Shown: piece by piece, positions 1 to 49,911 of the stretch
Layout: every line of letters starts with the position of its first letter
Position numbering within the stretch: the first letter of the stretch is position 1
Sequence record: PZ445414.1
Length of the DNA: 49,911 nucleotides
Reading direction: 5' to 3' (one strand)
From: a phage
Notes under the pieces: generated by a model
Seen by the model: only the letters and a program-made list of their open reading frames with translations
What the model was told of the DNA's origin: nothing
Database searches by the model: none
Made by a program: the position numbers and the translations under genes

Positions 1-1572
1 ATGCTGATATGGGAAGATTTAACAGTGGCGCAGAAACGCGCCATTAAAGAAATGAGTGAAATGTCATTTGAGAAGATGATCCGAATCTGGTTCCAGTTAC
101 TCCAGGGTCAAAAATTCCTTGGTAACTGGCATTTCAGCTATTTGTGCCATGAGGTGGAGAAAATCATTTCCGGCGAGTCGCAAAACGTGATCTTTAACAT
201 CACACCAGGCTCTGGTAAGACTGAGGTTTTCTCGATCCATATGTCGCCTTATGCGTCACTGAAAAGCAAGAAAGTGCGAAACCTAAACCTGTCATTCTCT
301 GATGGACTTGTCCAGCAGAACAGCAACCGGATCAAAGAAATTATAGGCTCTCCAGAGTGGCAGGAGTTATGGCCTGGCAAGCTGGCAAAAGCAAGCGCGA
401 AAGATCTGATTGTTCAGGACGGCAACGGCAAGGTTAAATTGCAGGTCAACTCTCGCTCCATCGGCGGACAGGTAACGGGTTTGCGTGGCGGCTATATGGA
501 TGATGGGTTTACCGGAATGTTGGTGCTTGACGATCCAGATAAACCTGACGACATGTTTTCAAAGGTGCGGCGCGAAGCGATTCACAACCGCTTAAAAAAC
601 ACCGTCCGATCTCGTCGAATGAAGGACACAACGCCTATTGTGATGGTTCAGCAGCGGCTACACGTCAACGATTCGACGTGGTTTATGACTAGCGGCGGCA
701 TGGGTGGCATTGAGTTTAAAGTTGTGAGCATTCCGGCACTGGTCACGAAAGAGTATGGCGATTCACTCCCTGATTGGTTAAAACCAGAGTTTGAGCGTGA
801 CGTGCTGAGCAGCGAGCCAGTTTACATTGACGGCGTGGCTCATTACTCATTCTGGCCTGCAAAGGAGAGTGCAAAGGACTTGCTCGCGCTACGCGAAGCG
901 GATCCGTATACTTTTGCGTCTCAGTACCAGCAGCAGCCGATAGCGCTGGGTGGTAACGTATTCAAGGTGGATTGGTTCCAGTTTTACGGCGACGGCGAAA
1001 AATGCACGCTGCCGAAACCGGATCGCTTTGAATATACGTTTATCACTGGCGATACGGCGCAGAAAGCCGGAGAGCTTAACGACTACTCTGTTTTCTGTTA
1101 TTGGGGCATGTTCAAGAATCGCGTTTACTTCATTGACGGCATCCGTGGAAAGTGGGAGGCTCCAGATCTTGAAACCAATTTCAAGGCGTTTGTCAATCAA
1201 TGCTGGAAGCGTAATAAAGAGTGCGGAAGCTTGCGACGGATCCACATAGAGGACAAAGCGAGCGGTACGGGTCTGATTCAGGGGGCGCAAAAGAGCTTGC
1301 CTATTGATATAAATCCCGTTCAGCGTAGTACGGACAAAGTTACCCGCGCAATGGATGCCGCTCCAGTTATGCGAGCCGGACGCGTTGCGCTGCCAGAGAG
1401 TCACCCGATGTTAAACGAGATTCTCGCAGAGGTAGCAGCTTTCACTTTCGACGACTCGCACCCGAACGACGATATCGTAGATAACATCGTTGATGCGGTT
1501 AACGTTGAAATGAACCTGGCAGACGATCCAGTAGCGCGAATGAAAAAGCTTGCTGGGCTACGGAAGAAATAG
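1..1572 (+). CDS. terminase large subunit (start coincides with window edge)
   Basis: 523-aa ORF; P-loop-like NITPGSGKTE near N-terminus, Walker-B-like LVLDDPDKPDD, acidic nuclease-like C-terminal half; directly follows TerS if the window is circularised. Confidence 0.8.
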   Translation: MLIWEDLTVAQKRAIKEMSEMSFEKMIRIWFQLLQGQKFLGNWHFSYLCHEVEKIISGESQNVIFNITPGSGKTEVFSIHMSPYASLKSKKVRNLNLSFSDGLVQQNSNRIKEIIGSPEWQELWPGKLAKASAKDLIVQDGNGKVKLQVNSRSIGGQVTGLRGGYMDDGFTGMLVLDDPDKPDDMFSKVRREAIHNRLKNTVRSRRMKDTTPIVMVQQRLHVNDSTWFMTSGGMGGIEFKVVSIPALVTKEYGDSLPDWLKPEFERDVLSSEPVYIDGVAHYSFWPAKESAKDLLALREADPYTFASQYQQQPIALGGNVFKVDWFQFYGDGEKCTLPKPDRFEYTFITGDTAQKAGELNDYSVFCYWGMFKNRVYFIDGIRGKWEAPDLETNFKAFVNQCWKRNKECGSLRRIHIEDKASGTGLIQGAQKSLPIDINPVQRSTDKVTRAMDAAPVMRAGRVALPESHPMLNEILAEVAAFTFDDSHPNDDIVDNIVDAVNVEMNLADDPVARMKKLAGLRKK

Positions 1573-1587
1573 CACGAATTGCTAAAA
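1568..1587 (+). promoter_or_regulatory. conserved box AATAGCAC-N5-GCTAAAA (copy 1) with TACAAT 5 nt downstream
   Basis: aatagcacgaattgctaaaa; overlaps TerL stop TAG. Confidence 0.5.
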
Positions 1588-1602
1588 GCGTGTACAATGA
1601 AG

Positions 1603-1628
1603 GCTGGACTTTTCCAGCCTTTTTTATT
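1603..1628 (+). terminator. hairpin + T-tract between TerL and portal
   Basis: ggctgga cttt tccagcc tttttt. Confidence 0.5.
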
Positions 1629-1643
1629 ATGGGAGATCAGATA

Positions 1644-2918
1644 ATGACCGAGAAAACAAAACTCGTTAAGGCTGACGGCTACAACGAGATCTTTAAGGGA
1701 GAGCAGCGAGTAGAAACGCCATTTTACATGCAGGGCGGAGTTGCGAAGCAGAGTCTTGCGACATTCTACGAGCGTGACGGGATGGCAAAGCGAATCATCG
1801 ACGTGATCCCGGAGGACATGGTTACGCCAGGCTTTAACGTTGACGGCGTGAAAGACGAGGCAGCATTCCGCTCTTTGTGGGATGAAAAGAAGCTAAACGC
1901 TAAAATCATTGACGCGCTTTGCTGGTCGCGCTTATTTGGCGGCTCCGCTATTGTCGCAGTTATCAACGATGGGCGCATGTTGAAATCTCCAGTTAAAGAG
2001 GGAGCGCCACTTGAAGATATTCGCGTTTATGACCGATTCCAGATCCGAGTTGAGAAGCGAGAAACAAACGCGCGTAGCGTGCGATACGGCGAGCCTGTTT
2101 TGTACACCATCATGCCAGGCGGCGAGATTCCAGAGTATCAGGTGCATTACACGCGAATCTGCATTATTGACGGAGAGCGCTTACCTAACGAGCAGCGCCG
2201 GAAAAATGATGGATGGGGCGCGTCAGTCCTCAACAAAAAGCTGATTGAAGCAATCCACGATTACAACTATTGTGAGGAGTTAGCAACTCAGCTTTTACGA
2301 CGCAAGCAGCAAGCAGTTTGGAAAGCTAAAGGACTCGCGGATTTGTGCGACGATGAAGAAGGCGTGTCGGCGGCGCGGCTGCGATTGGCTCAAGTTGACG
2401 ACGAGGGCGGCGTTGGTCGGGCAATCGGCATTGACGCAACGGACGAGGAATACGAGGTTCTTAACTCTGATATTTCCGGCGTAGACACTTTCCTTGAGAA
2501 GAAAATGGATCGCATCGTTTCGCTTACTGGCATCCATGAAATCATCTTGAAGAACAAAAACACCGGAGGCGTTAGCGCAAGCCAAAACACCGCGCTTGAT
2601 ACATATCACAAGCTAATTGAGCGCAAGCGCAAAGAGGACTACAAGCCGATCCTGGAGTTCCTCTTGCCATTCATGATCGCGGAGCAAGAATGGTCTATTT
2701 CGTTTGATCCGCTTTCGGTTCCAAGTAGCAAAGACCAGGCTGAGATCTTGAATAAAAACATTGAATCGATCAGTAAGGCGATTGAAGGTCAGTTTATGGA
2801 TGTTGAGGAAGGACGCGACACATTGCGCTCTATCGCTCCGTCTCTTAAACTGAAAGACGGCAACAAAATCAAGCTACCGGAGCCGGAGCAGGAGCCGGAG
2901 CCAGGAACGGAGGTTTAA
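1644..2918 (+). CDS. portal protein (putative)
   Basis: ORF immediately after TerL; ATG at 1644 preceded by GGGAGA; ~424 aa; acidic C-terminus; position/size typical of portal. Confidence 0.6.
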   Translation: MTEKTKLVKADGYNEIFKGEQRVETPFYMQGGVAKQSLATFYERDGMAKRIIDVIPEDMVTPGFNVDGVKDEAAFRSLWDEKKLNAKIIDALCWSRLFGGSAIVAVINDGRMLKSPVKEGAPLEDIRVYDRFQIRVEKRETNARSVRYGEPVLYTIMPGGEIPEYQVHYTRICIIDGERLPNEQRRKNDGWGASVLNKKLIEAIHDYNYCEELATQLLRRKQQAVWKAKGLADLCDDEEGVSAARLRLAQVDDEGGVGRAIGIDATDEEYEVLNSDISGVDTFLEKKMDRIVSLTGIHEIILKNKNTGGVSASQNTALDTYHKLIERKRKEDYKPILEFLLPFMIAEQEWSISFDPLSVPSSKDQAEILNKNIESISKAIEGQFMDVEEGRDTLRSIAPSLKLKDGNKIKLPEPEQEPEPGTEV

Positions 2919-2921
2919 TCC

Positions 2922-3671
2922 ATGAAGGTAAAAGGAATCGTTAAACAGTGGCGATTCCCCGAAGCCAGCGAGCGGCAATTAAGCCGCTCCATTAAAGAGG
3001 CTGTAAGGGATCTGGTTGTGTTTATGCGCAGCAAAACAAAGGCGATGAAGTTTGACGCTACAGATCAGGAGATCAGCAGCGCAGAGGACGAGATCAAGGA
3101 GTTCGCAAAAGAGCTTGCGCTCTCCCTGATTGGTCTGCTTCCGGCGCTCGCGTCGGCTGTATACAAGTTCAACTCAAAACAGTGGGTTAATGTTGCGAAG
3201 TCAACCGGAGGGGCTAACAATCCAGTTATCATCCTGCTAATTGCAGTCGGAGCCAATCAGGGCGAGGAATGGTATAAAACTCTATACGGCGAGTGGTACA
3301 ACATGAGTGCAGCCTCGTTTGACAAGCTTTTCACCAACATAATTAACGACTGGTCTACGAACATACGCCAGGCTAATTTCACCGGAAAGAAAGCGGAGCA
3401 GGTGAACGAGATCGCGGAGCGTCGTTTCGCTGTTTACTCCTCATGGGCTGGCAATCGCGCAACGGGAATTATTGGATCGTGGAATAGCCGCCTTATGCGC
3501 CAGAGGTTGCTAGATGCTGGGGTGAATTCTTATTACTGGCATGGCGTCATGGATGAAAGGGAGAGATTGAAACACGTACTGCTAGAGGGTAAACTGATCT
3601 CACTTAATGAGATACACATCTTTCCAGGAGAGGAGTATGGTTGCAGATGTTGGGCGATTCCAAAATGGTAG
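2922..3671 (+). CDS. head morphogenesis / minor head protein (putative)
   Basis: 249-aa ORF with SD (GGAGG) directly after portal; gene order. Confidence 0.4.
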   Translation: MKVKGIVKQWRFPEASERQLSRSIKEAVRDLVVFMRSKTKAMKFDATDQEISSAEDEIKEFAKELALSLIGLLPALASAVYKFNSKQWVNVAKSTGGANNPVIILLIAVGANQGEEWYKTLYGEWYNMSAASFDKLFTNIINDWSTNIRQANFTGKKAEQVNEIAERRFAVYSSWAGNRATGIIGSWNSRLMRQRLLDAGVNSYYWHGVMDERERLKHVLLEGKLISLNEIHIFPGEEYGCRCWAIPKW

Positions 3672-3682
3672 AGGAGAATTGA

Positions 3683-4798
3683 ATGAAAAAGGTACAGCGT
3701 TTTGATAGCGTTCAGGTGAAAGCAAAGATTGACGAGCACGGTTTTCTTGTAGACCGTCCGATTGTTGCCCGTATCGGCTTGCAGGTTTACAAAACTCCGT
3801 TTGGGGAGCGTAGAGAGTTTCGCCCTGCATCGGAGGTTTTTAAGGCTGACTCATTGGCTACGTTTTCCGGCAAGCCTGTCACAATCGGTCATGTAACGGT
3901 TACGCCGGAGAATGCAAAAGAGGTTGTAGTTGGTGCGTGTGCTGGCGCTGGCGTGCCAAACGGGATCGGCGTTGAGGTTCCGTTGAGCATTTACGACAAG
4001 CGAGCCATTCAGAGCGCGAAGAAAAAACAGACTGCGGAGTTATCGGTTGGCTACACCTCAGTTGATATTGATAAACCAGGCTGGGGGAATAATGCCACTG
4101 GTGAGTATTTCTTTGATGAAGATATGCCTGAGGGCTGGAAAGCTGACTCGGATGATTGGGTGCGATTCGATGCGGTTCAAACGAATATAAGCGTGAATCA
4201 TATCGCTATGGTGTTCAAAGGCCGCGCAGGTATCGCAAAATTAAATCTTGATAGCGAACAGGAATTCCCGTATCATGACGAGGAATTTTCAAACAAAGAG
4301 GATGAAGTTATGACCGTAAAAATCAAACTGGACGGCGCGGTAGAGTTTGACGTGCCAAAAGAGGTAGCAGCTCACATCAACGCGATCACCGCAAAAGCAG
4401 ATGCAGCAACCGCAAAAGCTGACGGCCTGGAAGCGGAGCGTGATGCACTGAAAGCAAAAGTAGACGGCATTCCGGCACAAATCGAGGCTGCGGTTGCTAA
4501 GGCAAAAGCTGATGCAGAGGCGCACGCCGAACTGGTTGCGATTGCTGGTGAGGCTGGCGTTAAGTGCGACGGCCTGGACGCAAAAGCGATCAAAGTTGCC
4601 TACGTCAAAGAGGTTACTGGCGCTGACATCGCAGAGAAAACCGACGCTTATATTGATGCTGCGTTTGATCTGGCGAAAAACTCTGATAAAATGGCAGCAC
4701 AGCGCAAAGCCATTAAAGGCGATGCAGAGAAGCAAGAGAAGCAAGACGGCGAAGATAAACCGCTGAATCCTGCGGCTCGTTTGGCTAAAGTACAGTAA
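3683..4798 (+). CDS. scaffolding protein, possibly with N-terminal protease-like domain
   Basis: 371 aa; strong SD (AGAGGAG); C-terminal half Ala/Lys/Glu-rich predicted coiled coil typical of scaffolds; position before capsid genes. Confidence 0.45.
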   Translation: MKKVQRFDSVQVKAKIDEHGFLVDRPIVARIGLQVYKTPFGERREFRPASEVFKADSLATFSGKPVTIGHVTVTPENAKEVVVGACAGAGVPNGIGVEVPLSIYDKRAIQSAKKKQTAELSVGYTSVDIDKPGWGNNATGEYFFDEDMPEGWKADSDDWVRFDAVQTNISVNHIAMVFKGRAGIAKLNLDSEQEFPYHDEEFSNKEDEVMTVKIKLDGAVEFDVPKEVAAHINAITAKADAATAKADGLEAERDALKAKVDGIPAQIEAAVAKAKADAEAHAELVAIAGEAGVKCDGLDAKAIKVAYVKEVTGADIAEKTDAYIDAAFDLAKNSDKMAAQRKAIKGDAEKQEKQDGEDKPLNPAARLAKVQ

Positions 4799-4810
4799 GG
4801 AGAAATAAAT

Positions 4811-5296
4811 ATGGCAATTCAAGCAACTTATCAAGCTACAATGTCACGCGCACTGCCTGGCCAGGTGTCCGACACCTCAGCTTATAACATTGACGGCGCT
4901 TGCGTGCTCGACGGCACTGACGGGCAGGTAAGTGTGGATCATATCCTGGTTGGTGTTGCGGTACAGCATAACGGCGTTGACTCAATGGGTAACAAAAAAG
5001 TCAAGCCTATGGCATCTGGTGGTAAGGCTTATGGCGTAGCAATCCGCTCACACTTCCAGACTACTTCCGTAGATGGTCGCATGGTTTATGAAGTTGGCGG
5101 CGGAATCAACGTAATGACTAAAGGCCGCGTGTGGATGGTTGCAGCAGGGGAAGTAAACGCCTCATTTGGTGATCAGATCAATCTTGATGATAATGGTCAG
5201 GTTGCATCTGCTGGCGAAGTAACCACTAACTGGATCGCAACTGGCGACAATACCAAGTTTGGCGATATCTTCTTGGTTGAGGTTCAGGTTCAGTAA
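4811..5296 (+). CDS. capsid decoration-like structural protein (paralog A)
   Basis: 161 aa; SD AAGGAG; shares motifs (GVAV..., KGRVW/RGRVW, FGD) with next ORF; followed by intrinsic terminator. Confidence 0.4.
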   Translation: MAIQATYQATMSRALPGQVSDTSAYNIDGACVLDGTDGQVSVDHILVGVAVQHNGVDSMGNKKVKPMASGGKAYGVAIRSHFQTTSVDGRMVYEVGGGINVMTKGRVWMVAAGEVNASFGDQINLDDNGQVASAGEVTTNWIATGDNTKFGDIFLVEVQVQ

Positions 5297-5301
5297 TATA
5301 C

Positions 5302-5328
5302 AGGCGCTCAATGAGCGCCTTTTTTATT
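5302..5328 (+). terminator. intrinsic terminator
   Basis: aggcgctc aatg agcgcct tttttatt. Confidence 0.7.
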
Positions 5329-5338
5329 GGAGGTGAAA

Positions 5339-5836
5339 ATGAGCGATTATTCATCACTGATTGGCGTGCCGTCTCCTGGATGCCTTGTTGACTCGACAAC
5401 TCATACAATAAACGGCACTGGCGTTTGCTATGACGATTATATTTTGCCTGGGGTTGTTGTAAGAATTGCCGACATGGTGGACGGATACAACATGATCGGA
5501 GTTTCTGGTGGAAAGGTTGCCGGAGTTGCTGTAAAGCCTTTTATTTGCGGAGAAGTATACGAGCAAGGAGATCCGGTTAGCGTCATATCTCGCGGAAGGG
5601 TTTGGTGTTTAACATCGTTGGATGAAGCGCCAAACTTTGGCGATCCCGTTCAGGTTGATGTGAGCGGGTTTGTTTGCAGCGATGGGATAGAGGCCGTTCC
5701 AGGATGGAAGTTTTCGGGTGAATTTGAGAGGATCGATTATGATGTTTATATTGCTGGCGTGATTCTTGATTCAGTGATCGTAAACATCCACAAAGTTAAA
5801 AGCGCTGAGATTGTCGCACCATTCGATGAAAGCTAG
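5339..5836 (+). CDS. capsid decoration-like structural protein (paralog B)
   Basis: ATG 5339 after GGAGGTG; paralogous to 4811..5296; ends with TAG that is followed in frame by an Ig-like coding segment. Confidence 0.4.
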   Translation: MSDYSSLIGVPSPGCLVDSTTHTINGTGVCYDDYILPGVVVRIADMVDGYNMIGVSGGKVAGVAVKPFICGEVYEQGDPVSVISRGRVWCLTSLDEAPNFGDPVQVDVSGFVCSDGIEAVPGWKFSGEFERIDYDVYIAGVILDSVIVNIHKVKSAEIVAPFDES

Positions 5837-6058
5837 CCACAACCAAACAACAAGCCATTTACGCTTAAGGTTAATGTCTATCCAGACTACGCAACTGATA
5901 AGACTGGAGTTTGGACTTGCTACAGTGAAGATCTGGCAGAAGTTGATCAGAATGGAAATGTTTTCCCGAAAGGCATTGGCGGCCTTTGCTTTGTTGACTG
6001 GACGGCGAACGATGGAGGAGGGGCTACAGATACCTGTGTGATTACATTTGCCGACTAA
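5837..6058 (+). CDS. in-frame Ig-like (Big_2-like) domain segment downstream of TAG; possible readthrough extension of 5339..5836
   Basis: 73 sense codons in the same frame as upstream gene, no in-frame ATG/GTG with SD; peptide PQPNNKPFTLKVNVYPDYATDKTGVWTCYSEDLAEVDQNGNVFPKGIGGLCFVDWTANDGGGATDTCVITFAD resembles bacterial Ig-like group 2 domains. Confidence 0.35.
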   Translation, partial: PQPNNKPFTLKVNVYPDYATDKTGVWTCYSEDLAEVDQNGNVFPKGIGGLCFVDWTANDGGGATDTCVITFAD

Positions 6059-6077
6059 CATAAAAACCTATTGCACG

Positions 6078-6096
6078 TTTAACAAAAAGTGCTATC
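6078..6096 (-). promoter_or_regulatory. conserved box, inverted orientation, in leader of major capsid gene
   Basis: fwd tttaacaaaaagtgctat = reverse complement of ATAGCACTTTTTGTTAAA. Confidence 0.45.
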
Positions 6097-6140
6097 ATTG
6101 AGGCTGTTAATTGCTAACAGCCTTTAAAGGAGAAAGAAAC

Positions 6141-7103
6141 ATGACTAAAAAGTATGACGAATTTGACGCTAGCGTAGTTACCGCTCACCTGCAAATGCAG
6201 GGCGTTAAGGCTGACGCTTCCGACATGGGTATCTGGACTGCGCAGGAGCTTCACAAGATCCGCTCCTCTGCATACGAAAAAGAATACCCTGTAGGCTCCG
6301 CACTGCGTGTGTTCCCTGTCACCAACGAACTGAGCGACACGGATAAGACTTTCGAATACCAGACTTTCGATAAAGTTGGCTACGCGAAAATCATCGCAGA
6401 CTACACAGACGACCTGCCAACCGTTGACGCGCTGATGTCTACTGAGTTTGGTAAAGTGTTCCGCCTGGGTAACGCGTTCCTGATCTCCATTGACGAAATC
6501 AAAGCGGGTCAGCGTACTGGTAAGAGCCTGAGCGCTCGCAAGGCAAACGCCGCGCAGAATGCTCACGATCAGCTTGTTAACTTCCTGGTGTTCAAGGGTT
6601 CCAAGCCGCACAAAATTCTGAGCGTGTTTGATCACCCTAACCTCACCAAGATTGTTGCGGCTAAACAGTGGTACGACTCAAGCACCAAGACGAAAGAGCC
6701 AGAGCAAGCTTTCGACGATCTGACTGCGGCAATCGAAGCGCTGGAAACTCAGACCAACGGGCAGCATCGCGCTACTCACATTCTGATCCCGCCAAGCGTG
6801 CGCAAAGTCCTAACGGTTCGCATGGAAAACACCACTGAGAGCTACCTGGAATATTTCCAGAAGCAGAACGGCGGTATCACCATTGAAGCAATCGCAGAGC
6901 TTGAAGATATCGATGGCTCAGGCGGCAAGGGCGTACTGGTATACGAAAAAGATCCGATGAATATGTCAATCGAGATCCCGGAAGCATTCAATATGCTGCC
7001 AGCGCAGCCTAAAGACCTGCATTTCAAAGTGCCTTGCACCTCTAAATGCACTGGCCTGACAATCTATCGCCCATTAACTCTTGTGTTAATCACTGGCGTG
7101 TAA
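6141..7103 (+). CDS. major capsid protein (putative)
   Basis: 320 aa; strong SD AAAGGAG; flanked by terminators; size and position consistent with major head subunit. Confidence 0.6.
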   Translation: MTKKYDEFDASVVTAHLQMQGVKADASDMGIWTAQELHKIRSSAYEKEYPVGSALRVFPVTNELSDTDKTFEYQTFDKVGYAKIIADYTDDLPTVDALMSTEFGKVFRLGNAFLISIDEIKAGQRTGKSLSARKANAAQNAHDQLVNFLVFKGSKPHKILSVFDHPNLTKIVAAKQWYDSSTKTKEPEQAFDDLTAAIEALETQTNGQHRATHILIPPSVRKVLTVRMENTTESYLEYFQKQNGGITIEAIAELEDIDGSGGKGVLVYEKDPMNMSIEIPEAFNMLPAQPKDLHFKVPCTSKCTGLTIYRPLTLVLITGV

Positions 7104-7108
7104 TATCA

Positions 7109-7140
7109 TGGGAGCCTCTTTGGAGGTTCCCTTTTTTTAT
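7109..7140 (+). terminator. intrinsic terminator after major capsid gene
   Basis: gggagcctc tttg gaggttccc ttttttt (one mismatch in stem). Confidence 0.6.
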
Positions 7141-7155
7141 TCAGGAGATAAAGTA

Positions 7156-7428
7156 ATGGCTAAAGAAAAAACTGTAACGCTGGTAAACTCTGGCGTTTGC
7201 TCAATTTTCATCAAAGGTGATCGCTATGTTCCAGGTGATGAAATTGAAGTCCTTGAGTCGGATCTGGAAACTTCAGGCATTGAAATGTTGATCGCTCGCG
7301 GCGATCTGAAAGTTAAGAACGACGAAGAAAAGACCGAAGAAGTAAGGGAGCGCGTTACCAAGCGCAAGAAAGCAAGCCCAACCGAGGGCAAGACGAAAAA
7401 CGAGCTTGAGGACGGCGGCGAGTTTTAA
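7156..7428 (+). CDS. small acidic structural-region protein
   Basis: 90-aa ORF with SD CAGGAG; bracketed by two intrinsic terminators; Lys/Glu-rich C-terminus. Confidence 0.4.
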   Translation: MAKEKTVTLVNSGVCSIFIKGDRYVPGDEIEVLESDLETSGIEMLIARGDLKVKNDEEKTEEVRERVTKRKKASPTEGKTKNELEDGGEF

Positions 7429-7434
7429 TAACAA

Positions 7435-7459
7435 GGGAGCCTATGCTCCCTTTTCTTTT
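7435..7459 (+). terminator. intrinsic terminator
   Basis: gggagc ctat gctccc ttttctttt. Confidence 0.65.
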
Positions 7460-7470
7460 AGGGGGAAATC

Positions 7471-7869
7471 ATGAATCAAGATGTTATTGACCAGATCGTA
7501 AAAATTGCGCCTCCTTTCGCTGGTGTTGATCCGGCCTTACTACAGGCCTGGATTGAGCTAGCGGAGGAATTTGTTTGCAAGAAGCGTTTCAAGGACTCAT
7601 ACACCAAAGCTGTTGCGCTCTACACATTGCACCTAATGACGCTTGACGGAGCCATGAAGCAAGAAGGGGAGAGCGTAGAATCTTATTCTCAGCGCGTCGC
7701 GTCATTCTCCCTGACTGGTGAATTTTCTCAGACGTTTGATCGCGTTTCTTCTGATTCATCCGGCAAGGAAATCCGACAGACTCCGTGGGGCAAGATGTAC
7801 GAGGCTTTAAACCGCAAGCGCGGCGGAGGATTTGGGCTTGTAACTGGATTGCGGCGGAGGTCTTGCTAA
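7471..7869 (+). CDS. head-tail adaptor/connector protein (putative)
   Basis: 132 aa; position between capsid and tail genes; SD GGGGGA. Confidence 0.4.
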
Positions 7870-8240
7870 TGAATTATGCTAACATTGCACGAATGGCTAA
7901 ATCTGGAATCGCGTTTTTCAGTGATCGTAATGGGGTGTTTAAGCTTATCACTAGCGGAGGCGGCGTTGAGATTGTCGGCGGAGTTGAGGTTGAAAAGCCG
8001 GAGCAATCCACAACAATTAAGGGGCTTATTCGAGCGCCAAAAGTCCGAGAGGTTGACGGAGAAACAATCCGTGTGACGGACAAGCTGGGAGTGTTTGACG
8101 CAGACATTGAGATCAAGAATGGGAACCAGATTGAGGTTGACGGTGAGCGATATGTCGTTGTTGAGGCAAGACCAATCAGACCAACGGGGCTAACGGTTGC
8201 TTATCGCCCGATACTGCGGAGGGTTGCGGTTCATGGCTAA
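7869..8240 (+). CDS. head-tail joining / head closure protein (putative)
   Basis: ATG overlaps upstream stop (TAATG coupling); 123 aa; gene order. Confidence 0.4.
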   Translation: MNYANIARMAKSGIAFFSDRNGVFKLITSGGGVEIVGGVEVEKPEQSTTIKGLIRAPKVREVDGETIRVTDKLGVFDADIEIKNGNQIEVDGERYVVVEARPIRPTGLTVAYRPILRRVAVHG

Positions 8241-8673
8241 CTATTCGATCCGAGAGTTTCAGGGTAATATTGACAAGTGGATAAGCGCGGTTGAGAGCGG
8301 ACTAACTGATTGCATTGAGATTTTCGGAGGTAAAGTTCAGGAGGCGCTCGTTAATGGATCGCCAGTTGATACTGGAAGATTCCGAGGAAACTGGCAGGTA
8401 ACAGCAAACGAGCCTCCGCTATACGCGCTCAACCAGTACGACAAGGACGGAAGCAAAACAATCGCATACGGAGAGCGAGCTATTCGCGCCATAATGCGCG
8501 GCGGCGGTGCGGTTCGCGCTATCTACTTTTCAAATATGCTTATCTACGCCAACGCGCTAGAATACGGACACTCAAAACAGGCTCCCGCTGGTGTTGTTGG
8601 AATCGTTGCAATTCGCTTGCGTTCATTCATGGCGGAGGCGATCAGAGAGTCGAGGGCTAAAAATGGATTATGA
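8233..8673 (+). CDS. tail completion protein (HK97 gp10-like, putative)
   Basis: 146 aa; DTGRFRGNW motif reminiscent of gp10-family neck proteins; overlaps neighbours. Confidence 0.45.
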   Translation: MANYSIREFQGNIDKWISAVESGLTDCIEIFGGKVQEALVNGSPVDTGRFRGNWQVTANEPPLYALNQYDKDGSKTIAYGERAIRAIMRGGGAVRAIYFSNMLIYANALEYGHSKQAPAGVVGIVAIRLRSFMAEAIRESRAKNGL

Positions 8674-9064
8674 TCTCATGCTGGCGGCACGCAAGGCATT
8701 CGCCGCCGAATACGAAAACAGATACGCAATCGCCTATGAAAACGTGGAGTTTACGCCTCCTGGCGATGGCTCTATGTGGTTGGCGTTTCACTACGTTGAA
8801 TCTGAGCCGTTGAGGTTGTCGCTTGATCGAAAATGCGTTTCTTACATGGGGATGGTGCAAATAAATGTCACGTTTGCGCCTGGTACTGGAACAGACAAGC
8901 CGCGCAAGCTGGCAAAAGAGATTGCTGATTTTTTCAAAGATGGTAAAATGCTGGACGTGGGCTACATCTACGAGGGCGCTAGCGTCCGGTCAGTCCAGAA
9001 ATCAGAAACGGGCTGGATTGTTCCGATCCGGTTTGTTGTAAGAGTTGACACAAAAGGAGAATAA
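8663..9064 (+). CDS. tail terminator-like protein (putative)
   Basis: 133 aa; SD GAGGG; position immediately before major tail protein. Confidence 0.4.
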   Translation: MDYDLMLAARKAFAAEYENRYAIAYENVEFTPPGDGSMWLAFHYVESEPLRLSLDRKCVSYMGMVQINVTFAPGTGTDKPRKLAKEIADFFKDGKMLDVGYIYEGASVRSVQKSETGWIVPIRFVVRVDTKGE

Positions 9065-9065
9065 C

Positions 9066-9725
9066 ATGCATCTTCCAAACGGTTCACAGATTTTTATCGA
9101 AGCGTCTCGCGGCTCCGAGCTTTCCGCTAGCGCAATCAGCAACGCAGAAAAGCCAGTTTTCACCATGGCTGATACTGGCGATCTCGAAAAGGGTGATTAC
9201 GTAATTGTAACTGAGTCCTCTTGGGGTAAACTTCTTGATCGCGTACTGCGCGTTAGCGAGGTTTCCAGCAACTCAAGCGCAACGCTTGAAGGTATCGACA
9301 CCACTGATACCAACGTGTTCCCTACCGGAGCAACAGCGAAGATCGCAAAGATTAACGCGTGGTCTGAAATCCCTTGCGTCCAGGATCTTGCTCAGGACGG
9401 CGGCGAGCAGCAGTATTATACTTATCAGTGCTTGTCCGACGATCAAGAGCAGCAGTTGCCAACCTACAAGAGCGCCGTTTCCCTGACGTACACTTTTGCG
9501 CACGAGTACGACAACGCGATCTATCCTCTACTGCGCACCGCCGATGAAACTGGCGAAGTCACCGCAATGCGTATGTACGTACCGAAAGCGAAAGAAATGC
9601 GTTGCTGGGCTGGCGTGCTGTCATTCAACGAGATCCCGCAAACTGCGGTTAACGAAATGGAAACCGTCTCCCTTTCTTGCTCGCTGAAAGGCCGCTACAC
9701 ATTCCTTCCTGCATCACAGGGTTAA
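9066..9725 (+). CDS. major tail protein (putative)
   Basis: 219 aa from ATG 9066 (SD AAAGGAG); followed by strong terminator; precedes G/GT chaperone genes. Confidence 0.55.
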   Translation: MHLPNGSQIFIEASRGSELSASAISNAEKPVFTMADTGDLEKGDYVIVTESSWGKLLDRVLRVSEVSSNSSATLEGIDTTDTNVFPTGATAKIAKINAWSEIPCVQDLAQDGGEQQYYTYQCLSDDQEQQLPTYKSAVSLTYTFAHEYDNAIYPLLRTADETGEVTAMRMYVPKAKEMRCWAGVLSFNEIPQTAVNEMETVSLSCSLKGRYTFLPASQG

Positions 9726-9731
9726 TCACAA

Positions 9732-9755
9732 GGGGCGTTGCGCCCCTTTTTTATT
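9732..9755 (+). terminator. intrinsic terminator after major tail gene
   Basis: ggggcg ttg cgcccc tttttt. Confidence 0.75.
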
Positions 9756-9800
9756 TGATGTAATATTACCCCAACATTTAACCACTAAGGAGAAACACCA

Positions 9801-10115
9801 ATGGCTAAAATGAAATTGACTCTTGCCCCGCTTCCAGACTTCAAACTTCCAGTTAAATTTGTGTTGCCGGATGGTAGCGAGCAAAAAATTGTGTTTACCG
9901 TTAAGCATAAAAAGGCAAGCGAGATTCAAGAGCTTTACCAGAAAGAAGGTATTAAAGATCCTGAATTCATCATGAATGTTGCAGTAGGTTGGGATCTGGA
10001 AGAAGAATTCAACGAAGAAAACGCGCAACTGTTAGTTGATTATTATCCTAGCGCGGCGCTGGCTCTCATGGGATCTTATTTAAGCGCTCTGGCAGGGCAG
10101 CGAGTAAAAAACTAA
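9801..10115 (+). CDS. tail assembly chaperone G-like
   Basis: 104 aa between major tail and tape measure; ends VKN* with slippery A_AAA_AAC immediately before stop. Confidence 0.7.
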   Translation: MAKMKLTLAPLPDFKLPVKFVLPDGSEQKIVFTVKHKKASEIQELYQKEGIKDPEFIMNVAVGWDLEEEFNEENAQLLVDYYPSAALALMGSYLSALAGQRVKN

Positions 10116-10429
10116 AACGGGCGGTTTATCTGTACTACCAGAAGCCGCCCACAGATGCAGAGCTTGAGGCCGTAGGTTTAACCCGAGCAGACTATGAAGG
10201 AGAGGAACCGCCGGAAGTTATATTTGATGAATCAATGATGCAGTCATGGGATGTATTCTGCGCAATGCAGACTCAATGGAGATCTGCTGGTGGCGGCGCT
10301 TACGGACTTGATTACAATGTTTTGCCTATGTTGTTCAAAATCTATAAAATAGACGATGAAGAAATGGCATTGAACGACTTGCGGATCATGGAAAGTAAAG
10401 CGCTCGAAATGATGCACGCAGGAAAATAA
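9801..10429 (+). CDS. tail assembly chaperone G-T fusion (programmed -1 frameshift at 10106-10112)
   Basis: -1 frame is open from 10112 to TAA 10427-10429 (includes track ORF 10235..10429); canonical X_XXY_YYZ heptamer A_AAA_AAC. Confidence 0.6.
10106..10112 (+). other. -1 ribosomal frameshift slippery heptamer A_AAA_AAC
   Basis: heptamer aaaaaac spanning last codons of G ORF; stop codon follows directly. Confidence 0.65.
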
Positions 10430-10431
10430 AC

Positions 10432-10457
10432 GAGCGCCTTTTGGCGCTCTTTTCTTA
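10432..10457 (+). terminator. intrinsic terminator after G-T
   Basis: gagcgcc tttt ggcgctc ttttctt. Confidence 0.7.
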
Positions 10458-10472
10458 TCTGGAGGTAAATTA

Positions 10473-13376
10473 ATGGCAGAACAATACGCAGGTTTGACGT
10501 TAGGCGTTGACGTTCAGCAGGTAAACAACGCAGTTAAATCTCTAAGAGATTTCAAGACTGCCTCAGAGGGTGCGGCTGATGGTCTTGAGTCTTTCGTCAA
10601 TGAGGAGCAGATTGCCCGACAGAGAGCCAAAGATTTGGTCTCCGAGCTTGCAAAGCAGAGAAAGGAATTTCAGAGCGTACAGGCCGCAATAGATCCGACT
10701 GCGGCAAAAATGGAGCGACTAAAGGTTGCGGCGGCTGACCTTGATAAGCTTTGGAAAAAGGGAGTGGTTCCAGACGAGACATTTTTCCAGCTTGGAGAAA
10801 TGCTTGAGGCTCAGACAAACAAGCTTGCAGCAAACAGAAAAGCGTTAACTGCTGAGGGCATGGCGGCAATCGAGGAGTCAAAACAGAAAGCTAAAGCGGC
10901 GGCTGAGGCTAAGAAATTCATTGCGGCTCTTGAGGCGCAAGCGGCTGCGGCTGGTAAAACTCAATCAGAACTGATGGAAATGAAAGCTGCGCAGCTTGGT
11001 GTAAGTGCTCAGGCCGCGCCATTCATTTCACAGCTTAAAGCGCAAGAAAAACAGATGAAGTTAACCGGAATTAGCGCAGGGCAATATAACCAGGCTATGC
11101 GAATGCTTCCGGCTCAGATCACTGACGTTGTAACGTCGCTTGCTTCCGGTATGCCTGTTTGGATGGTTGCAATTCAGCAGGGCGGGCAGATTAAGGACTC
11201 TTTCGGCGGCATTGGTAATACGTTTAAAGCGTTGTTGTCGTTTCTGAATCCGGTAAACGTTGGCCTTGCAGCATTAGCCGTTTCAATGGGTGCTCTTGTT
11301 AAGGCTGGTTATGATGCGTATAAATCACAACGTGACTTGCAAGAGGCATTGGTTCTGACTGGTGGATACGCTGGCACAAGCGGCGCACAGTTTGATAAGC
11401 TGGCGCAGGACATTAATAACAGCACTGATGCGACGATAGGAAATATCCGATCCATCGCAACAGAGCTTGCAAAGTCCGGCAAGTTCACGATTGATCAGAT
11501 TAAAGCAATCACGAAAACCACCGCTCAGTGGTCAACTGTAACTGGTGAATCAAGCGACAAGATAACCGATTACTTTAATAAGATTGCCGGAGATCCGGTT
11601 AAAGGTCTTGCAGAGCTAAACGAGCAATTCAACTTTTTAAGCGAAGGGCAGTTAACTTATATTGCAGATCTTGAGAAAACGAAAAGCAAGACAGAAGCAG
11701 TAACGACGGCAACAAAGTTATTTGCTGATGTTATGGATCAGAGGTTAGCTGAACTGGCGGACTCCGCAACGCCATTAGAAAAGATGTGGACTGACATTAA
11801 AAAATGGGCGTCAGATGCGTGGGGTTGGGTTGGTGATCATACTCTGGCGGCGCTTAACCTGATCATTGACGTTGTAGCTGGAACGGTTGAGCAGGTTCGT
11901 TATTTGCTTAATCAGGGTGATATTCTCATTGGTGAGTTTATTGTATCTGCAACAAAGGCTATGCAAAAAATACCTGGTCTTGATGGCGTTGGTGACTCAG
12001 TAATTGCACAGCAACAGAATATTATCAATAACGCTAAGGAGAACAACAAGGAGCTATTAAAATCAATTGCCGAACGTAACGAGCGAGTCAAAAAAGGCGA
12101 GCAGGGTTACATTGACATGATGAAAAATCGTGCAGCGGTTGAACAGCAATATGCGACAAAAACAAAAGAGAATATCAGGAAGGAAGCCGAGGAATTAGCT
12201 AAGCGCGATAAAAAGCAAAAGGCTGAAAAAGCTAAGGTATCGGCTGGCGATAAGCTGGAAGAACAATATCAGCGTGATATCCTTGCGCTAGAAACTCAAT
12301 TAAGAGTTTTGAAAGAGCACAAGACGATCACAGATACCATAAGCCAGCAACGTAAATCTTTATGGGCTGAACAAGCTAAAATTCAGATTTTGCAAGAAGC
12401 CTCAACAAAACGGCAACTTACTGATGAAGAAAAAAGCATTTTAGCCAACAAAGATAAGATCCTAGCGATGGCTGAACAAAAAGCTATTTTGGGCGATCAG
12501 ATTGTTGCGCAAACGCGCCTTAATCAGTTGCAAGATAGCTCAATCAAGTTTATCCAGCAGCAGAAAGCAGCAACGGAAGCACTAGCAAAAACCAGAGGGT
12601 TAAGCGAGCGTGAAGCAGCAAGAGCGGCGGAACGTGCAAAGGTTGAATCTGATTATCTTGCTAAGGGAGGACAGAAAGAAGATCCGCAACTTAAAGCCAT
12701 GATGGATGCCTTAGACAACCGCTATAAAGAGGAAGATGCTAAACGTGCTGATTGGTTGGCTGGCGCTAAAAATGCCTTTGCGGAGTACGGAGAAGAAGCA
12801 ATGAACATGTATGATAATATCGGCAACATTGCGAGCCAGGCGCTAAACGGCCTATCGCAGCAAATGGCTGATTTTTTGACTACTGGACAAGCCAACTTCA
12901 AAGACTTTGCAAAATCAATCATTAGCCTGATTGTTCAGATGATCACAAAAATGGTTATCTTCAATAGCATTTCCGGCATGATGGGAGGCTCAACGTGGAC
13001 TATGGGATCTCTAATGAGCGGCTTCTCGTCTGGTGGGTACACTGGCGACGGCGGCAAGTATGATCCGGCTGGCATTGTTCACAAAGGCGAGTTTGTTTTC
13101 ACCAAGGAAGCAACGCAGCGAATCGGGGCGCGTAACCTTTACCGCCTGATGCGTGGATATGCCAACGGCGGCAGTGTTGGCGGTTCCGGTTATAGCAGGG
13201 CTTCAACTGGCGGCGCTGGACTTGCTTACTCGTTCGGTGATATCAACGTTGATATCAACAACGGAAACGATCCAAAAGGTCTTGAAACTGGTGTTAGAAT
13301 GCTGGTTACTGATATGCTCAAGCGTGAAATGGGTCAAGGCGGCAGCATTTACAATTTCGTTATGGAAAGGAGGTAA
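10473..13376 (+). CDS. tail tape measure protein
   Basis: 967 aa, long Ala/Gln/Lys-rich helical N-terminal region, hydrophobic segments, Gly-rich C-terminus; located between G/GT and M-L-K-I. Confidence 0.85.
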
Positions 13377-13378
13377 TT

Positions 13379-13732
13379 TTGGCTAACCTGGAAATGTTTA
13401 AATGGTGTACCCAAACGCAGGGAGGCGGCGGGAGCATGACGACTGAGGACACCGTGAGGGAGGTTGTTTTTGGGAATGGCTACACGCAAGTTGCGTCGTC
13501 TGGTTTAAACACGACGAAAAGAAGCTTTAGCGTTATCTACGCTGGCGCTGATTACATGGATGTGATCAGCTTCATGCAAAGGCATCTTGTTAAACCTTTC
13601 GCGTGGATTGCGCCGGATGGAAAGGCTGGATTGTTCAGGGTTAAATCTGGAACCATCGCAGCCAAGCCAATCTCCCCAACCGTTCAGGAGGTAGCGGCGA
13701 CTTTCGTTGAGCAATTTACCAGCATGGAATAA
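13379..13732 (+). CDS. minor tail protein M (lambda gpM-like)
   Basis: N-terminus MFKW...VREVVFGNGYTQVASSGLNTTKRSFSVIY parallels lambda gpM; TTG 13379 or ATG 13394 start after AGGAGG. Confidence 0.75.
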   Translation: MANLEMFKWCTQTQGGGGSMTTEDTVREVVFGNGYTQVASSGLNTTKRSFSVIYAGADYMDVISFMQRHLVKPFAWIAPDGKAGLFRVKSGTIAAKPISPTVQEVAATFVEQFTSME

Positions 13733-13735
13733 TCA

Positions 13736-13762
13736 AAGCCGCCTTTGTGCGGCTTTTTTATT
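13736..13762 (+). terminator. intrinsic terminator after gpM-like gene
   Basis: aagccgc ctttgt gcggctt ttttatt. Confidence 0.7.
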
Positions 13763-13764
13763 GG

Positions 13765-13773
13765 TGCTACAAT
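13765..13773 (+). promoter_or_regulatory. extended -10 element TGcTACAAT immediately after terminator (internal late promoter candidate)
   Basis: tgctacaat; upstream of gpL-like gene. Confidence 0.4.
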
Positions 13774-13801
13774 ACGCAATTATCACAAAGGAGGTCTATC
13801 A

Positions 13802-14554
13802 ATGGCTACAGGCAAAGAAGAATTTGAGAACTGCTTACAGAGCCTTTACCCTGGCGAGATCATGACACTGGTAGAGGTTGACGGTACAAAGTTTGGCGCT
13901 GGCGTTTACCGATTCCATAATGAGAATGTGCAATACACGCCGGAGGAGATCATGAAAGCGGTTGAGAGCGGCACGCTACCGCCTAAGGAAATTATTTTCC
14001 AGGGCGAGGCATACGGTGCGCGGCCTTTCGGGATCACTGGTATCAGCTTTACAAGTGACGGCAAGGCCGGAAAGCCGGAGTTAACCCTGTCAAACATTGA
14101 CAGCCAGGTATCCGCACTTATCCGATCATTTAATGGGATGATGCAAGCAAAGGTCACAATATGGGTCACGTCAAAAGAAATGATTCAGAGTGACGGCAGC
14201 GTAAAAGACGGCGCTTATCGTAAACTGGTCTACTACGTCGAGCGGCCTAGCTACTGCAACAAGAGCATAGCACGCTTTGAGCTTACATCGCCGTATGATA
14301 TGGATGGCATAATGATCCCTCCGCGAATCACTCAAAGCGTTTGCTATTGGGCGCAGCGTGGATGGTACAGAAGCGGGAAAGGCTGCGGCTACAACGGATC
14401 GCGAATGTTCGATAAGGACAACAACCCTGTAACAGATCCGAGCCTTGACCAATGCGCGGGAACAGCAACGGCCTGTAAGTTGCGTTTTGGTGCGGATCAA
14501 GAGTTAGATTTTGGCGGCTGCGCCGTCGCATCACTTTTAAGGAGCTACCAATGA
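13802..14554 (+). CDS. minor tail protein L (lambda gpL-like)
   Basis: ATG 13802 after AAAGGAGG; conserved Cys cluster (CYW...C.GY.G...C...C) and LTLSNI motif as in gpL. Confidence 0.8.
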   Translation: MATGKEEFENCLQSLYPGEIMTLVEVDGTKFGAGVYRFHNENVQYTPEEIMKAVESGTLPPKEIIFQGEAYGARPFGITGISFTSDGKAGKPELTLSNIDSQVSALIRSFNGMMQAKVTIWVTSKEMIQSDGSVKDGAYRKLVYYVERPSYCNKSIARFELTSPYDMDGIMIPPRITQSVCYWAQRGWYRSGKGCGYNGSRMFDKDNNPVTDPSLDQCAGTATACKLRFGADQELDFGGCAVASLLRSYQ

Positions 14555-15267
14555 TTAGCGCAAAAATTAAACTGGAAATAATGCGCCACGCGCAGGACGT
14601 ATACCCCGCCGAGTGTTGCGGGGTTGTAACCCAAAAGTCACGCGTCCAGCGATATCACCGAATCAAGAACGTGCATGATGATCCAGAAAATCATTTCTTG
14701 ATGGACGCAGACGAATACGCAGAAATTGAGGGGGGAGATCACGAGATAATCGCCATTGCTCACAGTCACACTGGAGACGGCGCAACCACGTTACCGAGCG
14801 CACACGATACATGTATGTGTGATGAAATGGGCGTGACTTGGGTTATCGTATCGCTTCCAGAGGGTGATATGAGAATGATTGAACCTGCAACGCGTCCTCT
14901 GATTGGTCGCCCGTGGTCGCTAGGATCGTATGATTGCTGGGGCTTGATTATGGCGTGGCACAAAGAGCAAGGCGTGATCCTTAATGACTTCCGCAAGCCT
15001 TACGAGTGGTGGAAGCCTGAATATGGCGAAAATCTCTATCAGGAGAACTATCTGAAAGAGGGTTTCATTCCAACAGGTAAGGAGCCGGAGCATGGCGATA
15101 TGATCATAATGCAGCTTCAAGCGCCAGTATGGAACCATGCCGGAATCTACTTAGGTAACAATCAAATCCTGCATCATGCTTTCGGCAAGCTTTCAAGATC
15201 TGATATCTATTCTGGATGGTATCAGGAGCACACGGTAATGATTTGCAGACATAAGGAGCTAAAGTAA
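14551..15267 (+). CDS. tail assembly protein K (JAB/MPN + NlpC/P60 domains)
   Basis: JAMM motif AHSHTGDGATTLPSAHD (HxH..S..D), NlpC/P60-type DCWGL cysteine; ATGA overlap with L. Confidence 0.8.
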   Translation: MISAKIKLEIMRHAQDVYPAECCGVVTQKSRVQRYHRIKNVHDDPENHFLMDADEYAEIEGGDHEIIAIAHSHTGDGATTLPSAHDTCMCDEMGVTWVIVSLPEGDMRMIEPATRPLIGRPWSLGSYDCWGLIMAWHKEQGVILNDFRKPYEWWKPEYGENLYQENYLKEGFIPTGKEPEHGDMIIMQLQAPVWNHAGIYLGNNQILHHAFGKLSRSDIYSGWYQEHTVMICRHKELK

Positions 15268-15866
15268 TGCAGACACTAAAGAGAATTAAGCTTTCCGGCT
15301 CGCTGGGGCGGCGTTTCGGCGTTTTTCATGAGCTAGCCGTCGAATCATACCCCGAAGCAATTCGTGCGCTCTCCGTTTCGCTGGGTGGCTTTAAAGACTA
15401 TATGCAAAGTGAAGTTGGATCGCGTATGCACTACGCTGTTTTTGTTGATGGGAAAAATGTAGGTCAGTATGACGAAAAGGCGTGGAAGTGCGGCAAGGAA
15501 ATCCGAATCATTCCGATCCCGTCCGGCTCAAAATCTGGCGGATTGTTCCAGGTTGTTTTAGGCGCAGCAATCATGGCTACGGCGTTCTTTACTGGCGGTG
15601 CATCACTTGCCGCAATGGGCGCTCTATCCTCCTCAGCGTTCATGATGGGTGGCGCTATGGTTTTGGGCGGTGTTATGCAGATGATATCACCACAGCGCGG
15701 CGGAATGCAGATGGAGGTAAAGAGCACGGAAAATAAGCCGTCCTACGCGTTCGGAGGTGCTGTAAACACAACTGCGGCAGGTTATCCGCTACCGCTGCCA
15801 TACGGTTATCGAACCGTTGGCGGAGCTATCTGGAGTTCGGGAAGCTACGCAGAGGACAAAGTATAA
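15267..15866 (+). CDS. tail assembly protein I (lambda gpI-like)
   Basis: 199 aa, Gly/Ala-rich hydrophobic C-terminal half; ATG overlaps K stop; followed by terminator. Confidence 0.7.
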   Translation: MQTLKRIKLSGSLGRRFGVFHELAVESYPEAIRALSVSLGGFKDYMQSEVGSRMHYAVFVDGKNVGQYDEKAWKCGKEIRIIPIPSGSKSGGLFQVVLGAAIMATAFFTGGASLAAMGALSSSAFMMGGAMVLGGVMQMISPQRGGMQMEVKSTENKPSYAFGGAVNTTAAGYPLPLPYGYRTVGGAIWSSGSYAEDKV

Positions 15867-15872
15867 AATAAA

Positions 15873-15895
15873 CCCCGCATTGCGGGGTTTTTTAT
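15873..15895 (+). terminator. intrinsic terminator after gpI-like gene
   Basis: ccccgca ttgc ggggg-like stem ccccgc/gcgggg + ttttttatt. Confidence 0.75.
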
Positions 15896-15899
15896 TGGT

Positions 15900-15908
15900 T
15901 GCTATAAT
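15900..15908 (+). promoter_or_regulatory. extended -10 element TGCTATAAT immediately after terminator
   Basis: tgctataat; upstream of J. Confidence 0.45.
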
Positions 15909-15918
15909 GCAACCTCAA

Positions 15919-15938
15919 AACAGCACAAATTGTTAAAA
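15919..15938 (+). promoter_or_regulatory. box variant (AACAGCAC-N5-GTTAAAA) in leader of J gene
   Basis: aacagcacaaattgttaaaa downstream of TGCTATAAT. Confidence 0.4.
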
Positions 15939-15953
15939 CTGGAGGCCAAAATT

Positions 15954-18900
15954 ATGATAAGCGGCAATAAGGGCGGCTCCTCTAAGCCGTACAAGCCAAA
16001 GGAGATGGAGGACAACCTGATCTCCATCAACAAAATCAAAATCCTCCTGGCGGTTTCAGACGGAGAGGTAGACGGCGAGTTTTCGCTAAAAAATCTCTAC
16101 CTTGACGACGTGCCAGTGCAAAACGCAGACGGATCGCTTAACTATAGCGGTGTTAGTGCTGAGTTCCGGCCAGGCACTCAAACGCAGGACTACATCAAGG
16201 GATTTTCAGACACGTCAAGCGAAATCACGATTCAGCGAGATCTGGCGCAGAATAACCCTTACAGCATTGCGGTAACAAACAAATCACTATCTGCTATCAG
16301 GATCAAAATCCTGATGCCTCAGGGCTACAAGCAGGAGGATAACGGCGATCTTGTTGGTGTTTCTGTGCAGTACGCAGTTGATATGGCAGTTGATGGCGGT
16401 TCGTTTAAGCGCGTGCTAACTGATACAATCACTGGTAAAACGACTAGCGGCTACGACAGGAGCCAGCGCATTGACCTGCCAAACTTCAACGAGCAGGTGA
16501 TTTTGCGAGTTAGTCGAGTTACGGAGGATTCAACATCAAGCCGCCTTGTCGATAAAATTCGTTTGCAGAGCTATGCGGAGGTTGTTGATGCAAAATTCCG
16601 TTATCCTCTGACTGGTTTAGTTTACGTTGAGTTTGATAGCGAGCTTTTCCCTAACCAGCTACCAAACATTTCTATCAAGAAGAAATGGAAGCTGATAAAC
16701 GTTCCTGTTAACTACGATCCAGAATCACGCGAATACTCAGGAAGCTGGAACGGTCTGTTTAAAAAGGCTTGGAGCAACAACCCAGCTTGGGTTCTGTATG
16801 ACCTGATCACCAATCAGCGCTACGGGCTAGACCAAAGAGAGCTTGGGATTGAGATTGACAAGTGGAGCATCTACGAGGCAGCACAGTATTGCGATCAGAT
16901 GGTTCCAGATGGCAAAGGAGGACTAGAGCCTCGCTATCTGTGTGATGTTGTTATCCAGAGCCAGATTGAAGCGTTTAACCTGATCCGTGATATTTGCTCT
17001 ATCTTCCGTGGCATGAGCTTTTGGAACGGAGAGAGCCTTTCTATCGTGGTGGATAAACCGCGTGATCCGTCTTACATTTTCAGTAATGACAACGTGGTTA
17101 ACGGCGATTTCCAGTACACCTTTGCAAGCGAGAAAAGCATGTACACGCAGTGTAACGTGACTTTCGACGACGAGCAAAACATGTACAGCCAGGATATTGA
17201 GGGCGTTTTCGACACTGAGGCCGCTTTGCGCTTTGGTCACAATCCGACAAGCATCACAGCAATCGGATGCACACGACGCAGCGAGGCGAACCGCCGAGGG
17301 CGCTGGATTCTCAAGACCAACCTGCGCAGCACCACGGTAAACTTTGCAACTGGTCTTGAGGGCATGATCCCGACAATCGGAGATGTGATCGCAATCGCGG
17401 ATAACTTCTGGGCTAGCAACTTGACGCTTAATCTTTCTGGGCGCGTCATGGAGGTTTCAGGGCTGCAAGTTTTCCTCCCGTTCCGAGTTGATGCGAGGCC
17501 TGGTGATTTTATCCTGATCAACAAGCCGGACGGAAAGCCAGTTAAGCGCACTATTTCACGAGTTAGCGCAGACGGGAAAACTATTGAGTTAAACGTTGGC
17601 TTTGGTTTCGACGTTAAGCCGGACACGGTTTTCGCAATCGACAGGACTGATCTTGCGTTGCAGCAGTACGTTGTTACCGGAATAACCAGGGGCGACGATA
17701 CGGAGCAATTCACGTACTCAATAACGGCTGTCGAATACGATCCAAACAAGTACGACGAGATTGATTACGGAGTGAACATTGACGACAGGCCAACAAGCAT
17801 TGTAAACCCTGGCGTGATGAAAGCGCCTGAAAATGTGCAGGTGTCCTCTTACTCTCGCATTGTTCAGGGGCAGAGCGTAGAAACGATGGTTGTTAGCTGG
17901 GATAAAGTCGAATACGCAAGCTTGTACGAGGTGCAATGGAGAAAGGACAATAGCAACTGGCTAAACGTTCCTCAGACTGCAAACAAAGAGGTTAGCGTTG
18001 AGGGTATTTACTCAGGCAACTACTTTGTAAGGGTTCGATCAGTATCCGCGTCTGGAAGCACGTCGCCGTGGTCTAGTGTTGTTTCAGCCGCATTAACTGG
18101 CAAGGTTGGCGAGCCTAAAATGCCTATTAACTTGACCGCCTCAGATAATGAGATATTTGGGATCCGCGTCAAGTGGGGTATACCTGAGGGTGCTGGCGAT
18201 ACTGCTTACATAGAGCTACAGCAAGCGCCGGACGTAGACGGAATGGCTAGCGAAGAAAACGCAACACTGCTAACTCTCGTTCCGTATCCTCAAATGGAGT
18301 ATTGGCACGCAACGTTACCACCTGGATATATCAACTGGTATCGAGTGCGAAGTGTTGACAGGATCGGAAACGTTTCTGCGTGGACTGACTTTGTGCGCGG
18401 TATGTCGTCAACTAACGTTGATGATATTTTAGGCGACATTCTTGATGATATTTTAAACTCTGCTGGGTTTGAGGAGTTCAAAGAGAATGCCGTAGATACT
18501 GCAAACAAGGTTAAAGACCAGGCGCAAAGCGTGATCCAGAATGCGCTAGCTATTGATACCAATCTGCGTTGGAACCGAGTAGAAAACGGGAAGCGTAAAG
18601 CGGAGCACGGACAGGCGCTTGAGCTTATCGCAAACGAAACAGAGGCGCGAATTCAGGCGGTTGAGGTTCTGCGAACTGAGTTTGACGAGGGCATCTCCTC
18701 TAACATTACAGAAGTCAAGAAATTGATTTCTAACGAGGCGGAAACGCGAGCGAGCCAGGTTCAGCAGTTAGACGCTACATTCACGAAAAAAGTTTCTGAC
18801 GTGAATGGTAGGGTTGACGGTGTTTCTCAAGAGATCGTTAAGACAAACGCAAACGTGAGTAGCGCACAGCAAGCGATTGCAAACGAGACTGAGGCAAGGA

Positions 18901-19532
18901 CTCAAGCGGTTAGCTCTCTTGACTCCAAGTTTACAGGGCAGATTAATGGCGTTAAGCAGGATTTATCCTCAAACGTCACGAGGTTGGATCAGTCTATCGC
19001 TAACGAGACTCAAGCGAGAGCCAGTGCTGACACTGCGTTGTCAACTCGTGTTGGTAAAACGGAATCGGCAATTACTCAGAAGCTTGACTCTTGGGTAGAC
19101 AACGGATCTATAGGTGCTCAGTACGCTCTCAAGCTTGGGATTAAACGTGCTGGTGTTGAGTACACGGCTGGAGTTTCGCTATCGCTAATCCAGTCAGGTA
19201 GCGAGATAAAATCTCAATTCCTGGTTGATGCGGCGAGGTTCGGGGTAATGACTAGGCAGGGAGGGAGCTACACATTGCCGTTTGTAGTTGATAATGGAAC
19301 GGTTATCATGAATACGGCGCTAATTAAAAACGGCTCTATAACAAACGCAATGATTGGTAACGTGATTCAGTCAAATAATTATGTTGCTGGCAAGTCCGGT
19401 TGGAGGCTGGACAAAAACGGAAACCTTGAGATCAATGGCAGCGCCGGAAATGGCAGACTGACCATTAACAATAACATTATCGCGGTTTACGATGGTAATG
19501 GTGTCTTGAGGGTTCGAATGGGGTTGTTCTAA
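15954..19532 (+). CDS. tail tip / host specificity protein J
   Basis: 1192 aa from ATG 15954 (SD GGAGG); N-terminus MISGNKGGSSKPYKPKE... like lambda J; FN3-like segments; repeated IANETEAR motifs near C-terminus. Confidence 0.8.
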   Translation: MISGNKGGSSKPYKPKEMEDNLISINKIKILLAVSDGEVDGEFSLKNLYLDDVPVQNADGSLNYSGVSAEFRPGTQTQDYIKGFSDTSSEITIQRDLAQNNPYSIAVTNKSLSAIRIKILMPQGYKQEDNGDLVGVSVQYAVDMAVDGGSFKRVLTDTITGKTTSGYDRSQRIDLPNFNEQVILRVSRVTEDSTSSRLVDKIRLQSYAEVVDAKFRYPLTGLVYVEFDSELFPNQLPNISIKKKWKLINVPVNYDPESREYSGSWNGLFKKAWSNNPAWVLYDLITNQRYGLDQRELGIEIDKWSIYEAAQYCDQMVPDGKGGLEPRYLCDVVIQSQIEAFNLIRDICSIFRGMSFWNGESLSIVVDKPRDPSYIFSNDNVVNGDFQYTFASEKSMYTQCNVTFDDEQNMYSQDIEGVFDTEAALRFGHNPTSITAIGCTRRSEANRRGRWILKTNLRSTTVNFATGLEGMIPTIGDVIAIADNFWASNLTLNLSGRVMEVSGLQVFLPFRVDARPGDFILINKPDGKPVKRTISRVSADGKTIELNVGFGFDVKPDTVFAIDRTDLALQQYVVTGITRGDDTEQFTYSITAVEYDPNKYDEIDYGVNIDDRPTSIVNPGVMKAPENVQVSSYSRIVQGQSVETMVVSWDKVEYASLYEVQWRKDNSNWLNVPQTANKEVSVEGIYSGNYFVRVRSVSASGSTSPWSSVVSAALTGKVGEPKMPINLTASDNEIFGIRVKWGIPEGAGDTAYIELQQAPDVDGMASEENATLLTLVPYPQMEYWHATLPPGYINWYRVRSVDRIGNVSAWTDFVRGMSSTNVDDILGDILDDILNSAGFEEFKENAVDTANKVKDQAQSVIQNALAIDTNLRWNRVENGKRKAEHGQALELIANETEARIQAVEVLRTEFDEGISSNITEVKKLISNEAETRASQVQQLDATFTKKVSDVNGRVDGVSQEIVKTNANVSSAQQAIANETEARTQAVSSLDSKFTGQINGVKQDLSSNVTRLDQSIANETQARASADTALSTRVGKTESAITQKLDSWVDNGSIGAQYALKLGIKRAGVEYTAGVSLSLIQSGSEIKSQFLVDAARFGVMTRQGGSYTLPFVVDNGTVIMNTALIKNGSITNAMIGNVIQSNNYVAGKSGWRLDKNGNLEINGSAGNGRLTINNNIIAVYDGNGVLRVRMGLF

Positions 19533-19538
19533 CAGAAA

Positions 19539-19567
19539 AGGGAGCCTTGCGGCTCCCTCTTTTTTTA
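19539..19567. terminator. bidirectional terminator between J (+) and secreted-protein gene (-)
   Basis: gggagcc ttgc ggctccc tctttttttt; A-rich on the other side. Confidence 0.7.
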
Positions 19568-19897
19568 CATCAATTTGTTGTGGTCAACAGGGATTCTGTT
19601 TGTTTGCTTGGTGATCATATCAAGCTTGTATTCATCGCCGCGATTCCACTCGAAGCGAAGGGTATACGTGTTAGCGTCACCGTGGCACATTACGTGCTTG
19701 AATTTGCGCAAGTGCTTGTCAAAGATCGCGTTTGTGCTCTCCTCAATCTTCACCGTCCGATCTGAGCAGTTTACAACGGCGACGGTTGAGCCAGTAAGAG
19801 ACATTCTGGAAGCTTCAACCGGATAGCCGATATTAACGTTCAAAGCCATAGCGTTTAAAGGCGCTACAAGAGCCATAGCGAGCATGATTTTTTTCAT
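19565..19897 (-). CDS. small secreted protein (signal peptide, 2 Cys); candidate moron
   Basis: 110 aa; N-terminal signal peptide MKKIMLAMALVAPLNAMA; own box-type promoter; opposite strand to structural operon; flanked by hairpins. Confidence 0.6.
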   Translation of the reverse strand: MKKIMLAMALVAPLNAMALNVNIGYPVEASRMSLTGSTVAVVNCSDRTVKIEESTNAIFDKHLRKFKHVMCHGDANTYTLRFEWNRGDEYKLDMITKQTNRIPVDHNKLM

Positions 19898-19953
19898 TTG
19901 TATTTCCTCGTTTCGTTAAGTTGAAATGAGTATAGCCCCATTTGCGGGGCTTG

Positions 19954-19972
19954 TTTTAGCAATTCGTGCGGT
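19954..19972 (-). promoter_or_regulatory. box variant upstream of secreted-protein gene
   Basis: minus-strand CCGCACGAATTGCTAAAA followed by hairpin, TATACT and conserved leader. Confidence 0.4.
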
Positions 19973-20625
19973 TAGTTGTAACCCTGGAATTTCGCGTATG
20001 GTATTTTGAGGTTTCCGCACCCGTTAAAGATTTCAGAGAAAGAGCGCTGGTTTCTTCTGATCCAGTATGTCTGCAACTGCGAACCAGTCCAGCGCATGAG
20101 GTTGCCTGAATAACCCTGCGTTTCTCCGTCGTCGCTCCATTCGCCGTAGCAGGCATCCCATAGAAAGAATGGGTTAAAACCTGGAGTCACGGAGGCAACT
20201 CTAGCCTCAAGATTGAAAGACGCTGGAACGTCAAGGAATCCCATTATTCGAGGCATTGTTGCGGCGCTGGCGGCAGTCCAAACAAGATTACCGGAAGCGT
20301 CGAATACGTCGAGATAGCCGGACTTAAGTGCCTTGTTTCTCGAAGTCCTGATTATCCTGATTGCGTTAGTGCTGAACATATCCGCGCCAGGGTAGCCCCA
20401 CTGGTTATTACCTGTAAACTGAATCCAGGTTAGAAAGCCATCCTTGCGCTTATCACCATCGCGAAGATTGCCAAGGGCTTTAACGTCGCCAAATGGCGTG
20501 CTTAGGCTGTAAGCCCCAACGTCAATTAGCGGTTGCGGAGTGTAGATAGAATCAAAGATCGTATGCTTTTGATCGGAGTTGATCAGGACAACCCCCGCGT
20601 TATTACGTACCTCAAAGCCTGACAT
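19972..20625 (-). CDS. hypothetical protein (possibly tail-associated)
   Basis: 217 aa; SD AGGAGG; shares DASGNLV motif with 20634..20939. Confidence 0.5.
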   Translation of the reverse strand: MSGFEVRNNAGVVLINSDQKHTIFDSIYTPQPLIDVGAYSLSTPFGDVKALGNLRDGDKRKDGFLTWIQFTGNNQWGYPGADMFSTNAIRIIRTSRNKALKSGYLDVFDASGNLVWTAASAATMPRIMGFLDVPASFNLEARVASVTPGFNPFFLWDACYGEWSDDGETQGYSGNLMRWTGSQLQTYWIRRNQRSFSEIFNGCGNLKIPYAKFQGYN

Positions 20626-20633
20626 AAAGCCTC

Positions 20634-20939
20634 CTAGTTAAACATGTAAACTTCAATGGTAAGAGTCTGATCAGCAAACGGATTGCTTGTTGGCAGGTAA
20701 AGAACATCAACGCCGCCGTTTCTCGTCACGGCTGCATAGCTTTGTTTATACACAGCGCCAGCAGATGCCGCCATGACAACCGCGAACGAGTTGGAACCAG
20801 TCAGCCCAGCTACGTTGAAAGAAACCGAGCGAGTAGTTCGCGGGAATGAAATGTTTTTCCGGACAACAAAGCGCGTACTGAAATCGCCAAGATCGACAAC
20901 CAGGTTTCCGCTTGCATCCCATGCTTGAAGACCAGGCAT
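20634..20939 (-). CDS. hypothetical protein (paralogous motif DASGNLV)
   Basis: 101 aa; SD GAGAGGTGG; driven by sigma70-like promoter in AT-rich region. Confidence 0.5.
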   Translation of the reverse strand: MPGLQAWDASGNLVVDLGDFSTRFVVRKNISFPRTTRSVSFNVAGLTGSNSFAVVMAASAGAVYKQSYAAVTRNGGVDVLYLPTSNPFADQTLTIEVYMFN

Positions 20940-20975
20940 AATGCCACCTCTCTAGTTTGCTTATTAAGTGCATTT

Positions 20976-21004
20976 AATATACAGGCGCGGCGTAATCATT
21001 TCAA
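20976..21004 (-). promoter_or_regulatory. sigma70-like promoter TTGAAA-N17-TATATT (minus strand)
   Basis: reverse complement of 20976-21004; upstream of minus gene starting 20939. Confidence 0.55.
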
Positions 21005-21125
21005 TGGCAAATGCAAAACCTTACCTTAATTGTTCTTTTTGTTTCTCTGTGTTCTCGATTGCACCCACCGCAGAATCGCACAACGTTTTAGAACAGAAAA
21101 AACAAAATAAATCATCTATAATATA

Positions 21126-21157
21126 TAATAAAATCAATAGTTTAGTTTATATGTATT
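21126..21157. repeat. conserved ~30-bp AT-rich element containing IHF-consensus-like AATCAATAGTTTA (copy A)
   Basis: taataaaatcaatagtttagtttatatgtat; near-identical copy at 40555. Confidence 0.5.
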
Positions 21158-21388
21158 TGTATGTTGTTATTTATTGTTTCCAATGTTTCAGTGTTAATTG
21201 ATGTACTGGCTTTCTTTAGTCTGGATATCTCTATTATCCATTTGATGTGTGTATTTATATAAACCCCACCGCAAATCCGTGAACAATGAAACAAAAAATA
21301 ACGACGTTTAAAATCATGCACTTAAGAGCTGATTTTGTTATCGGGGTTGAAAGATGTGTTTCGAGAACAGAAAAAACAATTGAAGGTA

Positions 21389-21416
21389 TTGACTAAACGC
21401 CACAAATGGCTACAAT
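21389..21416 (+). promoter_or_regulatory. sigma70-like promoter TTGACT-N16-TACAAT for recombination module
   Basis: ttgact 21389-21394, tacaat 21411-21416; ~30 nt upstream of exonuclease ATG. Confidence 0.6.
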
Positions 21417-21446
21417 GCACGTATACCAACACACAGGAGCGAAAGA

Positions 21447-22505
21447 ATGAGTGAGTTTAAGGTTTTCACTAGCGCAGAAATGCCAAACAGTGAGTATCAC
21501 GATCCGAATAGCTGGACGGCTGAGTACACAAGCGGATCGAATCTGGCTGAGGTTTTCCAGTCCTCCCCCGCATCCTGGAAATTTAAGGAGCGAGACGAAA
21601 ACGCAAAGCCGCTAATTTTCGGCACTCAGTCGCATACAAACTTTGAGAGCAAGGCATTGTTTGAGGCTCAATATCGCAGAGCGCCAGCGCCGGAGGACTT
21701 CAAAGATCTGATTACCAGCCAAACGGCTCTCGCTGCGAAATTGAAATCTTTCGGCCTGAAAGGTACAAGCGGGAAGCAGTATCCAGATCTTATTAAGATG
21801 ATGGTTGATTGTGGTGAGGATTTGCAGGTTCAATGGCTGATTGAAATGATCGCAGAATCCGAAGCGCGTGCGGCTGGAGTAGAGCTTGTAAACGCAAAAG
21901 ATTATGACGCTTGTGTAGCCATGCGCCAGGTTCTTGAGTCGATACCGGAGCATAACGCGTGCATGAATAGCCCAACGGCACAGCGCGAGCTTTCAATTTT
22001 CGGCGTTATCAACGGCGTTAAGGTGAAGGTCAGACTAGACCATATTGACGAGTGCGAAAACGTAGAGTTTACGCTAATCACTGGCTACGACGACAAAGGG
22101 CAGCCTATTTGTGAGGATGTGATTTATCCTGAGGCGATTGTTATAACCGACTATAAAACCACAATGAGCGCCAATCCTCTTGAATTTGAGCGCCTGGCAT
22201 TTAATCACGGTTATTATTTGAAAATGGCTTTGCAGCACGATCTATTCCGCAAGGCTTACCCAAACGAAACGCGACCCGTAGTGGTTAGACTACTGGCGCA
22301 GGAGAAGAAAAAACCTTACTTGCCGCTGGCGTACCGCATGAACAGCGAGCAACTCAAGATCGGGCGCATTCAGTACATGAGCGTGATCAATCAGTTTGCA
22401 ATGTGCCAGGCGCATAACATTTGGCCTTCATACGCAAACGGAGCGCCTGAAATTTCACTAACAACTCCTGATTGGGTGCGCCGCCAGTACAAAGAGTTTC
22501 TGTAA
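21447..22505 (+). CDS. exonuclease, PD-(D/E)xK family (putative recombination exonuclease)
   Basis: 352 aa; motifs RLDHIDE ... ITDYKTT consistent with PD-(D/E)xK core; precedes Erf and SSB. Confidence 0.5.
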   Translation: MSEFKVFTSAEMPNSEYHDPNSWTAEYTSGSNLAEVFQSSPASWKFKERDENAKPLIFGTQSHTNFESKALFEAQYRRAPAPEDFKDLITSQTALAAKLKSFGLKGTSGKQYPDLIKMMVDCGEDLQVQWLIEMIAESEARAAGVELVNAKDYDACVAMRQVLESIPEHNACMNSPTAQRELSIFGVINGVKVKVRLDHIDECENVEFTLITGYDDKGQPICEDVIYPEAIVITDYKTTMSANPLEFERLAFNHGYYLKMALQHDLFRKAYPNETRPVVVRLLAQEKKKPYLPLAYRMNSEQLKIGRIQYMSVINQFAMCQAHNIWPSYANGAPEISLTTPDWVRRQYKEFL

Positions 22506-22524
22506 ACAGCACAAATAGCTAAAC
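22505..22524 (+). promoter_or_regulatory. box variant (AACAGCAC-N5-GCTAAAC)
   Basis: aacagcacaaatagctaaac upstream of 22547 ORF. Confidence 0.35.
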
Positions 22525-22546
22525 AAATGAAAATGGAGGTGTTATA

Positions 22547-22876
22547 ATGCCTCCATCAAGTAAACAAAGAGAGGATATCAGAATGGAAAACATCACCAAT
22601 GAAGAAATGATTAGCGCGGCATGTGAAGCTCATATGCGTATTTTTGTACACCGCGTCACTTTCGCCATGAAGGACTTTGTTAAGCCGCTTAATCCGGCAG
22701 ACGGCGAAGAAGAAATGAAATACATCCGTGACGTTATGGAGGCGGTTGACAACGTTGTAGCCACTGCGCTGATGGTCAAAGATAATCCAGAGGCAATCAA
22801 GATGATGAAGGAATCCACCGACAGGCTGATCAATCAGCTTATCGAGATCCACAACGGCGGCGAAGTAAAACACTAA
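22547..22876 (+). CDS. hypothetical protein
   Basis: 109-aa ORF with SD GGAGGTG; between exonuclease and Erf. Confidence 0.45.
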   Translation: MPPSSKQREDIRMENITNEEMISAACEAHMRIFVHRVTFAMKDFVKPLNPADGEEEMKYIRDVMEAVDNVVATALMVKDNPEAIKMMKESTDRLINQLIEIHNGGEVKH

Positions 22877-22915
22877 TAAATGACGGCGGCGAAAGCCGCC
22901 TTTAAGGAGAATGCA

Positions 22916-23563
22916 ATGAAGTTATCCGAAAAGTTCGACGAGATTTTGCCAGCGCTGCACAAAGCACGCAGTCAGTTTGTTAAAGTTAAAAAAGATCGAC
23001 AAAACACACACCTTAAAAACAAATACGCAACGCTTGATAGCGTGCTTGATGCAATCACGCCAGCATTGACGGAAAACAAATTAATGATCATGCAGGACAG
23101 CGAGCGCATCGAAAGCACAATGCGTGTTGAAACGACTGTGATCCACATTTCCGGTCAGTGGGCTAAATTTTACTTTGATATCCCAATAGTCAAAAACGAC
23201 CCGCAAGGCGTAGGATCTGCTTTTACATACGGGCGACGATATGCACTGGCGGCAGCGTTCGGACTAAGCCAGGCAGACGACGACGCGCAAATTGCTGTGA
23301 AGTCTGCGCAGGATTGGAAACGAGATCTTGACAAGTGCGAGACTGTAGACGACTTGCAAGGCGTGTTGCGTGATGCGTGGAAGTCAAGCGACAAAGCGAA
23401 CCAGGTGATCATTAAAGAGCACTACGAGAAGCGCAAAGCAGAGATTGAGATCGGAAGCGCTCGCGGTTTTAGCGCCGCCGCTCCAAAGCAAAACCTTGCC
23501 GCTAAGGTTGACGAGCCACAAGCGCAAACTGTAGAATCGCAACCAATTACCAGTTTCGAATAA
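22916..23563 (+). CDS. erf: Erf-family single-strand annealing protein
   Basis: ATG 22916 after AAGGAG; motifs KYATLDSV and TYGRRYAL characteristic of ERF superfamily. Confidence 0.7.
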
Positions 23564-23568
23564 TTTAA

Positions 23569-23592
23569 GGGGCGCTAGTCGCCCCATTTTTA
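23569..23592 (+). terminator. terminator-like hairpin after erf
   Basis: ggggcg ctagt cgcccc attttta. Confidence 0.5.
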
Positions 23593-23604
23593 GGAGGTTA
23601 ATAA

Positions 23605-24027
23605 ATGCACGTTATTACAGGTGAAATCCGCAAAGAGCCGCGAATCAAGGAAACAGCAAACGGCAAGCTTTATGTCGTCGAACTCTCTGAGCGGTTCAAA
23701 GATCGTGAAGGTCAATGGCAATACACCAATTATACATTTTTCTTCAACGCAAAAACTGACGGTATGCGCGGCTGGTACGATGAAGCATTCCAGCAGGGTA
23801 AGGTGATCAGCGTTTCATGCGAAACCCTCAAAGCGGAAATGCGAGAGTACAACGGCAACACTTACGTTACGCTCCAGGCGGCAGACTTCCCGAAACTGTT
23901 GTTTAGCCAGCGCGGGGAGGGTGGAGCGCCTCAGCAGCAAAGCCAGCCACGTCAGCAGCAGACGCAGCAGCAGCCACGGCAAAACAACGAGCCGCCAATT
24001 GATTTTGACGACGATATCCCGTTCTAA
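23605..24027 (+). CDS. ssb: single-stranded DNA-binding protein
   Basis: 140 aa; OB-fold-like N-terminus, Gln/Pro-rich linker, acidic C-terminal tail DFDDDIPF typical of SSB. Confidence 0.8.
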   Translation: MHVITGEIRKEPRIKETANGKLYVVELSERFKDREGQWQYTNYTFFFNAKTDGMRGWYDEAFQQGKVISVSCETLKAEMREYNGNTYVTLQAADFPKLLFSQRGEGGAPQQQSQPRQQQTQQQPRQNNEPPIDFDDDIPF

Positions 24028-24032
24028 AAGAA

Positions 24033-24058
24033 AAGCCCCCAATTGGGGGCTTTTTTAT
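24033..24058. terminator. bidirectional terminator between ssb (+) and tail fibre (-)
   Basis: aaaag ccccc aatt ggggg cttttttatt. Confidence 0.8.
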
Positions 24059-26058
24059 TACTTGTTTTTCAGCATTACGATGTCAGCCTTTAACGCTTCA
24101 ATCTCTGCTTTCTGCGCATCAATTAGATCGCGCATTTCCTTGAATGCCTCAACATACAGCGCGGATAATGCGTTGTAGTCGAGCGTTAGCGGGTTTTCCA
24201 CCTTGTCACAATTCTTTGTAAGCACATTGTGATCTTTTCCCTCTGTGACGCTAACAGCCTCCGGTAGCACCTTCTGCACGTCCTGCGCGATCACGCCAGC
24301 ATTTCGAACGGTATTCTGAATCGTGGTGTGCATGGAGTATGTAACGCCGCGCAGGGAGCAAATCTTATCAAGCGCACCAGTTACGGGCTTGATCCAGAAT
24401 TTCGCTCGCTCGTCTGACGTTGCAGTGAATTTCACCGCCTTACATTCACCCGTTGCGCCGTAAATGCTGAGTGCTTGGCCACCCGCGCCAGTGCTAGCAT
24501 TATCAGATCGCAATTGCAACACTTGCGTATCGTTTGAGTAAATCACGGCACGGTTTCTGCCAGATCTGTTTTGCAGCCATACGTGAGTATTGTCACTTCC
24601 ATCACCTCCGCGAACGTATGCGCTAGAGCCGTCAACAAACAAATTGCCTTGGCAGTTTGTGTCACCTCCGTTAAGTCGAATGCGATCTGAGATCTGAATG
24701 CCTTTTTTGTGTACATAACTCCAAAGGCCAATGCTATCATCATTGTTAGATGGATTCCCCACCCATCCTGTGTTCTTGTTCAGATCGTTGAACATGATGT
24801 AATGCGAGTTTCCAGCAGTTCTAGGCCTGACAACAAACGAATCAGCATCCCATGACGTGTACAGCTTCGTCCTAAGGTTGATATCAGAGGTTTCAATGGT
24901 GAGGCGCCCACCATTAAACAGATATCCGCCAGCAATGTTTGCGCTCATATATCCAGCAGTAAACCTTAGGTTCCCGCCTCCGTTCGCATCTCTGTTCATT
25001 CCGTCGCAGTAAATTCGCGCGTCGTAGTCATACTTTCCGCTGTAGTGAAGATCAATGTAGGCCGTTGAGTTTTTTGTTCGGTAGCCTAACTCAAGCTGAT
25101 TAGCCTCCACCCCCATTGACGCAACAAGGTTAGGTACGCTGAAATCACCAGTAGGAGACAATGACGCGAACTGCGGAGAGTTTTGGTTGCTCCTGTTAAT
25201 GATTGAAATGTTCTGGTTGCGATCCGCCCTAAACTCTGCCTGTGACAATATTGTGCTTCCGCTCATTAGCTGAGCAGCGAATGCGGCGCTGGGGTTGTCA
25301 TTGTTTGCGTTTGAAGGAGTTCTGATCAGATATCCGTTAGCTGTGATCGCATTACCAAACTCAACCGTGCTACTCTTACCCAACCCCAAATTTTCTCTTG
25401 ATGTTGGCTTGTCAGCAACATCACTCAAGTTATTAGCTTTCTTCAACTGGTTATCAGGGTTTGCAGTTTGTGCGCGGTCTGCTTCCGATTTTGCGCGATC
25501 CGCTTGCTGCGTTGCCGTTGTAGCTGATGCCGCCGCAGCGCTCTTTGACGCGTTTGCGCTTGATGCGGCTGTCTGAGCCTCGTTCTTTGCTGTATTTGCC
25601 GCGCTTGCACTGCTTGCTGCGTTTGTTTCGCTTGATTTTGCAGACTTTGCGCTTGCGTCAGCAGCGGCGGCGTTTGCTTCCGTGTTTCGCTCAAGTTGCT
25701 CCAGCTTTTGCCAATCAAAGCTTTTCAGGAAGTCAACAAACTCCTGATACATTGTTTCCTGACCCTGGTAATAACGCAGAGTTTCGGCAACATCTTGCGC
25801 CAGGCCGTCAACCGTCAGAGAGTCATGAAGCAGGATCACATAGTCTCCGCGAGGCACTACCGCGCCGCCAGTAGACGTGGCACGCAGTGAGGTATCATTC
25901 ACGATCTCGCTAATGGTTGCGTATGCAACCGGATTGGATGCAAACACGATTGTTGCACCTGGACGAATCAGCGTTAATGCTGTTTTCCACTTTGTTCCGT
26001 AACCAGTGATATAGCCGTTAGCGTCCATTGACGCTTGACCAGTGCGATAAATAGCCAT
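24058..26058 (-). CDS. side tail fibre protein with C-terminal intramolecular-chaperone-like domain
   Basis: 666 aa from ATG 26058 (SD GGAGA); Ala/Ser-rich low-complexity region; C-terminal TSDERAKFWIKPV...LDYNALSALYVEAFKE resembles S74 autoproteolytic chaperone domain. Confidence 0.65.
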   Translation of the reverse strand: MAIYRTGQASMDANGYITGYGTKWKTALTLIRPGATIVFASNPVAYATISEIVNDTSLRATSTGGAVVPRGDYVILLHDSLTVDGLAQDVAETLRYYQGQETMYQEFVDFLKSFDWQKLEQLERNTEANAAAADASAKSAKSSETNAASSASAANTAKNEAQTAASSANASKSAAAASATTATQQADRAKSEADRAQTANPDNQLKKANNLSDVADKPTSRENLGLGKSSTVEFGNAITANGYLIRTPSNANNDNPSAAFAAQLMSGSTILSQAEFRADRNQNISIINRSNQNSPQFASLSPTGDFSVPNLVASMGVEANQLELGYRTKNSTAYIDLHYSGKYDYDARIYCDGMNRDANGGGNLRFTAGYMSANIAGGYLFNGGRLTIETSDINLRTKLYTSWDADSFVVRPRTAGNSHYIMFNDLNKNTGWVGNPSNNDDSIGLWSYVHKKGIQISDRIRLNGGDTNCQGNLFVDGSSAYVRGGDGSDNTHVWLQNRSGRNRAVIYSNDTQVLQLRSDNASTGAGGQALSIYGATGECKAVKFTATSDERAKFWIKPVTGALDKICSLRGVTYSMHTTIQNTVRNAGVIAQDVQKVLPEAVSVTEGKDHNVLTKNCDKVENPLTLDYNALSALYVEAFKEMRDLIDAQKAEIEALKADIVMLKNK

Positions 26059-26073
26059 ATGTAAAATCTCCCA

Positions 26074-26092
26074 AATAGCACGTTTTGTTAAT
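26074..26092 (+). promoter_or_regulatory. conserved box in leader of (minus-strand) tail fibre gene, inverted relative to gene
   Basis: aatagcacgttttgttaa between TGCTATAAT (minus) and tail-fibre SD. Confidence 0.45.
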
Positions 26093-26102
26093 GACAAGTC
26101 GG

Positions 26103-26111
26103 ATTATAGCA
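26103..26111 (-). promoter_or_regulatory. extended -10 element TGCTATAAT (minus) upstream of tail fibre gene
   Basis: fwd attatagca; follows primase terminator. Confidence 0.45.
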
Positions 26112-26124
26112 TTGCGCAAGGCAT

Positions 26125-26147
26125 AAAAAAACCCCGCCGAAGCGGGG
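26125..26147 (-). terminator. intrinsic terminator after primase gene (minus)
   Basis: fwd aaaaaaa ccccgc cgaa gcgggg. Confidence 0.7.
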
Positions 26148-26162
26148 CAAGAAAGCAATGGT

Positions 26163-27119
26163 TTACCGTGTCGGGAGTAAAGTCTCAGGCTTGTAAAGCT
26201 TTCGCTCTATCCCTTGCCGGAAATTATCGTTAACAGGAAGCATTACGTCAAGTCCTCTCTCCTCAGCGGCAATTATCACGTCCTGATCGGTTGACTTGCA
26301 CACCACGCGCATTTTTCGATCTCCTTTATACCGATGCGCAACAATCTCAACGTTATAACTTGAGAAGCAAGCCCACACCTCCTGGCCTGTAGATAGGTGA
26401 ATGTGTTGAGCATCAACCCAATCAACGCACAGATAGATCGTGTTGTCAGTTTTACCAGTCACCGCAACGGAGCCTCGCGTATAGTCCTTTGCATAGAAAC
26501 TTTTCTCGCCTAGCTCGTCAATCATGAGGATGTTACACATTTCATCATCTAAACCATCGTCATGCACAAGGTAGCAAGGGATTGCATGAATAAGCGATTC
26601 TCCGCCATTCTCCAGCGATTTTACGCCTACAGAGTACATTTCATCATCTGGCGGAGCGATGCCCTCAAAAACGCTTAGGGGCGTTTTTAGCACGCCTTTG
26701 GTTCTCTCCATTACTGCAACGCAGTTTTCATGTGGAGCCTGGGATCCAAAAGAGTAACCTGATGCGCGGGAGGCTCGCTTGTTCGCCTTAACTATATACT
26801 CCTGAGGAACCTTTCCGAGAAAGCGCCCTAAGATGTTGATGCACTCGCTATATGATTCGCCAGTGAGCTTCATTAGCCAGCCAATACCGCTATCGTTCCC
26901 ACAACCGTTGCACACTGCGCCGCCGTCTCCGTCAGTGCTAAGTTTGTCAGTCCAGCGGAATCTGTCTTTACCTCCGCAGTGGGGGCAAGGTTGGTGTTTC
27001 TTGTTGAAAACGTCATTGCTCAATCCGCAAAGGCTTTGTAGCGCATCGCGCCACATGCCTTTCATGTACGGCAAAACGTCCTCTTTCTGAAAAATCATGT
27101 TTGGGTGTACTTCTTGCAT
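26163..27119 (-). CDS. DNA primase (zinc-ribbon type, putative)
   Basis: CPHCGG ... CNGCG zinc-ribbon motif near N-terminus; ATG 27119 after GGAGCGAG; adjacent to helicase gene. Confidence 0.5.
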   Translation of the reverse strand: MQEVHPNMIFQKEDVLPYMKGMWRDALQSLCGLSNDVFNKKHQPCPHCGGKDRFRWTDKLSTDGDGGAVCNGCGNDSGIGWLMKLTGESYSECINILGRFLGKVPQEYIVKANKRASRASGYSFGSQAPHENCVAVMERTKGVLKTPLSVFEGIAPPDDEMYSVGVKSLENGGESLIHAIPCYLVHDDGLDDEMCNILMIDELGEKSFYAKDYTRGSVAVTGKTDNTIYLCVDWVDAQHIHLSTGQEVWACFSSYNVEIVAHRYKGDRKMRVVCKSTDQDVIIAAEERGLDVMLPVNDNFRQGIERKLYKPETLLPTR

Positions 27120-27131
27120 GACTCGCTCCAA

Positions 27132-27170
27132 TAAAAAAATCGCGTAGCCGGATGATACCAGATACGCGAT
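27132..27170 (-). terminator. terminator-like hairpin after HTH gene (minus)
   Basis: fwd aaaaaaa atcgcgta ... tacgcgat (8-bp stem, 16-nt loop). Confidence 0.4.
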
Positions 27171-27177
27171 CTTTGAT

Positions 27178-27618
27178 TTAGCTATTTGTGCTGTTTATGA
27201 AGTCCGACTCTTTCACTACGCGCAGCATTTCGTATCGGTCGCATTTCGTCGTTAACGCTTTGCCGTTTGAGTCAAATCTCAGATCTGGACGGCAGAATGA
27301 AGCGCGATAGCCCTTGCAGCCGTTTCGCTTATAGTCGGCGTGAACCTTTTCGGCTCCAGAAACGGAAATCATTCCGCGCTTGCGCCACTGCTGGATAACC
27401 TGGTGAGTAACCTTTAAGCGCCTTGTCATTTCTGCCTGAGATCCGTAATATTCGCAAACGGCATCCAGACGAGCACGCAATCCGGCTTTGACTTCATCCT
27501 TTAGAACGTAGTAGCCTGTTTTGCGCTTGCGCTTTTTCTTGTCTTTACCGCGCTTTACACCGTTGTTGCCATTGATTGTGCGCTTGTCAATTTCGCCAGT
27601 TGATGCAGCAATTTTCAT
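27178..27618 (-). CDS. HTH DNA-binding protein (Cro/YdaS-like, putative regulator)
   Basis: 146 aa from ATG 27618 (SD GGAGG); basic N-terminus; HTH-like SQAEMTRRLKVTHQVIQQWRKRGMIS. Confidence 0.45.
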   Translation of the reverse strand: MKIAASTGEIDKRTINGNNGVKRGKDKKKRKRKTGYYVLKDEVKAGLRARLDAVCEYYGSQAEMTRRLKVTHQVIQQWRKRGMISVSGAEKVHADYKRNGCKGYRASFCRPDLRFDSNGKALTTKCDRYEMLRVVKESDFINSTNS

Positions 27619-27629
27619 ATTAAACCTCC

Positions 27630-27649
27630 GATAGCACTTTTTGCTAAAA
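27630..27649 (+). promoter_or_regulatory. conserved box upstream of helicase gene
   Basis: gatagcactttttgctaaaa; TATTAT at 27669-27674. Confidence 0.5.
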
Positions 27650-27706
27650 ACACTCAAAACGTAGGAGCTATTATACATTCAATCGGTTAACGAATAAAGG
27701 TTAAAA

Positions 27707-29707
27707 ATGGCAATTCCAAATATTGACAAACAGCTTTCCGCTTTGGGTGAAGCGGTAATCAAGGCGATTCAAGATCGCTTTACGTTTGGCGGAATCACCC
27801 CATACCCTTACCAGTGCGTTGCGTACACTGAGATCGCAAAACGCATGAAAAATTACGAACATCCTTTCTTTGTGAAAGCGTCCGTATCTGCTGGCAAAAC
27901 AATGATTTTTGCAATGGTCGCGGCGCAGTGTCAGAGGATGGGGCTTAAAATGATGGTTCTCGCTCGCCAGGGTGAGATTGTGGATCAGGATTCAGAGGAG
28001 ATCAGTAATTTCGGAGTGCCTAACTCCGTCTACTGCGCGGCGCTGAAACTCAAGGGCGTACACTTCCCCATCGTGGTTGGCTCTGAGGGAACCGTTTCAA
28101 ACGGACTCTTTAAGGCGCTGGGCGACTACGTGCCGCACGTTATCGGGATTGACGAATGCCACCAGGTAGATTGGGAGGATTTAGCGGAGGCAATCGAAAA
28201 CGATGAGCCGTGGCAGCAAATGACCACGAAAAAAGGCGAGATTGTCCTGAATGGTGACGGCTCCCGCGCTCTCAACAATGACGGTGAGCCAATGGAGGGA
28301 ACCGGACGCACGCAATACACTCTTATAATTCGAGAAATGCAGCGCCGATGCAAAGAGACATACGGGCATGAGTTGCGCATTTTTGGAATGACTGGATCAG
28401 AATTTCGCGGCGTTGTTCCAATCCTGGTAGAAGATAAGCGCCAGCGCGGTTTCTGGCGTGAACAGGTGACGAACATTGATACCAACTACCTTATCAAGTT
28501 CGGCTCCGTTGTGCCTACAAACTTTGGCGGCGTAGATGGATTGGGTTATGACCTTTCAGAGTTCACCGCATCCAGCGAGGACGGAGTAGCAGACTTTGAC
28601 CAGAAAACCCTCCGAAAGATGGAGGAGAAGATCCATAAAGATGCAACCATGACGCAAAAAATCATGGCACGCGTGCATGAGATCTGCAAAGACCGCAACG
28701 GCGTGCTGGTAACTTGCGCTGGAGAGCGTCACTGCAAAGAGGCTGCCGCCGCACTTCCGCCAGGGGCAACATACAGGATCATCACTGGCAAGACCGGAGA
28801 GAAACAACGTAAAGAATGGTTAAAAGAGGCATTCGAGGGAAAAGTAAAATACATTTTCCAGGTTCAAGCACTAACAACTGGCGTAAACGTTCCATATTGG
28901 GATACGTCCGTTATCCTGCGCAAAATAGGATCGCTTACTCTGCTGATCCAGCTTTTGGGGCGCGGTATGCGACTTTTAAAGAAATGGCACATCGAGCAAG
29001 GATTCAAAAAAGACGATCACCTTGTTCTCGACTTTGCCGGATGCATGGACGAGTTGGGGCAGCTTTACTTTGATCCTATTCTGGAACAGGCGCAATATCA
29101 GCGACGTGGCGATAACGGAAAGGATCCCAAATTCTGCCCTGACTGCGGCACTGAAAACTCATTCTATGCACGCCGTTGCGTTCACGTTGACGAAAACGGG
29201 AATCGATGCGAGTATTTTTGGAAGTATCGAGAGTGCGAGGATCAGGTAGACCCGCGCACTAAAAAGGTTATCGTCAAAGGCTGCGGCACTAAAAACGACA
29301 TAGCCGCCAGGGTTTGCCGCTGCTGTGATGTGTCGCTCATTGACCCGAACGAAAAACTATCAGGCAAGCACTACACTAAGAATGATTGGTGCAATGTGAA
29401 ATCTTTCCGTGTCGATATGACCAAAAACCAGAGAGGGATCGTGTTCTGTTATGAGCTTGAGGCGCACGGGGAAACGTTCAAGGCTTATGAGCGATTCTTC
29501 CCTGAGTCTGACAACCAGATCTGCAAGACGCTATGGAGGCAAACGGCGCTCAAGCATATTGCAGATCGCAGGATTGCAGGTGTTACGGCGAGCTATCGCA
29601 ACGCTCGCAAGATTATGCAAAACGCGCATCACATTATGGCTCCGAAACGCGTTACGCATCGCAAAAACGCGAAAGGAGAGGACATTATTTATCATCGGGA
29701 GTTTTGA
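27707..29707 (+). CDS. ATP-dependent helicase (SF2, DEAH-like)
   Basis: 666 aa; Walker A SVSAGKTM, motif II GIDECHQV; C-terminal Cys clusters. Confidence 0.7.
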   Translation: MAIPNIDKQLSALGEAVIKAIQDRFTFGGITPYPYQCVAYTEIAKRMKNYEHPFFVKASVSAGKTMIFAMVAAQCQRMGLKMMVLARQGEIVDQDSEEISNFGVPNSVYCAALKLKGVHFPIVVGSEGTVSNGLFKALGDYVPHVIGIDECHQVDWEDLAEAIENDEPWQQMTTKKGEIVLNGDGSRALNNDGEPMEGTGRTQYTLIIREMQRRCKETYGHELRIFGMTGSEFRGVVPILVEDKRQRGFWREQVTNIDTNYLIKFGSVVPTNFGGVDGLGYDLSEFTASSEDGVADFDQKTLRKMEEKIHKDATMTQKIMARVHEICKDRNGVLVTCAGERHCKEAAAALPPGATYRIITGKTGEKQRKEWLKEAFEGKVKYIFQVQALTTGVNVPYWDTSVILRKIGSLTLLIQLLGRGMRLLKKWHIEQGFKKDDHLVLDFAGCMDELGQLYFDPILEQAQYQRRGDNGKDPKFCPDCGTENSFYARRCVHVDENGNRCEYFWKYRECEDQVDPRTKKVIVKGCGTKNDIAARVCRCCDVSLIDPNEKLSGKHYTKNDWCNVKSFRVDMTKNQRGIVFCYELEAHGETFKAYERFFPESDNQICKTLWRQTALKHIADRRIAGVTASYRNARKIMQNAHHIMAPKRVTHRKNAKGEDIIYHREF

Positions 29708-29709
29708 AT

Positions 29710-30126
29710 ATGGTTACTGACAAAGGCGATTATCTGGAATATTACGAGAGGGATCCGAGCGATACGCGCAAGGAAGATTCTCACCAGGTTGATTGTGTGG
29801 CGTGGTTGCGCCACCACTACCCACACTTGCTCTTTTGGCACACTGTAAACGAGGGGAGCAAGACAATCACCGCCGCGCTGCGTGACGAACAGGCCGGATT
29901 GCTAAAGGGCGTATCAGACTTTGTTATCCTGATTGGTTCTGGTAAATACCCGTTTGCAGCCATAGAGCTAAAGCAAGCCAACAAATCAGGCAAGCGCAAG
30001 GCTTCACCAGTCAGCGACAACCAGAAAGCTTTCTTGAGCAGGGTTAGACACTTGGGAGGTTTCGCAGCCGTTTGCTATGGCGTGAAGCAATTCAAGCTTG
30101 CAATTGCAGATCTCTTGCAGGAATAG
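29710..30126 (+). CDS. VRR-NUC domain nuclease
   Basis: 138 aa; motif DFVILIGSGKYPFAAIELKQ (D..E.K) typical of VRR-NUC; start ATG right after helicase stop. Confidence 0.6.
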   Translation: MVTDKGDYLEYYERDPSDTRKEDSHQVDCVAWLRHHYPHLLFWHTVNEGSKTITAALRDEQAGLLKGVSDFVILIGSGKYPFAAIELKQANKSGKRKASPVSDNQKAFLSRVRHLGGFAAVCYGVKQFKLAIADLLQE

Positions 30127-30141
30127 CACTTTTTGCTAAAA
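30122..30141 (+). promoter_or_regulatory. conserved box + hairpin + CATAAT upstream of lipoprotein gene
   Basis: aatagcactttttgctaaaa; inverted repeat ggcgca/tgcgcc; overlaps VRR-NUC stop TAG. Confidence 0.55.
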
Positions 30142-30198
30142 CAGGCGCAAAGGAATGCGCCATAATGCACCCAACGAAACAAACACGGAGAATTAACC

Positions 30199-30477
30199 AT
30201 GAAAAAGATGTTATCAGTAGTTGCTTTATCGCTTGCCATTGTCGGTTGCATGGATAAACCAAAAGCATATATTTGCGGAAATGAAGTGTTTGAGGTTACA
30301 AGCGAATACATGAAAGTTGTACAAGGTAAAAACACAGGCGTTGTAATGGATAATATCAGCAAAAATAAATACAAGCTGTTTACGCCAATTGGAACAGCTT
30401 TTTACACTGTTAACGATAGCACCATTGATGTTAGAGTCGGAATCTTTCAGCACACTTTAACTTGCGAGGTGAAATAA
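30199..30477 (+). CDS. lipoprotein (candidate superinfection-exclusion protein)
   Basis: 92 aa; signal peptide with lipobox LAIVGC; box-type promoter upstream. Confidence 0.55.
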   Translation: MKKMLSVVALSLAIVGCMDKPKAYICGNEVFEVTSEYMKVVQGKNTGVVMDNISKNKYKLFTPIGTAFYTVNDSTIDVRVGIFQHTLTCEVK

Positions 30478-30478
30478 A

Positions 30479-31225
30479 ATGGCTAAAGACGTTCTGGATA
30501 ACTCAACAATCGACGGTATCGAGCAGGTTGATGAAATGGACTTTCACGAATTGCAGCACGGCAAGTATTCAGACATAACCCTGCGCTCAGGCGGTCACTA
30601 CCAGGCCGTGAAACCATGCCAGTATTACAAGGTTACAGGCAACCGTTACGCCGGAAGCAACACTCCAGATGTTGTCCGTGACCTTTGGGCTACTCCGCGC
30701 GATGTTGTCGCGTATATGGAAAGCCGCTACGGTAAATATGATCTTGACGCTGCGGCTAGTGAGGACAATAAAGTCTGTGAAAAATTCTACAGCAAAGAAA
30801 CAAACTGCTTAAAGCGTTGGTGGGGTAGCAAGAAGCACGTATGGCTGAATCCTCCATATTCTAATCCAGATCCGTTTGTGCTCAAGGCCATTGAGCAAAT
30901 GGAGCACGAAAACCAGATCGACATATTGCTTCCAGCCGATAACTCAACGGCATGGTTTAGCGATGCGCAAAAGCACGCTGCGGAAATTATCTGGATCACT
31001 GGCGAAACCTGGAAAGATGAAGATGGGCGCGAGTATTCACGAACCGGACGATTAGCGTTTATTTCCGGCCTGACAGGTGAGCCAGTTAGCGGCAACAACA
31101 AAGGCAGCGTGATCTTTGTCATGCGCAAATTGAAAGAGGGCGAAACGCAGCAAACTCACTACGTGAAAATCAGCGATATTTGCACGTCTGTAAAAAACAA
31201 GCGAGCCAAAGCAAGGAGTTTTTAA
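30479..31225 (+). CDS. dam: DNA N6-adenine methyltransferase (phage Dam family)
   Basis: 248 aa; motif IV WLNPPYS (NPPY) and DLDAAAS SAM-binding-like motif. Confidence 0.75.
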   Translation: MAKDVLDNSTIDGIEQVDEMDFHELQHGKYSDITLRSGGHYQAVKPCQYYKVTGNRYAGSNTPDVVRDLWATPRDVVAYMESRYGKYDLDAAASEDNKVCEKFYSKETNCLKRWWGSKKHVWLNPPYSNPDPFVLKAIEQMEHENQIDILLPADNSTAWFSDAQKHAAEIIWITGETWKDEDGREYSRTGRLAFISGLTGEPVSGNNKGSVIFVMRKLKEGETQQTHYVKISDICTSVKNKRAKARSF

Positions 31226-31335
31226 TGAAAGATGATATTTCAGCACTTGGAATGCTTTGTGCATTCATGATCGGCGGCGGTTTTTGTTCTTACGCGCTCA
31301 TTGCGCTAATCATCAAAGTAGGGGAGTTGATTTAA
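31225..31335 (+). CDS. small hydrophobic peptide (36 aa)
   Basis: ATG overlaps dam stop (TAATG); single predicted TM segment; not in ORF track because <60 aa. Confidence 0.3.
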   Translation: MKDDISALGMLCAFMIGGGFCSYALIALIIKVGELI

Positions 31336-31583
31336 TGGGCGAGAGAAATGTAACACTAAACGAGACTGGTTTATTTCTGCTGTATCGCGCTATGGTGTGC
31401 CAGGCTATTGACCTAAATCCACACATTAAGGATGTAATAGAGGTTGACCCGTGGGAGTATTCCAGCGCTCTTGACATGAGCTTTGAGGAAACCGCAAAAC
31501 TACCTCTTGAGAAGTGGCATATCAAGATTGCTGATGATCTGGATGAAATGTGGCAAGACCTTAAAAAGCGAGTTGCTCACTAA
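31335..31583 (+). CDS. hypothetical protein
   Basis: 82 aa from ATG 31335 (TAATG coupling); ends at box. Confidence 0.4.
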   Translation: MGERNVTLNETGLFLLYRAMVCQAIDLNPHIKDVIEVDPWEYSSALDMSFEETAKLPLEKWHIKIADDLDEMWQDLKKRVAH

Positions 31584-31602
31584 ATAGCACTTTTTGTTAA
31601 AA
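31583..31602 (+). promoter_or_regulatory. conserved box + hairpin + CATAAT
   Basis: aatagcactttttgttaaaa; hairpin gcccg...cgggc. Confidence 0.55.
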
Positions 31603-31659
31603 ATGCCCGGCGAAAGTCGGGCATAATTATTTCCAACGAAAACCACTGAGGAAAACGAA

Positions 31660-31851
31660 ATGAAAATTTACAGCAAACGCTCTTTCAAAATCGCTCAGGA
31701 ATTAGCACGCGAGGCGGTAGCAGGAGGAAGCGAAGGGGGATACGGTTTCGATTGGGATATAGCAATGATTTACTTGCAGATGGCAACAGGTCACGCTCCA
31801 ATAGAGAAGATCGAGCAGGTTGATCGCATGGTTGAGGAGGGATTGGTTTAA
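31660..31851 (+). CDS. hypothetical protein
   Basis: 63 aa; box promoter and conserved leader upstream; SD GAGGAA. Confidence 0.5.
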   Translation: MKIYSKRSFKIAQELAREAVAGGSEGGYGFDWDIAMIYLQMATGHAPIEKIEQVDRMVEEGLV

Positions 31852-32099
31852 TGAAGGTTGAGCAAGGCCGCGAGGCCGTTTGGAATCACGCCAAAGAAAC
31901 CGGAATGGCAGACGATATAGCACGAATTGCTAAAATATTTGATCTGGCTGATGTTAGTATTATCAGCAACGGGAAAATGACTTACTTGCACGAGAGGCCG
32001 CGCAAAATGCACCGCGTGCCAGCAAACCCGACAAAAATTGACTTCAAAGAAGCAATGGCAAAAATCAGAGAGCCGAAAAAGTATTACAAAGGAGAATAG
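31851..32099 (+). CDS. hypothetical protein
   Basis: 82 aa; TAATG coupling to upstream ORF. Confidence 0.45.
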   Translation: MKVEQGREAVWNHAKETGMADDIARIAKIFDLADVSIISNGKMTYLHERPRKMHRVPANPTKIDFKEAMAKIREPKKYYKGE

Positions 32100-32104
32100 T
32101 TATC

Positions 32105-32179
32105 ATGTGGCGCTTGCTTGTTCTTCCAATGCCCGTTATCATTGCCGCCGTTGTTATGTACGCACTTGTTATGTGATTT
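32105..32179 (+). CDS. tiny hydrophobic peptide (24 aa)
   Basis: ATG after AAAGGAG; single hydrophobic stretch; very short. Confidence 0.2.
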
Positions 32180-32193
32180 AAGAGGAAAAATTA

Positions 32194-33312
32194 ATGATTC
32201 AGAAAATGACAGATCAGCAGTTTAAAGACGCACGAGCGGAGGGTAAAACCTACAAGCAGATCGCGGAGGAGTTCGGCTTGAATGTTCGCACCGTTGAGCG
32301 CCGCGCCGCTCGCCTGGCTCGCGCAGGTGAAACCGAAATCAAAGGAGCACCAGGTTTTGCGGTTGTTCGTGAGTCAGTCCTTACCCGCGCAAACGGCGAA
32401 GAAGTGATGCGCTGGACTATCACCAACAAAGATAAAGAGCAGTTGGAAGCACTCATGCAAGCCGCGATGGATGCATTTGCTGAGGAAGTTCCGCGCCTTG
32501 AGCCTCAGCCGGAAAGCCGAAAGGACTACAGCGAAAGCCTGGCGCTATACCCTATCTTTGACATGCACATTGGCGCAATGGCTCACAAGCATGAATGTGG
32601 TGAGAATTGGGACACGGCAACAGCCGAGAAGGTCATGAATGACTTCTTTGATTATGCGGTTGAGTGTGCGCCAAATAGCGAGAAAGCCGTGCTCCTGATT
32701 GGTGGAGACATGCTTCACAGTGACGGCCTGGAGGCTGTAACACCTGCCAGCGGTCACGTTCTGGATCAGGATAGCCGCTACGCCAAACTTGTTTATGTCG
32801 CAATCCGAGCAACTCGCCGCGCTATCTCATTGATGTTGACCAAGCACAAAGAAGTTGAAATTCAGGTAATCGAGGGCAATCATGACCAATCAGGCATGAT
32901 CTGGCTACGCGCAGCAATGGCTGCGGCATACGAGGACGAGCCGCGCGTGATGGTTGATGTTTCACCTCGCGTAGTGCATCACACGCAGTACGGAAAAACA
33001 TTCCTCGCGTATCATCACGGTCACACCGTGCGCAAGCCGGAAACGTTATTGATGATGTGTGCGGCAGATTGGCGAGAGGATTTTGGCAAATCAAAATCAA
33101 TGTATGCTCATGTAGGCCATTGGCATCACCAGACCGTAACAGAAACCAGCCTGGGTATTGTTGAAGTTCACAGCACTATGGCGGCTAAAGATGCGTATGC
33201 GGCACGTGGCGGCTGGCGCTCTCGTCGTCGCGCTGCGGTTATAATCTACGACAAAGAGCACGGCGAGATCGGTCGATTCATGTTCTACCCTGAAATGATG
33301 GAGTCAAAATAA
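32194..33312 (+). CDS. metallophosphoesterase (calcineurin-like) with N-terminal HTH
   Basis: motifs DMH, GDMLHSD, GNHDQ, YHHGH, HVGHWHH; N-terminal YKQIAEEFGLNVRTVERR HTH-like segment. Confidence 0.6.
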   Translation: MIQKMTDQQFKDARAEGKTYKQIAEEFGLNVRTVERRAARLARAGETEIKGAPGFAVVRESVLTRANGEEVMRWTITNKDKEQLEALMQAAMDAFAEEVPRLEPQPESRKDYSESLALYPIFDMHIGAMAHKHECGENWDTATAEKVMNDFFDYAVECAPNSEKAVLLIGGDMLHSDGLEAVTPASGHVLDQDSRYAKLVYVAIRATRRAISLMLTKHKEVEIQVIEGNHDQSGMIWLRAAMAAAYEDEPRVMVDVSPRVVHHTQYGKTFLAYHHGHTVRKPETLLMMCAADWREDFGKSKSMYAHVGHWHHQTVTETSLGIVEVHSTMAAKDAYAARGGWRSRRRAAVIIYDKEHGEIGRFMFYPEMMESK

Positions 33313-33482
33313 TGAAGGTTAAATGCGTTGAGAATTCATCTAAAACACTGCCTTACTACGAGGGCTTTGTGTACGAGGCCGATCCATTACCTGGCGGGAT
33401 GTACAAGATTAAAGATGAATCAGGGCAGCATATTATTGCGCCGCTAAAAGGGCATTATCTGGAGTTTTTACAGATTGATTAA
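33312..33482 (+). CDS. hypothetical protein (56 aa)
   Basis: ATG overlaps upstream stop (TAATG); followed by intrinsic terminator. Confidence 0.35.
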   Translation: MKVKCVENSSKTLPYYEGFVYEADPLPGGMYKIKDESGQHIIAPLKGHYLEFLQID

Positions 33483-33506
33483 CATTTAATTTCATGAGCT
33501 TACAAA

Positions 33507-33534
33507 GGGCTGGCGTTTGCTAGCCCTTTTTTTA
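33507..33534 (+). terminator. intrinsic terminator before lysis cassette
   Basis: gggctgg cgtttg ctagccc ttttttt. Confidence 0.65.
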
Positions 33535-33609
33535 TTGTTTCGCTTTTGCTCATTGCTGGTTAACATACACTCACTTAATTATTGACATTTTGCACGAGGA
33601 GGTTAGATC

Positions 33610-33825
33610 ATGAGAGAATTTTTAAACGCAGCAACCACCAGCACCGGAGGCGCATCACTGACGGGCGCGGCGACGGGGCAAATTACCATTGCGGTTGCTG
33701 GTCTTATCCTAATGGCGGCTTTCGGCTTTTGGGGCGCGTATCTGCGCTGGAAGGATAGCAAGGCGCTGCGAGAGGCTTTGGATCGTGAAGATATCAAAGA
33801 GGCAATTCGAATCAGGGGGAAATAA
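33610..33825 (+). CDS. holin (pinholin-like)
   Basis: 71 aa; Gly/Ala/Ser/Thr-rich weakly hydrophobic TMD1 then hydrophobic TMD2, charged C-terminus; directly upstream of SAR-type endolysin; SD GAGGAGG. Confidence 0.65.
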
Positions 33826-33827
33826 TC

Positions 33828-34322
33828 ATGAGTTTACAGAGAAGCGCGGCATACGCTTTATTTGGCGCTGCGCTCTCGTTAACTTCTCCGCTCCTGGAGG
33901 AGATCGAGGGCATCCGGTACAAGCCTTATAAAGATATTGCCGGAATCTGGACAGTCTGCGCGGGTATTACCGGATCTGACGTTGTGCTTGGTAAGACGTA
34001 CACGCAGAGAGAATGTGACGCACTTCTTGCCAAGCATATCGGGATTGCAAAGGCAGAAGTCGATAAGCGCGTAAATGTTGAGATACCGGACACTATGCGT
34101 GCGGCAATGTACTCCTTTACGTACAACGCTGGTACTGGAGCGTTTCGCAAGTCAACCATGCTCAAGAAGATCAACAATGGCGATCTTTATGGGGCGTGCG
34201 ACGAGCTTTGGAAATGGACGTATTACTACAATCCAAAAACGGGAAAGCGCGAGAAGTCCAAAGGTTTAAAAAACCGTCGCGCGGTTGAGTATAAATATTG
34301 CACTAAGGATCTGAAAAAATGA
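33828..34322 (+). CDS. endolysin, lysozyme (GH24-like) with N-terminal SAR-like segment
   Basis: [26 protein letters not shown] and [13 protein letters not shown] closely parallel phage 21-type SAR lysozymes as recalled; N-terminal [18 protein letters not shown] weakly hydrophobic. Confidence 0.75.
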
Positions 34323-34714
34323 AACGATTAGCTTTGGCGGTACTGGTTGCCGCCTCTCTTTCTGGTTGTTCAGCGTCAAGCGCTCTGAGCGGTTTAATCG
34401 GCAGCAAGCCGGAAATCACAGCACAGGCCGGAGCCGAAAACGTAAAGCAAACAGTAGGCGTGACGGCAAAGAATGACGAGAGCAGCAAGCAGGAAAACAC
34501 GATCAAGGATTCGCAGGTTGGCAAGGTTGACTCCTCCAACAAAAAGAAGGTGAGCACTTCAAGCATCCAGGCTGAGACAATCACAGCCGACAAGATCGAG
34601 ATCAGAAACAGCGAGAGCGATTTGTATGTGATGTTCTTTGCGCTTGCTTGCTTATTTGTTGCTGGCTTTGCCGCTGGCGTTTTTTGGAAGGGCAGAAAAA
34701 ATAAAGGGGCATAA
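34319..34714 (+). CDS. unimolecular spanin (lipoprotein with C-terminal TMD)
   Basis: N-terminal lipobox LSGC, C-terminal TM helix [22 protein letters not shown]; position after endolysin, as for T1 gp11-type u-spanins. Confidence 0.7.
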
Positions 34715-34727
34715 TGCCCCTTTTTTC
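34706..34727. terminator. bidirectional terminator after spanin gene
   Basis: aaaggggc ataat gcccc tttttt. Confidence 0.7.
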
Positions 34728-34917
34728 ATTCCAGTAGTCTGACGTTGACTAATACAACTCCGTCCTCGTCGTGCAGGTTGTGCTCCTTTGCCGGATTAGC
34801 TCGCATATCGCTGTACAGGATCAGGAGCAGCGCCGCAATCATTTCGTCATGCGATACCGAATTTTTTGCGCAGTGCATCATAATCGCATCTATTAGATTT
34901 TGTGTTGAATAATTCAT
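34726..34917 (-). CDS. hypothetical protein (uncertain start)
   Basis: 63-aa ORF overlapping end of 34847..35239; real start may be internal. Confidence 0.25.
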   Translation of the reverse strand: MNYSTQNLIDAIMMHCAKNSVSHDEMIAALLLILYSDMRANPAKEHNLHDEDGVVLVNVRLLE

Positions 34918-35239
34918 CGTCGCTTAACTCGTCAAGGTGAAACAGATCGTAAATGTATTTATTGCTCTCACCCTCCAGGCTATACAGTTCAAACCCAAAC
35001 GGCCTCTTGTGCGAGCCGTGGCACGTCACTACGCCTTTATCTATCCCAAGATATCCCAATGTAGCCATTCGCGGGATAAACTCAAGAGAAACGCTTGAGG
35101 CGAATTTGCGAGGAGTCATATTGGCGGCTCTTGCGAGCCGCTCACATTCTTTGTGCTGAAAAACAAATCTGGCTAAGTGCTGACGGTTAAACCAATCGTA
35201 ACTTTCGCAAAACTTATACAGATCCAGCAGAAACATCAT
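34847..35239 (-). CDS. hypothetical protein
   Basis: 130-aa ORF; ATG shortly after stop of upstream P-loop gene. Confidence 0.45.
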   Translation of the reverse strand: MMFLLDLYKFCESYDWFNRQHLARFVFQHKECERLARAANMTPRKFASSVSLEFIPRMATLGYLGIDKGVVTCHGSHKRPFGFELYSLEGESNKYIYDLFHLDELSDDELFNTKSNRCDYDALRKKFGIA

Positions 35240-35242
35240 TTA

Positions 35243-36820
35243 TCACCCCATTAAAGCAGGATTCACAAACACGCGCCCATTCGTGAGGCATACGTAATTC
35301 AGATCTTCAAGGATTGGCAGTAAGTGATCTTCAATTCGCTTCATCACGCCAGCCTGACCTAAGAACGGACGAACCTTTCGCACAGATTCGTAAATCGCTC
35401 GCGCAGTGATAGCGCCCTTGTTGGCTTTTCCGAGTCTGGTTATCGTGTCGATAATCTTGATCAACTCTGCATCCTGACCAGCATGACCGGAGGCGTTTGC
35501 CGCGCTAATGTAGGTCTTGCTCAACTCCTGGAACATCAAGAGCGCCTCCTGCATCGTCTCAACGTCAATCTCTCGTGACTTTGTGGCGGTTCCGTTAACA
35601 TCCTGCCAGTTTCGGATCGTGTGAATAACGGATGCCAGGCGAATGACTTGTTTATCCATTTTACCCAACGCGCCGCGTAGCATGGTGTGAGAATATTCTC
35701 CTCCGTCTGCAAGCTTTGGCTCCATTTCCTGGCGTGCCATGTTGAGCACTCGCATAGCGGAGCGGCTAACCTTTAATGAAACGGATTGCTCCATCATGAT
35801 ATTATGGATCAGCTTGTAATAATCCGCCTTAAGACCTGCATCAACTGGCGTGTAGGTTGTGTCTCCGTTGTCGTCAACGAATTTACGGCGGCCTAAGAAT
35901 GACTCCTCGCGCACCAGCAGGAAACGCTCAGAAACACCGATACCACGAGCACCAGCCTCCATAATGCCGCTGATTGTTTCGTCCTGCGCAATCACAGCCA
36001 TGCAGCCGAGAGCCGTAAAGCTCATGTTGTTTTCTGCAGTTGCACGGGCAATGGAAACGTGACCGCTATCCCAAGCCTTTAGCACCAATTCGCTGTTAGT
36101 CTTGCGCTCGCTATTGGCGTATGTCAGACCGAGCAGTGAGTTGATACTTGTTGCCTCGTCCGAGATAACAGCAAAGTTGCCCTGGCGGAAGTTGATTTTA
36201 GCCAAACCCTCTGGAGTGGTGTCTGAAACCGGAAACACCACATCGCACAGTTTTGCAAGCTTTTCCTCATACTCCTCTTTTTCCTCGTAAAGAGCGGCAT
36301 ACTCAGTGCCGGAGCGCTCGCTCTTTAATTCCTTTACGATCCCGTTGAGTTTGGCCTGAATCTTTTTGCGCTCTTTCTTGCGTTGCTCGTTGATGCTCTC
36401 AACCTCTGCAACAATCGGAGCAATAGCCATTGAGTTGATCGCGGATTTACCAGTAGACGGCGGCTGGCTGGTAACAACGTATAGCGCCGTTGGCTGATCG
36501 GTTCCGTGGTACTCCACGGTGAATCGTCCGAGCATTGCGGCAGACACGCAGCCTACAAAGTGCATATAGGCAGATGAAACAGGGAATTGCACAGACTCCG
36601 CCAGGCTGCGAGACAACTTGCCTACAACGTCGCAATCGTTGCCGAGGGAAATAACAGGGTATTTGTCGTTTCCGCTGTTAATGTCCTTCACGTCACCCCA
36701 AAAACCAGACGAGCGAGAGTATCCGTTTGCCTGGATTGCAACCTTAACGGCGCTCAAGCCTTGAGCCTCAGCCGTTGAAATGATTTGTTGTGGTGTCAGC
36801 GTGGATTGTTCAAAAAACAT
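35243..36820 (-). CDS. P-loop NTPase (putative replication/DNA-metabolism ATPase)
   Basis: 525 aa; Walker A-like SQPPSTGKSA; box promoter with hairpin-embedded TATAAT upstream. Confidence 0.45.
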   Translation of the reverse strand: MFFEQSTLTPQQIISTAEAQGLSAVKVAIQANGYSRSSGFWGDVKDINSGNDKYPVISLGNDCDVVGKLSRSLAESVQFPVSSAYMHFVGCVSAAMLGRFTVEYHGTDQPTALYVVTSQPPSTGKSAINSMAIAPIVAEVESINEQRKKERKKIQAKLNGIVKELKSERSGTEYAALYEEKEEYEEKLAKLCDVVFPVSDTTPEGLAKINFRQGNFAVISDEATSINSLLGLTYANSERKTNSELVLKAWDSGHVSIARATAENNMSFTALGCMAVIAQDETISGIMEAGARGIGVSERFLLVREESFLGRRKFVDDNGDTTYTPVDAGLKADYYKLIHNIMMEQSVSLKVSRSAMRVLNMARQEMEPKLADGGEYSHTMLRGALGKMDKQVIRLASVIHTIRNWQDVNGTATKSREIDVETMQEALLMFQELSKTYISAANASGHAGQDAELIKIIDTITRLGKANKGAITARAIYESVRKVRPFLGQAGVMKRIEDHLLPILEDLNYVCLTNGRVFVNPALMG

Positions 36821-36876
36821 CTTAAAGTCTCCTTGTTGGTTGACCTGTATTATAGGTCAACCATCTTACAGCCTTT

Positions 36877-36896
36877 TGGCAATTCGTGCTATTTTA
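36877..36896 (-). promoter_or_regulatory. conserved box upstream of P-loop ATPase gene
   Basis: minus AAAATAGCACGAATTGCCAA; TATAAT inside hairpin GGTTGACC/GGTCAACC. Confidence 0.5.
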
Positions 36897-37134
36897 AACG
36901 TTCAACTTTTGCGAGAAGTTTCGATCCGTCATGGCTCCAGCATTCGAGCGTCTCAGGATCAAAGTCTAAAGACCTGTGGAATGTGTGACCAATCAGCAGA
37001 TATCCGCCGCGCTGACGAATCTGATAAACCGTTTCGCCAACCGTGAATATTGAAATGTCGCTGTATGTCACCTTGAATCTGTTAGCCAGCATACTCTTTG
37101 GTATGTGGCGAGTGTATTCTACGCCTTGAATCAT
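36889..37134 (-). CDS. hypothetical protein
   Basis: 81 aa; ATGA coupling with upstream ORF. Confidence 0.4.
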   Translation of the reverse strand: MIQGVEYTRHIPKSMLANRFKVTYSDISIFTVGETVYQIRQRGGYLLIGHTFHRSLDFDPETLECWSHDGSKLLAKVERLK

Positions 37135-37496
37135 GAGTATTTCGCCTGGAATAAGTAAGCCCCACCAGCAGAGAAACCAACCTCCTCCCGATACAGAGTG
37201 AATCGGTCGCCGTCCTCGTCAAACACATAGCCAGCAACTCCGCCCAATACGCGCCCTTGTTCGATCTGGTAGCGCTTGCCAGCCTTAAACGTTTTCTTGT
37301 GCTTCATGCTATGGTCTACCCAAGTGCATTTTATCGTTTTGGTCTTGATCTCACGGAAGTCATTAAAATTTGCGTGCTCCCACTTTGCGCCTTTGGTTAA
37401 TTCCTTGACCTGGAAAGCGCCAGTTTCAAAGAATTGAACCTCGTCAACAATGCGAGCTTTCATTAATTTGTTGTCGGCGTTGCGGATAACTTTCAT
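37131..37496 (-). CDS. hypothetical protein
   Basis: 121 aa from ATG 37496 (SD GGAG); coupled to neighbours. Confidence 0.45.
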   Translation of the reverse strand: MKVIRNADNKLMKARIVDEVQFFETGAFQVKELTKGAKWEHANFNDFREIKTKTIKCTWVDHSMKHKKTFKAGKRYQIEQGRVLGGVAGYVFDEDGDRFTLYREEVGFSAGGAYLFQAKYS

Positions 37497-37498
37497 GA

Positions 37499-37705
37499 TC
37501 ATTTCTCCATCCATTTACGATATTTGGTTAACTGGTTCATTGAGGACAAAATGCCTTGCTCTTTCATGTTGCTTGCGCGGTAAATCTCAGCTAAATAAGT
37601 CTCGCCGTTGTATAGATAAACAGAGCCGCGAAAGGTTTTCAGCTTTGGATTATCAAGACCTGCAATCATTGCCAGGAAATCCGCTTTCTTAGTCATGTGA
37701 GCCAT
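37499..37705 (-). CDS. hypothetical protein
   Basis: 68 aa from ATG 37705 after conserved leader and GAGGA; box promoter at 37764-37784. Confidence 0.45.
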   Translation of the reverse strand: MAHMTKKADFLAMIAGLDNPKLKTFRGSVYLYNGETYLAEIYRASNMKEQGILSSMNQLTKYRKWMEK

Positions 37706-37763
37706 TTGTTTTATCCTCAATTCGTTTCGTTGAGAAGATAATAGCGGATCTTATCGACCCGCT

Positions 37764-37784
37764 TTTAACAAAAAGTGCTATTTT
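37764..37784 (-). promoter_or_regulatory. conserved box (minus)
   Basis: minus AAAATAGCACTTTTTGTTAAAA; overlaps MTase stop TAG; TATTAT and leader CTCAACGAAACGAATTGAGGA follow. Confidence 0.55.
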
Positions 37785-38491
37785 GAGTTTGCAAGCCATA
37801 CAGCAATAGCCAGGCCGCGAGGAGTGAGCGAGCGAATCAGTTTTGTTCGCGCTGATTTACCGCCTAATTTCTTCCAGCCTGGATTATCATTCCCAACCGG
37901 ATCCACTGGCAAAGCCTCAGGCATCACAAAGCCGTTACCAGTCCAAAGGCAAGTTTGCTTATTGTAAGCGTCACTCGATGGGATGATATCAGGAAAAGCA
38001 GGGTGAGCTTCATCCTTGATATGGATATAGCCGCCATAGTCGCACGGATGAAATTTGTGATCCGGCTTGCGCCATAGCGTTGACAGCTTGCCTACAGGGT
38101 TTTCGATCATGTACGGAGCACCGAAGTGATCAGCAATCTCCGCCGCAATCTTGCAGGTAGTCGCCGCCTTGACCTGGAAATCTGGATCAATCTCAGCTTT
38201 GCGCTTCCAGTGGCGAGAGCCGGAGTTTGCCAGGTCAGTACATGGAGGAAACGCCATAACGAAATCAGGTTTACCCCAAAGCAGGTTGCACGCGCTCGCC
38301 TTGAAATCCTCGTCAATCCAGGCGTTAACGTAGCTGATATTGGGATGCATTACGCGCACTGACTGGTACGAACCGTGATCGCCTTCATCGGCATTGAAGC
38401 AGACGACTTTATAACCAGCTTTCGCCCACGGCAGCGCCGCATAGCCGGAGCCGTCGAACATTGAGAAAACCAGGCCTTTACGTTCAAACAT
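37778..38491 (-). CDS. DNA (cytosine-5)-methyltransferase-like protein (compact)
   Basis: 237 aa from ATG 38491 (SD AGGTG); motif I-like FSMFDGSGYA, PC motif AFPPCTDLANSG, ENV motif MIENPVGKL. Confidence 0.5.
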   Translation of the reverse strand: MFERKGLVFSMFDGSGYAALPWAKAGYKVVCFNADEGDHGSYQSVRVMHPNISYVNAWIDEDFKASACNLLWGKPDFVMAFPPCTDLANSGSRHWKRKAEIDPDFQVKAATTCKIAAEIADHFGAPYMIENPVGKLSTLWRKPDHKFHPCDYGGYIHIKDEAHPAFPDIIPSSDAYNKQTCLWTGNGFVMPEALPVDPVGNDNPGWKKLGGKSARTKLIRSLTPRGLAIAVWLANSK

Positions 38492-38501
38492 ATCTATCAC
38501 C

Positions 38502-38726
38502 TCAGAACGGGAAGCAACGTTTGCAAGCCGGATCAAAATCACAGCCGCAGTCATTTACAATCATGGTTGGATCGGCAAACATCGCTCCGCTTTCCATATC
38601 CATATCCATATCGCCAAGCGCATCATCAAGCGTGCGCAGTTTATAAGCAACCTCAAGCGCTGCCTCTTTATTTAGTCCAGCCGCCTCCGCCTCTTGCAGA
38701 CGGGCAAAGAAACCATCTTGTGCCAC
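38502..38726 (-). CDS. hypothetical acidic protein
   Basis: 74 aa, GTG start after GGAG; Cys-rich C-terminus (CGCDFDPACKRC). Confidence 0.4.
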   Translation of the reverse strand: MAQDGFFARLQEAEAAGLNKEAALEVAYKLRTLDDALGDMDMDMESGAMFADPTMIVNDCGCDFDPACKRCFPF

Positions 38727-38783
38727 AATTCACTCCTCTAAAACTGGCGGCGCAATTGCCGCCTTTAAACCAATCAGGACTTA

Positions 38784-39011
38784 TCAAGCTTTCCAGGTTT
38801 CGATATACATCGAATTTTCATCCAGGAAGTCGATCACATCTTGCTTTCTGTACTGGCGCAGAGTGCAGCGCGGCGATGTTCCAACGGTGTAGCAGCCTTT
38901 CCCCTCGGTGATGGTCACTTGCTTGATTTTCTCGCCTGGGATATCGCACTTGATGATCACGCGATGATGGCTATCAAGAGTTTTCATGATGTTTTCGGTT
39001 TTGAGTTTCAT
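38784..39011 (-). CDS. hypothetical protein
   Basis: 75 aa; box promoter (variant) at 39068-39087 with hairpin containing TGgTATAGT. Confidence 0.45.
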   Translation of the reverse strand: MKLKTENIMKTLDSHHRVIIKCDIPGEKIKQVTITEGKGCYTVGTSPRCTLRQYRKQDVIDFLDENSMYIETWKA

Positions 39012-39067
39012 TCGTTTATCCTCGCTCGTTGTTGATGGCGCTACTATACCAGGACTCAGCGCCGGAG

Positions 39068-39087
39068 TTTTAACAAAAAGTGCTGTC
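39068..39087 (-). promoter_or_regulatory. box variant (minus)
   Basis: minus GACAGCACTTTTTGTTAAAA; hairpin with TGgTATAGT downstream. Confidence 0.45.
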
Positions 39088-39352
39088 AGTTGTAGATAAC
39101 ACTTTTAATCTTCTTGATCTCGTTAACAAGCTCTTGCTCGTCGTGAATCATGGCTGGCGAGCACTCCCAACAAGCGGAGGGAAGCTTCTTGTTCTTGCCC
39201 TTGATCAGAAATCCGCCCATCAACTCCCAATTGCAGATAAGGCGATCATCGCGCATATCGTACAGGTTGAACAAGTTGCGGCGCTCGCCACTAACATAAA
39301 TCTTCATGCCATTGTTGCGGCAGAATACGCGCAATTCTTTCGTCACTCGCAT
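39086..39352 (-). CDS. hypothetical protein
   Basis: 88 aa; TAATG coupling with upstream ORF. Confidence 0.4.
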   Translation of the reverse strand: MRVTKELRVFCRNNGMKIYVSGERRNLFNLYDMRDDRLICNWELMGGFLIKGKNKKLPSACWECSPAMIHDEQELVNEIKKIKSVIYN

Positions 39353-39546
39353 TATTCACTCTCCAGTACGGTTACAGGCTCCAGGCGCTCCAGCACAACT
39401 TTAAAGTCGGCAAAGAATGTCGGCCTACGTTCGGTTAACTCCGTATAGGTGTCAGTCGCCAGCGTTGCGCGATCACCTTCATAGCACACCACGCGCTTTC
39501 CGTTCTCGCGGCTGATTGCCACCACGCGATAGGTATTCTTGACCAT
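39352..39546 (-). CDS. hypothetical protein
   Basis: 64 aa; translationally coupled. Confidence 0.4.
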   Translation of the reverse strand: MVKNTYRVVAISRENGKRVVCYEGDRATLATDTYTELTERRPTFFADFKVVLERLEPVTVLESE

Positions 39547-39746
39547 TAAATAACCTCCATAACAGTATGCTCGTCACCAGCCAGTGACCAGAGAGTGTTA
39601 GTAAGTTGCTTCACTTTCCAGGTTAGGCCGGAGTGATAGCAGACCATTTCCTCAAGGTCGATTGTGATTTCAACGCCTTTCTTGAAGATTCCGGGTGTCA
39701 GCTCTGGATTGCGGCGAATAACTTTAACCTCGATCTGGTCTTGCAT
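39546..39746 (-). CDS. hypothetical protein
   Basis: 66 aa; box promoter at 39804-39823; conserved leader. Confidence 0.45.
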   Translation of the reverse strand: MQDQIEVKVIRRNPELTPGIFKKGVEITIDLEEMVCYHSGLTWKVKQLTNTLWSLAGDEHTVMEVI

Positions 39747-39803
39747 TTTTTGATTCCTCAGTTGTTTTGTTGAGGCAATGATAGCGCATCGCCTCTGATT
39801 GGT

Positions 39804-39823
39804 TTTAACAAAAAGTGCTATTC
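39804..39823 (-). promoter_or_regulatory. conserved box (minus)
   Basis: minus AATAGCACTTTTTGTTAAAA. Confidence 0.5.
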
Positions 39824-39927
39824 CATTTCAGGAATCTAATCCTGCCTGGTGCGCATGGCCTCGCACGCCCATAGTAGCCATTACACACAGTCACCATAAA
39901 AGTTGAACGTTTCACTCCAACACCTCC

Positions 39928-40191
39928 TCAGTTCTTAACCTGGCTCATGCGATCCATTTCGCGATACCAGACGATCAAATCTTCCAGCGCCTGGAACAAG
40001 TCAGCTTTCTTTGTCTCTTTAATGGTGTCACATACTAGGTTGATATCACATTCCAGCACACCGAGATACTCACCATACTGGCGGCAACCTTCAATGTTGT
40101 CTGCCTTGCTGGTGCGGCGATTGTTACGCTGCGCACGGCAAATCAGGCTGATGATGTTGCTGGTTTCTTTGCTGGTGATGTGATAGGTCAT
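39928..40191 (-). CDS. hypothetical protein
   Basis: 87 aa from ATG 40191 (MTYHITSKE) placed by conserved leader/SD; box at 40248-40267. Confidence 0.45.
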   Translation of the reverse strand: MTYHITSKETSNIISLICRAQRNNRRTSKADNIEGCRQYGEYLGVLECDINLVCDTIKETKKADLFQALEDLIVWYREMDRMSQVKN

Positions 40192-40247
40192 TTCGTTTTC
40201 CTCATTTCGTTTCGATGAATGCATTATGCCAAATCCAGATCACGTAG

Positions 40248-40267
40248 TTTTAGCAAAAAGTGCTATT
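40248..40267 (-). promoter_or_regulatory. conserved box (minus)
   Basis: minus AATAGCACTTTTTGCTAAAA; CATAAT and leader CATCGAAACGAAATGAGGA follow. Confidence 0.55.
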
Positions 40268-40280
40268 CAATCGGTAGTTA

Positions 40281-40390
40281 GATGATTTGGTGATTTTCTG
40301 ACCTGCATTTTGATGGTTAGTTTGATGTGCGTCAGCTTTTGACGAGATTTGATGATTGTTGATTAGATTTGATTGAATTTGATTGTGGGA
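40281..40390. repeat. iteron-like array of ATTTGAT(G/T) repeats
   Basis: TTTGAT at 40309, 40321, 40348, 40358, 40367, 40378 with ~10-12 bp spacing inside 690-bp non-coding AT-rich region. Confidence 0.55.
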
Positions 40391-40554
40391 ATCAGCATGG
40401 TCTGACGATGCCGTTTTTGCGCTCTCGAAAACTCCGCTCTGTTATCTTCTGTTTACACTCGTTTCCTCTTGTTACCGAAAGTGCGGTGGCGTAGTTTGTT
40501 CGCGTTTTTCGCGTAGCAGAAACAAAAAAAACTTTTAATCCCCCTATAAACAAC

Positions 40555-40586
40555 TAATAAAATCAATAGTTTATTTTATATATATT
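40555..40586. repeat. conserved ~30-bp AT-rich element containing IHF-consensus-like AATCAATAGTTTA (copy B)
   Basis: taataaaatcaatagtttattttatatatat; matches WATCAANNNNTTR. Confidence 0.5.
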
Positions 40587-40851
40587 ATATTTGTTTTCAC
40601 TACGTTATACTTGTTCCACATGGTATGGGGTGGTTATGGGATTTTATTATTGGTGGTATTGGTTAATTTATAGGCATGTTCCGCTCAGGATGTGTGCGAC
40701 TCATCATTTCGTTGTGGTTGCTTTGGGTGACATATACATATTGATTATGGCCTCCGAAAAAACTGTAACAGCTGTAACATGCAAAAAACAGAATTTATCA
40801 TCATGCAAATCAACAACTTGCGATAAATTTTGTTTTTCGGCTCAAAAAAAA

Positions 40852-40880
40852 CTTGTGGAAACCGATTGTAACATGCATAA
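40852..40880 (+). promoter_or_regulatory. sigma70-like promoter TTGTGG-N17-CATAAT for rightward early array
   Basis: followed by leader CACCGAAACGAACAAACGGAGG and ATG 40914. Confidence 0.5.
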
Positions 40881-40913
40881 TGCACACCGAAACGAACAAA
40901 CGGAGGTAAAACG

Positions 40914-41339
40914 ATGTCAGATCAATCATTTGGCGACCAGTTGCGTGCAGCGGCGCGAATGCTGGCGAGTGGGGAGCGTGATGAAATTATCATGACCGAC
41001 TACCAGTTACAGCAAGCGTCCGGCAAGGAGAAAATCAACCCAAGCCATATCCGTACAACTATGGCGCGAGAGGTTCGCACCCTGGGGGCTATCAGCGTGA
41101 AGCGCATCACGGATCCGGTTGGCTACGTTTGCACATTCAACCCTGACCCGAAAAAGCGAGCGATTGCCAGCGACGAGCTACCAGCAATCAAGGCGCGTGC
41201 GGCTAACAAGGCACTGAAAGCGATTGCAGACGTGATGCCAAATCTCACATACCTGGAGGGCGAGCAGTTGCAGGGCGCTATCATTGCGGTGCAGCGCTAC
41301 CAGGATTTAATCAAGAAGCAAATCAACGAGGAGGTTTAA
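40914..41339 (+). CDS. hypothetical early protein
   Basis: 141 aa; sigma70-like promoter and conserved leader upstream; SD GGAGG. Confidence 0.5.
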   Translation: MSDQSFGDQLRAAARMLASGERDEIIMTDYQLQQASGKEKINPSHIRTTMAREVRTLGAISVKRITDPVGYVCTFNPDPKKRAIASDELPAIKARAANKALKAIADVMPNLTYLEGEQLQGAIIAVQRYQDLIKKQINEEV

Positions 41340-41341
41340 TT

Positions 41342-41602
41342 ATGTGCAACGAGAAAATCGATCAGCTTGTGGACGAAATCATTGAGACGCACGACCGCGT
41401 CGGATTCAACTCTATCTTTATGGTATGCCCTGACGCGTGCGGCGTAACAGAGAGCGAGCTTAAAGAAGCGGTTGAGCAGGTGGAGTCCGTACTCCGAACC
41501 GATAACCCTGGCGACGAAATCTTTTCAGCCTTGACTGCTTGCGATGGTGGCGGAGTGTTTGCCCTATCATTCATCAATGCGAATACGATCTTGACCATCT
41601 GA
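41342..41602 (+). CDS. hypothetical protein
   Basis: 86 aa; closely follows upstream gene. Confidence 0.4.
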   Translation: MCNEKIDQLVDEIIETHDRVGFNSIFMVCPDACGVTESELKEAVEQVESVLRTDNPGDEIFSALTACDGGGVFALSFINANTILTI

Positions 41603-41608
41603 TTGGTA

Positions 41609-41628
41609 AATAGCACTTTTTGTTAAAA
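41609..41628 (+). promoter_or_regulatory. conserved box + hairpin + ATAATA
   Basis: aatagcactttttgttaaaa; hairpin gcccc...ggggc. Confidence 0.55.
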
Positions 41629-41686
41629 CTGCCCCGCGCGAGTGGGGCATAATAGCCTCAACGAAACGAATTGAGGAGATTGCAAA

Positions 41687-41842
41687 ATGGTTACACTGAT
41701 TACCTGGGAGCACGAGAGCAGCAACGCGGTAGTGCGCGAGTTTGATTCAGTAGCAGCGTGCCACAGCCTGGCCGCTAACGGCGGTTTCTATAAAGCGCAG
41801 ATTGTAAACGAGTTTGGGGTGGTTGATTATGAGTTTCATTAA
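41687..41842 (+). CDS. hypothetical small protein (51 aa)
   Basis: ATG after box promoter, conserved leader and SD GAGGAG; below ORF-track length cutoff. Confidence 0.35.
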   Translation: MVTLITWEHESSNAVVREFDSVAACHSLAANGGFYKAQIVNEFGVVDYEFH

Positions 41843-42038
41843 TGCAAGCGATGTTAAGCCTGGCGTGGTGTACCGCGCCAAATATACAGATCGGCTGTGG
41901 CGCTGGGATGGTGAAACCATGTGGACGAAAGGCGCTGGCGATGTGATTTGGCATCAATCCGGCTGGCCTCACCCAACAATGACGCGCAAGGACATTGCAT
42001 ATTATCTGGCAGTTGGCGAATTCGAGGAGGTTAAATAA
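41829..42038 (+). CDS. hypothetical protein
   Basis: 69 aa from internal ATG 41829 of track ORF 41814..42038. Confidence 0.4.
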   Translation: MSFINASDVKPGVVYRAKYTDRLWRWDGETMWTKGAGDVIWHQSGWPHPTMTRKDIAYYLAVGEFEEVK

Positions 42039-42226
42039 TGCTCAAGACTGTACACCCTGACACGCACGGCGACGAAATGAAAATCTATGATCGCCATGAC
42101 AAGATCCACATTGATGGATGCTTTGACGGCGACAGAGTGGCATGGCGTGGCATTTACACGCCGGATGGAGCGCGAGAAATCGCAAAGCGACTTAATGACC
42201 TGGCCGACATTATGGAGGGCAAATAA
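42038..42226 (+). CDS. hypothetical protein
   Basis: 62 aa; TAATG coupling. Confidence 0.4.
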   Translation: MLKTVHPDTHGDEMKIYDRHDKIHIDGCFDGDRVAWRGIYTPDGAREIAKRLNDLADIMEGK

Positions 42227-42411
42227 TGATCCGATTTAACGCCGACTATCCAGGATTTAAATCTGGCAAGAACTACCAGGCAAAATACGCCATGCATCCA
42301 TATTACGGCTACCTGGCGATCAAAGTTGTAGACGAGGACGGCGACACGCGATATCTACCGTTCGGTCTGCTTGAGGACGGCTCAATCGTTGAGGTGGACG
42401 ATGAAGATTAA
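42226..42411 (+). CDS. hypothetical protein
   Basis: 61 aa; TAATG coupling. Confidence 0.4.
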   Translation: MIRFNADYPGFKSGKNYQAKYAMHPYYGYLAIKVVDEDGDTRYLPFGLLEDGSIVEVDDED

Positions 42412-42751
42412 CGCTCAGGCACGCAACTATGCGCTAAAGCACGGCGTGCATATCTACGGACTGACCAATGAGCAGAGCCGCGCCCTGGTTTTCTACGATA
42501 TCGCCAGCGGTACAAAGCTTTGCACTTACAAGAGCTACAGCGATGATAACCCATTGCAGAAGTCGATCAACTACAAGATGAAGCCGGAAACCTGGCAAGC
42601 GATGCCGGATGATATCCGCACGGCTCAGGGTGTGCAAAAGGCAATCGAGGCGATGGTTGCAACTGGCACGGCGCGACTGCTGGACGAGGACGAATTAGCG
42701 GAAGCACGAAACAAGATCCTGGCGCGGTCAACGGGAGTTGAGATCCTATGA
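42401..42751 (+). CDS. hypothetical protein
   Basis: 116 aa from ATG 42401 after GAGGTGG. Confidence 0.4.
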   Translation: MKINAQARNYALKHGVHIYGLTNEQSRALVFYDIASGTKLCTYKSYSDDNPLQKSINYKMKPETWQAMPDDIRTAQGVQKAIEAMVATGTARLLDEDELAEARNKILARSTGVEIL

Positions 42752-42810
42752 GTAGTTGGCACAATGAGCACGTCATGCAATTCTACCGCCAACGGATAAA
42801 GAAAATCCTC

Positions 42811-42830
42811 AATAGCACGAATTGCTAAAA
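42811..42830 (+). promoter_or_regulatory. conserved box + hairpin containing TATAGT
   Basis: aatagcacgaattgctaaaa. Confidence 0.55.
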
Positions 42831-42891
42831 CACCAGATCGGGGTTGCGCTATAGTAACCCCATCGAAACGAAACACACTGAGGAGCACAAA

Positions 42892-43059
42892 ATGAAATCT
42901 CGCAAATACCGCAACATCTTCAACAACCTGACGTACTGGCTGGAGGACGGCGCTGTCATGGTTAGCAACGGCGAGAAAACAAAGAAATCGCTGTTAAGCG
43001 CAGAGGAGTTTTTCATTGCGGTAGGCCGTGACGTTCTGGTACTGATTGAGGGGGAATAA
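42892..43059 (+). CDS. hypothetical protein (55 aa)
   Basis: ATG 42892 after box promoter, conserved leader CATCGAAACGAAAC and SD GAGGAG. Confidence 0.45.
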   Translation: MKSRKYRNIFNNLTYWLEDGAVMVSNGEKTKKSLLSAEEFFIAVGRDVLVLIEGE

Positions 43060-43062
43060 TAC

Positions 43063-43305
43063 ATGCTATCAATTCGCAACTGGTTTATGCGCTTCATCGG
43101 GAAAGAGGTTGAGGCTTTCGGCTACAACATTCCGGCAAACTTCAAGCGTGCTTGTCCTGGCAATGCCAGCGGGGTTTATTGGGAAATGCCAGACGGCACA
43201 TACTGGTTCACGGTTATTTCTGGAATGCCGATCCAGGTTAGTGAGCGCGACTATGAGCGCGGAACGTGGTTTACAGCAATGCAAGAGGTCGGGGAGGAAT
43301 TTTAA
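43063..43305 (+). CDS. hypothetical protein
   Basis: 80-aa ORF; Trp/Phe-rich. Confidence 0.4.
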   Translation: MLSIRNWFMRFIGKEVEAFGYNIPANFKRACPGNASGVYWEMPDGTYWFTVISGMPIQVSERDYERGTWFTAMQEVGEEF

Positions 43306-43841
43306 TGATCAAATTTGAGCTTTGGGGTTACACATACCATCTGCGCGGCACTTATGGTGTCGCAATCGTTGACCTGGACGGCACGCTTTCGGACGGCACG
43401 CACCGCTTGCACCTGCTGCCAACAAAGGACTTGCACCTCACTGAAAGCTGGAGCGAGTTTAACAAGGCGGCTGCAAACGACAAGCCGATCCAGAGCACGA
43501 TTGATGTTGTGCGCAACCTTTGGCGTGCTGGAATGGGCGTCGTTATCCTGACTGGTCGCAGTGACGAGGTGGAAACCGACACTATCCTTTGGCTAGACCG
43601 CCATAAGGTGAAATATGACTGGCTTATCATGCGCCGCGCCGAGGATAACCGAAAGGACACCGTTATCAAAGAGGAGGTGTTGCGTGCAATAGGTCTGCAT
43701 CATATTACGTGCGCCTTTGACGACTCGCCAAACGTGATCAGCCATTTCCGCAGCCTGGGAATCACAACCTATCAGGTGACGGAATACGACAAGCCTCACT
43801 CTCATTTGCAGAGTCACGGCGTGGATGAATTAGATGGATAA
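43305..43841 (+). CDS. HAD-superfamily phosphatase (DxDGT motif)
   Basis: 178 aa from ATG 43305 (SD GGGGAGG); motif I VAIVDLDGTLSDGTHR as in HAD hydrolases / polynucleotide 3'-phosphatases. Confidence 0.5.
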   Translation: MIKFELWGYTYHLRGTYGVAIVDLDGTLSDGTHRLHLLPTKDLHLTESWSEFNKAAANDKPIQSTIDVVRNLWRAGMGVVILTGRSDEVETDTILWLDRHKVKYDWLIMRRAEDNRKDTVIKEEVLRAIGLHHITCAFDDSPNVISHFRSLGITTYQVTEYDKPHSHLQSHGVDELDG

Positions 43842-44046
43842 GATCGTAACATGGATTTTCGGAGCGGTGATTGCCGCTCTATCCGTCCTGCTGGTGCTCA
43901 TAATTTGGGCGGCGGTATACATGACAGCGAGCGACGATTACACCTGCGAGAAAACAGGCCGCCAAGTTCTTGTTATGATTCCGTCTGGTAAAGTCATGGT
44001 TCCTATCATGCAGGACGAAACTATTTGCAAGAGGGTTGAGAAATGA
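43834..44046 (+). CDS. small membrane protein
   Basis: 70 aa; N-terminal TM helix IFGAVIAALSVLLVLIIWAAV. Confidence 0.4.
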   Translation: MDKIVTWIFGAVIAALSVLLVLIIWAAVYMTASDDYTCEKTGRQVLVMIPSGKVMVPIMQDETICKRVEK

Positions 44047-44258
44047 TTGTGACGCACGATGTAGAGCCAGGCGCGAGCACTGCGCGTGATATGATTGCCG
44101 GAATGCCGCCAAAATCGCACAGAATGGTACGTGTACGCGGTTATAATTTCAATGTCAGCCAAACGCTCAAGGAAATTTTAGCCTTGCCAGAAGTCGATAC
44201 AGCGCTTGTGGGAGTGCATACAAATGAATATGTTTCTTTCCACATTGTGACAAAGTGA
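44043..44258 (+). CDS. hypothetical protein
   Basis: 71 aa; ATGA coupling. Confidence 0.4.
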   Translation: MIVTHDVEPGASTARDMIAGMPPKSHRMVRVRGYNFNVSQTLKEILALPEVDTALVGVHTNEYVSFHIVTK

Positions 44259-44265
44259 GGTTGAC

Positions 44266-44475
44266 GTGATTCTTACAGTAGCTTTTGCCAATCCGCGAGC
44301 GTGCAACATCTTTGGATTCAGGGAGAGGATGCGCATTGAGGCCGAGCGCAACGATAAAGGCATCCTTTACGTCAAATCGCCAAAAACTGGCGTTGCAATG
44401 ATGGTCAAGGAGAATGGAGGCCGGATGTTCATTCGCTCAATGTCAGGCCAGGATCTGGTGACTTTCACAAAATAG
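44266..44475 (+). CDS. hypothetical protein
   Basis: 69 aa; GTG start after GAGG; stop TAG embedded in next box. Confidence 0.35.
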   Translation: MILTVAFANPRACNIFGFRERMRIEAERNDKGILYVKSPKTGVAMMVKENGGRMFIRSMSGQDLVTFTK

Positions 44476-44490
44476 CACGAATTGCTAAAA
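44471..44490 (+). promoter_or_regulatory. conserved box; TATAAT at 44510-44515
   Basis: aatagcacgaattgctaaaa; overlaps upstream stop TAG. Confidence 0.55.
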
Positions 44491-44547
44491 CGCGCTCCGA
44501 TAGGGGCGCTATAATGCACCCATACCAAGCAACGAGAGGAAAACAAA

Positions 44548-44778
44548 ATGAAATATCAAGTATTCAAGGCAGTAGACAAAATCGACGGCGACTTGTCAAT
44601 TTTCGTTTTCGACGAGAATGATAATTACACTGTGATTTTTTATTCTGATTACCTGCTTGGCCGAGTCATTGATCGAATTAAAAATGGGGATGGTTGCGAC
44701 TTGTCGGCGGACTCAATCGAATGCCCGCGCCGAAATGACATGGTAAATCCTGTTTTACTGTGCGAGATTGAAGCATGA
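44548..44778 (+). CDS. hypothetical protein
   Basis: 76 aa; box promoter with TATAAT at 44510-44515 upstream. Confidence 0.45.
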   Translation: MKYQVFKAVDKIDGDLSIFVFDENDNYTVIFYSDYLLGRVIDRIKNGDGCDLSADSIECPRRNDMVNPVLLCEIEA

Positions 44779-44966
44779 AGTGCATCCGGTCAACATACGA
44801 TCTATTCAAGGCGGGTGAGAGCTACCCGCTAATTGAGAAAGGCCAGGCTGGGCGGTTCACGGTGTACGAATACACCGACTCGCAGGGTTGGGTTTACACG
44901 TTCGGCCTAGACGAGAATCTTGAGCAAGAAACAGACGGCAATTTCATTAAATTTACAAAGGAGTAA
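44775..44966 (+). CDS. hypothetical protein
   Basis: 63 aa; ATGA coupling. Confidence 0.4.
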   Translation: MKCIRSTYDLFKAGESYPLIEKGQAGRFTVYEYTDSQGWVYTFGLDENLEQETDGNFIKFTKE

Positions 44967-44970
44967 CAAG

Positions 44971-45201
44971 ATGATTGAGATCAAATTCGATGGCAACTCT
45001 AAGCGATTCAACGGCGTACAGATCCACAAAGATGCAACACACGCGGTAGCTGGTCGCAATTTCGGCACTTATTTTAAGCTAAATGGCGAATGGTATTTCA
45101 CAGTTTTCTCTGGCTACGCGCTGAAAGCAACGGTTGCGTCTCATGACTTTGATATCCGCGATCACATCAGAGACGACGCAAAAATCACAGAGTTTAAATA
45201 G
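44971..45201 (+). CDS. hypothetical protein
   Basis: 76 aa from ATG 44971 after AAAGGAG. Confidence 0.4.
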   Translation: MIEIKFDGNSKRFNGVQIHKDATHAVAGRNFGTYFKLNGEWYFTVFSGYALKATVASHDFDIRDHIRDDAKITEFK

Positions 45202-45216
45202 CACTTTTTGCTAAAG
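45197..45216 (+). promoter_or_regulatory. conserved box; TGgTATAGT in hairpin loop
   Basis: aatagcactttttgctaaag. Confidence 0.55.
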
Positions 45217-45280
45217 ACTTTCCGCGAGGCCATTGGTATAGTGGCCTCATTGAAAGCAATCACGCAAACAGGAGATAAAA

Positions 45281-45438
45281 ATGCGTAACTTTGAGAAAAT
45301 CCGCACTAACAAAGACCGTCGCGCCGCTGGTGAGATTGTGGACTCACACCGTCGACGCAAGAAAACCCAAAAGCGCGGGAGTGAGGCAAAGCGCATGGAT
45401 TGGGATCAACTTCAAACTAACTACAAGGCAGGTCGATA
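45281..45438 (+). CDS. small basic protein (52 aa)
   Basis: ATG 45281 after box promoter, leader and SD CAGGAG; Arg/Lys-rich; preferred over out-of-frame track ORF 45291..45533. Confidence 0.45.
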
Positions 45439-46005
45439 ATGAAAAAGGTAATTATTCTCAACGCGCCACCAGGGGCTGGCAAAGACACCATCGGAAATCT
45501 GATTTGCAAGCATGCTCCGCAATACGTTGTTAAGCGCTCATTCAAAGAGCCGATGTTCAAGATCGCAAAGGCAATGTTGGGTGATTATCGTTTCGGTCTG
45601 TTTATGCAAGCGTATGACGACAGGGGGCAGAAAGAAAGAGCGCAATCTTTCCTGAATGGTAAATCACCTCGCCAGTTTATGATCTGGATTAGCGAGGACG
45701 TGATAAAACCTCAATTTGGGGATCAGTATTTTGGCGTGGTAATGGCTGAGGCCGTGCGAGATAGCCAGGTTCCGGTTGTCATTACTGACGGCGGTTTCCC
45801 CGATGAAGTTAAACCACTGGTCAGTGCTGGGATTCAGGTAAACATTTGCCGCCTACATCGTGACGGCTACACGTTTGCCGGAGATAGCAGGGATTATCTC
45901 AATCTTGAGGGCTACCATCACCGAATCGTGACGCGAGATTACATCCTGGTAAATGGCGATCCGATGCATACAATGATTCAGATCTGTGAGGATATTTTGG
46001 AATGA
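45439..46005 (+). CDS. P-loop kinase (putative nucleotide/polynucleotide kinase)
   Basis: 188 aa; Walker A NAPPGAGKDT at N-terminus; TAATG coupling. Confidence 0.5.
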   Translation: MKKVIILNAPPGAGKDTIGNLICKHAPQYVVKRSFKEPMFKIAKAMLGDYRFGLFMQAYDDRGQKERAQSFLNGKSPRQFMIWISEDVIKPQFGDQYFGVVMAEAVRDSQVPVVITDGGFPDEVKPLVSAGIQVNICRLHRDGYTFAGDSRDYLNLEGYHHRIVTRDYILVNGDPMHTMIQICEDILE

Positions 46006-46105
46006 TAACCACACCACACGATCCAAAAGAGCCGTTTGACTTCCACAAGGCCGCCGTTATCGGCCTTACAATCCTAACTGTCATTTACACTGTACGAGGT
46101 ATTTT

Positions 46106-46303
46106 ATGGCTGTTAACACACTAAAACGAATTGGCGTTATCATGCTAATTATCGGAGGGTCATTGCTAACAGAGCCAGGTTTTGCAAACACGGCTGGAAG
46201 TATGGCGCTGTTAATCGGCGGTCTTATTGGCGGCTACATGGACGGCGTAAAGGCTGGGCGGCGTGAGGCGTTCGGCGGTGAAGATAAAAATCCGATTAAA
46301 TAG
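46106..46303 (+). CDS. small membrane protein
   Basis: 65 aa; two hydrophobic Gly-rich segments; SD GAGG. Confidence 0.4.
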   Translation: MAVNTLKRIGVIMLIIGGSLLTEPGFANTAGSMALLIGGLIGGYMDGVKAGRREAFGGEDKNPIK

Positions 46304-46318
46304 CACGAATCGCTAAAA
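46299..46318 (+). promoter_or_regulatory. conserved box variant (TCGCTA)
   Basis: aatagcacgaatcgctaaaa; TGgTAAAGT downstream. Confidence 0.5.
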
Positions 46319-46384
46319 CTTCCGCGAGGGCATTTGGTAAAGTGTCCTCATTGAAGCAAAGCAACCAATCAAGGAGATAACGAA

Positions 46385-46663
46385 ATGGCTACTATCCGCA
46401 AACACCTGGTAAACGCATTCGAGAACGTTGGCGAGCGCTACGGCTGGGATGATGGACTGAAAACACCATACACGGCACGCCGCCAGGGTTTCAACTCACT
46501 GCGCGAGTGGGCGCGATGCATGGCGGCTAACTACATGCCGGAGAACTGGCAACTCATGCCTGACTCACTGCGCGAAATGATCGAAGATGCACAGGCGGCA
46601 GGTGTGCCACTCACTCAGCATGATTTTGACGATTACGCAGAGGAAGAAATTTTATGCTGGTGA
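46385..46663 (+). CDS. hypothetical protein
   Basis: 92 aa; box promoter (variant) and leader upstream; SD AAGGAG. Confidence 0.45.
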   Translation: MATIRKHLVNAFENVGERYGWDDGLKTPYTARRQGFNSLREWARCMAANYMPENWQLMPDSLREMIEDAQAAGVPLTQHDFDDYAEEEILCW

Positions 46664-46848
46664 AAATCCGTACTGATTATGAGGACTCGCCGTGGATAGC
46701 GGCGGGTAAGATTTACGAGGCGGTATTGGTTAAAACAGGCCGCTACGCAGGAACGTATAAGTTTATTGGGGAGTTAGGCTCCCCGTGCTACACAAGGCTT
46801 GAGCGTTCAATTCACATCGGCGGGAAAGATTGGGAGATTGTAGAATGA
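46654..46848 (+). CDS. hypothetical protein
   Basis: 64 aa; overlaps neighbours by a few nt. Confidence 0.4.
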   Translation: MLVKIRTDYEDSPWIAAGKIYEAVLVKTGRYAGTYKFIGELGSPCYTRLERSIHIGGKDWEIVE

Positions 46849-47318
46849 AATATTATGTGCGTCCTACTGTAGATGGTGAAAACTTTACTGCTGGCAAACT
46901 CTACGAGATCCAGCATTGCTTTGGAACTGGTCGCGTTATCGTGCTCAACGATGCAAAAGAGGAAACCATTGTGCGTTGCGATGGAATTGTGTCGGCTCGC
47001 CTGGACTGGCGCGGAAAGTTTGATCGCGTGAACATTCCAGGCGCTCAAGAAGCTATGGAGTCGGCGCAATCCGCTGCGGAGTATATGCTGAAAGTTGGGA
47101 TTGGTCGCCATGGCGGCTGGCAGCACAGCAAGATCGGGCAGGTGACTATCAGCGACGGGCAAATCTACGCAAGTGCATCGCCTCGCAACGAGTACGTCGA
47201 AGTGCTGGAACAGTTACGCGAAATTCTGCGCGTGCCGGAGGGTGAGAATATCCTGACTCATGCGAAAGTTGTGCGCGTGCTGGCTGATGGGTTAATCAAC
47301 CTCCAGAAAACGAAATAG
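46845..47318 (+). CDS. hypothetical protein
   Basis: 157 aa from ATG 46845. Confidence 0.45.
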   Translation: MKYYVRPTVDGENFTAGKLYEIQHCFGTGRVIVLNDAKEETIVRCDGIVSARLDWRGKFDRVNIPGAQEAMESAQSAAEYMLKVGIGRHGGWQHSKIGQVTISDGQIYASASPRNEYVEVLEQLREILRVPEGENILTHAKVVRVLADGLINLQKTK

Positions 47319-47333
47319 CACTTTTTGCTAAAA
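47314..47333 (+). promoter_or_regulatory. conserved box; TGgTATAGT in hairpin loop
   Basis: aatagcactttttgctaaaa. Confidence 0.55.
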
Positions 47334-47389
47334 CTCAGATGGGGTAGGCTGGTATAGTTACCCCATCGAAACGAAACGGAGACACCAAA

Positions 47390-47602
47390 ATGAAAATTCG
47401 CATCACCAAAATCGACACCATCAACGGCGACGGCTCACTCACCCTTGATGAGTGCGGCCTTAAAATCGGTGACGTTCTTGAGGTTGATGGACATTTCAAC
47501 GATGGATCTTATTGCGTTATTGCTCCGCGTAACAGTGGGTTTATCCAGGCTGGTGACAATATCAGCGTAAACAAAGACGAGTGCGAGGTTGTAGAAGAAT
47601 GA
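47390..47602 (+). CDS. hypothetical protein
   Basis: 70 aa; box promoter with TGgTATAGT and leader CATCGAAACGAAAC upstream. Confidence 0.45.
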   Translation: MKIRITKIDTINGDGSLTLDECGLKIGDVLEVDGHFNDGSYCVIAPRNSGFIQAGDNISVNKDECEVVEE

Positions 47603-47835
47603 TCACGATTAACCTTTCAGACGAGCAAGCGCGGAAACTTCTTGCAGCTACGGGGTGGAATGACCCAATCCCAAACGATGTAGCCAGGGAGATTTTTATA
47701 CAGCTTGAGAACAAGCTTACACCGCCAGGAAATGAGCAAGCGGAAATCGCAGCCTGGCGAGCGGAAAATGGCTACACTGCTGAGGTTATCGAAAACTGGA
47801 AGCGCAAGCATGAGACAATGGAGGGCTTTGAATGA
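47599..47835 (+). CDS. hypothetical protein
   Basis: 78 aa from ATG 47599 (ATGA coupling). Confidence 0.4.
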   Translation: MITINLSDEQARKLLAATGWNDPIPNDVAREIFIQLENKLTPPGNEQAEIAAWRAENGYTAEVIENWKRKHETMEGFE

Positions 47836-48173
47836 TTTTCGTACACACATACAAGATCGGAACCAACGAGAACAAGAAGGAGCGCCGCGCTCTTTGGGAT
47901 ACTGAGGAGCAAGCGTTGGCGCAGCAGCGAGTTTTAGGTGGTGCTGTTCAGGCTTTTGAATCGGTAGAGAACATCGAAAGCGAGTACGCTGAGCGCGAGC
48001 ACATCAAAGAGCTTGTTATTGACGATGTTGCTTGTTTGATAGATGATCTGACAACCGACGCGCCAGGCTCTCCGAGAAACTATGAGCCAGGTTCGGCGGA
48101 GTGGGATAGCTGGAAGGTGAAAACGCTTAACAACCTACGCAATATCATTGATGGAAAATTTAACGAAATTTGA
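47832..48173 (+). CDS. acidic early protein (candidate DNA mimic, speculative)
   Basis: 113 aa, markedly Asp/Glu-rich; ATGA coupling. Confidence 0.4.
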   Translation: MIFVHTYKIGTNENKKERRALWDTEEQALAQQRVLGGAVQAFESVENIESEYAEREHIKELVIDDVACLIDDLTTDAPGSPRNYEPGSAEWDSWKVKTLNNLRNIIDGKFNEI

Positions 48174-48184
48174 TAGTGTTTAAA

Positions 48185-48218
48185 GCGCCTCAGACGCTCT
48201 ACACGAGGCGCAAATTTT
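48185..48218 (+). terminator. terminator-like hairpin
   Basis: gcgcctc ...13 nt... gaggcgc aaatttt. Confidence 0.4.
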
Positions 48219-48232
48219 AGGAAGGTGATTAC

Positions 48233-48361
48233 ATGGATAACTACGAAAAACCGTCTCAGTGGTGCGCACGCAAGCAGGAGGAGGCGCTTGAGCGCGGAGA
48301 CCAGAAAGCGTCTTTAAATTATTTTCAGATGTTCCAACTTTGGCAGAGCAGAGGGCTATAA
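48233..48361 (+). CDS. hypothetical small protein (42 aa)
   Basis: ATG after GGAAGGTG; below track cutoff. Confidence 0.3.
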   Translation: MDNYEKPSQWCARKQEEALERGDQKASLNYFQMFQLWQSRGL

Positions 48362-48362
48362 A

Positions 48363-48593
48363 ATGTTCGGATTGAATGAGGCAGAATTCAACATCGTCAA
48401 GCGTGCGGCAAAAGATTGCGTAAACGAGATCGCTGATCGCATTGAGCAGAAGGACGAGAAATATGATCGCATTGCTGCGGGTATTATCTGCAAACACTAT
48501 CAGCCGATTAGCACTCTGCTGACGAAAACGCAGTTTATATGGCTCGCCGGATATCTGCGCGGAAGGTGGGGAAAGAATTTTGACCGCGAATGA
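48363..48593 (+). CDS. hypothetical protein
   Basis: 76-aa ORF. Confidence 0.4.
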   Translation: MFGLNEAEFNIVKRAAKDCVNEIADRIEQKDEKYDRIAAGIICKHYQPISTLLTKTQFIWLAGYLRGRWGKNFDRE

Positions 48594-48622
48594 TTGACGT
48601 CACGGCTCTGATTGGTTAACCT
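48594..48622 (+). promoter_or_regulatory. sigma70-like promoter TTGACG-N17-TAACCT preceding a non-coding region
   Basis: ttgacg 48594-48599, taacct 48617-48622. Confidence 0.35.
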
Positions 48623-48624
48623 AA

Positions 48625-48728
48625 GTCCCGTGAACATAAGAACGGCCTTTTAGCCGAACGAGTAGCGCGGAGCTACACAACAACGGCGCTATGCTGGTGG
48701 ATAACCGTAAGACGTAGCGCCTTTTTTT
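48625..48728 (+). ncRNA. candidate small non-coding RNA (promoter-to-terminator unit without ORF)
   Basis: TTGACG-N17-TAACCT promoter at 48594-48622, terminator at 48685-48728, only 7-8 codon ORFs between. Confidence 0.25.
48685..48728 (+). terminator. terminator (hairpin with long loop + T7)
   Basis: ggcgcta ... tagcgcc ttttttt. Confidence 0.5.
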
Positions 48729-48741
48729 ACAGGAGAAAGCA

Positions 48742-48909
48742 ATGAAACGATATCCAGAAGAAACAGCCAAAGTGACCATCATCGTAGAGCGAAACGGCGT
48801 TAAGACTCGCTACAAGAAACGATTCAAGAAAGGCGAGGCGATGTTAGGCCGAATCTCTGACTTCATGATCAAGATTCAAGAGGATAAGCCAGATGAAATG
48901 GAAGGTTAA
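48742..48909 (+). CDS. hypothetical small protein (55 aa)
   Basis: ATG after AGGAGAAAG directly downstream of terminator-like hairpin. Confidence 0.35.
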   Translation: MKRYPEETAKVTIIVERNGVKTRYKKRFKKGEAMLGRISDFMIKIQEDKPDEMEG

Positions 48910-49078
48910 GCTTACCATCCGGCGCATGGGGCGACAATGCCGCTCCTGCAAGCAAGTTTTTGAATGCGAGGTTTCAGCCTCAAACGAGGTAGAGGCGGCG
49001 CAGTTTGCAAAAGAGCTTTCTGGCGCAGATCCAGAAACACATAAATTTTCAATCGACTATTTAAGGAGCTTATCATGA
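48893..49078 (+). CDS. hypothetical protein (Cys-containing)
   Basis: 61 aa; CxxC pair (CRSC) ; overlaps upstream small ORF. Confidence 0.4.
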   Translation: MKWKVKLTIRRMGRQCRSCKQVFECEVSASNEVEAAQFAKELSGADPETHKFSIDYLRSLS

Positions 49079-49308
49079 TCTTAGGTTTTGTAATTGGATT
49101 CATTGCCGCTATCGTTATGGTTTTGGTTGTTGGTGGCGCTGCGCAGAAATACGCAATCAAAAAAGGCTGGTACGCCTCCGCGATCTGGATTGAGAAAGAG
49201 AAGCGCTGGAAAGTGCGCGGTCGATTCCTCAGTGTGGCATCTAAGCTTCACGCTGGAATCCTGGAAGAATACCGCTCAGGACGGAAAACCGTCAAATACG
49301 TAGATTAA
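49075..49308 (+). CDS. small membrane protein
   Basis: 77 aa; N-terminal TM helix ILGFVIGFIAAIVMVLVVGG; followed by strong terminator. Confidence 0.45.
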   Translation: MILGFVIGFIAAIVMVLVVGGAAQKYAIKKGWYASAIWIEKEKRWKVRGRFLSVASKLHAGILEEYRSGRKTVKYVD

Positions 49309-49311
49309 CCT

Positions 49312-49337
49312 AAGCCCCGCGTTTGCGGGGTTTTTTT
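49312..49337 (+). terminator. intrinsic terminator before terminase small subunit gene
   Basis: ccccgc gttt gcgggg ttttttt. Confidence 0.8.
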
Positions 49338-49378
49338 GTGCCTGTTATAATTGGCCTCCAACAAGAGGAGGATTAACC

Positions 49379-49909
49379 ATGAGCAGAGAAGAAAAACAAA
49401 AGCCATTCACGGCTTACAACTTCAAGAAGCTATATAACAAGCAATATGGCGACATTGCCACGTTAGGCAAGCAACACCGATACACGCCGGAGCAGGTTTT
49501 CAATCTTGCGGTCAAATACTTTGAGTGGGCGGAGTCCAACGCGCTAAAGGCGGCTGAATCTTCATCGTTCCAGGGTCGCACTTACCAGGACGAGGTAAAC
49601 AAGCCGCGCGTTTTCACGTTCAACGGTCTGCGCCTGTTTTGCGGCTGGTCGCGCTGTGCTATGGAGAAATGGAAGAAAGAGCCTGGCTTCTCTGAGGTCA
49701 TGGAGTTTATCGAATCCGTGATCTATGAGCAGAAATTCCAGCTTGCGGCTAACGGCGTGATTAACGCTGCATTCATCGCCAAAGACCTGGGAGTTGACCA
49801 GCCGACGCAAATCAACGTTAGCGCAAACTCCGAGTCAAGCGCTGCAATCGCAGAGGTTGGGGCTGATGAAGTGCGCGAGGCGGTTCGTGATATCCTGGCG
49901 GAGATCTGA
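49379..49909 (+). CDS. terminase small subunit
   Basis: 176 aa; SD GAGGAGG; position immediately upstream of TerL in circular map; typical small-terminase size and charge pattern. Confidence 0.65.
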   Translation: MSREEKQKPFTAYNFKKLYNKQYGDIATLGKQHRYTPEQVFNLAVKYFEWAESNALKAAESSSFQGRTYQDEVNKPRVFTFNGLRLFCGWSRCAMEKWKKEPGFSEVMEFIESVIYEQKFQLAANGVINAAFIAKDLGVDQPTQINVSANSESSAAIAEVGADEVREAVRDILAEI

Positions 49910-49911
49910 TT

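What the first reader, a model, noticed from the sequence alone, without database searches (positions are those of the whole stretch)
32194..33312. Metallophosphoesterase fused to an N-terminal HTH
Seen in sequence: calcineurin-like phosphoesterase motifs (DMH, GDMLHSD, GNHDQ, YHHGH, HVGHWHH) preceded by a helix-turn-helix-like segment (YKQIAEEFGLNVRTVERRAARLAR). Could be a protein phosphatase, a nuclease of the Mre11/SbcD type, or a DNA-binding regulator with enzymatic output; it is the last gene before the lysis cassette.
Basis: partly seen in the sequence, partly recalled or inferred. Interest (0 to 1): 0.4.

Follow-up and report, generated by a model that had tools for sequence, protein, structure and literature searches.

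The report
Phage HTH-tethered Mre11-like phosphoesterase
This gene of a T1-like coliphage encodes a DNA-binding-type domain fused to a metal-dependent phosphoesterase that most resembles Mre11/SbcD nucleases; the family is very common in phages and has never been studied biochemically, and a recent preprint reports that losing the ortholog lets a related phage escape a bacterial defence system.

Summary
ORF 32194..33312(+) is bas10_0042 of Escherichia phage IsaakIselin (Drexlerviridae). It encodes an N-terminal sigma-70-region-4/LuxR-type HTH, a linker and a complete calcineurin-type metallophosphoesterase (MPE) domain. All metal ligands are invariant or nearly so across relatives of 30-55% identity. 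The family is phrog_704, with over 2,000 phage records and 4,542 clusters at 50% identity.

Fold and profile searches place it nearest Mre11/SbcD, PolD DP1 and the PdeM nuclease, and far from PPP protein phosphatases. It lacks a capping domain, and the phage encodes no Rad50/SbcC.

It is not strictly the last gene before the lysis cassette. An SH3 (DUF7244) ORF, a strong terminator-like hairpin and a promoter-like site separate them. In E. coli prophages a 65%-identical homolog sits beside DnaB in the replication module.

Three unrelated phage lineages carry an ordered cassette: MPE, HAD 3'-phosphatase, T4-gp1-like dNMP kinase.

A 2026 preprint reports that mutations in the Bas1 ortholog (57% identity) let that phage escape DRT7/UG10, and that the protein is toxic in E. 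coli.

Best reading: a stand-alone, HTH-tethered DNA nuclease serving host-DNA breakdown and nucleotide salvage, or DNA-end processing. Substrate and role are inferred. Interest is moderate.

The parts
32180..32186 (+). Shine-Dalgarno-like AAGAGGA, 7 nt upstream of the ATG
   Evidence: Read directly from the sequence.
32194..33312 (+). CDS of the HTH-metallophosphoesterase (372 aa) = bas10_0042 of Escherichia phage IsaakIselin, annotated 'hypothetical protein'
   Evidence: ORF list. 100% match to MZ501077.1 32727-33845. phrog_704 E=1.2e-147 over the full length.
32212..32322 (+). N-terminal three-helix HTH (aa 7-43), sigma-70 region 4 / LuxR-GerE type
   Evidence: Pfam PF08281 at 27.2 bits, above the 25.7 gathering score. 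Helices 7-15, 20-27 and 31-43 with pLDDT 76-87. The family profile hits GerE 1fse at E=0.004. Many relatives hit HTH Pfam families.
32356..32475 (+). Linker module (aa 55-94): a beta-hairpin plus a helix, containing G68 (invariant in the family) and W74 (>=90% conserved)
   Evidence: Secondary structure of the model, though confidence here is low (pLDDT 50-63). Conservation. Function unknown.
32530..33288 (+). Calcineurin-type metallophosphoesterase catalytic domain (aa 113-365). Motif I DMH at 32560-32568, motif II GDMLH at 32704-32718, motif III GNHD at 32875-32886, motif IV HHGH at 33013-33024, motif V GHWHH at 33115-33129. Also a family-specific loop, AVTPASGHVLDQDSR (aa 181-195).
33312..33482 (+). 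Downstream 56-aa ORF (bas10_0043), a DUF7244 SH3-clan protein. Its ATG overlaps the target's stop codon (TAATG), so it is probably co-translated.
   Evidence: Pfam PF23896 E=6.3e-28. Sequence overlap. Described as a standalone SH3 protein in PMC13164509.
33504..33539 (+). Intrinsic-terminator-like hairpin (11-bp stem, 4-nt loop, T-tract) that would end the helicase-Dam-MPE-SH3 transcription unit
   Evidence: Scan. RNA fold -19.7 kcal/mol, z = -3.4. A hairpin in the equivalent position exists in Bas01 at L163:39980-40003.
33582..33611 (+). Best sigma-70-like promoter match in the region (TTGACA-18-GATCAT, 10/12), immediately upstream of the holin ORF (33610..33825)
   Evidence: Scan. This is a consensus match only; the number of sites in the region is not above the shuffled expectation.
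43305..43841 (+). Candidate functional partner: bas10_0069, annotated 'polynucleotide kinase' but containing only a HAD_PNKP 3'-phosphatase domain (DLDGT motif)
   Evidence: Pfam PF25109 E=3.7e-21. PDB Pnkp1 4xrp E=2.7e-8 and the T4 PNK phosphatase domain. It lies immediately downstream of the MPE homolog in K1H, Era103 and vB_YenM_646.
45439..46005 (+). Candidate functional partner: bas10_0077, a P-loop protein resembling T4 gp1 dNMP kinase
   Evidence: phrog_139 E=1.3e-45. hhalign against T4 gp1 gives 81% probability over 74 columns, including the GKDT and LNGKSP motifs; against T4 Pnkp only the P-loop aligns. It is the third gene of the MPE-HAD-kinase cassette in K1H, Era103 and vB_YenM_646.

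Best explanation
bas10_0042 is a catalytically competent binuclear metallophosphoesterase of the nuclease branch (Mre11/SbcD, PolD-DP1, PdeM-like). It works on its own, without a Rad50/SbcC ATPase and without a capping domain. An N-terminal sigma-4/LuxR-type HTH tethers it to DNA. It is transcribed as the last enzyme gene of the helicase / VRR-NUC / Dam operon. Its most likely action is to cut or degrade DNA in the infected cell. The most probable role is breakdown of the host chromosome to feed the phage nucleotide pool, with the HAD 3'-phosphatase and the gp1-like dNMP kinase acting on the products. A second possible role is processing DNA ends for recombination-dependent replication. That activity, or its DNA or nucleotide products, is what makes T1-like phages sensitive to the DRT7/UG10 reverse-transcriptase defence. 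Shown: the domain architecture, the intact active site, the fold, the family's distribution, the gene context, and (by others, for the 57%-identical ortholog) dispensability, toxicity and DRT7 escape. Inferred: that the substrate is DNA, that the HTH binds DNA, and the physiological role.
Confidence: 0.55

Rival explanations
1. It is a DNA-end-processing enzyme that works against RecBCD, acting as an enzymatic counterpart of lambda Gam. The nuclease would resect or remodel the ends of the phage's linear or concatemeric DNA for RecE/Erf-dependent replication, so that RecBCD cannot load. DRT7 would sense the resulting loss of RecBCD function.
For: Lambda-vir escapers of the same defence map to gam, the RecBCD inhibitor, and Gam co-expression activates DRT7. 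The phage has a RecE-like/Erf/SSB recombination module but no recognised Gam/Abc homolog in its annotation. In prophages the homolog sits next to DnaB and NinB. YqaJ, NinB, SSB and VRR-NUC genes are recurrent neighbours. The closest fold is SbcD/Mre11.
Against: There is no evidence of any interaction with RecBCD. The protein's strong toxicity is not explained by RecBCD inhibition alone. The cassette with a dNMP kinase and a 3'-phosphatase points to nucleotide metabolism. The preprint's authors themselves leave the link open.
Confidence: 0.18
2. It is a nucleotide-directed phosphoesterase: a (d)NDP/(d)NTP, dinucleotide or cyclic-nucleotide hydrolase that reshapes nucleotide pools or destroys immune second messengers. 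It would work together with the HAD phosphatase.
Confidence: 0.1
3. It is the end-healing phosphoesterase (2',3'-cyclic phosphodiesterase / 3'-phosphatase) of a split nucleic-acid repair kit, like the MPE module of bacterial Pnkp. It would counter defence nucleases that leave 3'-phosphate or cyclic-phosphate ends.
For: It is adjacent to a HAD_PNKP phosphatase gene in three lineages and to a DNA ligase in Era103. The HAD protein's best PDB relatives are Pnkp1 and T4 PNK.
Confidence: 0.07
4. It is a transcription factor in which the HTH is the business end (for example a late-gene or lysis-gene regulator) and the MPE domain acts as a sensor or is vestigial. Or it is a PPP-like protein phosphatase of the lambda type.
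For: The HTH is of the sigma-70 region 4 / LuxR type. The gene lies just upstream of the lysis cassette in 508 of 522 Drexlerviridae (PMC13164509). Lysozyme is a neighbour in 8 of 25 lineages. From memory, lambda's own MPE phosphatase also lies just upstream of Q and the lysis genes.
Against: The active site is under strict purifying selection, whereas the HTH sequence varies widely. Frameshift mutants of the ortholog form plaques. A terminator-like hairpin and a promoter-like site separate the gene from the holin. The prophage homologs have no lysis genes within 9 kb. The PPP motif GDxxDRG is absent and PPP folds are distant.
Confidence: 0.05

Closest known systems
Mre11 / SbcD nucleases (bacterial SbcCD, archaeal and eukaryotic Mre11-Rad50, T4 gp47, T5 D12/D13)
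   Different: About 12-16% identity. No SbcD/Mre11 model in Pfam or NCBIfam is matched. There is no capping domain, because the protein ends right after the MPE core. The genome encodes no Rad50/SbcC ATPase. It has an extra N-terminal HTH and linker module and a family-specific AVTPxSGHxLDxDxR loop.
PolD small subunit DP1 (archaeal 3'-5' proofreading exonuclease) and the eukaryotic polymerase B-subunits
   Different: This phage has no DP2-like catalytic subunit and no DNA polymerase gene at all. No OB fold was detected. Identity is about 14%.
PdeM / 'nuclease MPE' of the ligase-associated DNA damage response (P. putida MPE, PDB 6nvo)
   Same: A stand-alone MPE nuclease needing no ATPase partner. 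Motifs II and III align (LGDFLHA, GNHD) and it is one of the only two PDB families reached by the catalytic-domain profile. There is a weak NCBIfam TIGR04123 hit.
phrog_704 'DNA repair exonuclease' (the T1 p16 family): catalogued but uncharacterised phage proteins
   Same: Full-length member (E=1.2e-147). It is a persistent gene of Drexlerviridae, present in 508 of 522 genomes (PMC13164509). The Bas1 ortholog bas01_0050 is a DRT7 escape locus.
   Different: None: this is the family the gene belongs to. The family name is an automated label with no experimental basis.
Lambda Ser/Thr protein phosphatase (PPP family)
   Same: It belongs to the MPE superfamily and is a phage gene located upstream of the lysis region.

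Membership tests
Calcineurin-like metallophosphoesterase superfamily | Five ordered motifs: DxH, GD, GNH[DE], H, GHxH (the metal ligands and the catalytic His) | tested here: met
   D123/H125, D172, N229/H230, H275 and H309/H311 are present and invariant or >=90% conserved in 52 relatives.
Calcineurin-like metallophosphoesterase superfamily | Pfam PF00149 Metallophos score above the gathering threshold | tested here: not met
   13.8 bits against a cut-off of 21.5, E=0.079. Of 52 relatives, 11 reach E<=0.01, best 2.7e-5. The family is too divergent for the Pfam model.
Calcineurin-like metallophosphoesterase superfamily | Double beta-sheet sandwich MPE fold | tested here: met
Calcineurin-like metallophosphoesterase superfamily | Metal-dependent phosphoester hydrolysis | not testable with these tools
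   Needs an enzyme assay.
Mre11/SbcD nucleases | Nuclease-type motif II with a conserved histidine (GDxxH) | tested here: met
   GDMLH, with H175 invariant. It aligns to T. maritima Mre11 GDLLHS.
Mre11/SbcD nucleases | Match to curated SbcD/Mre11 sequence models | tested here: not met
   No SbcD/Mre11 family appears in the Pfam or NCBIfam scans at E<=10. Profile hits to PDB Mre11/SbcD reach only E 0.05-0.5.
Mre11/SbcD nucleases | Capping domain C-terminal to the nuclease domain | tested here: not met
Mre11/SbcD nucleases | A cognate Rad50/SbcC SMC-like ATPase encoded with it | tested here: not met
   None among the 90 annotated genes. The large non-structural proteins are an SF2 helicase, a DUF3987 protein and a RecE-like protein. 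None was found next to homologs in other lineages.
Mre11/SbcD nucleases | DNA endo/exonuclease activity | not testable with these tools
   Only indirect evidence: the ortholog is toxic in E. coli.
PPP-family protein phosphatases (lambda phosphatase type) | Motifs GDxHG, GDxxDRG, GNHE | tested here: not met
PdeM (TIGR04123, ligase-associated endonuclease) | NCBIfam score above the cut-off | tested here: not met
phrog_704 ('DNA repair exonuclease') | Full-length match to the family profile | tested here: met
   E=1.2e-147, protein residues 3-369 on profile positions 2-389 of 390.
Sigma-70 region 4 / LuxR-GerE type HTH | Profile match above threshold and a three-helix HTH | tested here: met
   PF08281 at 27.2 bits against 25.7. 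Three helices at aa 7-43. The family profile hits GerE at E=0.004.
Sigma-70 region 4 / LuxR-GerE type HTH | DNA binding | not testable with these tools
   Needs EMSA or ChIP.
PolD DP1-type polymerase small subunit | A partner catalytic polymerase subunit and an OB fold before the MPE domain | tested here: not met
   No DNA polymerase gene is annotated in the genome. The model shows only a beta-hairpin and a helix between the HTH and the MPE domain.

The most novel reading that the evidence does not exclude
This family is the unidentified host-chromosome-degrading nuclease of T1-like phages. It would be a Rad50-independent, HTH-guided Mre11-like enzyme that forms a mobile three-gene nucleotide-salvage cassette with a 3'-phosphatase and a dNMP kinase. 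Its DNA or nucleotide products would be the danger signal that switches on the DRT7/UG10 reverse-transcriptase defence, and possibly other defences that sense DNA breakdown. That would make it the enzymatic counterpart of lambda Gam as a trigger.
Probability: 0.3. Interest if true: 0.62.

Novelty: new variant of a known kind. Interest (0 to 1): 0.42.

Why it matters
The family is one of the most widespread uncharacterised enzyme families in tailed phages. It occurs in over 2,000 sequenced phages, forms 4,542 clusters at 50% identity, and is a persistent gene of Drexlerviridae. No Pfam model captures it and nobody has assayed it. A stand-alone Mre11-like nuclease directed by its own HTH would show how the Mre11 catalytic core can work without Rad50. 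The family is now the only known T1-like determinant of sensitivity to DRT7/UG10, whose trigger is unknown, so knowing what the enzyme does would make that trigger testable. It also offers a concrete candidate for the nuclease behind host-DNA breakdown in T1-like phages. That bears on nucleotide salvage, on generalised transduction, and on defences that sense DNA-degradation products.

Tried and rejected
1. Single-sequence search of PDB with the whole protein found nothing useful: only a designed HTH repeat and a nanobody.

2. A whole-family profile search of PDB was dominated by HTH hits. This was solved by building a catalytic-domain-only profile.

Two divergent single queries (P0181, P0216) found nothing in IMG/VR.

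4. I first read the K1H/Era103 cassette as a split Pnkp end-healing kit. I dropped that as the main model once the 'polynucleotide kinase' proved to be a HAD phosphatase domain only and the P-loop protein aligned with T4 gp1 dNMP kinase rather than with the Pnkp kinase.

6. The supplementary file of the DRT7 preprint did not list the escape mutations, so they could not be mapped onto the motifs.

7. Literature searches on classical T1 host-DNA-degradation genetics and on other escape screens found nothing on this gene.

8. A fold search of the viral structure library found only uncharacterised relatives.

9. The P-loop partner has no relative in PDB detectable by sequence.

Full report
IDENTITY OF THE WINDOW AND THE ORF. 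The window is the complete 49,911-bp genome of Escherichia phage IsaakIselin (BASEL Bas10, MZ501077.1; Drexlerviridae, Tempevirinae, Henuseptimavirus). It is read from a different start point, so window position + 533 = record position. The finding corresponds exactly to ORF 32194..33312(+), 372 aa, which has an AAGAGGA Shine-Dalgarno-like sequence 7 nt upstream. In the record it is bas10_0042, 'hypothetical protein'.

The protein matches phrog_704 ('DNA repair exonuclease') end to end at E=1.2e-147. The N-terminal segment matches Pfam Sigma70_r4_2 above its gathering score (27.2 vs 25.7 bits), along with several other HTH families.

SIZE AND ARCHITECTURE OF THE FAMILY. tblastn finds the protein in 2,035 of 50,697 phage records, mainly from Escherichia, Klebsiella, Salmonella and Vibrio phages but also Flavobacterium, Rhodobacter and Ruegeria phages. 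An exhaustive HMMER scan of 1.84 billion cluster representatives gives 4,542 clusters at E<=1e-3 and 1,005 at E<=1e-30. Every one of the 52 sampled members carries an N-terminal extension of 93-212 aa. Many of these hit HTH families of several kinds (Sigma70_r4_2, HTH_1, HTH_23, HTH_28, HTH_8, GerE), and the family profile hits GerE (E=0.004). So the two-part architecture belongs to the whole family. The catalytic core is far more conserved than the HTH. A family-specific loop between motifs II and III (AVTPxSGHxLDxDxR; T183 invariant, L190, D191 and R195 >=90% conserved) is also conserved.

A profile built from the catalytic domain alone reaches only nucleases in PDB: T. maritima Mre11/SbcD (E=0.047-0.47) and the P. 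putida ssDNA endonuclease 'MPE' (E=0.09). The motifs are in register: SDxHlG, GDlLHs and GNHD. The invariant histidine in motif II (GDxLH) is shared with those nucleases and is not the PPP signature GDxxDRG.

These hits are individually weak and the fold margins are thin, so 'nuclease' is a supported inference and not a demonstration. The protein is not a bona fide Mre11/SbcD. No curated SbcD/Mre11 model is matched. There is no room for a capping domain. The genome encodes no Rad50/SbcC-like protein.

GENOMIC CONTEXT IN THIS PHAGE. The gene is the last enzyme gene of a rightward block: SF2 helicase (ResIII + Helicase_C), VRR-NUC nuclease, Dam methylase, several small ORFs, the target, then a 56-aa ORF whose ATG overlaps the target's stop codon. 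That small ORF is a DUF7244 SH3-clan protein.

Directly after it lies a strong terminator-like hairpin (33504-33529; 11-bp stem and T-tract; -19.7 kcal/mol, z = -3.4). The best promoter-like site of the region follows (33582-33611), just before the holin. A hairpin of different sequence occupies the same position in the distant relative Bas01.

A recent paper reports the order exonuclease-holin-endolysin-spanin in 508 of 522 Drexlerviridae and the SH3 gene in 188 of 522 (PMC13164509).

CONTEXT ELSEWHERE. In E. coli lambdoid prophages a 64-66% identical homolog lies in the replication module. The order is CI-type repressor, an initiator-like gene (HTH_36 or Lin1244_N), a DUF4379 protein, the HTH-MPE, a DnaB helicase and NinB, with no lysis genes within 9 kb.

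In the siphovirus K1H, the podovirus Era103 and the myovirus vB_YenM_646 the homolog heads an ordered cassette: MPE, 'polynucleotide kinase', P-loop protein. IsaakIselin encodes both partners 10-13 kb away. The 'polynucleotide kinase' is in fact only a HAD_PNKP 3'-phosphatase domain (PF25109, E=3.7e-21; best PDB relatives Pnkp1 and T4 PNK). The P-loop protein aligns with T4 gp1 dNMP kinase over 74 columns, including the GKDT and LNGKSP motifs (hhalign 81%). With T4 Pnkp it shares only the P-loop.

A census of 254 loci grouped into 25 MPE lineages found four classes of neighbour within 3 kb:
- nucleotide-pool enzymes in 10 lineages (dNMP kinase, HAD, DUF3310, dGTP_diPhyd_N, DUF7768, and DUF6378 of unknown function);
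- replication/recombination genes in 8 (YqaJ, DnaB, NinB, VRR-NUC, SSB);
- lysozyme in 8;
- terminase or portal genes in 8.

No partner is universal. The cassette is present in 17 of 73 K1H-like loci and in none of 80 Vibrio-like loci. The lineage count is coarse, because single-linkage clustering merged many loci into two large groups.

EXPERIMENTAL EVIDENCE FROM THE LITERATURE. The only functional data found concern the ortholog bas01_0050 of phage Bas1 (AugustePiccard), which I verified to be 57% identical over its full length (E=7e-159) and syntenic. [quoted passage not shown] Expression of the gene from pBAD33 was toxic in E. coli. Lambda-vir escapers mapped to gam. Hence the gene is dispensable in the laboratory, harmful to the host on its own, and required for DRT7 to act. 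The positions of the mutations are not available.

A second preprint (10.64898/2026.01.15.699771) shows that a defence triggered by m6-dAMP released during phage-induced chromosome degradation also protects against a Tunavirinae phage. That is consistent with T1-like phages degrading host DNA. From memory and not verified here: classical work on T1 described host-DNA breakdown during infection and mutants defective in it that transduce at higher frequency. In T4, the Mre11/Rad50 homologs gp47/gp46 take part in degrading host DNA to nucleotides that gp1 kinase recycles.

MOST LIKELY MECHANISM. An HTH-tethered, Rad50-independent, Mre11-like binuclear metallonuclease acts on DNA. Its most probable role is breaking down host DNA for nucleotide salvage, with the 3'-phosphatase and dNMP kinase as downstream partners. 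A role in end processing for RecE/Erf-dependent replication is also possible. I put 0.55 on this model as stated, about 0.9 on 'active MPE with an HTH', and about 0.6 on 'the substrate is DNA'.

RIVALS. In decreasing order:
- an anti-RecBCD end-processing role that parallels Gam (0.18);
- a nucleotide- or second-messenger-directed phosphodiesterase (0.10);
- an end-healing phosphoesterase of a split repair kit (0.07);
- a transcription regulator or a PPP-type protein phosphatase (0.05).

NOVELTY AND VERDICT. The gene is a typical member of a catalogued but wholly uncharacterised family (phrog_704, the T1 p16 family). Viral structure libraries hold only unnamed relatives or ones labelled automatically. 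Relative to known systems it is a variant of the MPE nucleases with a distinctive architecture: an HTH plus linker, a minimal MPE core, and no ATPase partner. The finding is real and moderately interesting. The interest comes from the family's abundance, its new link to DRT7 sensing, and the testable idea that it is the host-DNA-degrading nuclease of T1-like phages.

Noticed in passing
window 33312..33482 (+): The 56-aa DUF7244 SH3-clan ORF overlaps the stop codon of the phosphoesterase gene (TAATG) and lies upstream of the terminator-like hairpin. It therefore appears to be co-transcribed and translationally coupled with the phosphoesterase, not with the holin-endolysin-spanin unit. That sits uneasily with the published proposal that it is an auxiliary lysis factor (PMC13164509).
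   Followed up: partly
window 43305..43841 (+): bas10_0069 is annotated 'polynucleotide kinase' but contains only the HAD_PNKP 3'-phosphatase domain (DLDGT motif; PF25109) and has no kinase domain. The same misnomer appears to be widespread in phage records.
   Followed up: yes
window 45439..46005 (+): bas10_0077 ('putative P-loop NTPase') has no Pfam match and no relative in PDB detectable by sequence, but it aligns with T4 gp1 dNMP kinase well beyond the P-loop (GKDT and LNGKSP motifs). The family occurs in 1,465 phage records and is very often adjacent to the HAD phosphatase gene.
   Followed up: partly
window 29710..30126 (+): The 'hypothetical protein' bas10_0035, immediately downstream of the SF2 helicase, is a VRR-NUC nuclease (PF08774, E=6e-14). 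VRR-NUC genes also recur near the phosphoesterase in other lineages.
   Followed up: partly
window 34703..34723 (both strands): A palindromic hairpin (AAAGGGGCAT(A/T)ATGCCCCTTT) flanked by T-tracts on both strands lies right after the spanin gene, between convergent genes. It looks like a bidirectional terminator.
   Followed up: no
L164:8042-9034 and L166:8069-9007 (E. coli prophages): In prophages the gene just upstream of the phosphoesterase homolog, overlapping it by 7 nt in L166 and 34 nt in L164, encodes a 312-330 aa protein with weak DUF4379 (zinc-ribbon) hits and only weak or faint CapR and T5orf172 hits. It may be a mobile endonuclease or an unrecognised partner.
   Followed up: no
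phage records MG065681.1 and MG065657.1 ('Campylobacter phage A139' and 'C4', 49,946 bp); protein P0049 ('Streptococcus phage MBBL140'): Records labelled as Campylobacter or Streptococcus phages encode proteins 55-81% identical to those of this E. coli T1-like phage. These are probably T1-like contaminants or wrong host assignments.
   Followed up: no
L163:39208-39693 (Bas01), L167:5668-6168 (ZCSE9), L005:6010-6519 (Vibrio phage 93E29-1a): HNH homing-endonuclease genes are repeatedly inserted immediately downstream of the phosphoesterase gene in unrelated lineages. In Salmonella phage JD02 the homolog is split into two tblastn pieces about 2.3 kb apart. This suggests the locus is a hotspot for mobile endonucleases.
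   Followed up: no

Follow-up and report, generated by a model that had tools for sequence, protein, structure and literature searches.

The late lysis cassette of Escherichia phage IsaakIselin: a T1-like set of holin, R21-type endolysin, and unimolecular spanin

Introduction

How does Escherichia phage IsaakIselin open its host, and is its holin a pinholin? The DNA analysed here (the window, sequence record PZ445414.1, 49,911 nucleotides) is 100% identical to IsaakIselin (Bas10, MZ501077.1, Drexlerviridae), a phage from the BASEL collection, which is in wide use. Around positions 33,610 to 34,714, the original prediction, made from the letters of the window, recognized the likeness of a pinholin, of a SAR endolysin, and of a unimolecular spanin (u-spanin), and proposed that the endolysin is exported independently of the holin and released when the pinholin triggers.

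T1-like cassettes have been described as pinholin, SAR endolysin, and u-spanin since at least 2015-2018 (PMC6139136, PMC4559738, PMC11447400, PMC13164509), and an identical description has been published for phages Sushi, TLS, and KanT1. The three ORFs are already labelled holin, endolysin, and u-spanin in the GenBank record MZ501077.1. The IsaakIselin cassette is an ordinary, already annotated T1-like lysis cassette, the pinholin/SAR-endolysin/u-spanin reading of it is already known, and it is of little consequence beyond correct annotation. The residual point is the term "pinholin" for T1-type holins, which rests on prediction and bears on lysis timing in a large phage family. In this study, we examined the three proteins, their flanks, and the rival readings of the endolysin and the holin.

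Materials and methods

ORFs were searched against PHROG and Pfam, and protein comparisons were performed using BLASTP, HMMER, and hhalign. AF2 models were compared with solved structures using Foldseek. Positions 33200-35000 were scanned against Rfam. Hydropathy was scored on the KD, Hessa, and WW scales. The comparator sequences were those of S21, P1 Lyz, and T4 E; that of S21 gave a 122-bit match to PF04971. Shine-Dalgarno sequences, the catalytic triad, the lipoprotein signal peptide, and the charges of the holin tail were read from the sequence.

Results and discussion

Gene organization and synteny with T1

The three ORFs lie on the plus strand where the original prediction had placed them, and the peptides quoted for them, together with the LSGC lipobox, are present. 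The first (33610..33825; bas10_0044) encodes a 71-aa holin, the ortholog of T1 gp13. The second (33828..34322; bas10_0045) encodes a 164-aa endolysin, a GH24/T4-type lysozyme of the R21 (SAR) kind and the ortholog of T1 gp12. The third (34319..34714; bas10_0046) encodes a 131-aa unimolecular spanin, the ortholog of T1 gp11. Their family matches in PHROG and Pfam are far beyond chance: the holin matched phrog_2877 over residues 1-71/71 (E 2e-35), the endolysin matched Phage_lysozyme PF00959 (E 2e-37) and phrog_7 (E 2e-53), and the spanin matched phrog_1804 over its full length (E 6e-49). Each ORF is preceded by a Shine-Dalgarno sequence, that of the holin gene being GAGGAGG (33596..33602, plus strand), which lies 7 nt ahead of the ATG. 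The three genes are packed closely. The endolysin ATG follows the holin stop by 2 nt, the spanin start overlaps the endolysin stop (ATGA), and the spanin gene, the last of the cassette, ends in a terminator.

The T1 cassette (gp13, gp12, and gp11; NC_005833 42878-43982) carries the same three genes in the same order. The proteins are of 71, 162, and 133 aa in T1 and of 71, 164, and 131 aa in IsaakIselin, with identities of 59% (gap-free), 64%, and 46% (E 6e-32), respectively. The flanks also agree, with an exonuclease and a small SH3-like ORF upstream and a terminator and a reverse-strand helicase module downstream, and synteny is complete in the order exonuclease, SH3, holin, endolysin, spanin, and terminator. 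The two phages differ in subfamily (Tempevirinae/Henuseptimavirus for IsaakIselin, Tunavirinae for T1), and in T1, unlike in IsaakIselin, an HNH endonuclease separates the exonuclease gene from the small ORF.

The endolysin is an R21-type lysozyme

The best solved structure for the endolysin is R21 (3HDE), the archetype of SAR endolysins. Residues 2-158 align to R21 residues 4-160 (HMMER, E 9e-45), and the alignment has a gap of 6 residues behind the hydrophobic stretch; BLASTP aligned the catalytic domain alone, at 50% identity. The likeness to the phage 21 lysozyme, noted in the original prediction, is confirmed by these searches. The AF2 model (pLDDT 88) gave Foldseek TM values of 0.81-0.84 to 3HDE/4ZPU (full-length R21 and DLP12). 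The catalytic triad E27-x8-D36-x5-T42 (33906..33953, plus strand) aligns with E35/D44/T50 of R21, and its three residues are invariant among 52 endolysin homologs. The GH24 fold and the E-x8-D-x5-T triad are common to the IsaakIselin endolysin, R21 (3HDE/3HDF), and DLP12 RrrD (4ZPU). Relative to R21 and RrrD, the IsaakIselin protein has a 6-residue insertion near residue 135.

A conserved SAR-like segment precedes the catalytic domain

The N-terminal segment of the endolysin (residues 1-23; 33828..33896, plus strand) is SAR-like. It consists of MSLQR and 18 uncharged residues, and it can be aligned to the SAR domain of R21 once a deletion of 6 residues is allowed for. The only basic residue of the n-region is one Arg, as in T1 gp12, and the G/A/S/T content is 53%. 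At the composition of the endolysin, the chance of 18 consecutive uncharged residues is approximately 0.0015. The architecture is conserved: in 106 distinct N-termini of the family, 1-3 K/R are followed by 14-21 uncharged residues, with the catalytic Glu at positions 24-28, while the residues themselves vary.

The segment is nevertheless shorter and, on two of three scales, less hydrophobic than that of R21. Its uncharged stretch is of 18 residues against 24 in R21, and P1 Lyz presumably resembles R21 in this length, as judged by inspection of its sequence. The segment as a whole is 6-8 residues shorter than in R21/RrrD (Glu27 versus Glu35), and a single Gly stands where R21 has GGG, G13 being aligned to R21 G15, a residue of the Gly-Gly turn. 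AF2 modelled the N-terminal helix as broken at residues 11-13. The N-terminal 17-mer scored KD 1.48, Hessa +3.3, and WW -3.7; the KD value compares with 2.29 for R21 and 2.24 for P1 Lyz, the Hessa value is likewise weaker, and the WW value is stronger. Within its own family the segment is at the low end (KD15 1.44 versus a family mean of 1.80).

The four Cys residues of the endolysin are at positions 44, 63, 124, and 158, and the N-terminal segment contains none, as in 100/106 family members. P1 Lyz-type disulfide caging was therefore rejected, and the segment is of the R21 steric type rather than the P1 Lyz disulfide-caging type.

Several observations bear on whether this segment exports the enzyme. 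One reading is a canonical system, in which the endolysin is soluble and cytoplasmic, its N-terminal helix is a part of the fold, and a holin that makes large holes releases it. In agreement with this reading, the N-terminal segment packs on the globular body both in the AF2 model and in the R21 crystal of the active form, and the hydropathy is marginal on two scales. However, on its own the T1 endolysin causes E. coli to lyse within 2 h, and the cytoplasmic T7 endolysin does not (PMC10954549). Lysis by the Drexlerviridae endolysin 57_3Lys is blocked by azide (bioRxiv 10.64898/2026.09.09.750462). In addition, the basic residues and the uncharged stretch of the family are conserved despite sequence turnover, and the uncharged stretch exceeds the pre-Glu segment of T4 lysozyme by 16 residues. 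A canonical system is thus highly improbable. The IsaakIselin enzyme is, by analogy with these published experiments on its relatives, probably able to leave the cytoplasm without a holin. Holin-independent export with pinholin-triggered release, as proposed originally, is supported by the R21 homology, the conserved N-terminus, and the lysis caused by the T1 ortholog without a holin. The outcome that the original prediction had set against itself, an endolysin with a soluble N-terminus in need of a canonical holin, was not what we found.

The protein 57_3Lys resembles the IsaakIselin endolysin in its origin from a Drexlerviridae phage, in its N-terminal segment of ~20 residues, and in its triad (E26/D35/T41), and it is reported to belong to the class II SAR endolysins and to cause lysis that is sensitive to azide (bioRxiv 10.64898/2026.09.09.750462). 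Its phage is of another subfamily, Braunvirinae, and the N-terminal segment of 57_3Lys has the higher hydrophobicity (KD15 2.06 versus 1.44). A paper on a "SAR endolysin" of KBNP1315 was set aside as a comparison; this is an SP6-like phage with an SLT-type enzyme.

A second reading retains Sec export and makes the segment a cleavable signal peptide. Cleavage would fall after A15-L16-S17, so that the catalytic Glu would be preceded by ~9 residues, like that of T4 lysozyme, and the enzyme would be restrained otherwise than by a tether. The A-L-S motif at residues 15-17 (A-L-A in most homologs) could be a signal-peptidase site, with small residues at -3/-1 behind a short n-region and a 12-residue h-region. 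For the corresponding segment of 57_3Lys, SignalP 6 reportedly predicts a signal peptide (bioRxiv 10.64898/2026.09.09.750462). The uncharged stretch is also below the length of validated SAR domains. On the other hand, the motif is within the hydrophobic core, and a polar c-region is lacking. The homologous R21 segment also has such a motif, A-I-A, yet reportedly it is not cleaved. The residues after the motif (TSPLL) are conserved and continue as a helix to Glu27 in the AF2 model, and an active lysozyme that is freely secreted would cause premature lysis. Cleavage is therefore unlikely, and the segment is better read as a SAR anchor that would be released uncleaved.

The third protein is a T1 gp11-type u-spanin

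The assignment of the 131-aa protein to the T1 gp11 type of u-spanin, made originally from its LSGC lipobox and C-terminal helix, was borne out by its identity to T1 gp11 and by both motifs. Its relatives are present in 1151 phage records. The lipoprotein signal peptide (34319..34369, plus strand) ends in the lipobox LSGC, with Cys17 as the lipidated residue and Ser at +2. According to the Lol-sorting rule, outer-membrane lipoproteins have no Asp at +2; residue 18 is Ser, not Asp, which fits outer-membrane sorting. The lipobox is identical to that of wild-type T1 gp11, which is LSGC (PMC6139136). The C-terminal transmembrane helix comprises residues 102-122 (34622..34684, plus strand; KD 2.35-2.46) and is followed by the basic tail WKGRKNKGA. 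The transmembrane sequences of the T1 and IsaakIselin spanins are unrelated in detail. Cys residues occur only at position 17 and at position 111, the latter in the transmembrane helix, and none is periplasmic; u-spanins, unlike two-component spanins, lack periplasmic cysteines (PMC6139136). In every sequence-level feature tested, the protein has the appearance of a u-spanin. Another mark of the T1 gp11 type is a periplasmic domain rich in beta-strands. Spanins of the T1 gp11 family sit in pinholin/SAR-endolysin cassettes, and T1 gp11, the ortholog of the IsaakIselin protein, complements lambda RzRz1 (PMC6139136).

The holin has one strong transmembrane helix and a weak first segment

The pinholin label is the weak point of the original prediction. 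A strong transmembrane helix, a Gly/Ala/Ser/Thr-rich first segment, and a SAR-endolysin partner were all found, but homology to S21 was not. The main helix comprises residues 25-45 (33682..33744, plus strand; KD 1.98-2.05, WW -7.4, AF2 pLDDT 81-93), and F38, G39, W41, G42, and Y44 in it are invariant. Behind it is a basic tail, predicted to be cytoplasmic (residues 46-71; 9 K/R versus 6 D/E). Segment 1 (residues 4-23; 33619..33678, plus strand) is conserved and marginally hydrophobic, with 79% G/A/S/T, and may be a SAR-like TMD1 or an N-out tail. Little or no variation is seen in this region at N6, A7, T9, G13, G14, G19, A21, T22, G23, and Q24, and small residues stand at every fourth position from A7 to G23.

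The family is tiny. A profile search of 1.84 billion representative proteins gave 8 clusters at E<=1e-10, all members of the T1-type holin family from that search share the weak segment 1, and the named members found are all from T1-like phages. All 55 holin homologs carry the precomputed label PF27028.

The reference for a pinholin is S21 68 (PF04971), which is of the same size as the IsaakIselin holin (71 aa) and has an R21-type endolysin partner; the holin gene of IsaakIselin likewise adjoins an R21-type endolysin gene. The two holins are alike in having a Gly/Ala/Ser/Thr-rich N-terminal segment, a strong transmembrane helix close behind, and a C-terminal tail that is basic. The aromatic residues of S21 TMD1 have no counterpart in segment 1, and no sequence or profile similarity was detected: there was no PF04971 match at E<=1 in Pfam, the hhalign probability was 0.6%, and BLASTP gave no alignment. 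A sequence relationship of the holin to S21 was ruled out by these searches. A dual-start holin/antiholin arrangement was not found either; Met1 is single, the next Met is residue 35, and there is no in-frame upstream start. A dual start is not universal among pinholins.

These features allow a different topology, in which the holin has a single transmembrane helix (N-out/C-in) rather than the two of a class II pinholin, and its N-terminal 24 residues are periplasmic or interfacial. The SAR endolysin would still be triggered by depolarisation, and only topology, regulation, and possibly hole size would differ. Segment 1 scored KD 0.51, Hessa sum +7.7, and WW +4.8 kcal/mol, against 0.64, +6.4, and -2.9 for S21 TMD1. 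It is less membrane-prone on all three scales, and its WW value ranges from +3.5 to +6.8 across the family. The divergent member P0180 has Asp6 and a short 16-residue segment ahead of "NE". In the AF2 model a break falls at G13-G14 and residues 16-58 form a single unbroken helix, with no hairpin at residues 23/24, and the T1 GenBank record states that its holin "contains single transmembrane domain". The negative S21 and dual-start results point the same way. Conversely, the difference from the experimentally validated S21 TMD1 is large on WW but only slight on KD and Hessa, and segment 1 mimics S21 in its length (~20 residues), in its composition, and in being joined to the main helix by a very short link. 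The AF2 confidence in this region (pLDDT ~54 over residues 1-20) is too low to weigh much. Specialists at the Center for Phage Technology have classed the T1-type holin as class II, N-in/C-in (PMC4559738, PMC6139136). On balance, the topology with a single helix is a real possibility, though we hold it to be the lesser one.

"Pinholin" is the standard prediction for this protein, not a demonstrated fact, and the least secure label in the cassette, because segment 1 is weak, S21 homology is absent, and no dual start is present. Pinholins are characterised by small holes (~2 nm) that depolarise the membrane and are too narrow for a folded endolysin. On its own, the T1 holin inhibits growth but causes no marked lysis (PMC10954549), a behavior that small holes would allow but that does not diagnose them. 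A search of the available literature found no topology or hole-size experiment on T1-type holins. We infer that the IsaakIselin holin makes small holes and that its segment 1 starts in the membrane. More speculatively, and in our opinion rather doubtfully, T1-type holins may be a distinct trigger of SAR endolysins, independent in origin of the S21 pinholins, with a single stable transmembrane helix. Segment 1 would then have its role at the surface of the bilayer or beyond it, oligomerisation and timing being examples, and would not be a releasable TMD1.

A probable three-step lysis scheme

In all likelihood, the late lysis cassette of IsaakIselin acts in three steps through a tethered SAR endolysin, a depolarising holin, and a u-spanin. 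In the first, the 164-aa lysozyme would be exported by the host Sec system via its weakly hydrophobic N-terminal segment and would accumulate at the periplasmic face of the inner membrane. The tethered enzyme is expected to be inactive because its catalytic Glu27 is only 4 residues beyond the anchor. In the second step, the 71-aa holin would build up in the inner membrane via its single strong transmembrane helix, with the C-terminus inside, and its lesions would at a set time collapse the membrane potential. Upon depolarisation, the N-terminal segment of the endolysin would come out of the membrane and, in the manner of R21, refold onto the catalytic domain, and the murein would then be degraded. 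In the third, the 131-aa spanin, presumably anchored in the outer membrane by the lipid at Cys17 and in the inner membrane by its C-terminal helix, would be freed once the peptidoglycan meshwork is gone, and would fuse or disrupt the outer membrane.

Flanking elements

Directly upstream of the cassette, a standalone SH3-like protein of 56 aa (DUF7244; 33312..33482, plus strand) matched PF23896 (E 6e-28) and phrog_4788 (E 4e-19). It is a possible accessory of the lysis module, and DUF7244 SH3-like proteins are frequent neighbors of Drexlerviridae lysis modules (PMC13164509). Between this gene and the cassette is an intrinsic terminator-like hairpin with a T-run (33504..33529, plus strand), which has an 11-bp stem that includes 6 G-C pairs and, after it, TTTTTATTGTT. 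The cassette is closed by a bidirectional intrinsic terminator (34703..34723, both strands; AAAGGGGCATAATGCCCCTTTTTT) with a 9-bp stem containing 5 G-C pairs, the loop of which contains the spanin stop codon.

The sole match of a promoter scan, a sigma-70-like sequence, was rejected as the cassette promoter because it overlaps the holin start codon. The Rfam scan of 33200-35000 gave no gathering-score match, and its weak matches fall on the terminator hairpins. Within the cassette, two ORFs on the minus strand (34306-34593 and 33929-34177), antisense to its genes, were taken as mechanical because they have no PHROG match.

Identity and layout of the cassette

In a megablast search, window 33500-34800 matched Escherichia phage IsaakIselin (Bas10; MZ501077.1; 49,911 bp) at 100% identity. 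The record and the window are equal in length (49,911 bp) and rotated relative to each other, with an offset of 533 (window 33500 = record 34033). IsaakIselin is a member of the BASEL collection and is classified in Drexlerviridae, Tempevirinae, Henuseptimavirus (PMC8594841).

The cassette consists of three plus-strand genes supported by ORFs and GenBank annotation: bas10_0044 (33610-33825; PHROG holin, 2e-35), bas10_0045 (33828-34322; PHROG endolysin, 2e-53; Pfam Phage_lysozyme, 2e-37), and bas10_0046 (34319-34714; PHROG Rz-like spanin, 6e-49). These family matches are far beyond chance level. MZ501077.1 labels the genes 'holin', 'endolysin', and 'u-spanin', in exact coordinate agreement with the three ORFs. 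The original prediction was a pinholin, an endolysin of the SAR type, and a unimolecular spanin; its ORFs, quoted peptides, and lipobox were all found in the sequence. The genes are closely spaced. GAGGAGG lies 7 nt 5' of the holin ATG, the holin stop and endolysin ATG are 2 nt apart, and the spanin start overlaps the endolysin stop (ATGA). Antisense ORFs inside the cassette lacked family support and were set aside.

Upstream lie a plus-strand DNA-repair exonuclease gene (bas10_0042, 372 aa; 32194-33312; phrog_704, E 1e-147) and a plus-strand gene for a 56-aa DUF7244/SH3-like protein (33312-33482; PF23896, E 6e-28; phrog_4788), whose ATG overlaps the exonuclease stop (TAATG). The exonuclease shows a Sigma70_r4_2-like HTH (E 3e-6) at its N-terminus, along with a faint trace of a metallophosphatase; GenBank's label, 'hypothetical protein', under-annotates it. 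The DUF7244 ORF corresponds to the 'standalone SH3' recently described beside Drexlerviridae lysis cassettes (PMC13164509).

Terminator-like hairpins flank the cassette on either side. A strong one (33504-33529) lies between the SH3 gene and holin, and a bidirectional intrinsic terminator (34703-34723) holds the spanin stop codon TAA within its loop. Genes converging on it from the minus strand also share the latter, and in T1 a terminator is annotated at the corresponding site (43966-43988). Only one sigma-70-like match falls in the SH3-holin spacer; at 33582-33611, it runs into the holin start codon and so cannot yield holin mRNA. Read-through, antitermination, or a non-consensus promoter are candidate routes of cassette transcription. 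Within 33200-35000, no Rfam family reached the gathering score, and the weak matches fell on the terminators.

Relation to T1

The T1 cassette (NC_005833, 42878-43982) is orthologous to that of IsaakIselin, with identities of 59% for the holin (gap-free), 64% for the endolysin, and 46% for the spanin. Synteny extends upstream to the DNA-repair exonuclease (phrog_704) and the small DUF7244 ORF, and downstream to a reverse-strand phrog_2794 gene and a helicase gene. A pinholin/SAR-endolysin/u-spanin cassette has been reported in the literature, with TLS and KanT1 among the examples. Since exactly such an arrangement is on record, the cassette is real and its reading correct, and its organization is already known. 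The interpretation is supported, with a caveat on the label 'pinholin'.

The endolysin is a predicted SAR lysozyme

The proposed likeness to the phage 21 lysozyme was borne out. Among solved structures, the nearest in sequence is full-length R21, the phage 21 SAR endolysin (3HDE, E 9e-45), followed by DLP12 RrrD (4ZPU), and BLASTP identity to R21 in the catalytic domain is 50%. The AF2 model (pLDDT 88) superimposes on 3HDE and 4ZPU with TM 0.81-0.84. The catalytic triad E27-x8-D36-x5-T42 is present and invariant among 52 homologues.

The HMMER alignment with R21 starts at residue 2 and crosses the R21 SAR domain; R21 'TGPSGN' is absent, a 6-residue deletion immediately ahead of the catalytic Glu. 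The N-terminus comprises MSLQR and then 18 uncharged residues, 6 fewer than the 24 of R21; such a run has a probability of ~0.0015 at the protein's 30% charge density. The 17-mer scored 1.48 on Kyte-Doolittle, +3.3 on the Hessa sum, and -3.7 on Wimley-White octanol, compared with 2.29, +0.15, and +0.3 for R21 and 2.24, -0.17, and -2.0 for P1 Lyz. By the first two scales it is thus weaker than these validated SAR domains, by the third stronger. Within its own family, too, the segment falls toward the low end. In all 106 distinct family N-termini (proteins 53-91% identical overall), 1-3 Lys/Arg precede 14-21 uncharged residues, and the catalytic Glu follows at 24-28. Individual residues vary while this pattern stays, as would be expected of a targeting or anchor segment and not of a packed amphipathic helix. 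G13, nearly invariant in the family, pairs in the alignment with G15 of R21's Gly-Gly turn, and the AF2 helix is interrupted at residues 11-13.

T1 endolysin expressed alone lyses E. coli within ~2 h (arabinose MIC 0.1%); cytoplasmic T7 endolysin alone does not (MIC >3.2%) (PMC10954549). Lysis by 57_3Lys, an endolysin of another Drexlerviridae phage with the same short architecture (E26/D35/T41), is progressively blocked by sodium azide (bioRxiv 10.64898/2026.09.09.750462). The solo lysis by T1 endolysin and the azide block argue against a soluble endolysin that needs a canonical holin. An A-L-S motif at residues 15-17 (A-L-A in most homologues) would suit a cleavable signal, which is nevertheless a quite improbable reading. 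The evidence supports a predicted SAR endolysin, putatively released with its segment uncleaved. As the segment contains no Cys, the enzyme would be controlled sterically, as R21 is, and not by disulfide caging of the P1 Lyz kind.

The spanin

The 131-aa final gene product shows every sequence-level u-spanin feature checked. Its 17-residue signal peptide ends in the lipobox LSGC, identical to that of T1 gp11, the experimentally established u-spanin prototype (PMC6139136). With Ser at +2, the protein is predicted to sort to the outer membrane. Apart from position 17, Cys is found only within the C-terminal TMD (residues 102-122, KD ~2.4), which is followed by a basic tail. Relatives were found by tblastn in 1151 phage records.

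The holin and the pinholin label

The Gly/Ala/Ser/Thr-rich first segment and hydrophobic second segment proposed for the 71-aa holin were confirmed. Residues 25-45 form a robust main TMD (KD 2.0, WW -7.4, AF2 pLDDT 81-93), and the basic tail places the C-terminus inside the cell. Gly/Ala/Ser/Thr make up 79% of segment 1 (residues 4-23), whose conservation is very high (family consensus F.NAAT..TGG.S.TGAATGQ). Compared with TMD1 of the phage 21 pinholin S21, a comparator sequence that PF04971 'Bacteriophage P21 holin S' matches at 122 bits, segment 1 is slightly weaker on KD (0.51 vs 0.64) and Hessa (+7.7 vs +6.4) and far weaker on Wimley-White (+4.8 vs -2.9 kcal/mol; holin family, +3.5 to +6.8).

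The suggested alignment to phage 21 S failed: BLASTP gave none, Pfam found no PF04971 match, and hhalign probability was 0.6%. Judged by sequence, the holin lies outside the S21 family, and any resemblance is convergent. The dual-start motif is absent. AF2 (pLDDT 72 overall, ~54 over residues 1-20) predicts helices at 2-13 and 16-58 with no hairpin at residues 23/24. When 1.84 billion representatives were searched with a profile, just 8 clusters emerged at E<=1e-10, and segment 1 is similarly weak in every one. The T1 GenBank record gives its holin a 'single transmembrane domain' (NC_005833); CPT genome announcements and the TLS paper describe a class II holin with two TMDs. A single-TMD, N-out holin is a minority reading that we nonetheless take seriously. 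Pinholin in the strict sense (S21-like topology, small holes) is an accepted prediction for the IsaakIselin holin, and its role in membrane depolarization, leading to release of the tethered endolysin, is well supported by context.

Small residues occupy every fourth position on one helical face of the holin (A7, S11, A15, G19, G23, then G31, G39, A43), a pattern across residues 7-43 that resembles an extended glycine-zipper running from segment 1 into the main TMD. Several of them are invariant in the family. P0186, a 141-aa database protein from outside the window, joins a 16-residue leader to T1-like holin 1-31 and T1-like endolysin ~69-162; a deletion variant or an artefact of assembly is the probable explanation.

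What the first reader, a model, noticed from the sequence alone, without database searches (positions are those of the whole stretch)
35243..36820. 525-aa P-loop protein of unclear role in the leftward early array
Seen in sequence: single Walker A-like motif (SQPPSTGKSA) in a large protein lacking the helicase motif II seen in 27707..29707; preceded by a box promoter whose TATAAT lies in a hairpin loop. Could be a replication initiator/ATPase or an anti-defence NTPase.
Basis: inference. Interest (0 to 1): 0.35.

Follow-up and report, generated by a model that had tools for sequence, protein, structure and literature searches.

The report
T1-like phage DUF3987 replicative helicase gene
The 525-aa "P-loop protein" is the conserved DUF3987 helicase of T1-like phages, an MCM-like ring ATPase that most likely unwinds DNA at the phage replication fork; it is already annotated as a putative helicase, so the finding is ordinary.

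Summary
The window is the whole genome of Escherichia phage IsaakIselin (Bas10, Drexlerviridae), rotated by 533 bases. The ORF at 35243..36820 (-) is real and is bas10_0048, annotated "putative helicase". It matches Pfam DUF3987 (E=1e-39) and PHROG 2373 "DNA helicase" (E=6e-236). Homologues occur in 924 phage records, including T1 gene ST9. The family also conserves a Walker B (FAVISDE), a beta-hairpin arginine (R259), a sensor-1 position (Q279), an MCM-style "SERF" arginine (R299) and lid residues (R382/K387). The AlphaFold model (pLDDT 89) resembles MCM and ComM helicases, but only moderately (TM 0.3-0.44). A profile-profile test against MCM was negative. I therefore file it under DUF3987, not MCM. 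Distant relatives are fused to DnaG, DnaB-N or PrimPol modules. One DUF3987 protein (AgaPH) is a proven 5'->3' helicase. Most likely role: hexameric replicative helicase working with the separate phage primase, SSB and host Pol III. There is no support for an anti-defence role. The "box promoter with TATAAT in a hairpin loop" is also real. The box is the 21-nt Drexlerviridae repeat already published for phage TLS, function unknown. Its fixed 22-nt distance to a -10-like hexamer and its covarying hairpin are the more open observation.

The parts
35243..36820 (-). CDS bas10_0048, 525 aa: DUF3987-family AAA+ helicase (stop codon included)
   Evidence: ORF list; identical to MZ501077.1 35776..37353, 'putative helicase'; Pfam PF13148 137 bits against a cutoff of 27; PHROG 2373
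36590..36820 (-). N-terminal region, aa 1-77: two short helices, a low-complexity linker and a helix. There is no MCM-type OB or Zn domain. In some relatives it is replaced by DnaG Zn-ribbon, DnaB_N or PrimPol modules
   Evidence: AF2 secondary structure; Pfam scan of fused relatives
35528..36589 (-). DUF3987 domain, aa 78-431 (AAA+ alpha/beta core plus lid)
   Evidence: Pfam envelope 78-431; domain model with pLDDT 85.5
36443..36466 (-). Walker A / P-loop, Q119-PPSTGKS-126
   Evidence: Invariant QPPSxGKS; K125 invariant family-wide; aligns to the MCM Walker A in hhalign
36251..36442 (-). Long antiparallel helical hairpin insert after the P-loop helix (aa 127-190, K/E-rich)
   Evidence: AF2 helices 125-167 and 171-190
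36155..36175 (-). Walker B, F216-AVISDE-222
   Evidence: Strand 216-220 in the model; E222 invariant, D221 replaced by A in 5 of 36 sequences; regex check
36014..36061 (-). Beta-hairpin aa 254-269 with invariant R259, placed just before beta-4: candidate pre-sensor-1 DNA-binding hairpin
   Evidence: AF2 strands 254-257 and 266-269; R259 invariant. The role is inferred by analogy with MCM
35978..35992 (-). IAQDE motif at the end of beta-4 (aa 277-281); Q279 is the sensor-1 candidate
   Evidence: Q279 invariant family-wide; strand 272-278
35921..35938 (-). G295-VSERF-300 before beta-5; R299 is the arginine-finger candidate (compare MCM 'SRF')
   Evidence: G295 and R299 invariant, E298 near-invariant; strand 300-304; the MCM core sequences show LLSRFDL
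35654..35677 (-). Lid motif R382-GALGKMD-389 (sensor-2 candidates R382 and K387)
   Evidence: K387 invariant, R382 and G383 near-invariant
35246..35422 (-). C-terminal winged-helix-like domain, aa 467-525
   Evidence: AF2 pattern of helices 473-480 and 492-506 followed by strands 510-513 and 516-519. PHROG 7327 matches aa 439-524. A C-terminal wHTH was noted for DUF3987 in PMC4889955
36829..36834 (-). Shine-Dalgarno sequence AAGGAG
   Evidence: Sequence; conserved in orthologue leaders
36837..36863 (-). Perfect 10-bp stem with 7-nt loop, carrying the -10-like hexamer at its apex
   Evidence: Conserved by covariation in orthologous leaders: 34 of 40 have stems of at least 7 bp against 12.5% of shuffles, with 20 distinct arm sequences
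36849..36854 (-). TATAAT (-10-like hexamer), 22 nt downstream of TTGCCA
36874..36894 (-). One copy of the 21-nt Drexlerviridae intergenic repeat aaATAGCACnnnTTGnTAAAA (the 'box')
   Evidence: 24 copies against 1.9 expected; published for TLS, T1 and Rtp (PMC11447400)
34847..35239 (-). Downstream 130-aa ORF bas10_0047 (PHROG 2794, unknown function), 3 nt after the helicase stop codon and syntenic in all relatives examined
34703..34723 (.). Bidirectional terminator-like hairpin that closes the leftward array against the convergent lysis cassette
   Evidence: equivalent terminators are annotated in T1 and KP36
26163..27119 (-). Likely partner: stand-alone primase bas10_0032. It has the primase-helicase Zn ribbon and matches only the N-terminal half of primase-helicase PHROG 510
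   Evidence: Pfam PF08273; PHROG 510 profile positions 10-317 of 667

Best explanation
The ORF encodes the DUF3987-family helicase that is a core gene of T1-like (Drexlerviridae) phages. It is an AAA+ ATPase with an MCM/ComM-like core.

Inferred mechanism. Subunits assemble into a ring. ATP binds at subunit interfaces, using Walker A K125 and Walker B E222 of one subunit and the R299 arginine finger of its neighbour. The conserved beta-hairpin (R259) in the central channel pulls single-stranded DNA through the ring and unwinds the duplex at the phage replication fork. The phage has no DNA polymerase. The helicase would therefore work with the separately encoded Zn-ribbon/Toprim-type primase (bas10_0032), the phage SSB and host DNA polymerase III. 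The C-terminal winged helix and the short N-terminal domain are candidate DNA- or partner-binding modules.

What is shown: family membership, conservation of the catalytic residues, the predicted fold, synteny and the domain fusions. What is inferred: ring assembly, polarity, the partners and the role in replication.
For: - Family membership: Pfam DUF3987, E=1.1e-39, covering 352 of 364 model positions; PHROG 2373 'DNA helicase', E=6e-236.
- Conservation: 924 phage records hold a homologue, 909 of them full length, including T1 ST9 at 58% identity. Synteny is conserved across five subfamilies or genera.
- Catalytic residues: K125, E222, R259, Q279, R299 and K387 are invariant across the family down to about 23% identity.
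- Predicted fold: AF2 model with pLDDT 89.2 and pTM 0.86. All 50 top PDB matches are MCM subunits, best E=1.7e-5. The domain-only model again returns MCM subunits plus the ComM helicase. The viral structure library returns DUF3987 helicases, many fused to primases.
- Fusions: distant representatives carry an N-terminal DnaG CHC2 Zn ribbon (P0152), a DnaB N-terminal domain (P0184) or an NrS-1 polymerase HBD (P0256).
- Literature: DUF3987 was predicted to be an SF6 replicative helicase with a C-terminal wHTH, and the N4 dns protein of this family is essential for replication (PMC4889955). The PriCT-DUF3987 protein AgaPH is an oligomeric, ATP/dATP-dependent 5'->3' helicase that Walker A or Walker B mutations abolish (PMC11724360).
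- Genome context: no DNA polymerase gene is annotated (PMC11447400 says the same for T1 and TLS). The primase matches only the primase half of a primase-helicase family.
Against: - No experiment exists on this protein or on any Drexlerviridae orthologue; I found none in the literature searches.
- The primase gene is about 8 kb away, not adjacent.
- The phage has a second helicase of the SF2 type (27707..29707), placed next to the primase. The TLS authors treat that one as the replication helicase.
- The structural similarity to MCM is only moderate: TM 0.29-0.44, and the best domain-level E-value is 2e-3.
- My profile-profile comparison with an MCM core profile aligned only the P-loop, with probability 2%.
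- Polarity and oligomeric state are unknown. MCM runs 3'->5' whereas the one tested DUF3987 helicase runs 5'->3'.
Confidence: 0.72

Rival explanations
1. Self-loading initiator-helicase. Besides unwinding, the protein would recognise the phage origin itself through its C-terminal winged helix and/or N-terminal domain, melt the origin and load itself, as SF3 viral initiators and staphylococcal island Rep helicases do. This refines the helicase reading and does not oppose it.
For: - No DnaA-, lambda O/P- or DnaC-like initiator or loader is annotated in the genome.
- A C-terminal winged-helix-like domain is predicted, and it is a general feature of the family (PMC4889955).
- A candidate AT-rich region (24% GC, with ATTTGATTGA repeats) lies at the head of the same leftward array.
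Against: - No iterons were found next to or inside the gene. The TLS authors report none anywhere in that genome.
- Sequence-specific DNA binding is untested.
- T1-like phages carry a RecE/Erf recombination module, so replication could start by recombination without any origin-binding protein.
Confidence: 0.2
2. Recombination or repair motor. The protein would be a ComM/RuvB-like branch-migration or fork-restart helicase serving recombination-dependent replication, and the SF2 helicase next to the primase would be the fork helicase.
For: - The ComM helicase (8rxd_D) ranks second in the domain-level structure search.
- The SF2 helicase sits beside the primase and is the one named as the replication helicase for TLS.
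- The phage encodes RecE-like exonuclease and annealing proteins.
Against: - The gene is not in the recombination module.
- Relatives are fused specifically to primase or PrimPol and DnaB_N modules, which are fork proteins.
- The one characterised family member pairs with a primase-polymerase.
- SF2 helicases are rarely the replicative helicase of dsDNA phages, according to PMC4889955.
Confidence: 0.07
3. Anti-defence or host-takeover NTPase that plays no part in replication.
For: The only support is its position in an early-looking leftward array made mostly of small ORFs of unknown function.
Against: - It is a universally conserved, syntenic core gene of constant length, unlike typical accessory anti-defence genes.
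- It has clear helicase-family membership and primase fusions.
- It gives no hit in PADLOC, though that library covers defence proteins, not anti-defence proteins.
Confidence: 0.02

Closest known systems
AgaPH, the PriCT-DUF3987 helicase of a Seonamhaeicola mobile element (PMC11724360)
   Same: [quoted passage not shown] It is encoded by a mobile element or virus that brings its own primase. It is the only family member with biochemistry: an oligomer with ATP/dATP-dependent 5'->3' unwinding.
   Different: AgaPH has an N-terminal PriCT domain and sits directly downstream of an AEP primase-polymerase that it binds. The phage protein has a different short N-terminus. Its likely partner is a DnaG/T7-type Zn-ribbon primase encoded 8 kb away, and polymerisation must come from the host.
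Other phage DUF3987 proteins: T1 ST9, TLS and Rtp orthologues, N4 dns, mycobacteriophage Corndog SF6 protein (PMC4889955)
   Same: T1 ST9 is the direct orthologue: 58% identity, same length, same synteny and the same upstream box and hairpin. The family as a whole is predicted to be replicative helicases with a C-terminal wHTH.
   Different: N4 dns and many actinophage members are fused to AEP primase domains. The Drexlerviridae proteins are stand-alone helicases.
MCM (SF6) helicases of archaea and eukaryotes
   Same: MCM gives the best structural matches in the PDB. The order of elements is the same: P-loop, Walker B, beta-hairpin, sensor-1 strand, 'S(E)RF' arginine, lid, C-terminal winged helix.
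   Different: - There is no detectable Pfam MCM match and no profile-profile match.
- There is no N-terminal OB-fold/Zn domain and no helix-2 insert in the model.
- A 65-residue helical hairpin is inserted after the P-loop helix.
- The only measured polarity in DUF3987 (5'->3') is opposite to that of MCM.
ComM, the bacterial MCM-like AAA+ helicase of natural transformation (PDB 8rxd)
   Same: It ranks second as a structural match for the ATPase domain. It is a bacterial hexameric AAA+ DNA helicase.
   Different: ComM is a cellular recombination branch-migration motor with its own N-terminal domains. There is no sequence-level similarity.
21-nt intergenic direct repeats of phage TLS, aaATAGCACnnnTTGnTAAAA (PMC11447400)
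   Same: The 'box' upstream of the helicase gene is one copy of this repeat. It is co-oriented with transcription and lies 72 nt upstream of the start codon.
   Different: The paper leaves the function open, suggesting a stoperator, an enhancer site or an UP element. It does not report the fixed 22-nt distance to a -10-like hexamer or the covarying GC-rich hairpin seen here.

Membership tests
DUF3987 (Pfam PF13148) helicase family | Match to the family HMM above the curated gathering score | tested here: met
   137.2 bits against a cutoff of 27, E=1.1e-39, covering model positions 1-352 of 364
DUF3987 (Pfam PF13148) helicase family | Conserved Walker A lysine and Walker B acidic residue | tested here: met
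   K125 and E222 are invariant in 36 sequences down to about 23% identity
DUF3987 (Pfam PF13148) helicase family | [quoted passage not shown] | tested here: met
   The AF2 model shows a helix-helix-strand-strand unit at aa 473-519 with pLDDT of 85-94. The winged-helix identity was judged from the secondary-structure pattern only
DUF3987 (Pfam PF13148) helicase family | Association with a primase, either fused or encoded immediately upstream | tested here: inconclusive
   A stand-alone Zn-ribbon primase exists but lies about 8 kb away. Distant relatives are fused to DnaG Zn-ribbon, DnaB_N or NrS-1 HBD modules
DUF3987 (Pfam PF13148) helicase family | ATP-dependent DNA unwinding (5'->3' in AgaPH) | not testable with these tools
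   Needs biochemistry; known only for AgaPH (PMC11724360)
MCM / SF6 (Pfam PF00493) | Sequence-profile match to the MCM AAA+ core | tested here: not met
   No PF00493 hit at E<=1. hhalign against a 5-sequence MCM core profile aligned only the P-loop, with probability 0.5-2.3%. My MCM profile was shallow; PMC4889955 reports 98% HHsearch probability for another DUF3987 protein
MCM / SF6 (Pfam PF00493) | MCM-like AAA+ fold | tested here: inconclusive
   All top hits are MCM or ComM with Foldseek probability up to 1.0, but TM is only 0.29-0.44 and the best domain-level E-value is 2e-3
MCM / SF6 (Pfam PF00493) | Pre-sensor-1 beta-hairpin between Walker B and sensor 1 | tested here: met
   A predicted hairpin at aa 254-269 lies directly before strand 272-278 and carries the invariant R259. 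This rests on topology only; coordinates were not inspected
MCM / SF6 (Pfam PF00493) | Arginine finger in an SRF-type motif before beta-5 | tested here: met
   G295-VSERF-300 with invariant R299, followed by strand 300-304. MCM has LLSRFDL at this position
MCM / SF6 (Pfam PF00493) | N-terminal OB-fold/Zn-finger domain and helix-2 insert | tested here: not met
   The N-terminal 100 residues are mostly helical and too short. No beta-hairpin interrupts helix 203-213. Instead a helical hairpin spans aa 127-190
SF2 (DEAD/DEAH, ResIII) helicases | RecA-like tandem domains with motifs I, II (DExH) and a Helicase_C domain | tested here: not met
   No ResIII, DEAD or Helicase_C hit for this protein. 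The other phage helicase at 27707..29707 does have them
DnaB / SF4 replicative helicases | RecA-fold DnaB_C domain | tested here: not met
   No DnaB Pfam hit, and the structural matches are AAA+ MCM/ComM rather than DnaB
Canonical sigma-70 promoter (for the upstream 'box promoter') | -35 and -10 hexamers separated by 16-19 nt | tested here: not met
   TATAAT matches 6 of 6, but TTGCCA lies 22 nt upstream and the consensus scan reports no site
Drexlerviridae 21-nt intergenic repeat (PMC11447400) | Consensus aaATAGCACnnnTTGnTAAAA, intergenic, co-oriented with the downstream gene | tested here: met
   AAATAGCACGAATTGCCAAAA at 36874-36894 (-), with one mismatch to the consensus. It is one of 24 co-oriented copies

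The most novel reading that the evidence does not exclude
The part least explained by current knowledge is the expression module in front of the gene, not the protein. The published 21-nt Drexlerviridae repeat sits at a fixed 22-nt distance from a -10-like hexamer. A covarying GC-rich hairpin either fills that spacer or holds the -10 at its apex. This could define an unconventional promoter class. Examples would be an extended -10 or cruciform- and supercoiling-dependent promoter using the box as an UP-like or factor-binding site, or an overlapping terminator-promoter insulator. Either would answer the open question about what the repeats do. For the protein, the most novel reading not excluded is a minimal, self-loading MCM-like initiator-helicase with 5'->3' polarity that couples a bacterial-type primase and host Pol III.
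Probability: 0.25. Interest if true: 0.5.

Novelty: already known. Interest (0 to 1): 0.18.

Why it matters
For annotation, the result settles a "P-loop protein of unclear role". It is the DUF3987 helicase and a core replication gene of T1-like phages.

It also exposes an inconsistency in the field. Papers on T1 and TLS name the SF2 helicase beside the primase as the replication helicase. Family-level evidence points instead to the DUF3987 protein. T1-like phages are common laboratory contaminants and candidates for phage therapy, and their replication has hardly been studied. Knowing which helicase drives the fork, and how it recruits host Pol III, would be useful but not surprising.

The upstream box, hairpin and -10 module is of more general interest. 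Its function is an explicitly open question (PMC11447400), and the geometry reported here gives a direct hypothesis to test.

Tried and rejected
- Sequence search of the PDB with the single protein and with a 36-sequence profile gave only chance-level hits: a capsid protein at E=0.76 and FabG at E=0.26.
- NCBIfam and PADLOC gave no hits.
- A profile-profile comparison of two DUF3987 alignments with an MCM AAA+ core profile (built from PDB sequences retrieved) aligned only the P-loop, with probability 0.5-2.3%. The MCM link is therefore not claimed at sequence level.
- Modelling the ATPase domain alone to sharpen the fold comparison kept the same ranking but weakened the E-values: best 2e-3, TM at most 0.44.
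- I considered sigma-54 for the box, comparing TAGCAC-N3-TTGC with TGGCAC-N5-TTGC. I rejected it on inspection: the spacing is 2 nt short and AG replaces the GG.
- I considered an intrinsic terminator for the helicase-leader hairpin and rejected it, because no T-run follows. RNase III is unlikely with only a 10-bp stem (own knowledge).
- A search for iterons or tandem repeats near or within the gene as an origin found none. There is only an AT-rich region with short repeats about 3.5 kb upstream.
- Literature searches found no transcript mapping for Drexlerviridae and no genetic or biochemical work on T1 ST9.
Full report
**Identity of the window and the ORF.** A megablast of the region returns Escherichia phage IsaakIselin (Bas10; MZ501077.1; Drexlerviridae, Tempevirinae, Henuseptimavirus) at 100% identity. 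The record has the same length as the window, 49,911 bp. The window is that record rotated, so window coordinate = record coordinate - 533. The ORF 35243..36820 (-) is real: 525 aa, an ATG start, and AAGGAG 8 nt upstream. It is bas10_0048, deposited as "putative helicase".

**The observation.**
- The motif SQPPSTGKSA is at aa 118-127 and is the only GK[ST] in the protein.
- It is a deviant P-loop, with Q where G/A is usual. It is not a chance match: QPPSxGKS is invariant in 36 homologues down to 35% identity, and K125 remains invariant when distant family members at about 23% identity are added.
- The statement that the protein lacks helicase motif II is only half right. It has no SF2-type DExH box, whereas the SF2 helicase at 27707..29707 has DECH.
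- It does have a textbook Walker B: a hydrophobic strand followed by D-E (FAVISDE, aa 216-222), with E222 invariant.

**Family assignment.**
- Pfam gives DUF3987 (PF13148) at E=1.1e-39, covering nearly the whole model.
- PHROGs gives family 2373, "DNA helicase", at E=6e-236.
- NCBIfam, PADLOC and sequence searches of the PDB give nothing.
- A tblastn search of about 50,000 phage genomes finds a homologue in 924 records, 909 of them full length. Nearly all are T1-like phages of enterobacteria. T1 itself is included: ST9, 58% identity, annotated "DNA helicase".
- Synteny is constant in Tempevirinae, Tunavirinae, Rogunavirinae, Webervirus and Kyungwonvirus: small ORFs, the helicase, a 110-150-aa ORF, a terminator, then the convergent lysis cassette.
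- An exhaustive profile search finds 5,988 representative clusters at E<=1e-3.
- Many of these are 600-970-aa proteins in which the homologous part is C-terminal. Those I scanned carry a DnaG CHC2 zinc ribbon, a DnaB N-terminal domain or an NrS-1 polymerase domain at the N-terminus.

**Structure and catalytic residues.**
- AlphaFold2 with a 36-sequence alignment gives a confident model: pLDDT 89.2, pTM 0.86.
- The order of elements is as follows:
  - a short N-terminal region;
  - strand 114-118, then the P-loop;
  - a long helical hairpin, aa 125-190;
  - helix 203-213;
  - strand 216-220 carrying the Walker B;
  - a beta-hairpin at 254-269;
  - strand 272-278 ending in IAQDE;
  - GVSERF, then strand 300-304;
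  - a helical lid;
  - a C-terminal helix-helix-strand-strand unit.
- Across the whole family the invariant residues are P80, K125, E204, G214, E222, R259, Q279, G295, R299, E305 and K387. R382 and G383 are nearly invariant.
- These fall at the positions expected for an AAA+ Walker A lysine, Walker B glutamate, pore-hairpin arginine, sensor 1, arginine finger and sensor 2. The assignment of roles is by analogy and has not been demonstrated.

**Relation to MCM.**
- Foldseek against the PDB returns only MCM subunits in the top 50: eukaryotic Mcm2-7 and archaeal MCM. The best E-value is 1.7e-5 and the probability is 1.0.
- A model of residues 78-410 alone returns MCM again, plus the bacterial MCM-like helicase ComM at rank 2.
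- The scores are moderate: TM 0.29-0.44, and no domain-level hit below E=1e-3.
- I built an MCM core profile from five PDB sequences. hhalign aligned only the P-loop, with probability of 2% or less.
- Pfam MCM does not match.
- The model lacks the MCM N-terminal OB/Zn domain and the helix-2 insert.
- The protein is therefore MCM-like in fold and motif order, as Kazlauskas et al. proposed for DUF3987 (PMC4889955). It is not a member of the MCM family proper.

**What is known about the family.**
- Kazlauskas et al. (2016) classed phage DUF3987 proteins as divergent SF6 helicases with a C-terminal winged helix. They noted that these proteins are often fused to or encoded next to primases, and predicted them to be replicative helicases. 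The N4 dns protein, essential for replication, belongs to the family.
- In 2025 the PriCT-DUF3987 protein AgaPH was shown to be an oligomeric helicase with 5'->3' polarity, dependent on ATP or dATP. Walker A or Walker B mutations inactivate it, and it binds its primase-polymerase (PMC11724360).
- I found nothing on the Drexlerviridae orthologues.
- The 2024 re-annotation of TLS names the SF2 helicase and the primase as the replication proteins and does not discuss the DUF3987 gene.

**Most likely function.**
- The phage has no DNA polymerase (PMC11447400 says the same for T1 and TLS).
- It encodes an SSB, a RecE/Erf-type recombination pair, an SF2 helicase, and a stand-alone primase. The primase has the primase-helicase zinc ribbon and matches only the first half of a primase-helicase PHROG.
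- The best-supported reading is that the DUF3987 protein is the ring helicase of the phage replisome. It would supply in trans the helicase half that the primase lacks, and it would act with host Pol III. I give this a confidence of about 0.7.
- Rival readings are as follows:
  - A variant in which the protein also recognises the origin and loads itself is possible but has no direct support. No iterons are present. There is only an AT-rich stretch with short repeats at 40345-40650, in the divergent intergenic gap.
  - A recombination-motor role in the manner of ComM is less likely, given the primase fusions.
  - An anti-defence role has no support.

**The upstream "box promoter".**
The box ATAGCAC-N3-TTGNNAAA occurs 24 times in the genome against 1.9 expected, always co-oriented with the local genes.
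- It is the 21-nt repeat aaATAGCACnnnTTGnTAAAA published for TLS and also seen in T1 and Rtp. Its function is listed there as an open question (PMC11447400).
- The following observations are not reported in that paper:
  - In 13 of 24 IsaakIselin copies and 11 of 25 T1 copies, a -10-like hexamer lies exactly 22 nt after the TTGNNA hexamer. Almost none lie at the canonical 16-19 nt.
  - Several of these hexamers have a TGn extended -10.
  - A GC-rich hairpin either fills the spacer or encloses the -10 hexamer.
  - A conserved leader, CAACGAAACGAA...GAGGA, follows, and the start codon lies about 65 nt after TTG.
- The helicase copy has the hexamer TATAAT at the apex of a perfect 10-bp stem.
- In orthologous leaders from 80 related genomes, 34 of 40 distinct box-containing leaders keep a stem of at least 7 bp, against 12.5% of shuffled controls. 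They use 20 different arm sequences and keep a -10-like apex.
- The sigma-70 scan does not call a promoter at this site. Whether the module is a promoter, and whether the hairpin acts as DNA or as RNA, remains untested.

**Verdict.** The feature is real and the interpretation as a replication ATPase is broadly right. The gene is an already annotated member of a known helicase family, so interest is low. The upstream module is the more open item, and I have recorded it separately.

Noticed in passing
window-wide; e.g. + strand 1569, 22506, 27631, 30123, 31584, 41610, 42812, 44472, 45198, 47315; - strand 19972, 27194, 36892, 37781, 39086, 39821, 40266: There are 24 co-oriented copies of ATAGCAC-N3-TTGYTAAA, the published TLS 21-nt repeat. 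In 13 of them a -10-like hexamer lies exactly 22 nt downstream, often as TGnTATAGT. A GC-rich hairpin sits either inside that spacer or around the hexamer. A conserved leader CAACGAAACGAA..GAGGA follows, and the ATG lies about 65 nt after TTG. The same 22-nt geometry occurs in 11 of 25 T1 copies. It looks like a non-canonical promoter module.
   Followed up: partly
window 36837-36863 (-) and orthologous leaders in L002-L087: The hairpin in front of the helicase gene is conserved by covariation across Drexlerviridae, with 20 different arm sequences. 34 of 40 leaders have stems of at least 7 bp, against 12.5% of shuffles. A -10-like hexamer is always at the apex.
   Followed up: yes
L002 (T1) 962-1501, i.e. 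NC_005833.1 46085-46624: In T1 an HNH endonuclease ORF (ST8) lies directly upstream of the helicase gene. Its 3' end reads through the conserved box and hairpin module, so the module sits inside a coding sequence there.
   Followed up: no
window 27140-27194 (-), upstream of the primase gene: This box copy has a 9-12-bp hairpin with TATCAT in its loop, followed by a T-run, so it looks like an intrinsic terminator and a promoter overlapping. T1 annotates a terminator at the equivalent place (NC_005833.1 35930-35971).
   Followed up: no
window 40345-40650: The roughly 690-bp divergent intergenic gap between the leftward and rightward arrays has four ATTTGATTGA-like repeats (40347-40385), a 24% GC core (40500-40650) and an AT palindrome (40572-40590). 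This is a candidate origin or early control region.
   Followed up: partly
window 34847-35239 (-): The 130-aa ORF bas10_0047 (PHROG 2794, no Pfam match) starts 3 nt after the helicase stop codon. It follows the helicase gene in every relative examined (T1 ST10, KP36_068, tunzivis 'YdbL'). It may be a helicase partner.
   Followed up: partly
window 26163-27119 (-): The primase bas10_0032 matches only positions 10-317 of the 667-position primase-helicase PHROG 510. It carries the primase-helicase zinc ribbon (PF08273) and has no helicase half.
   Followed up: partly
proteins P0184 and P0152 (representative search): Distant DUF3987 proteins are fused to a DnaB N-terminal domain (P0184) or to a DnaG CHC2 zinc ribbon plus DUF6371 (P0152). 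In other words, an AAA+ helicase core carries modules normally attached to RecA-fold DnaB or to bacterial primase.
   Followed up: partly
one search hits H27 and H28 (MG065663, MG065643): 21 records named 'Campylobacter phage' carry this helicase at about 78% identity to the coliphage protein, in genomes of about 47-50 kb. They look like T1-like coliphages with a doubtful host label.
   Followed up: no
window 32194-33312 (+): The 372-aa 'hypothetical protein' bas10_0042 combines an N-terminal sigma-70 region-4-like HTH (Pfam PF08281) with PHROG 704, 'DNA repair exonuclease'.
   Followed up: no

What the first reader, a model, noticed from the sequence alone, without database searches (positions are those of the whole stretch)
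40225..40913. 690-bp AT-rich non-coding region with phased ATTTGAT repeats and an IHF-like element: candidate replication origin or packaging/regulatory hub
Seen in sequence: between divergent early arrays there is no convincing ORF, but six TTTGAT(G/T) repeats at ~10-12 bp phasing (40309-40385), poly-A tracts, TGTAACA repeats and a ~30-bp element (taataaaatcaatagtttattttatat, 40555-40586) that recurs almost exactly in the other AT-rich region (21126-21157) and matches the IHF consensus WATCAANNNNTTR. The second AT-rich region (20940-21446) also carries ATTTGATGTG once and a direct repeat AGAACAGAAAAAACAA (21092 and 21365). Inference: iterons for an initiator or terminase, with host IHF bending; both regions are divergent promoter hubs.
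Basis: partly seen in the sequence, partly recalled or inferred. Interest (0 to 1): 0.55.

Follow-up and report, generated by a model that had tools for sequence, protein, structure and literature searches.

The report
Probable packaging-start site of a T1-like phage
The phased TTTGAT repeats lie where related T1-like phages have the first DNA-packaging cut (pac) mapped, between two outward-facing promoters, so this is most likely the phage's packaging-start signal and not a shown replication origin; it is a useful but fairly ordinary result.

Summary
The window is the whole genome of Escherichia phage IsaakIselin (Bas10, Drexlerviridae, T1-like), rotated by 533 bases. The finding covers the roughly 700-bp gene-free gap between two diverging gene blocks.

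The repeats are real. There are five exact TTTGAT and three one-mismatch copies, all on the + strand (40286-40383), and the last five are exactly 10 bp apart. This is far beyond chance, and the array is conserved in all six relatives of the genus compared.

In five relatives from four subfamilies, the mapped or recorded packaging end falls in or at the right edge of the equivalent short-repeat array: TLS (restriction mapping), T1 (start of the record), and MSK, SU57 and UDF157lw (read-based). The small terminase belongs to the P22 gp3 family. The best explanation is therefore a pac site, about 100 bp of phased repeats for the small-terminase ring, with the cut predicted near 40340-40440 and packaging running rightward.

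The array is flanked by a known 21-nt-repeat promoter (leftward) and a sigma-70-type promoter (rightward). The AT-rich element at 40513-40612 and its copy at 21088-21187 are the two least stable stretches of the genome. They are duplicated in four subfamilies and their function is unknown; a replication origin is not excluded. The IHF match is a consensus match only. No RNA gene or conserved ORF was found.

The parts
40189..40268 (-). Leftward promoter and leader of bas10_0059. It holds the 21-nt Drexlerviridae repeat (ATAGCACTTTTTGCTAAAA, 40266-40248), an extended -10 (TG at 40231-40230, CATAAT at 40228-40223), the leader motif CATCGAAACGAA, the ribosome-binding site GAGGA (40203-40199) and the probable true start codon ATG (40191-40189).
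   Evidence: The window has 20 copies of the repeat against 0.1 expected. Most of the copies show the same layout: repeat, -10-like box, a leader resembling CGAAACGAA, a GAGG-type ribosome-binding site and ATG. The element is described for TLS in PMC11447400. The strand was read.
40284..40385 (+). Array of eight phased TTTGAT-type units, starting at 40286, 40309, 40321, 40338, 40348, 40358, 40368 and 40378. This is the proposed recognition part of pac.
   Evidence: Searches show the repeats and their statistics. Four of the five exact copies are invariant in seven Henuseptimavirus genomes. TLS record position 1, its assigned pac, aligns to about 40342.
40340..40440 (+). Predicted zone of the first terminase cut, with packaging running rightward. 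It includes the most conserved block outside the promoters, GATTGTTGATTAGATTTGATTGAATTTGATTGTGGGAATCAGCATGGTCT (40353-40402).
   Evidence: This is inferred from relatives. The ends lie 85 bp (T1), 120 bp (TLS), 143 bp (UDF157lw), 149 bp (MSK) and about 170 bp (SU57) to the right of the 21-nt repeat. Invariant columns among the seven genomes reach 72% at 40353-40377 and 88% at 40378-40402.
40513..40612 (.). AT-rich element: an A-run, CTATAAA, a shared 20-mer (40554-40573, containing the IHF-consensus match at 40561-40573) and a TATATATA stretch. It is the second least stable 100-bp duplex window in the genome. Function unknown.
   Evidence: Copies occur in both divergent gaps of IsaakIselin, TLS, T1 and UDF157lw.
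40613..40760 (+). Stretch rich in G and T on the + strand (TGGTATGGGGTGGTTATGGG...TTGGTGGTATTGGTTAAT), homologous to the same position in Stevie and TLS. No function assigned.
   Evidence: The RNA fold z-score is 0.03.
40764..40873 (+). Three TGTAACA boxes (40764, 40773, 40867) and a 16-nt inverted repeat (40784-40799 and 40822-40837, 94% complementary). These are candidate operator sites for an unidentified regulator.
   Evidence: TGTAAC or GTGAACA boxes are enriched in the two divergent gaps of T1 (9 against 0.6 expected), MSK (5 against 0.8), UDF157lw (5 against 0.7) and TLS (4 against 0.5).
40843..40913 (+). Rightward promoter and leader of bas10_0060 (DUF7174). It holds an A-run (40843-40851), -35 TTGTGG (40853-40858), a 17-bp spacer, -10 CATAAT (40876-40881), the leader CCGAAACGAA and the ribosome-binding site GGAGG (40902-40906). 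The ATG is at 40914.
   Evidence: The sequence was read. At the same position Samwise and N5822 have TTGACA and TLS and Stevie have TTGACG.
21088..21187 (.). Second copy of the AT-rich element, in the gap upstream of the recE-like exonuclease gene. It is the least stable 100-bp window of the genome and has no TTTGAT array beside it.
   Evidence: The nearby recE promoter is TTGACT, 16 bp, TACAAT at 21389-21416.
49379..49909 (+). Small terminase gene (bas10_0001), the protein proposed to read the array. It lies about 9 kb downstream of the array in the direction of packaging.
   Evidence: Annotation. Pfam PF16677 GP3_package scores 52 bits against a cut-off of 29.4. PDB 3P9A, P22 gp3, matches at E = 7.8e-18.

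Best explanation
The TTTGAT array (40284-40385) and the conserved block to its right (to about 40440) are the pac site of this headful-packaging T1-like phage.

Inferred mechanism: the ring-shaped small terminase (P22 gp3 family) binds about 100 bp of DNA that carries a short motif once per helical turn. This positions the large terminase for the first cut at or just right of the array. Packaging then runs rightward through bas10_0060 and the terminase genes for a little more than one genome length.

The rest of the gap is promoter DNA. A 21-nt-repeat promoter fires leftward. An A-run plus sigma-70-type promoter fires rightward. Between them lies an AT-rich module of unknown role that is also present upstream of the recE-like gene.

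Shown: the repeats, their conservation, the terminase family, and the positions of the DNA ends in relatives. Inferred: that terminase binds the repeats, and where the cut lies in IsaakIselin itself.
For: - The repeat cluster is real and non-random.
- It is conserved across seven Henuseptimavirus genomes, including Samwise and N5822, whose right half of the gap has diverged. The most conserved block outside the promoters is 40353-40402.
- TLS: pac was mapped by restriction digests and the record was opened at it (PMC11447400). Record position 1 lies inside the homologous array (...GATGATGATTGATGTGTG|AGATTTTGTGATTGAAATTGATTTGATTTGATTAG) and aligns to window position about 40342.
- T1: the RefSeq record starts with the 2.8-kb repeat_region feature (read here as the terminal redundancy) inside an array of GATGTGATTGTTGC units, 85 bp from the 21-nt repeat.
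- Read-based ends: MSK PhageTerm position 36,862, forward, p = 1.6e-9 (PMC8421802). The UDF157lw record was re-opened at the PhageTerm start (PMC10838988). The SU57 end lies at an abrupt change in coverage (PMC7718038). All three fall at the right edge of their arrays, within about 25 bp of each other in the homologous sequence.
- TGATTG occurs 11 times in the five arrays against 0.6 expected and is present in all five.
- The small terminase is of the P22 gp3 type; the crystal entry 3P9A holds nine chains.
- Ring terminases are modelled as wrapping about 100 bp of bent pac DNA that carries direct repeats (PMC4737164).
Against: - No packaging data exist for IsaakIselin or any member of its genus; the cut position is extrapolated.
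- The TLS assignment has low resolution, and its final base was chosen by a 6-base resemblance to P22 pac. I find that resemblance is not above background: 13 of 22 bases, with 91 places in the genome scoring as well, and AGATTT occurs 42 times.
- I could not check how T1 position 1 was determined.
- Density of the shared motif singles out the array in IsaakIselin, T1 and TLS but not in MSK or UDF157lw.
- For SPP1-type small terminases, the direct repeats were found not to drive binding (PMC4737164). Repeats at a pac site therefore need not be the recognition code.
Confidence: 0.6

Rival explanations
1. The TTTGAT repeats are iterons of a replication origin. A phage or host initiator binds them and opens the AT-rich element 130 bp away. 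The pac end nearby is a coincidence, or the two functions share the region.
For: - The repeats are direct, on one strand and at helical phasing.
- The second least stable duplex stretch of the genome lies 130 bp away.
- Transcription diverges here and the GC skew turns here.
- No origin is known for any T1-like phage (PMC11447400 and PMC7718038).
Against: - The units are about 10 bp, not the 17-22 bp typical of iterons (my own knowledge).
- There is no DnaA box in either gap.
- No initiator-like protein flanks the gap: bas10_0060 is DUF7174 and bas10_0059 has no Pfam hit.
- The array is not copied along with the AT-rich module in the second region.
- The skew turn simply follows gene direction.
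- The mapped DNA ends in relatives already explain the array.
Confidence: 0.12
2. The array is an upstream regulatory region for the leftward promoter, or for both promoters. It would act either as intrinsically bent DNA or as a row of sites for a phage regulator such as the HTH protein bas10_0033.
For: - It lies about 70-170 bp upstream of the leftward promoter's predicted start.
- Its phasing of one unit per helical turn is typical of bent activating DNA and of response-regulator-type sites (my own knowledge).
- The phage encodes a Cro/YdaS-like HTH protein, with weak Pfam hits (E = 2.7e-4, below the cut-off).
Against: - None of the other 19 copies of the same promoter class was flagged with a tandem array of this kind: the genome-wide tandem-repeat scan finds one only at 40345-40385, though the upstream DNA of the other copies was not examined directly.
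- Nothing links any regulator to TTTGAT.
- This does not explain why virion DNA ends map here in relatives.
Confidence: 0.12
3. Concerning the AT-rich module only (40513-40612 and 21088-21187): it is a pair of replication origins or DNA-unwinding elements, possibly fired by transcription. The flanking TGTAACA or GTGAACA boxes would be initiator sites.
For: - The two copies are the two least stable 100-bp windows, 4.8-5.4 sd from the genome mean.
- The module is duplicated in both divergent gaps in four subfamilies.
- The boxes are enriched in these gaps.
- Two-copy origin systems exist: P4 ori and crr, SPP1 oriL and oriR (my own knowledge).
Against: - There are no replication data.
- The neighbour of the primase gene that I tested as a candidate origin binder shows only weak Cro/YdaS-type HTH hits and no match to a solved origin-binding domain.
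- AT-rich DNA with a TATAAT-like box upstream of early operons is equally expected for strong promoters.
- Part of the similarity between the two copies is low-complexity; matches appear in both orientations.
Confidence: 0.2
4. The gap encodes a small RNA or small proteins missed by annotation.
For: Gene callers annotated short ORFs here in AS5 and BubbaBully. The gap is 91-96% identical among five relatives.
Against: - Rfam gives no hit at gathering score or at E up to 1.
- Fold z-scores are 0.23, 0.85 and 0.03.
- None of the eight ORFs stays open in all seven genomes. Most start with TTG or GTG and have odd composition.
Confidence: 0.05

Closest known systems
pac region of coliphages T1 and TLS (Drexlerviridae)
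   Same: It is the same genomic position: the large gap between the diverging blocks of small genes, next to a leftward 21-nt repeat and about 9 kb upstream of terS. The TLS and T1 records are opened inside the homologous short-repeat array.
   Different: The repeat array itself has not been described. The TLS paper states that no iteron-like repeats occur anywhere in that genome, and it assigns pac by a 6-base resemblance to P22. The unit differs by lineage: TTTGAT(G/T) here and in TLS and Stevie, GATGTGATTGTTGC in T1, ATTGTTGC and GCAATGAT in MSK, SU57 and UDF157lw.
P22 pac and gp3 small terminase
   Same: The small terminase is homologous to gp3 (Pfam PF16677; PDB 3P9A at E = 7.8e-18). Both phages package by the headful from a pac site.
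   Different: P22 pac is a single 22-bp asymmetric site inside the terS gene (PMC9611059). Here the site is intergenic, about 9 kb from terS, and repetitive. Similarity to the P22 22-mer is at background level.
SPP1 and SF6 pac (pacL, pacC, pacR)
   Same: The pac region carries several sets of direct repeats, overlaps promoters, and is modelled as about 100 bp of bent DNA wrapped around a small-terminase ring (PMC4737164).
   Different: The small terminase is of an unrelated family. SPP1 pac overlaps the start of terS. In SF6 the repeats did not determine binding in vitro.
ICP1 pac site
   Same: The predicted pac lies in a 489-bp intergenic region and not inside terS (PMC11417361).
   Different: It is an unrelated phage, and that paper reports no repeat array.
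Iteron-type origins (lambda ori, plasmid Rep origins; P4 ori and crr)
   Same: Direct repeats lie near an AT-rich, easily melted segment. The AT-rich module comes in two copies, as in P4 ori and crr (my own knowledge).
   Different: The units are about 10 bp. There is no initiator gene and no DnaA box. The array and the AT-rich module are not duplicated together.

Membership tests
pac site of a headful-packaging phage | The first terminase cut, seen as a fixed virion DNA end, maps to the site | not testable with these tools
   No reads or virion DNA are available for IsaakIselin. The feature is met in relatives at the homologous place: TLS, T1, MSK, SU57 and UDF157lw.
pac site of a headful-packaging phage | The phage encodes a small terminase of a family that reads pac sites | tested here: met
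   PF16677 GP3_package scores 52 bits against a cut-off of 29.4. P22 gp3, PDB 3P9A, matches at E = 7.8e-18.
pac site of a headful-packaging phage | The small terminase binds the site, and the site is sufficient for packaging or transduction | not testable with these tools
   This needs gel-shift or footprinting experiments and plasmid transduction assays.
pac site of a headful-packaging phage | The site is conserved in relatives at the same position | tested here: met
   The array is conserved in seven Henuseptimavirus genomes. Analogous arrays lie at the same place in TLS, Stevie, T1, MSK, SU57 and UDF157lw.
P22-type pac sequence | Match to the 22-bp P22 pac GAAGATTTATCTGAAGTCGTTA | tested here: not met
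   The best match in the array is 13 of 22 bases, and 91 places in the genome score 13 or more.
Iteron-type replication origin | Several direct repeats of about 17-22 bp | tested here: not met
   The units are about 10 bp; Tandem Repeats Finder gives periods of 10 and 20.
Iteron-type replication origin | An adjacent AT-rich unwinding element | tested here: met
   The window 40513-40612 is the second least stable in the genome and lies 130 bp from the array.
Iteron-type replication origin | A cognate initiator gene, or host DnaA boxes | tested here: not met
   The flanking genes are DUF7174 and a protein with no Pfam hit. bas10_0033 gives only weak HTH hits. No TTWTNCACA lies in either gap.
Iteron-type replication origin | Replication starts there | not testable with these tools
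   This needs marker-frequency analysis or 2D gels.
IHF binding site | Match to WATCAANNNNTTR with AT-rich DNA on its 5' side | tested here: met
   AATCAATAGTTTA is at 40561 and 21132, and a further match is at 40808. The genome-wide count is not significant.
IHF binding site | Conservation of the match in relatives, and actual IHF binding | tested here: inconclusive
   The match is kept in the five close relatives. It is lost in Samwise, N5822, TLS, Stevie and T1 at the homologous place. Binding cannot be tested here.
Drexlerviridae 21-nt intergenic repeat (aaATAGCACnnnTTGnTAAAA) | The consensus, pointing in the direction of transcription, about 76 nt upstream of a start codon | tested here: met
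   The copy at 40266-40248 on the - strand matches exactly. It lies 77 nt from the ATG at 40191, counting the two extra A residues. The definition comes from PMC11447400.
Structured non-coding RNA | A match to a known family, or a fold more stable than shuffled sequence | tested here: not met
   Rfam gives no hit. Fold z-scores are 0.03 to 0.85.

The most novel reading that the evidence does not exclude
The duplicated AT-rich module (40513-40612 and 21088-21187), with its flanking TGTAACA or GTGAACA boxes, is the so far unknown replication origin system of T1-like phages. It would exist in two copies. One copy sits beside pac, so that replication start and packaging start share one control region.
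Probability: 0.2. Interest if true: 0.55.

Novelty: new member of a known kind. Interest (0 to 1): 0.33.

Why it matters
T1-like phages are common laboratory contaminants, candidates for therapy, and generalised transducers. Their pac site has been placed only roughly, and in TLS the final base was chosen from a resemblance that is not statistically meaningful.

A defined, conserved array of about 100 bp with one short motif per helical turn gives a concrete substrate for asking how a P22-gp3-type terminase ring recognises DNA. That question is still open for pac phages in general. The array would also let genomes of this family be opened consistently. It would help in designing or avoiding packaging of foreign DNA.

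The duplicated AT-rich module is a specific place to look for the origin of replication, which is unknown for the family.

Tried and rejected
- P22 pac similarity as evidence. AGATTT occurs 42 times in the genome, and the 22-mer match is at background level.
- A single pac motif shared by the whole family. TGATTG is enriched in the five arrays taken together. As a density peak it picks out the array only in IsaakIselin, T1 and TLS.
- The idea that the 'transcriptional regulator' next to the primase gene is related to the P4 alpha origin-binding domain. It gives only weak Cro/YdaS/MerR-type HTH hits below the cut-offs, and no match to a solved structure.
- Features typical of the E. coli origin oriC. 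There are no DnaA boxes in either gap. GATC is over-represented genome-wide, 315 against 188 expected, but in the sequence as read it is absent between 40243 and 40919 and between 20895 and 21500.
- A non-coding RNA and small ORFs.
- GC skew as an origin signal. It tracks gene direction throughout.
- A sigma-70 promoter inside the AT-rich element. The consensus scan finds only a 9-of-12 match on the - strand, no better than shuffles. The conserved CTATA(T)AAT box has no -35 at 16-18 bp (my reading).
- Searches for transcriptome or origin-mapping papers on this family found nothing usable.
- PhageTerm failed or was uninformative for KanT1 and OzMSK.

Full report
**Identity and setting.** The window is the complete 49,911-bp genome of Escherichia phage IsaakIselin (Bas10, MZ501077.1; Drexlerviridae, Tempevirinae, Henuseptimavirus). 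It matches the record at 100% identity and is rotated, so that window position = record position minus 533. The finding (40225-40913) is the unannotated gap between bas10_0059, the first gene of a leftward block of small genes, and bas10_0060, the first gene of a rightward block. That rightward block runs on into the terminase and structural genes. The second AT-rich region (20940-21446) is the gap between leftward bas10_0026 and the rightward recE-like exonuclease gene.

**Observation.**
- TTTGAT occurs five times between 40309 and 40383, all on the + strand. The whole genome has 28 copies on that strand. None of 20,000 first-order Markov simulations of the region gave five copies within 100 bp.
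- Three further units differ by one base (40286, 40338, 40358). The spacings are 23, 12, 17, 10, 10, 10, 10.
- Tandem Repeats Finder reports periods of 10 and 20.
- The 20-mer ATAATAAAATCAATAGTTTA at 21125 recurs with one mismatch at 40554; shuffles gave no such match.
- The similarity between the two regions extends over about 75-100 bp.
- Both copies fit the IHF consensus. That consensus is not enriched genome-wide: 5 matches against 2.6 expected.
- The other details (TGTAACA three times, A-runs, AGAACAGAAAAAACAA twice, ATTTGATGTG once) are present within 1-2 bases of the coordinates given.
- The count of 'six' exact repeats should be five.

**Nothing coding or RNA-like.**
- Rfam gives no match at gathering score or at E up to 1.
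- Three segments fold no better than shuffled sequence, with z-scores of 0.23, 0.85 and 0.03.
- None of the eight ORFs of 30 aa or more stays open in all seven genus members.

**Promoters at the two edges.** The left 80 bp, read on the minus strand, holds an exact copy of the 21-nt repeat aaATAGCACnnnTTGnTAAAA. That repeat was described for TLS as 18 intergenic copies about 76 nt upstream of start codons, of unknown function (PMC11447400). IsaakIselin has 20 copies against 0.1 expected. Lined up, most copies show the repeat, then about 16-20 bases that in several copies form a GC-rich hairpin, then a TATAAT-like box, a leader resembling CGAAACGAA, a GAGG-type ribosome-binding site and ATG. That layout places the true start of bas10_0059 at 40191 and not 40224, as annotated in Henu7 and AS5. 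On the right edge, an A-run, TTGTGG, a 17-bp spacer, CATAAT and the same kind of leader precede bas10_0060. Samwise and N5822 have TTGACA at this position, and TLS and Stevie have TTGACG. 'Divergent promoter hub' is therefore correct.

**Conservation of the array.** Six genus relatives were aligned with IsaakIselin. In Samwise and N5822 the right half of the gap has diverged, yet the array is retained. Apart from the two promoter elements, the most conserved blocks across all seven genomes are 40353-40377 (72% invariant columns) and 40378-40402 (88%). These are the right end of the array and the bases just beyond it.

**The decisive lead: where DNA ends map in relatives.**
- TLS is terminally redundant. 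Its pac site was mapped by restriction digests of the submolar pac fragment, and the final base was chosen as AGATTT by resemblance to P22 pac (PMC11447400).
- The TLS record starts at that AGATTT. Joining the record's end to its start shows that this point lies inside a TTTGAT-type array. It aligns to about 40342 in IsaakIselin.
- The T1 RefSeq record begins with a 2.8-kb repeat_region feature, which I read as its terminal redundancy. Position 1 splits the first of two GATGTGATTGTTGC units, 85 bp to the right of a leftward 21-nt repeat.
- Three read-based determinations agree. PhageTerm put the MSK start at 36,862 in the forward direction, p = 1.6e-9 (PMC8421802). The UDF157lw record was re-opened at the PhageTerm pac start (PMC10838988). 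The SU57 end was chosen at an abrupt change in read frequency (PMC7718038).
- In sequence, all three lie at the right edge of an array of ATTGTTGC, GCAATGAT and GATGG units, 143-170 bp from the 21-nt repeat and within about 25 bp of one another.
- These five phages represent four subfamilies: Tempevirinae, Tunavirinae, Braunvirinae and Rogunavirinae.
- The hexamer TGATTG occurs 11 times in the five arrays against 0.6 expected. Its density singles out the array only in IsaakIselin, T1 and TLS.

**The reader protein.** The small terminase of IsaakIselin belongs to the P22 gp3 family: PF16677 at 52 bits, and PDB 3P9A at E = 7.8e-18, an entry with nine chains. Small terminases form rings, mostly nonamers (PMC9611059). 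For SPP1 and SF6, the pac region carries three sets of direct repeats, overlaps promoters, and is modelled as about 100 bp of bent DNA wrapped around the ring (PMC4737164). Eight units spread over 100 bp, at about one per helical turn, fit that picture. This is an inference, not a result. The same paper warns that the repeats did not determine binding in vitro.

**What I do not accept.** The resemblance to the P22 pac sequence carries no weight. The best match in the array is 13 of 22 bases, 91 places in the genome do as well, and AGATTT occurs 42 times. How T1 position 1 was fixed could not be checked.

**The AT-rich module.**
- The windows 21088-21187 and 40513-40612 are the two least stable 100-bp duplex windows of the genome. 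Their summed nearest-neighbour free energies are -104.6 and -108.5 kcal/mol, against a mean of -140.6 with sd 6.7.
- A homologous element lies in both divergent gaps of IsaakIselin, TLS, T1 and UDF157lw. It consists of a CTATA(T)AAT box, an ATTATTATTAT or AATAG stretch, and a TATATAT run. It often has an A-rich stretch on the left and a G/T-rich stretch on the right.
- TGTAAC or GTGAACA boxes are enriched in these gaps: T1 9 against 0.6 expected, MSK 5 against 0.8, UDF157lw 5 against 0.7, TLS 4 against 0.5, IsaakIselin 3 against 0.6.
- Because the module is duplicated without the TTTGAT array, it is not part of pac as such.
- It could be a strong early promoter or bending element. It could also be an unwinding element of an origin, which is unknown for the family. 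I could not separate these.
- There are no DnaA boxes.
- The HTH protein encoded next to the primase gene shows only weak Cro/YdaS-type hits.
- The exact IHF consensus is lost outside the five close relatives.

**Verdict.** The location of pac in T1-like phages was already roughly known, so this is a new member of a known kind. The new points are the phased repeat array at pac, which the TLS paper states is absent, and the duplicated AT-rich module.

Noticed in passing
window 40189-40224 (minus strand): The annotated start of bas10_0059 (ATG at 40224) lies inside the -10 and leader of its own promoter. The ATG at 40191, preceded by GAGGA at a 7-nt spacing, fits the layout seen at most of the 20 promoter copies. 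It is also the start annotated in Henu7 and AS5. The protein is then 87 aa, not 98.
   Followed up: partly
whole window, 20 sites listed (for example 41610, 30123, 31584, 37781): The 21-nt repeat, whose function is posed as an open question in the TLS paper, has a fixed anatomy in most copies. The repeat is followed by about 16-20 bases that in several copies form a GC-rich hairpin, then a TATAAT-like box about 22 bases after the repeat's TTGnTA, then a leader resembling CGAAACGAA, a ribosome-binding site and ATG. No -35 box lies at the normal spacing. This looks like a class of promoters that depends on an activator or an UP-element-like contact.
   Followed up: partly
window 40764-40873; T1 (L018) 29932-30267 and 469-495; UDF157lw (L021) 27098-27364; TLS (L019) 413-428 and 28769-28997: Short TGTAAC or GTGAACA boxes are concentrated in the two divergent intergenic regions across subfamilies, 4 to 15 times the expected number. 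These are possible operators of an unidentified regulator.
   Followed up: partly
whole window: GATC is strongly over-represented, 315 against 188 +/- 13 expected. This fits the phage's own Dam-like methylase. Both AT-rich gaps are free of GATC (none between 20895 and 21500, nor between 40243 and 40919).
   Followed up: no
window 27609-27708: The third least stable 100-bp window of the genome lies in the gap between the HTH-regulator/primase operon (leftward) and the helicase gene (rightward). It carries a 21-nt repeat at 27631. This is another place to consider for replication initiation.
   Followed up: no
L008 (Enterobacter phage N5822, MW032452.1): This 78,128-bp 'complete, circular' record holds the region twice, at 1686-1915 and at 53337-53870. 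Its length is about 1.6 genome lengths of its relatives. It is probably an assembly artefact of a terminally redundant, permuted genome.
   Followed up: no
T1 (L018) 1-130: T1 has a second leftward 21-nt repeat (TTTTTAGCAAAAAGTGCTATCG) about 100 bp to the right of record position 1, that is, on the packaged side of its pac end. The other phages examined do not.
   Followed up: no
one search hit list: Homologues of bas10_0060 (DUF7174) appear in records named 'Campylobacter phage' (A134, A127, A15a; 22-47 kb, unannotated) and in 'Pseudomonas phage Motto', at 33-35% identity. Such hosts would be unusual for T1-like phages. Contamination or misassignment seems possible.
   Followed up: no
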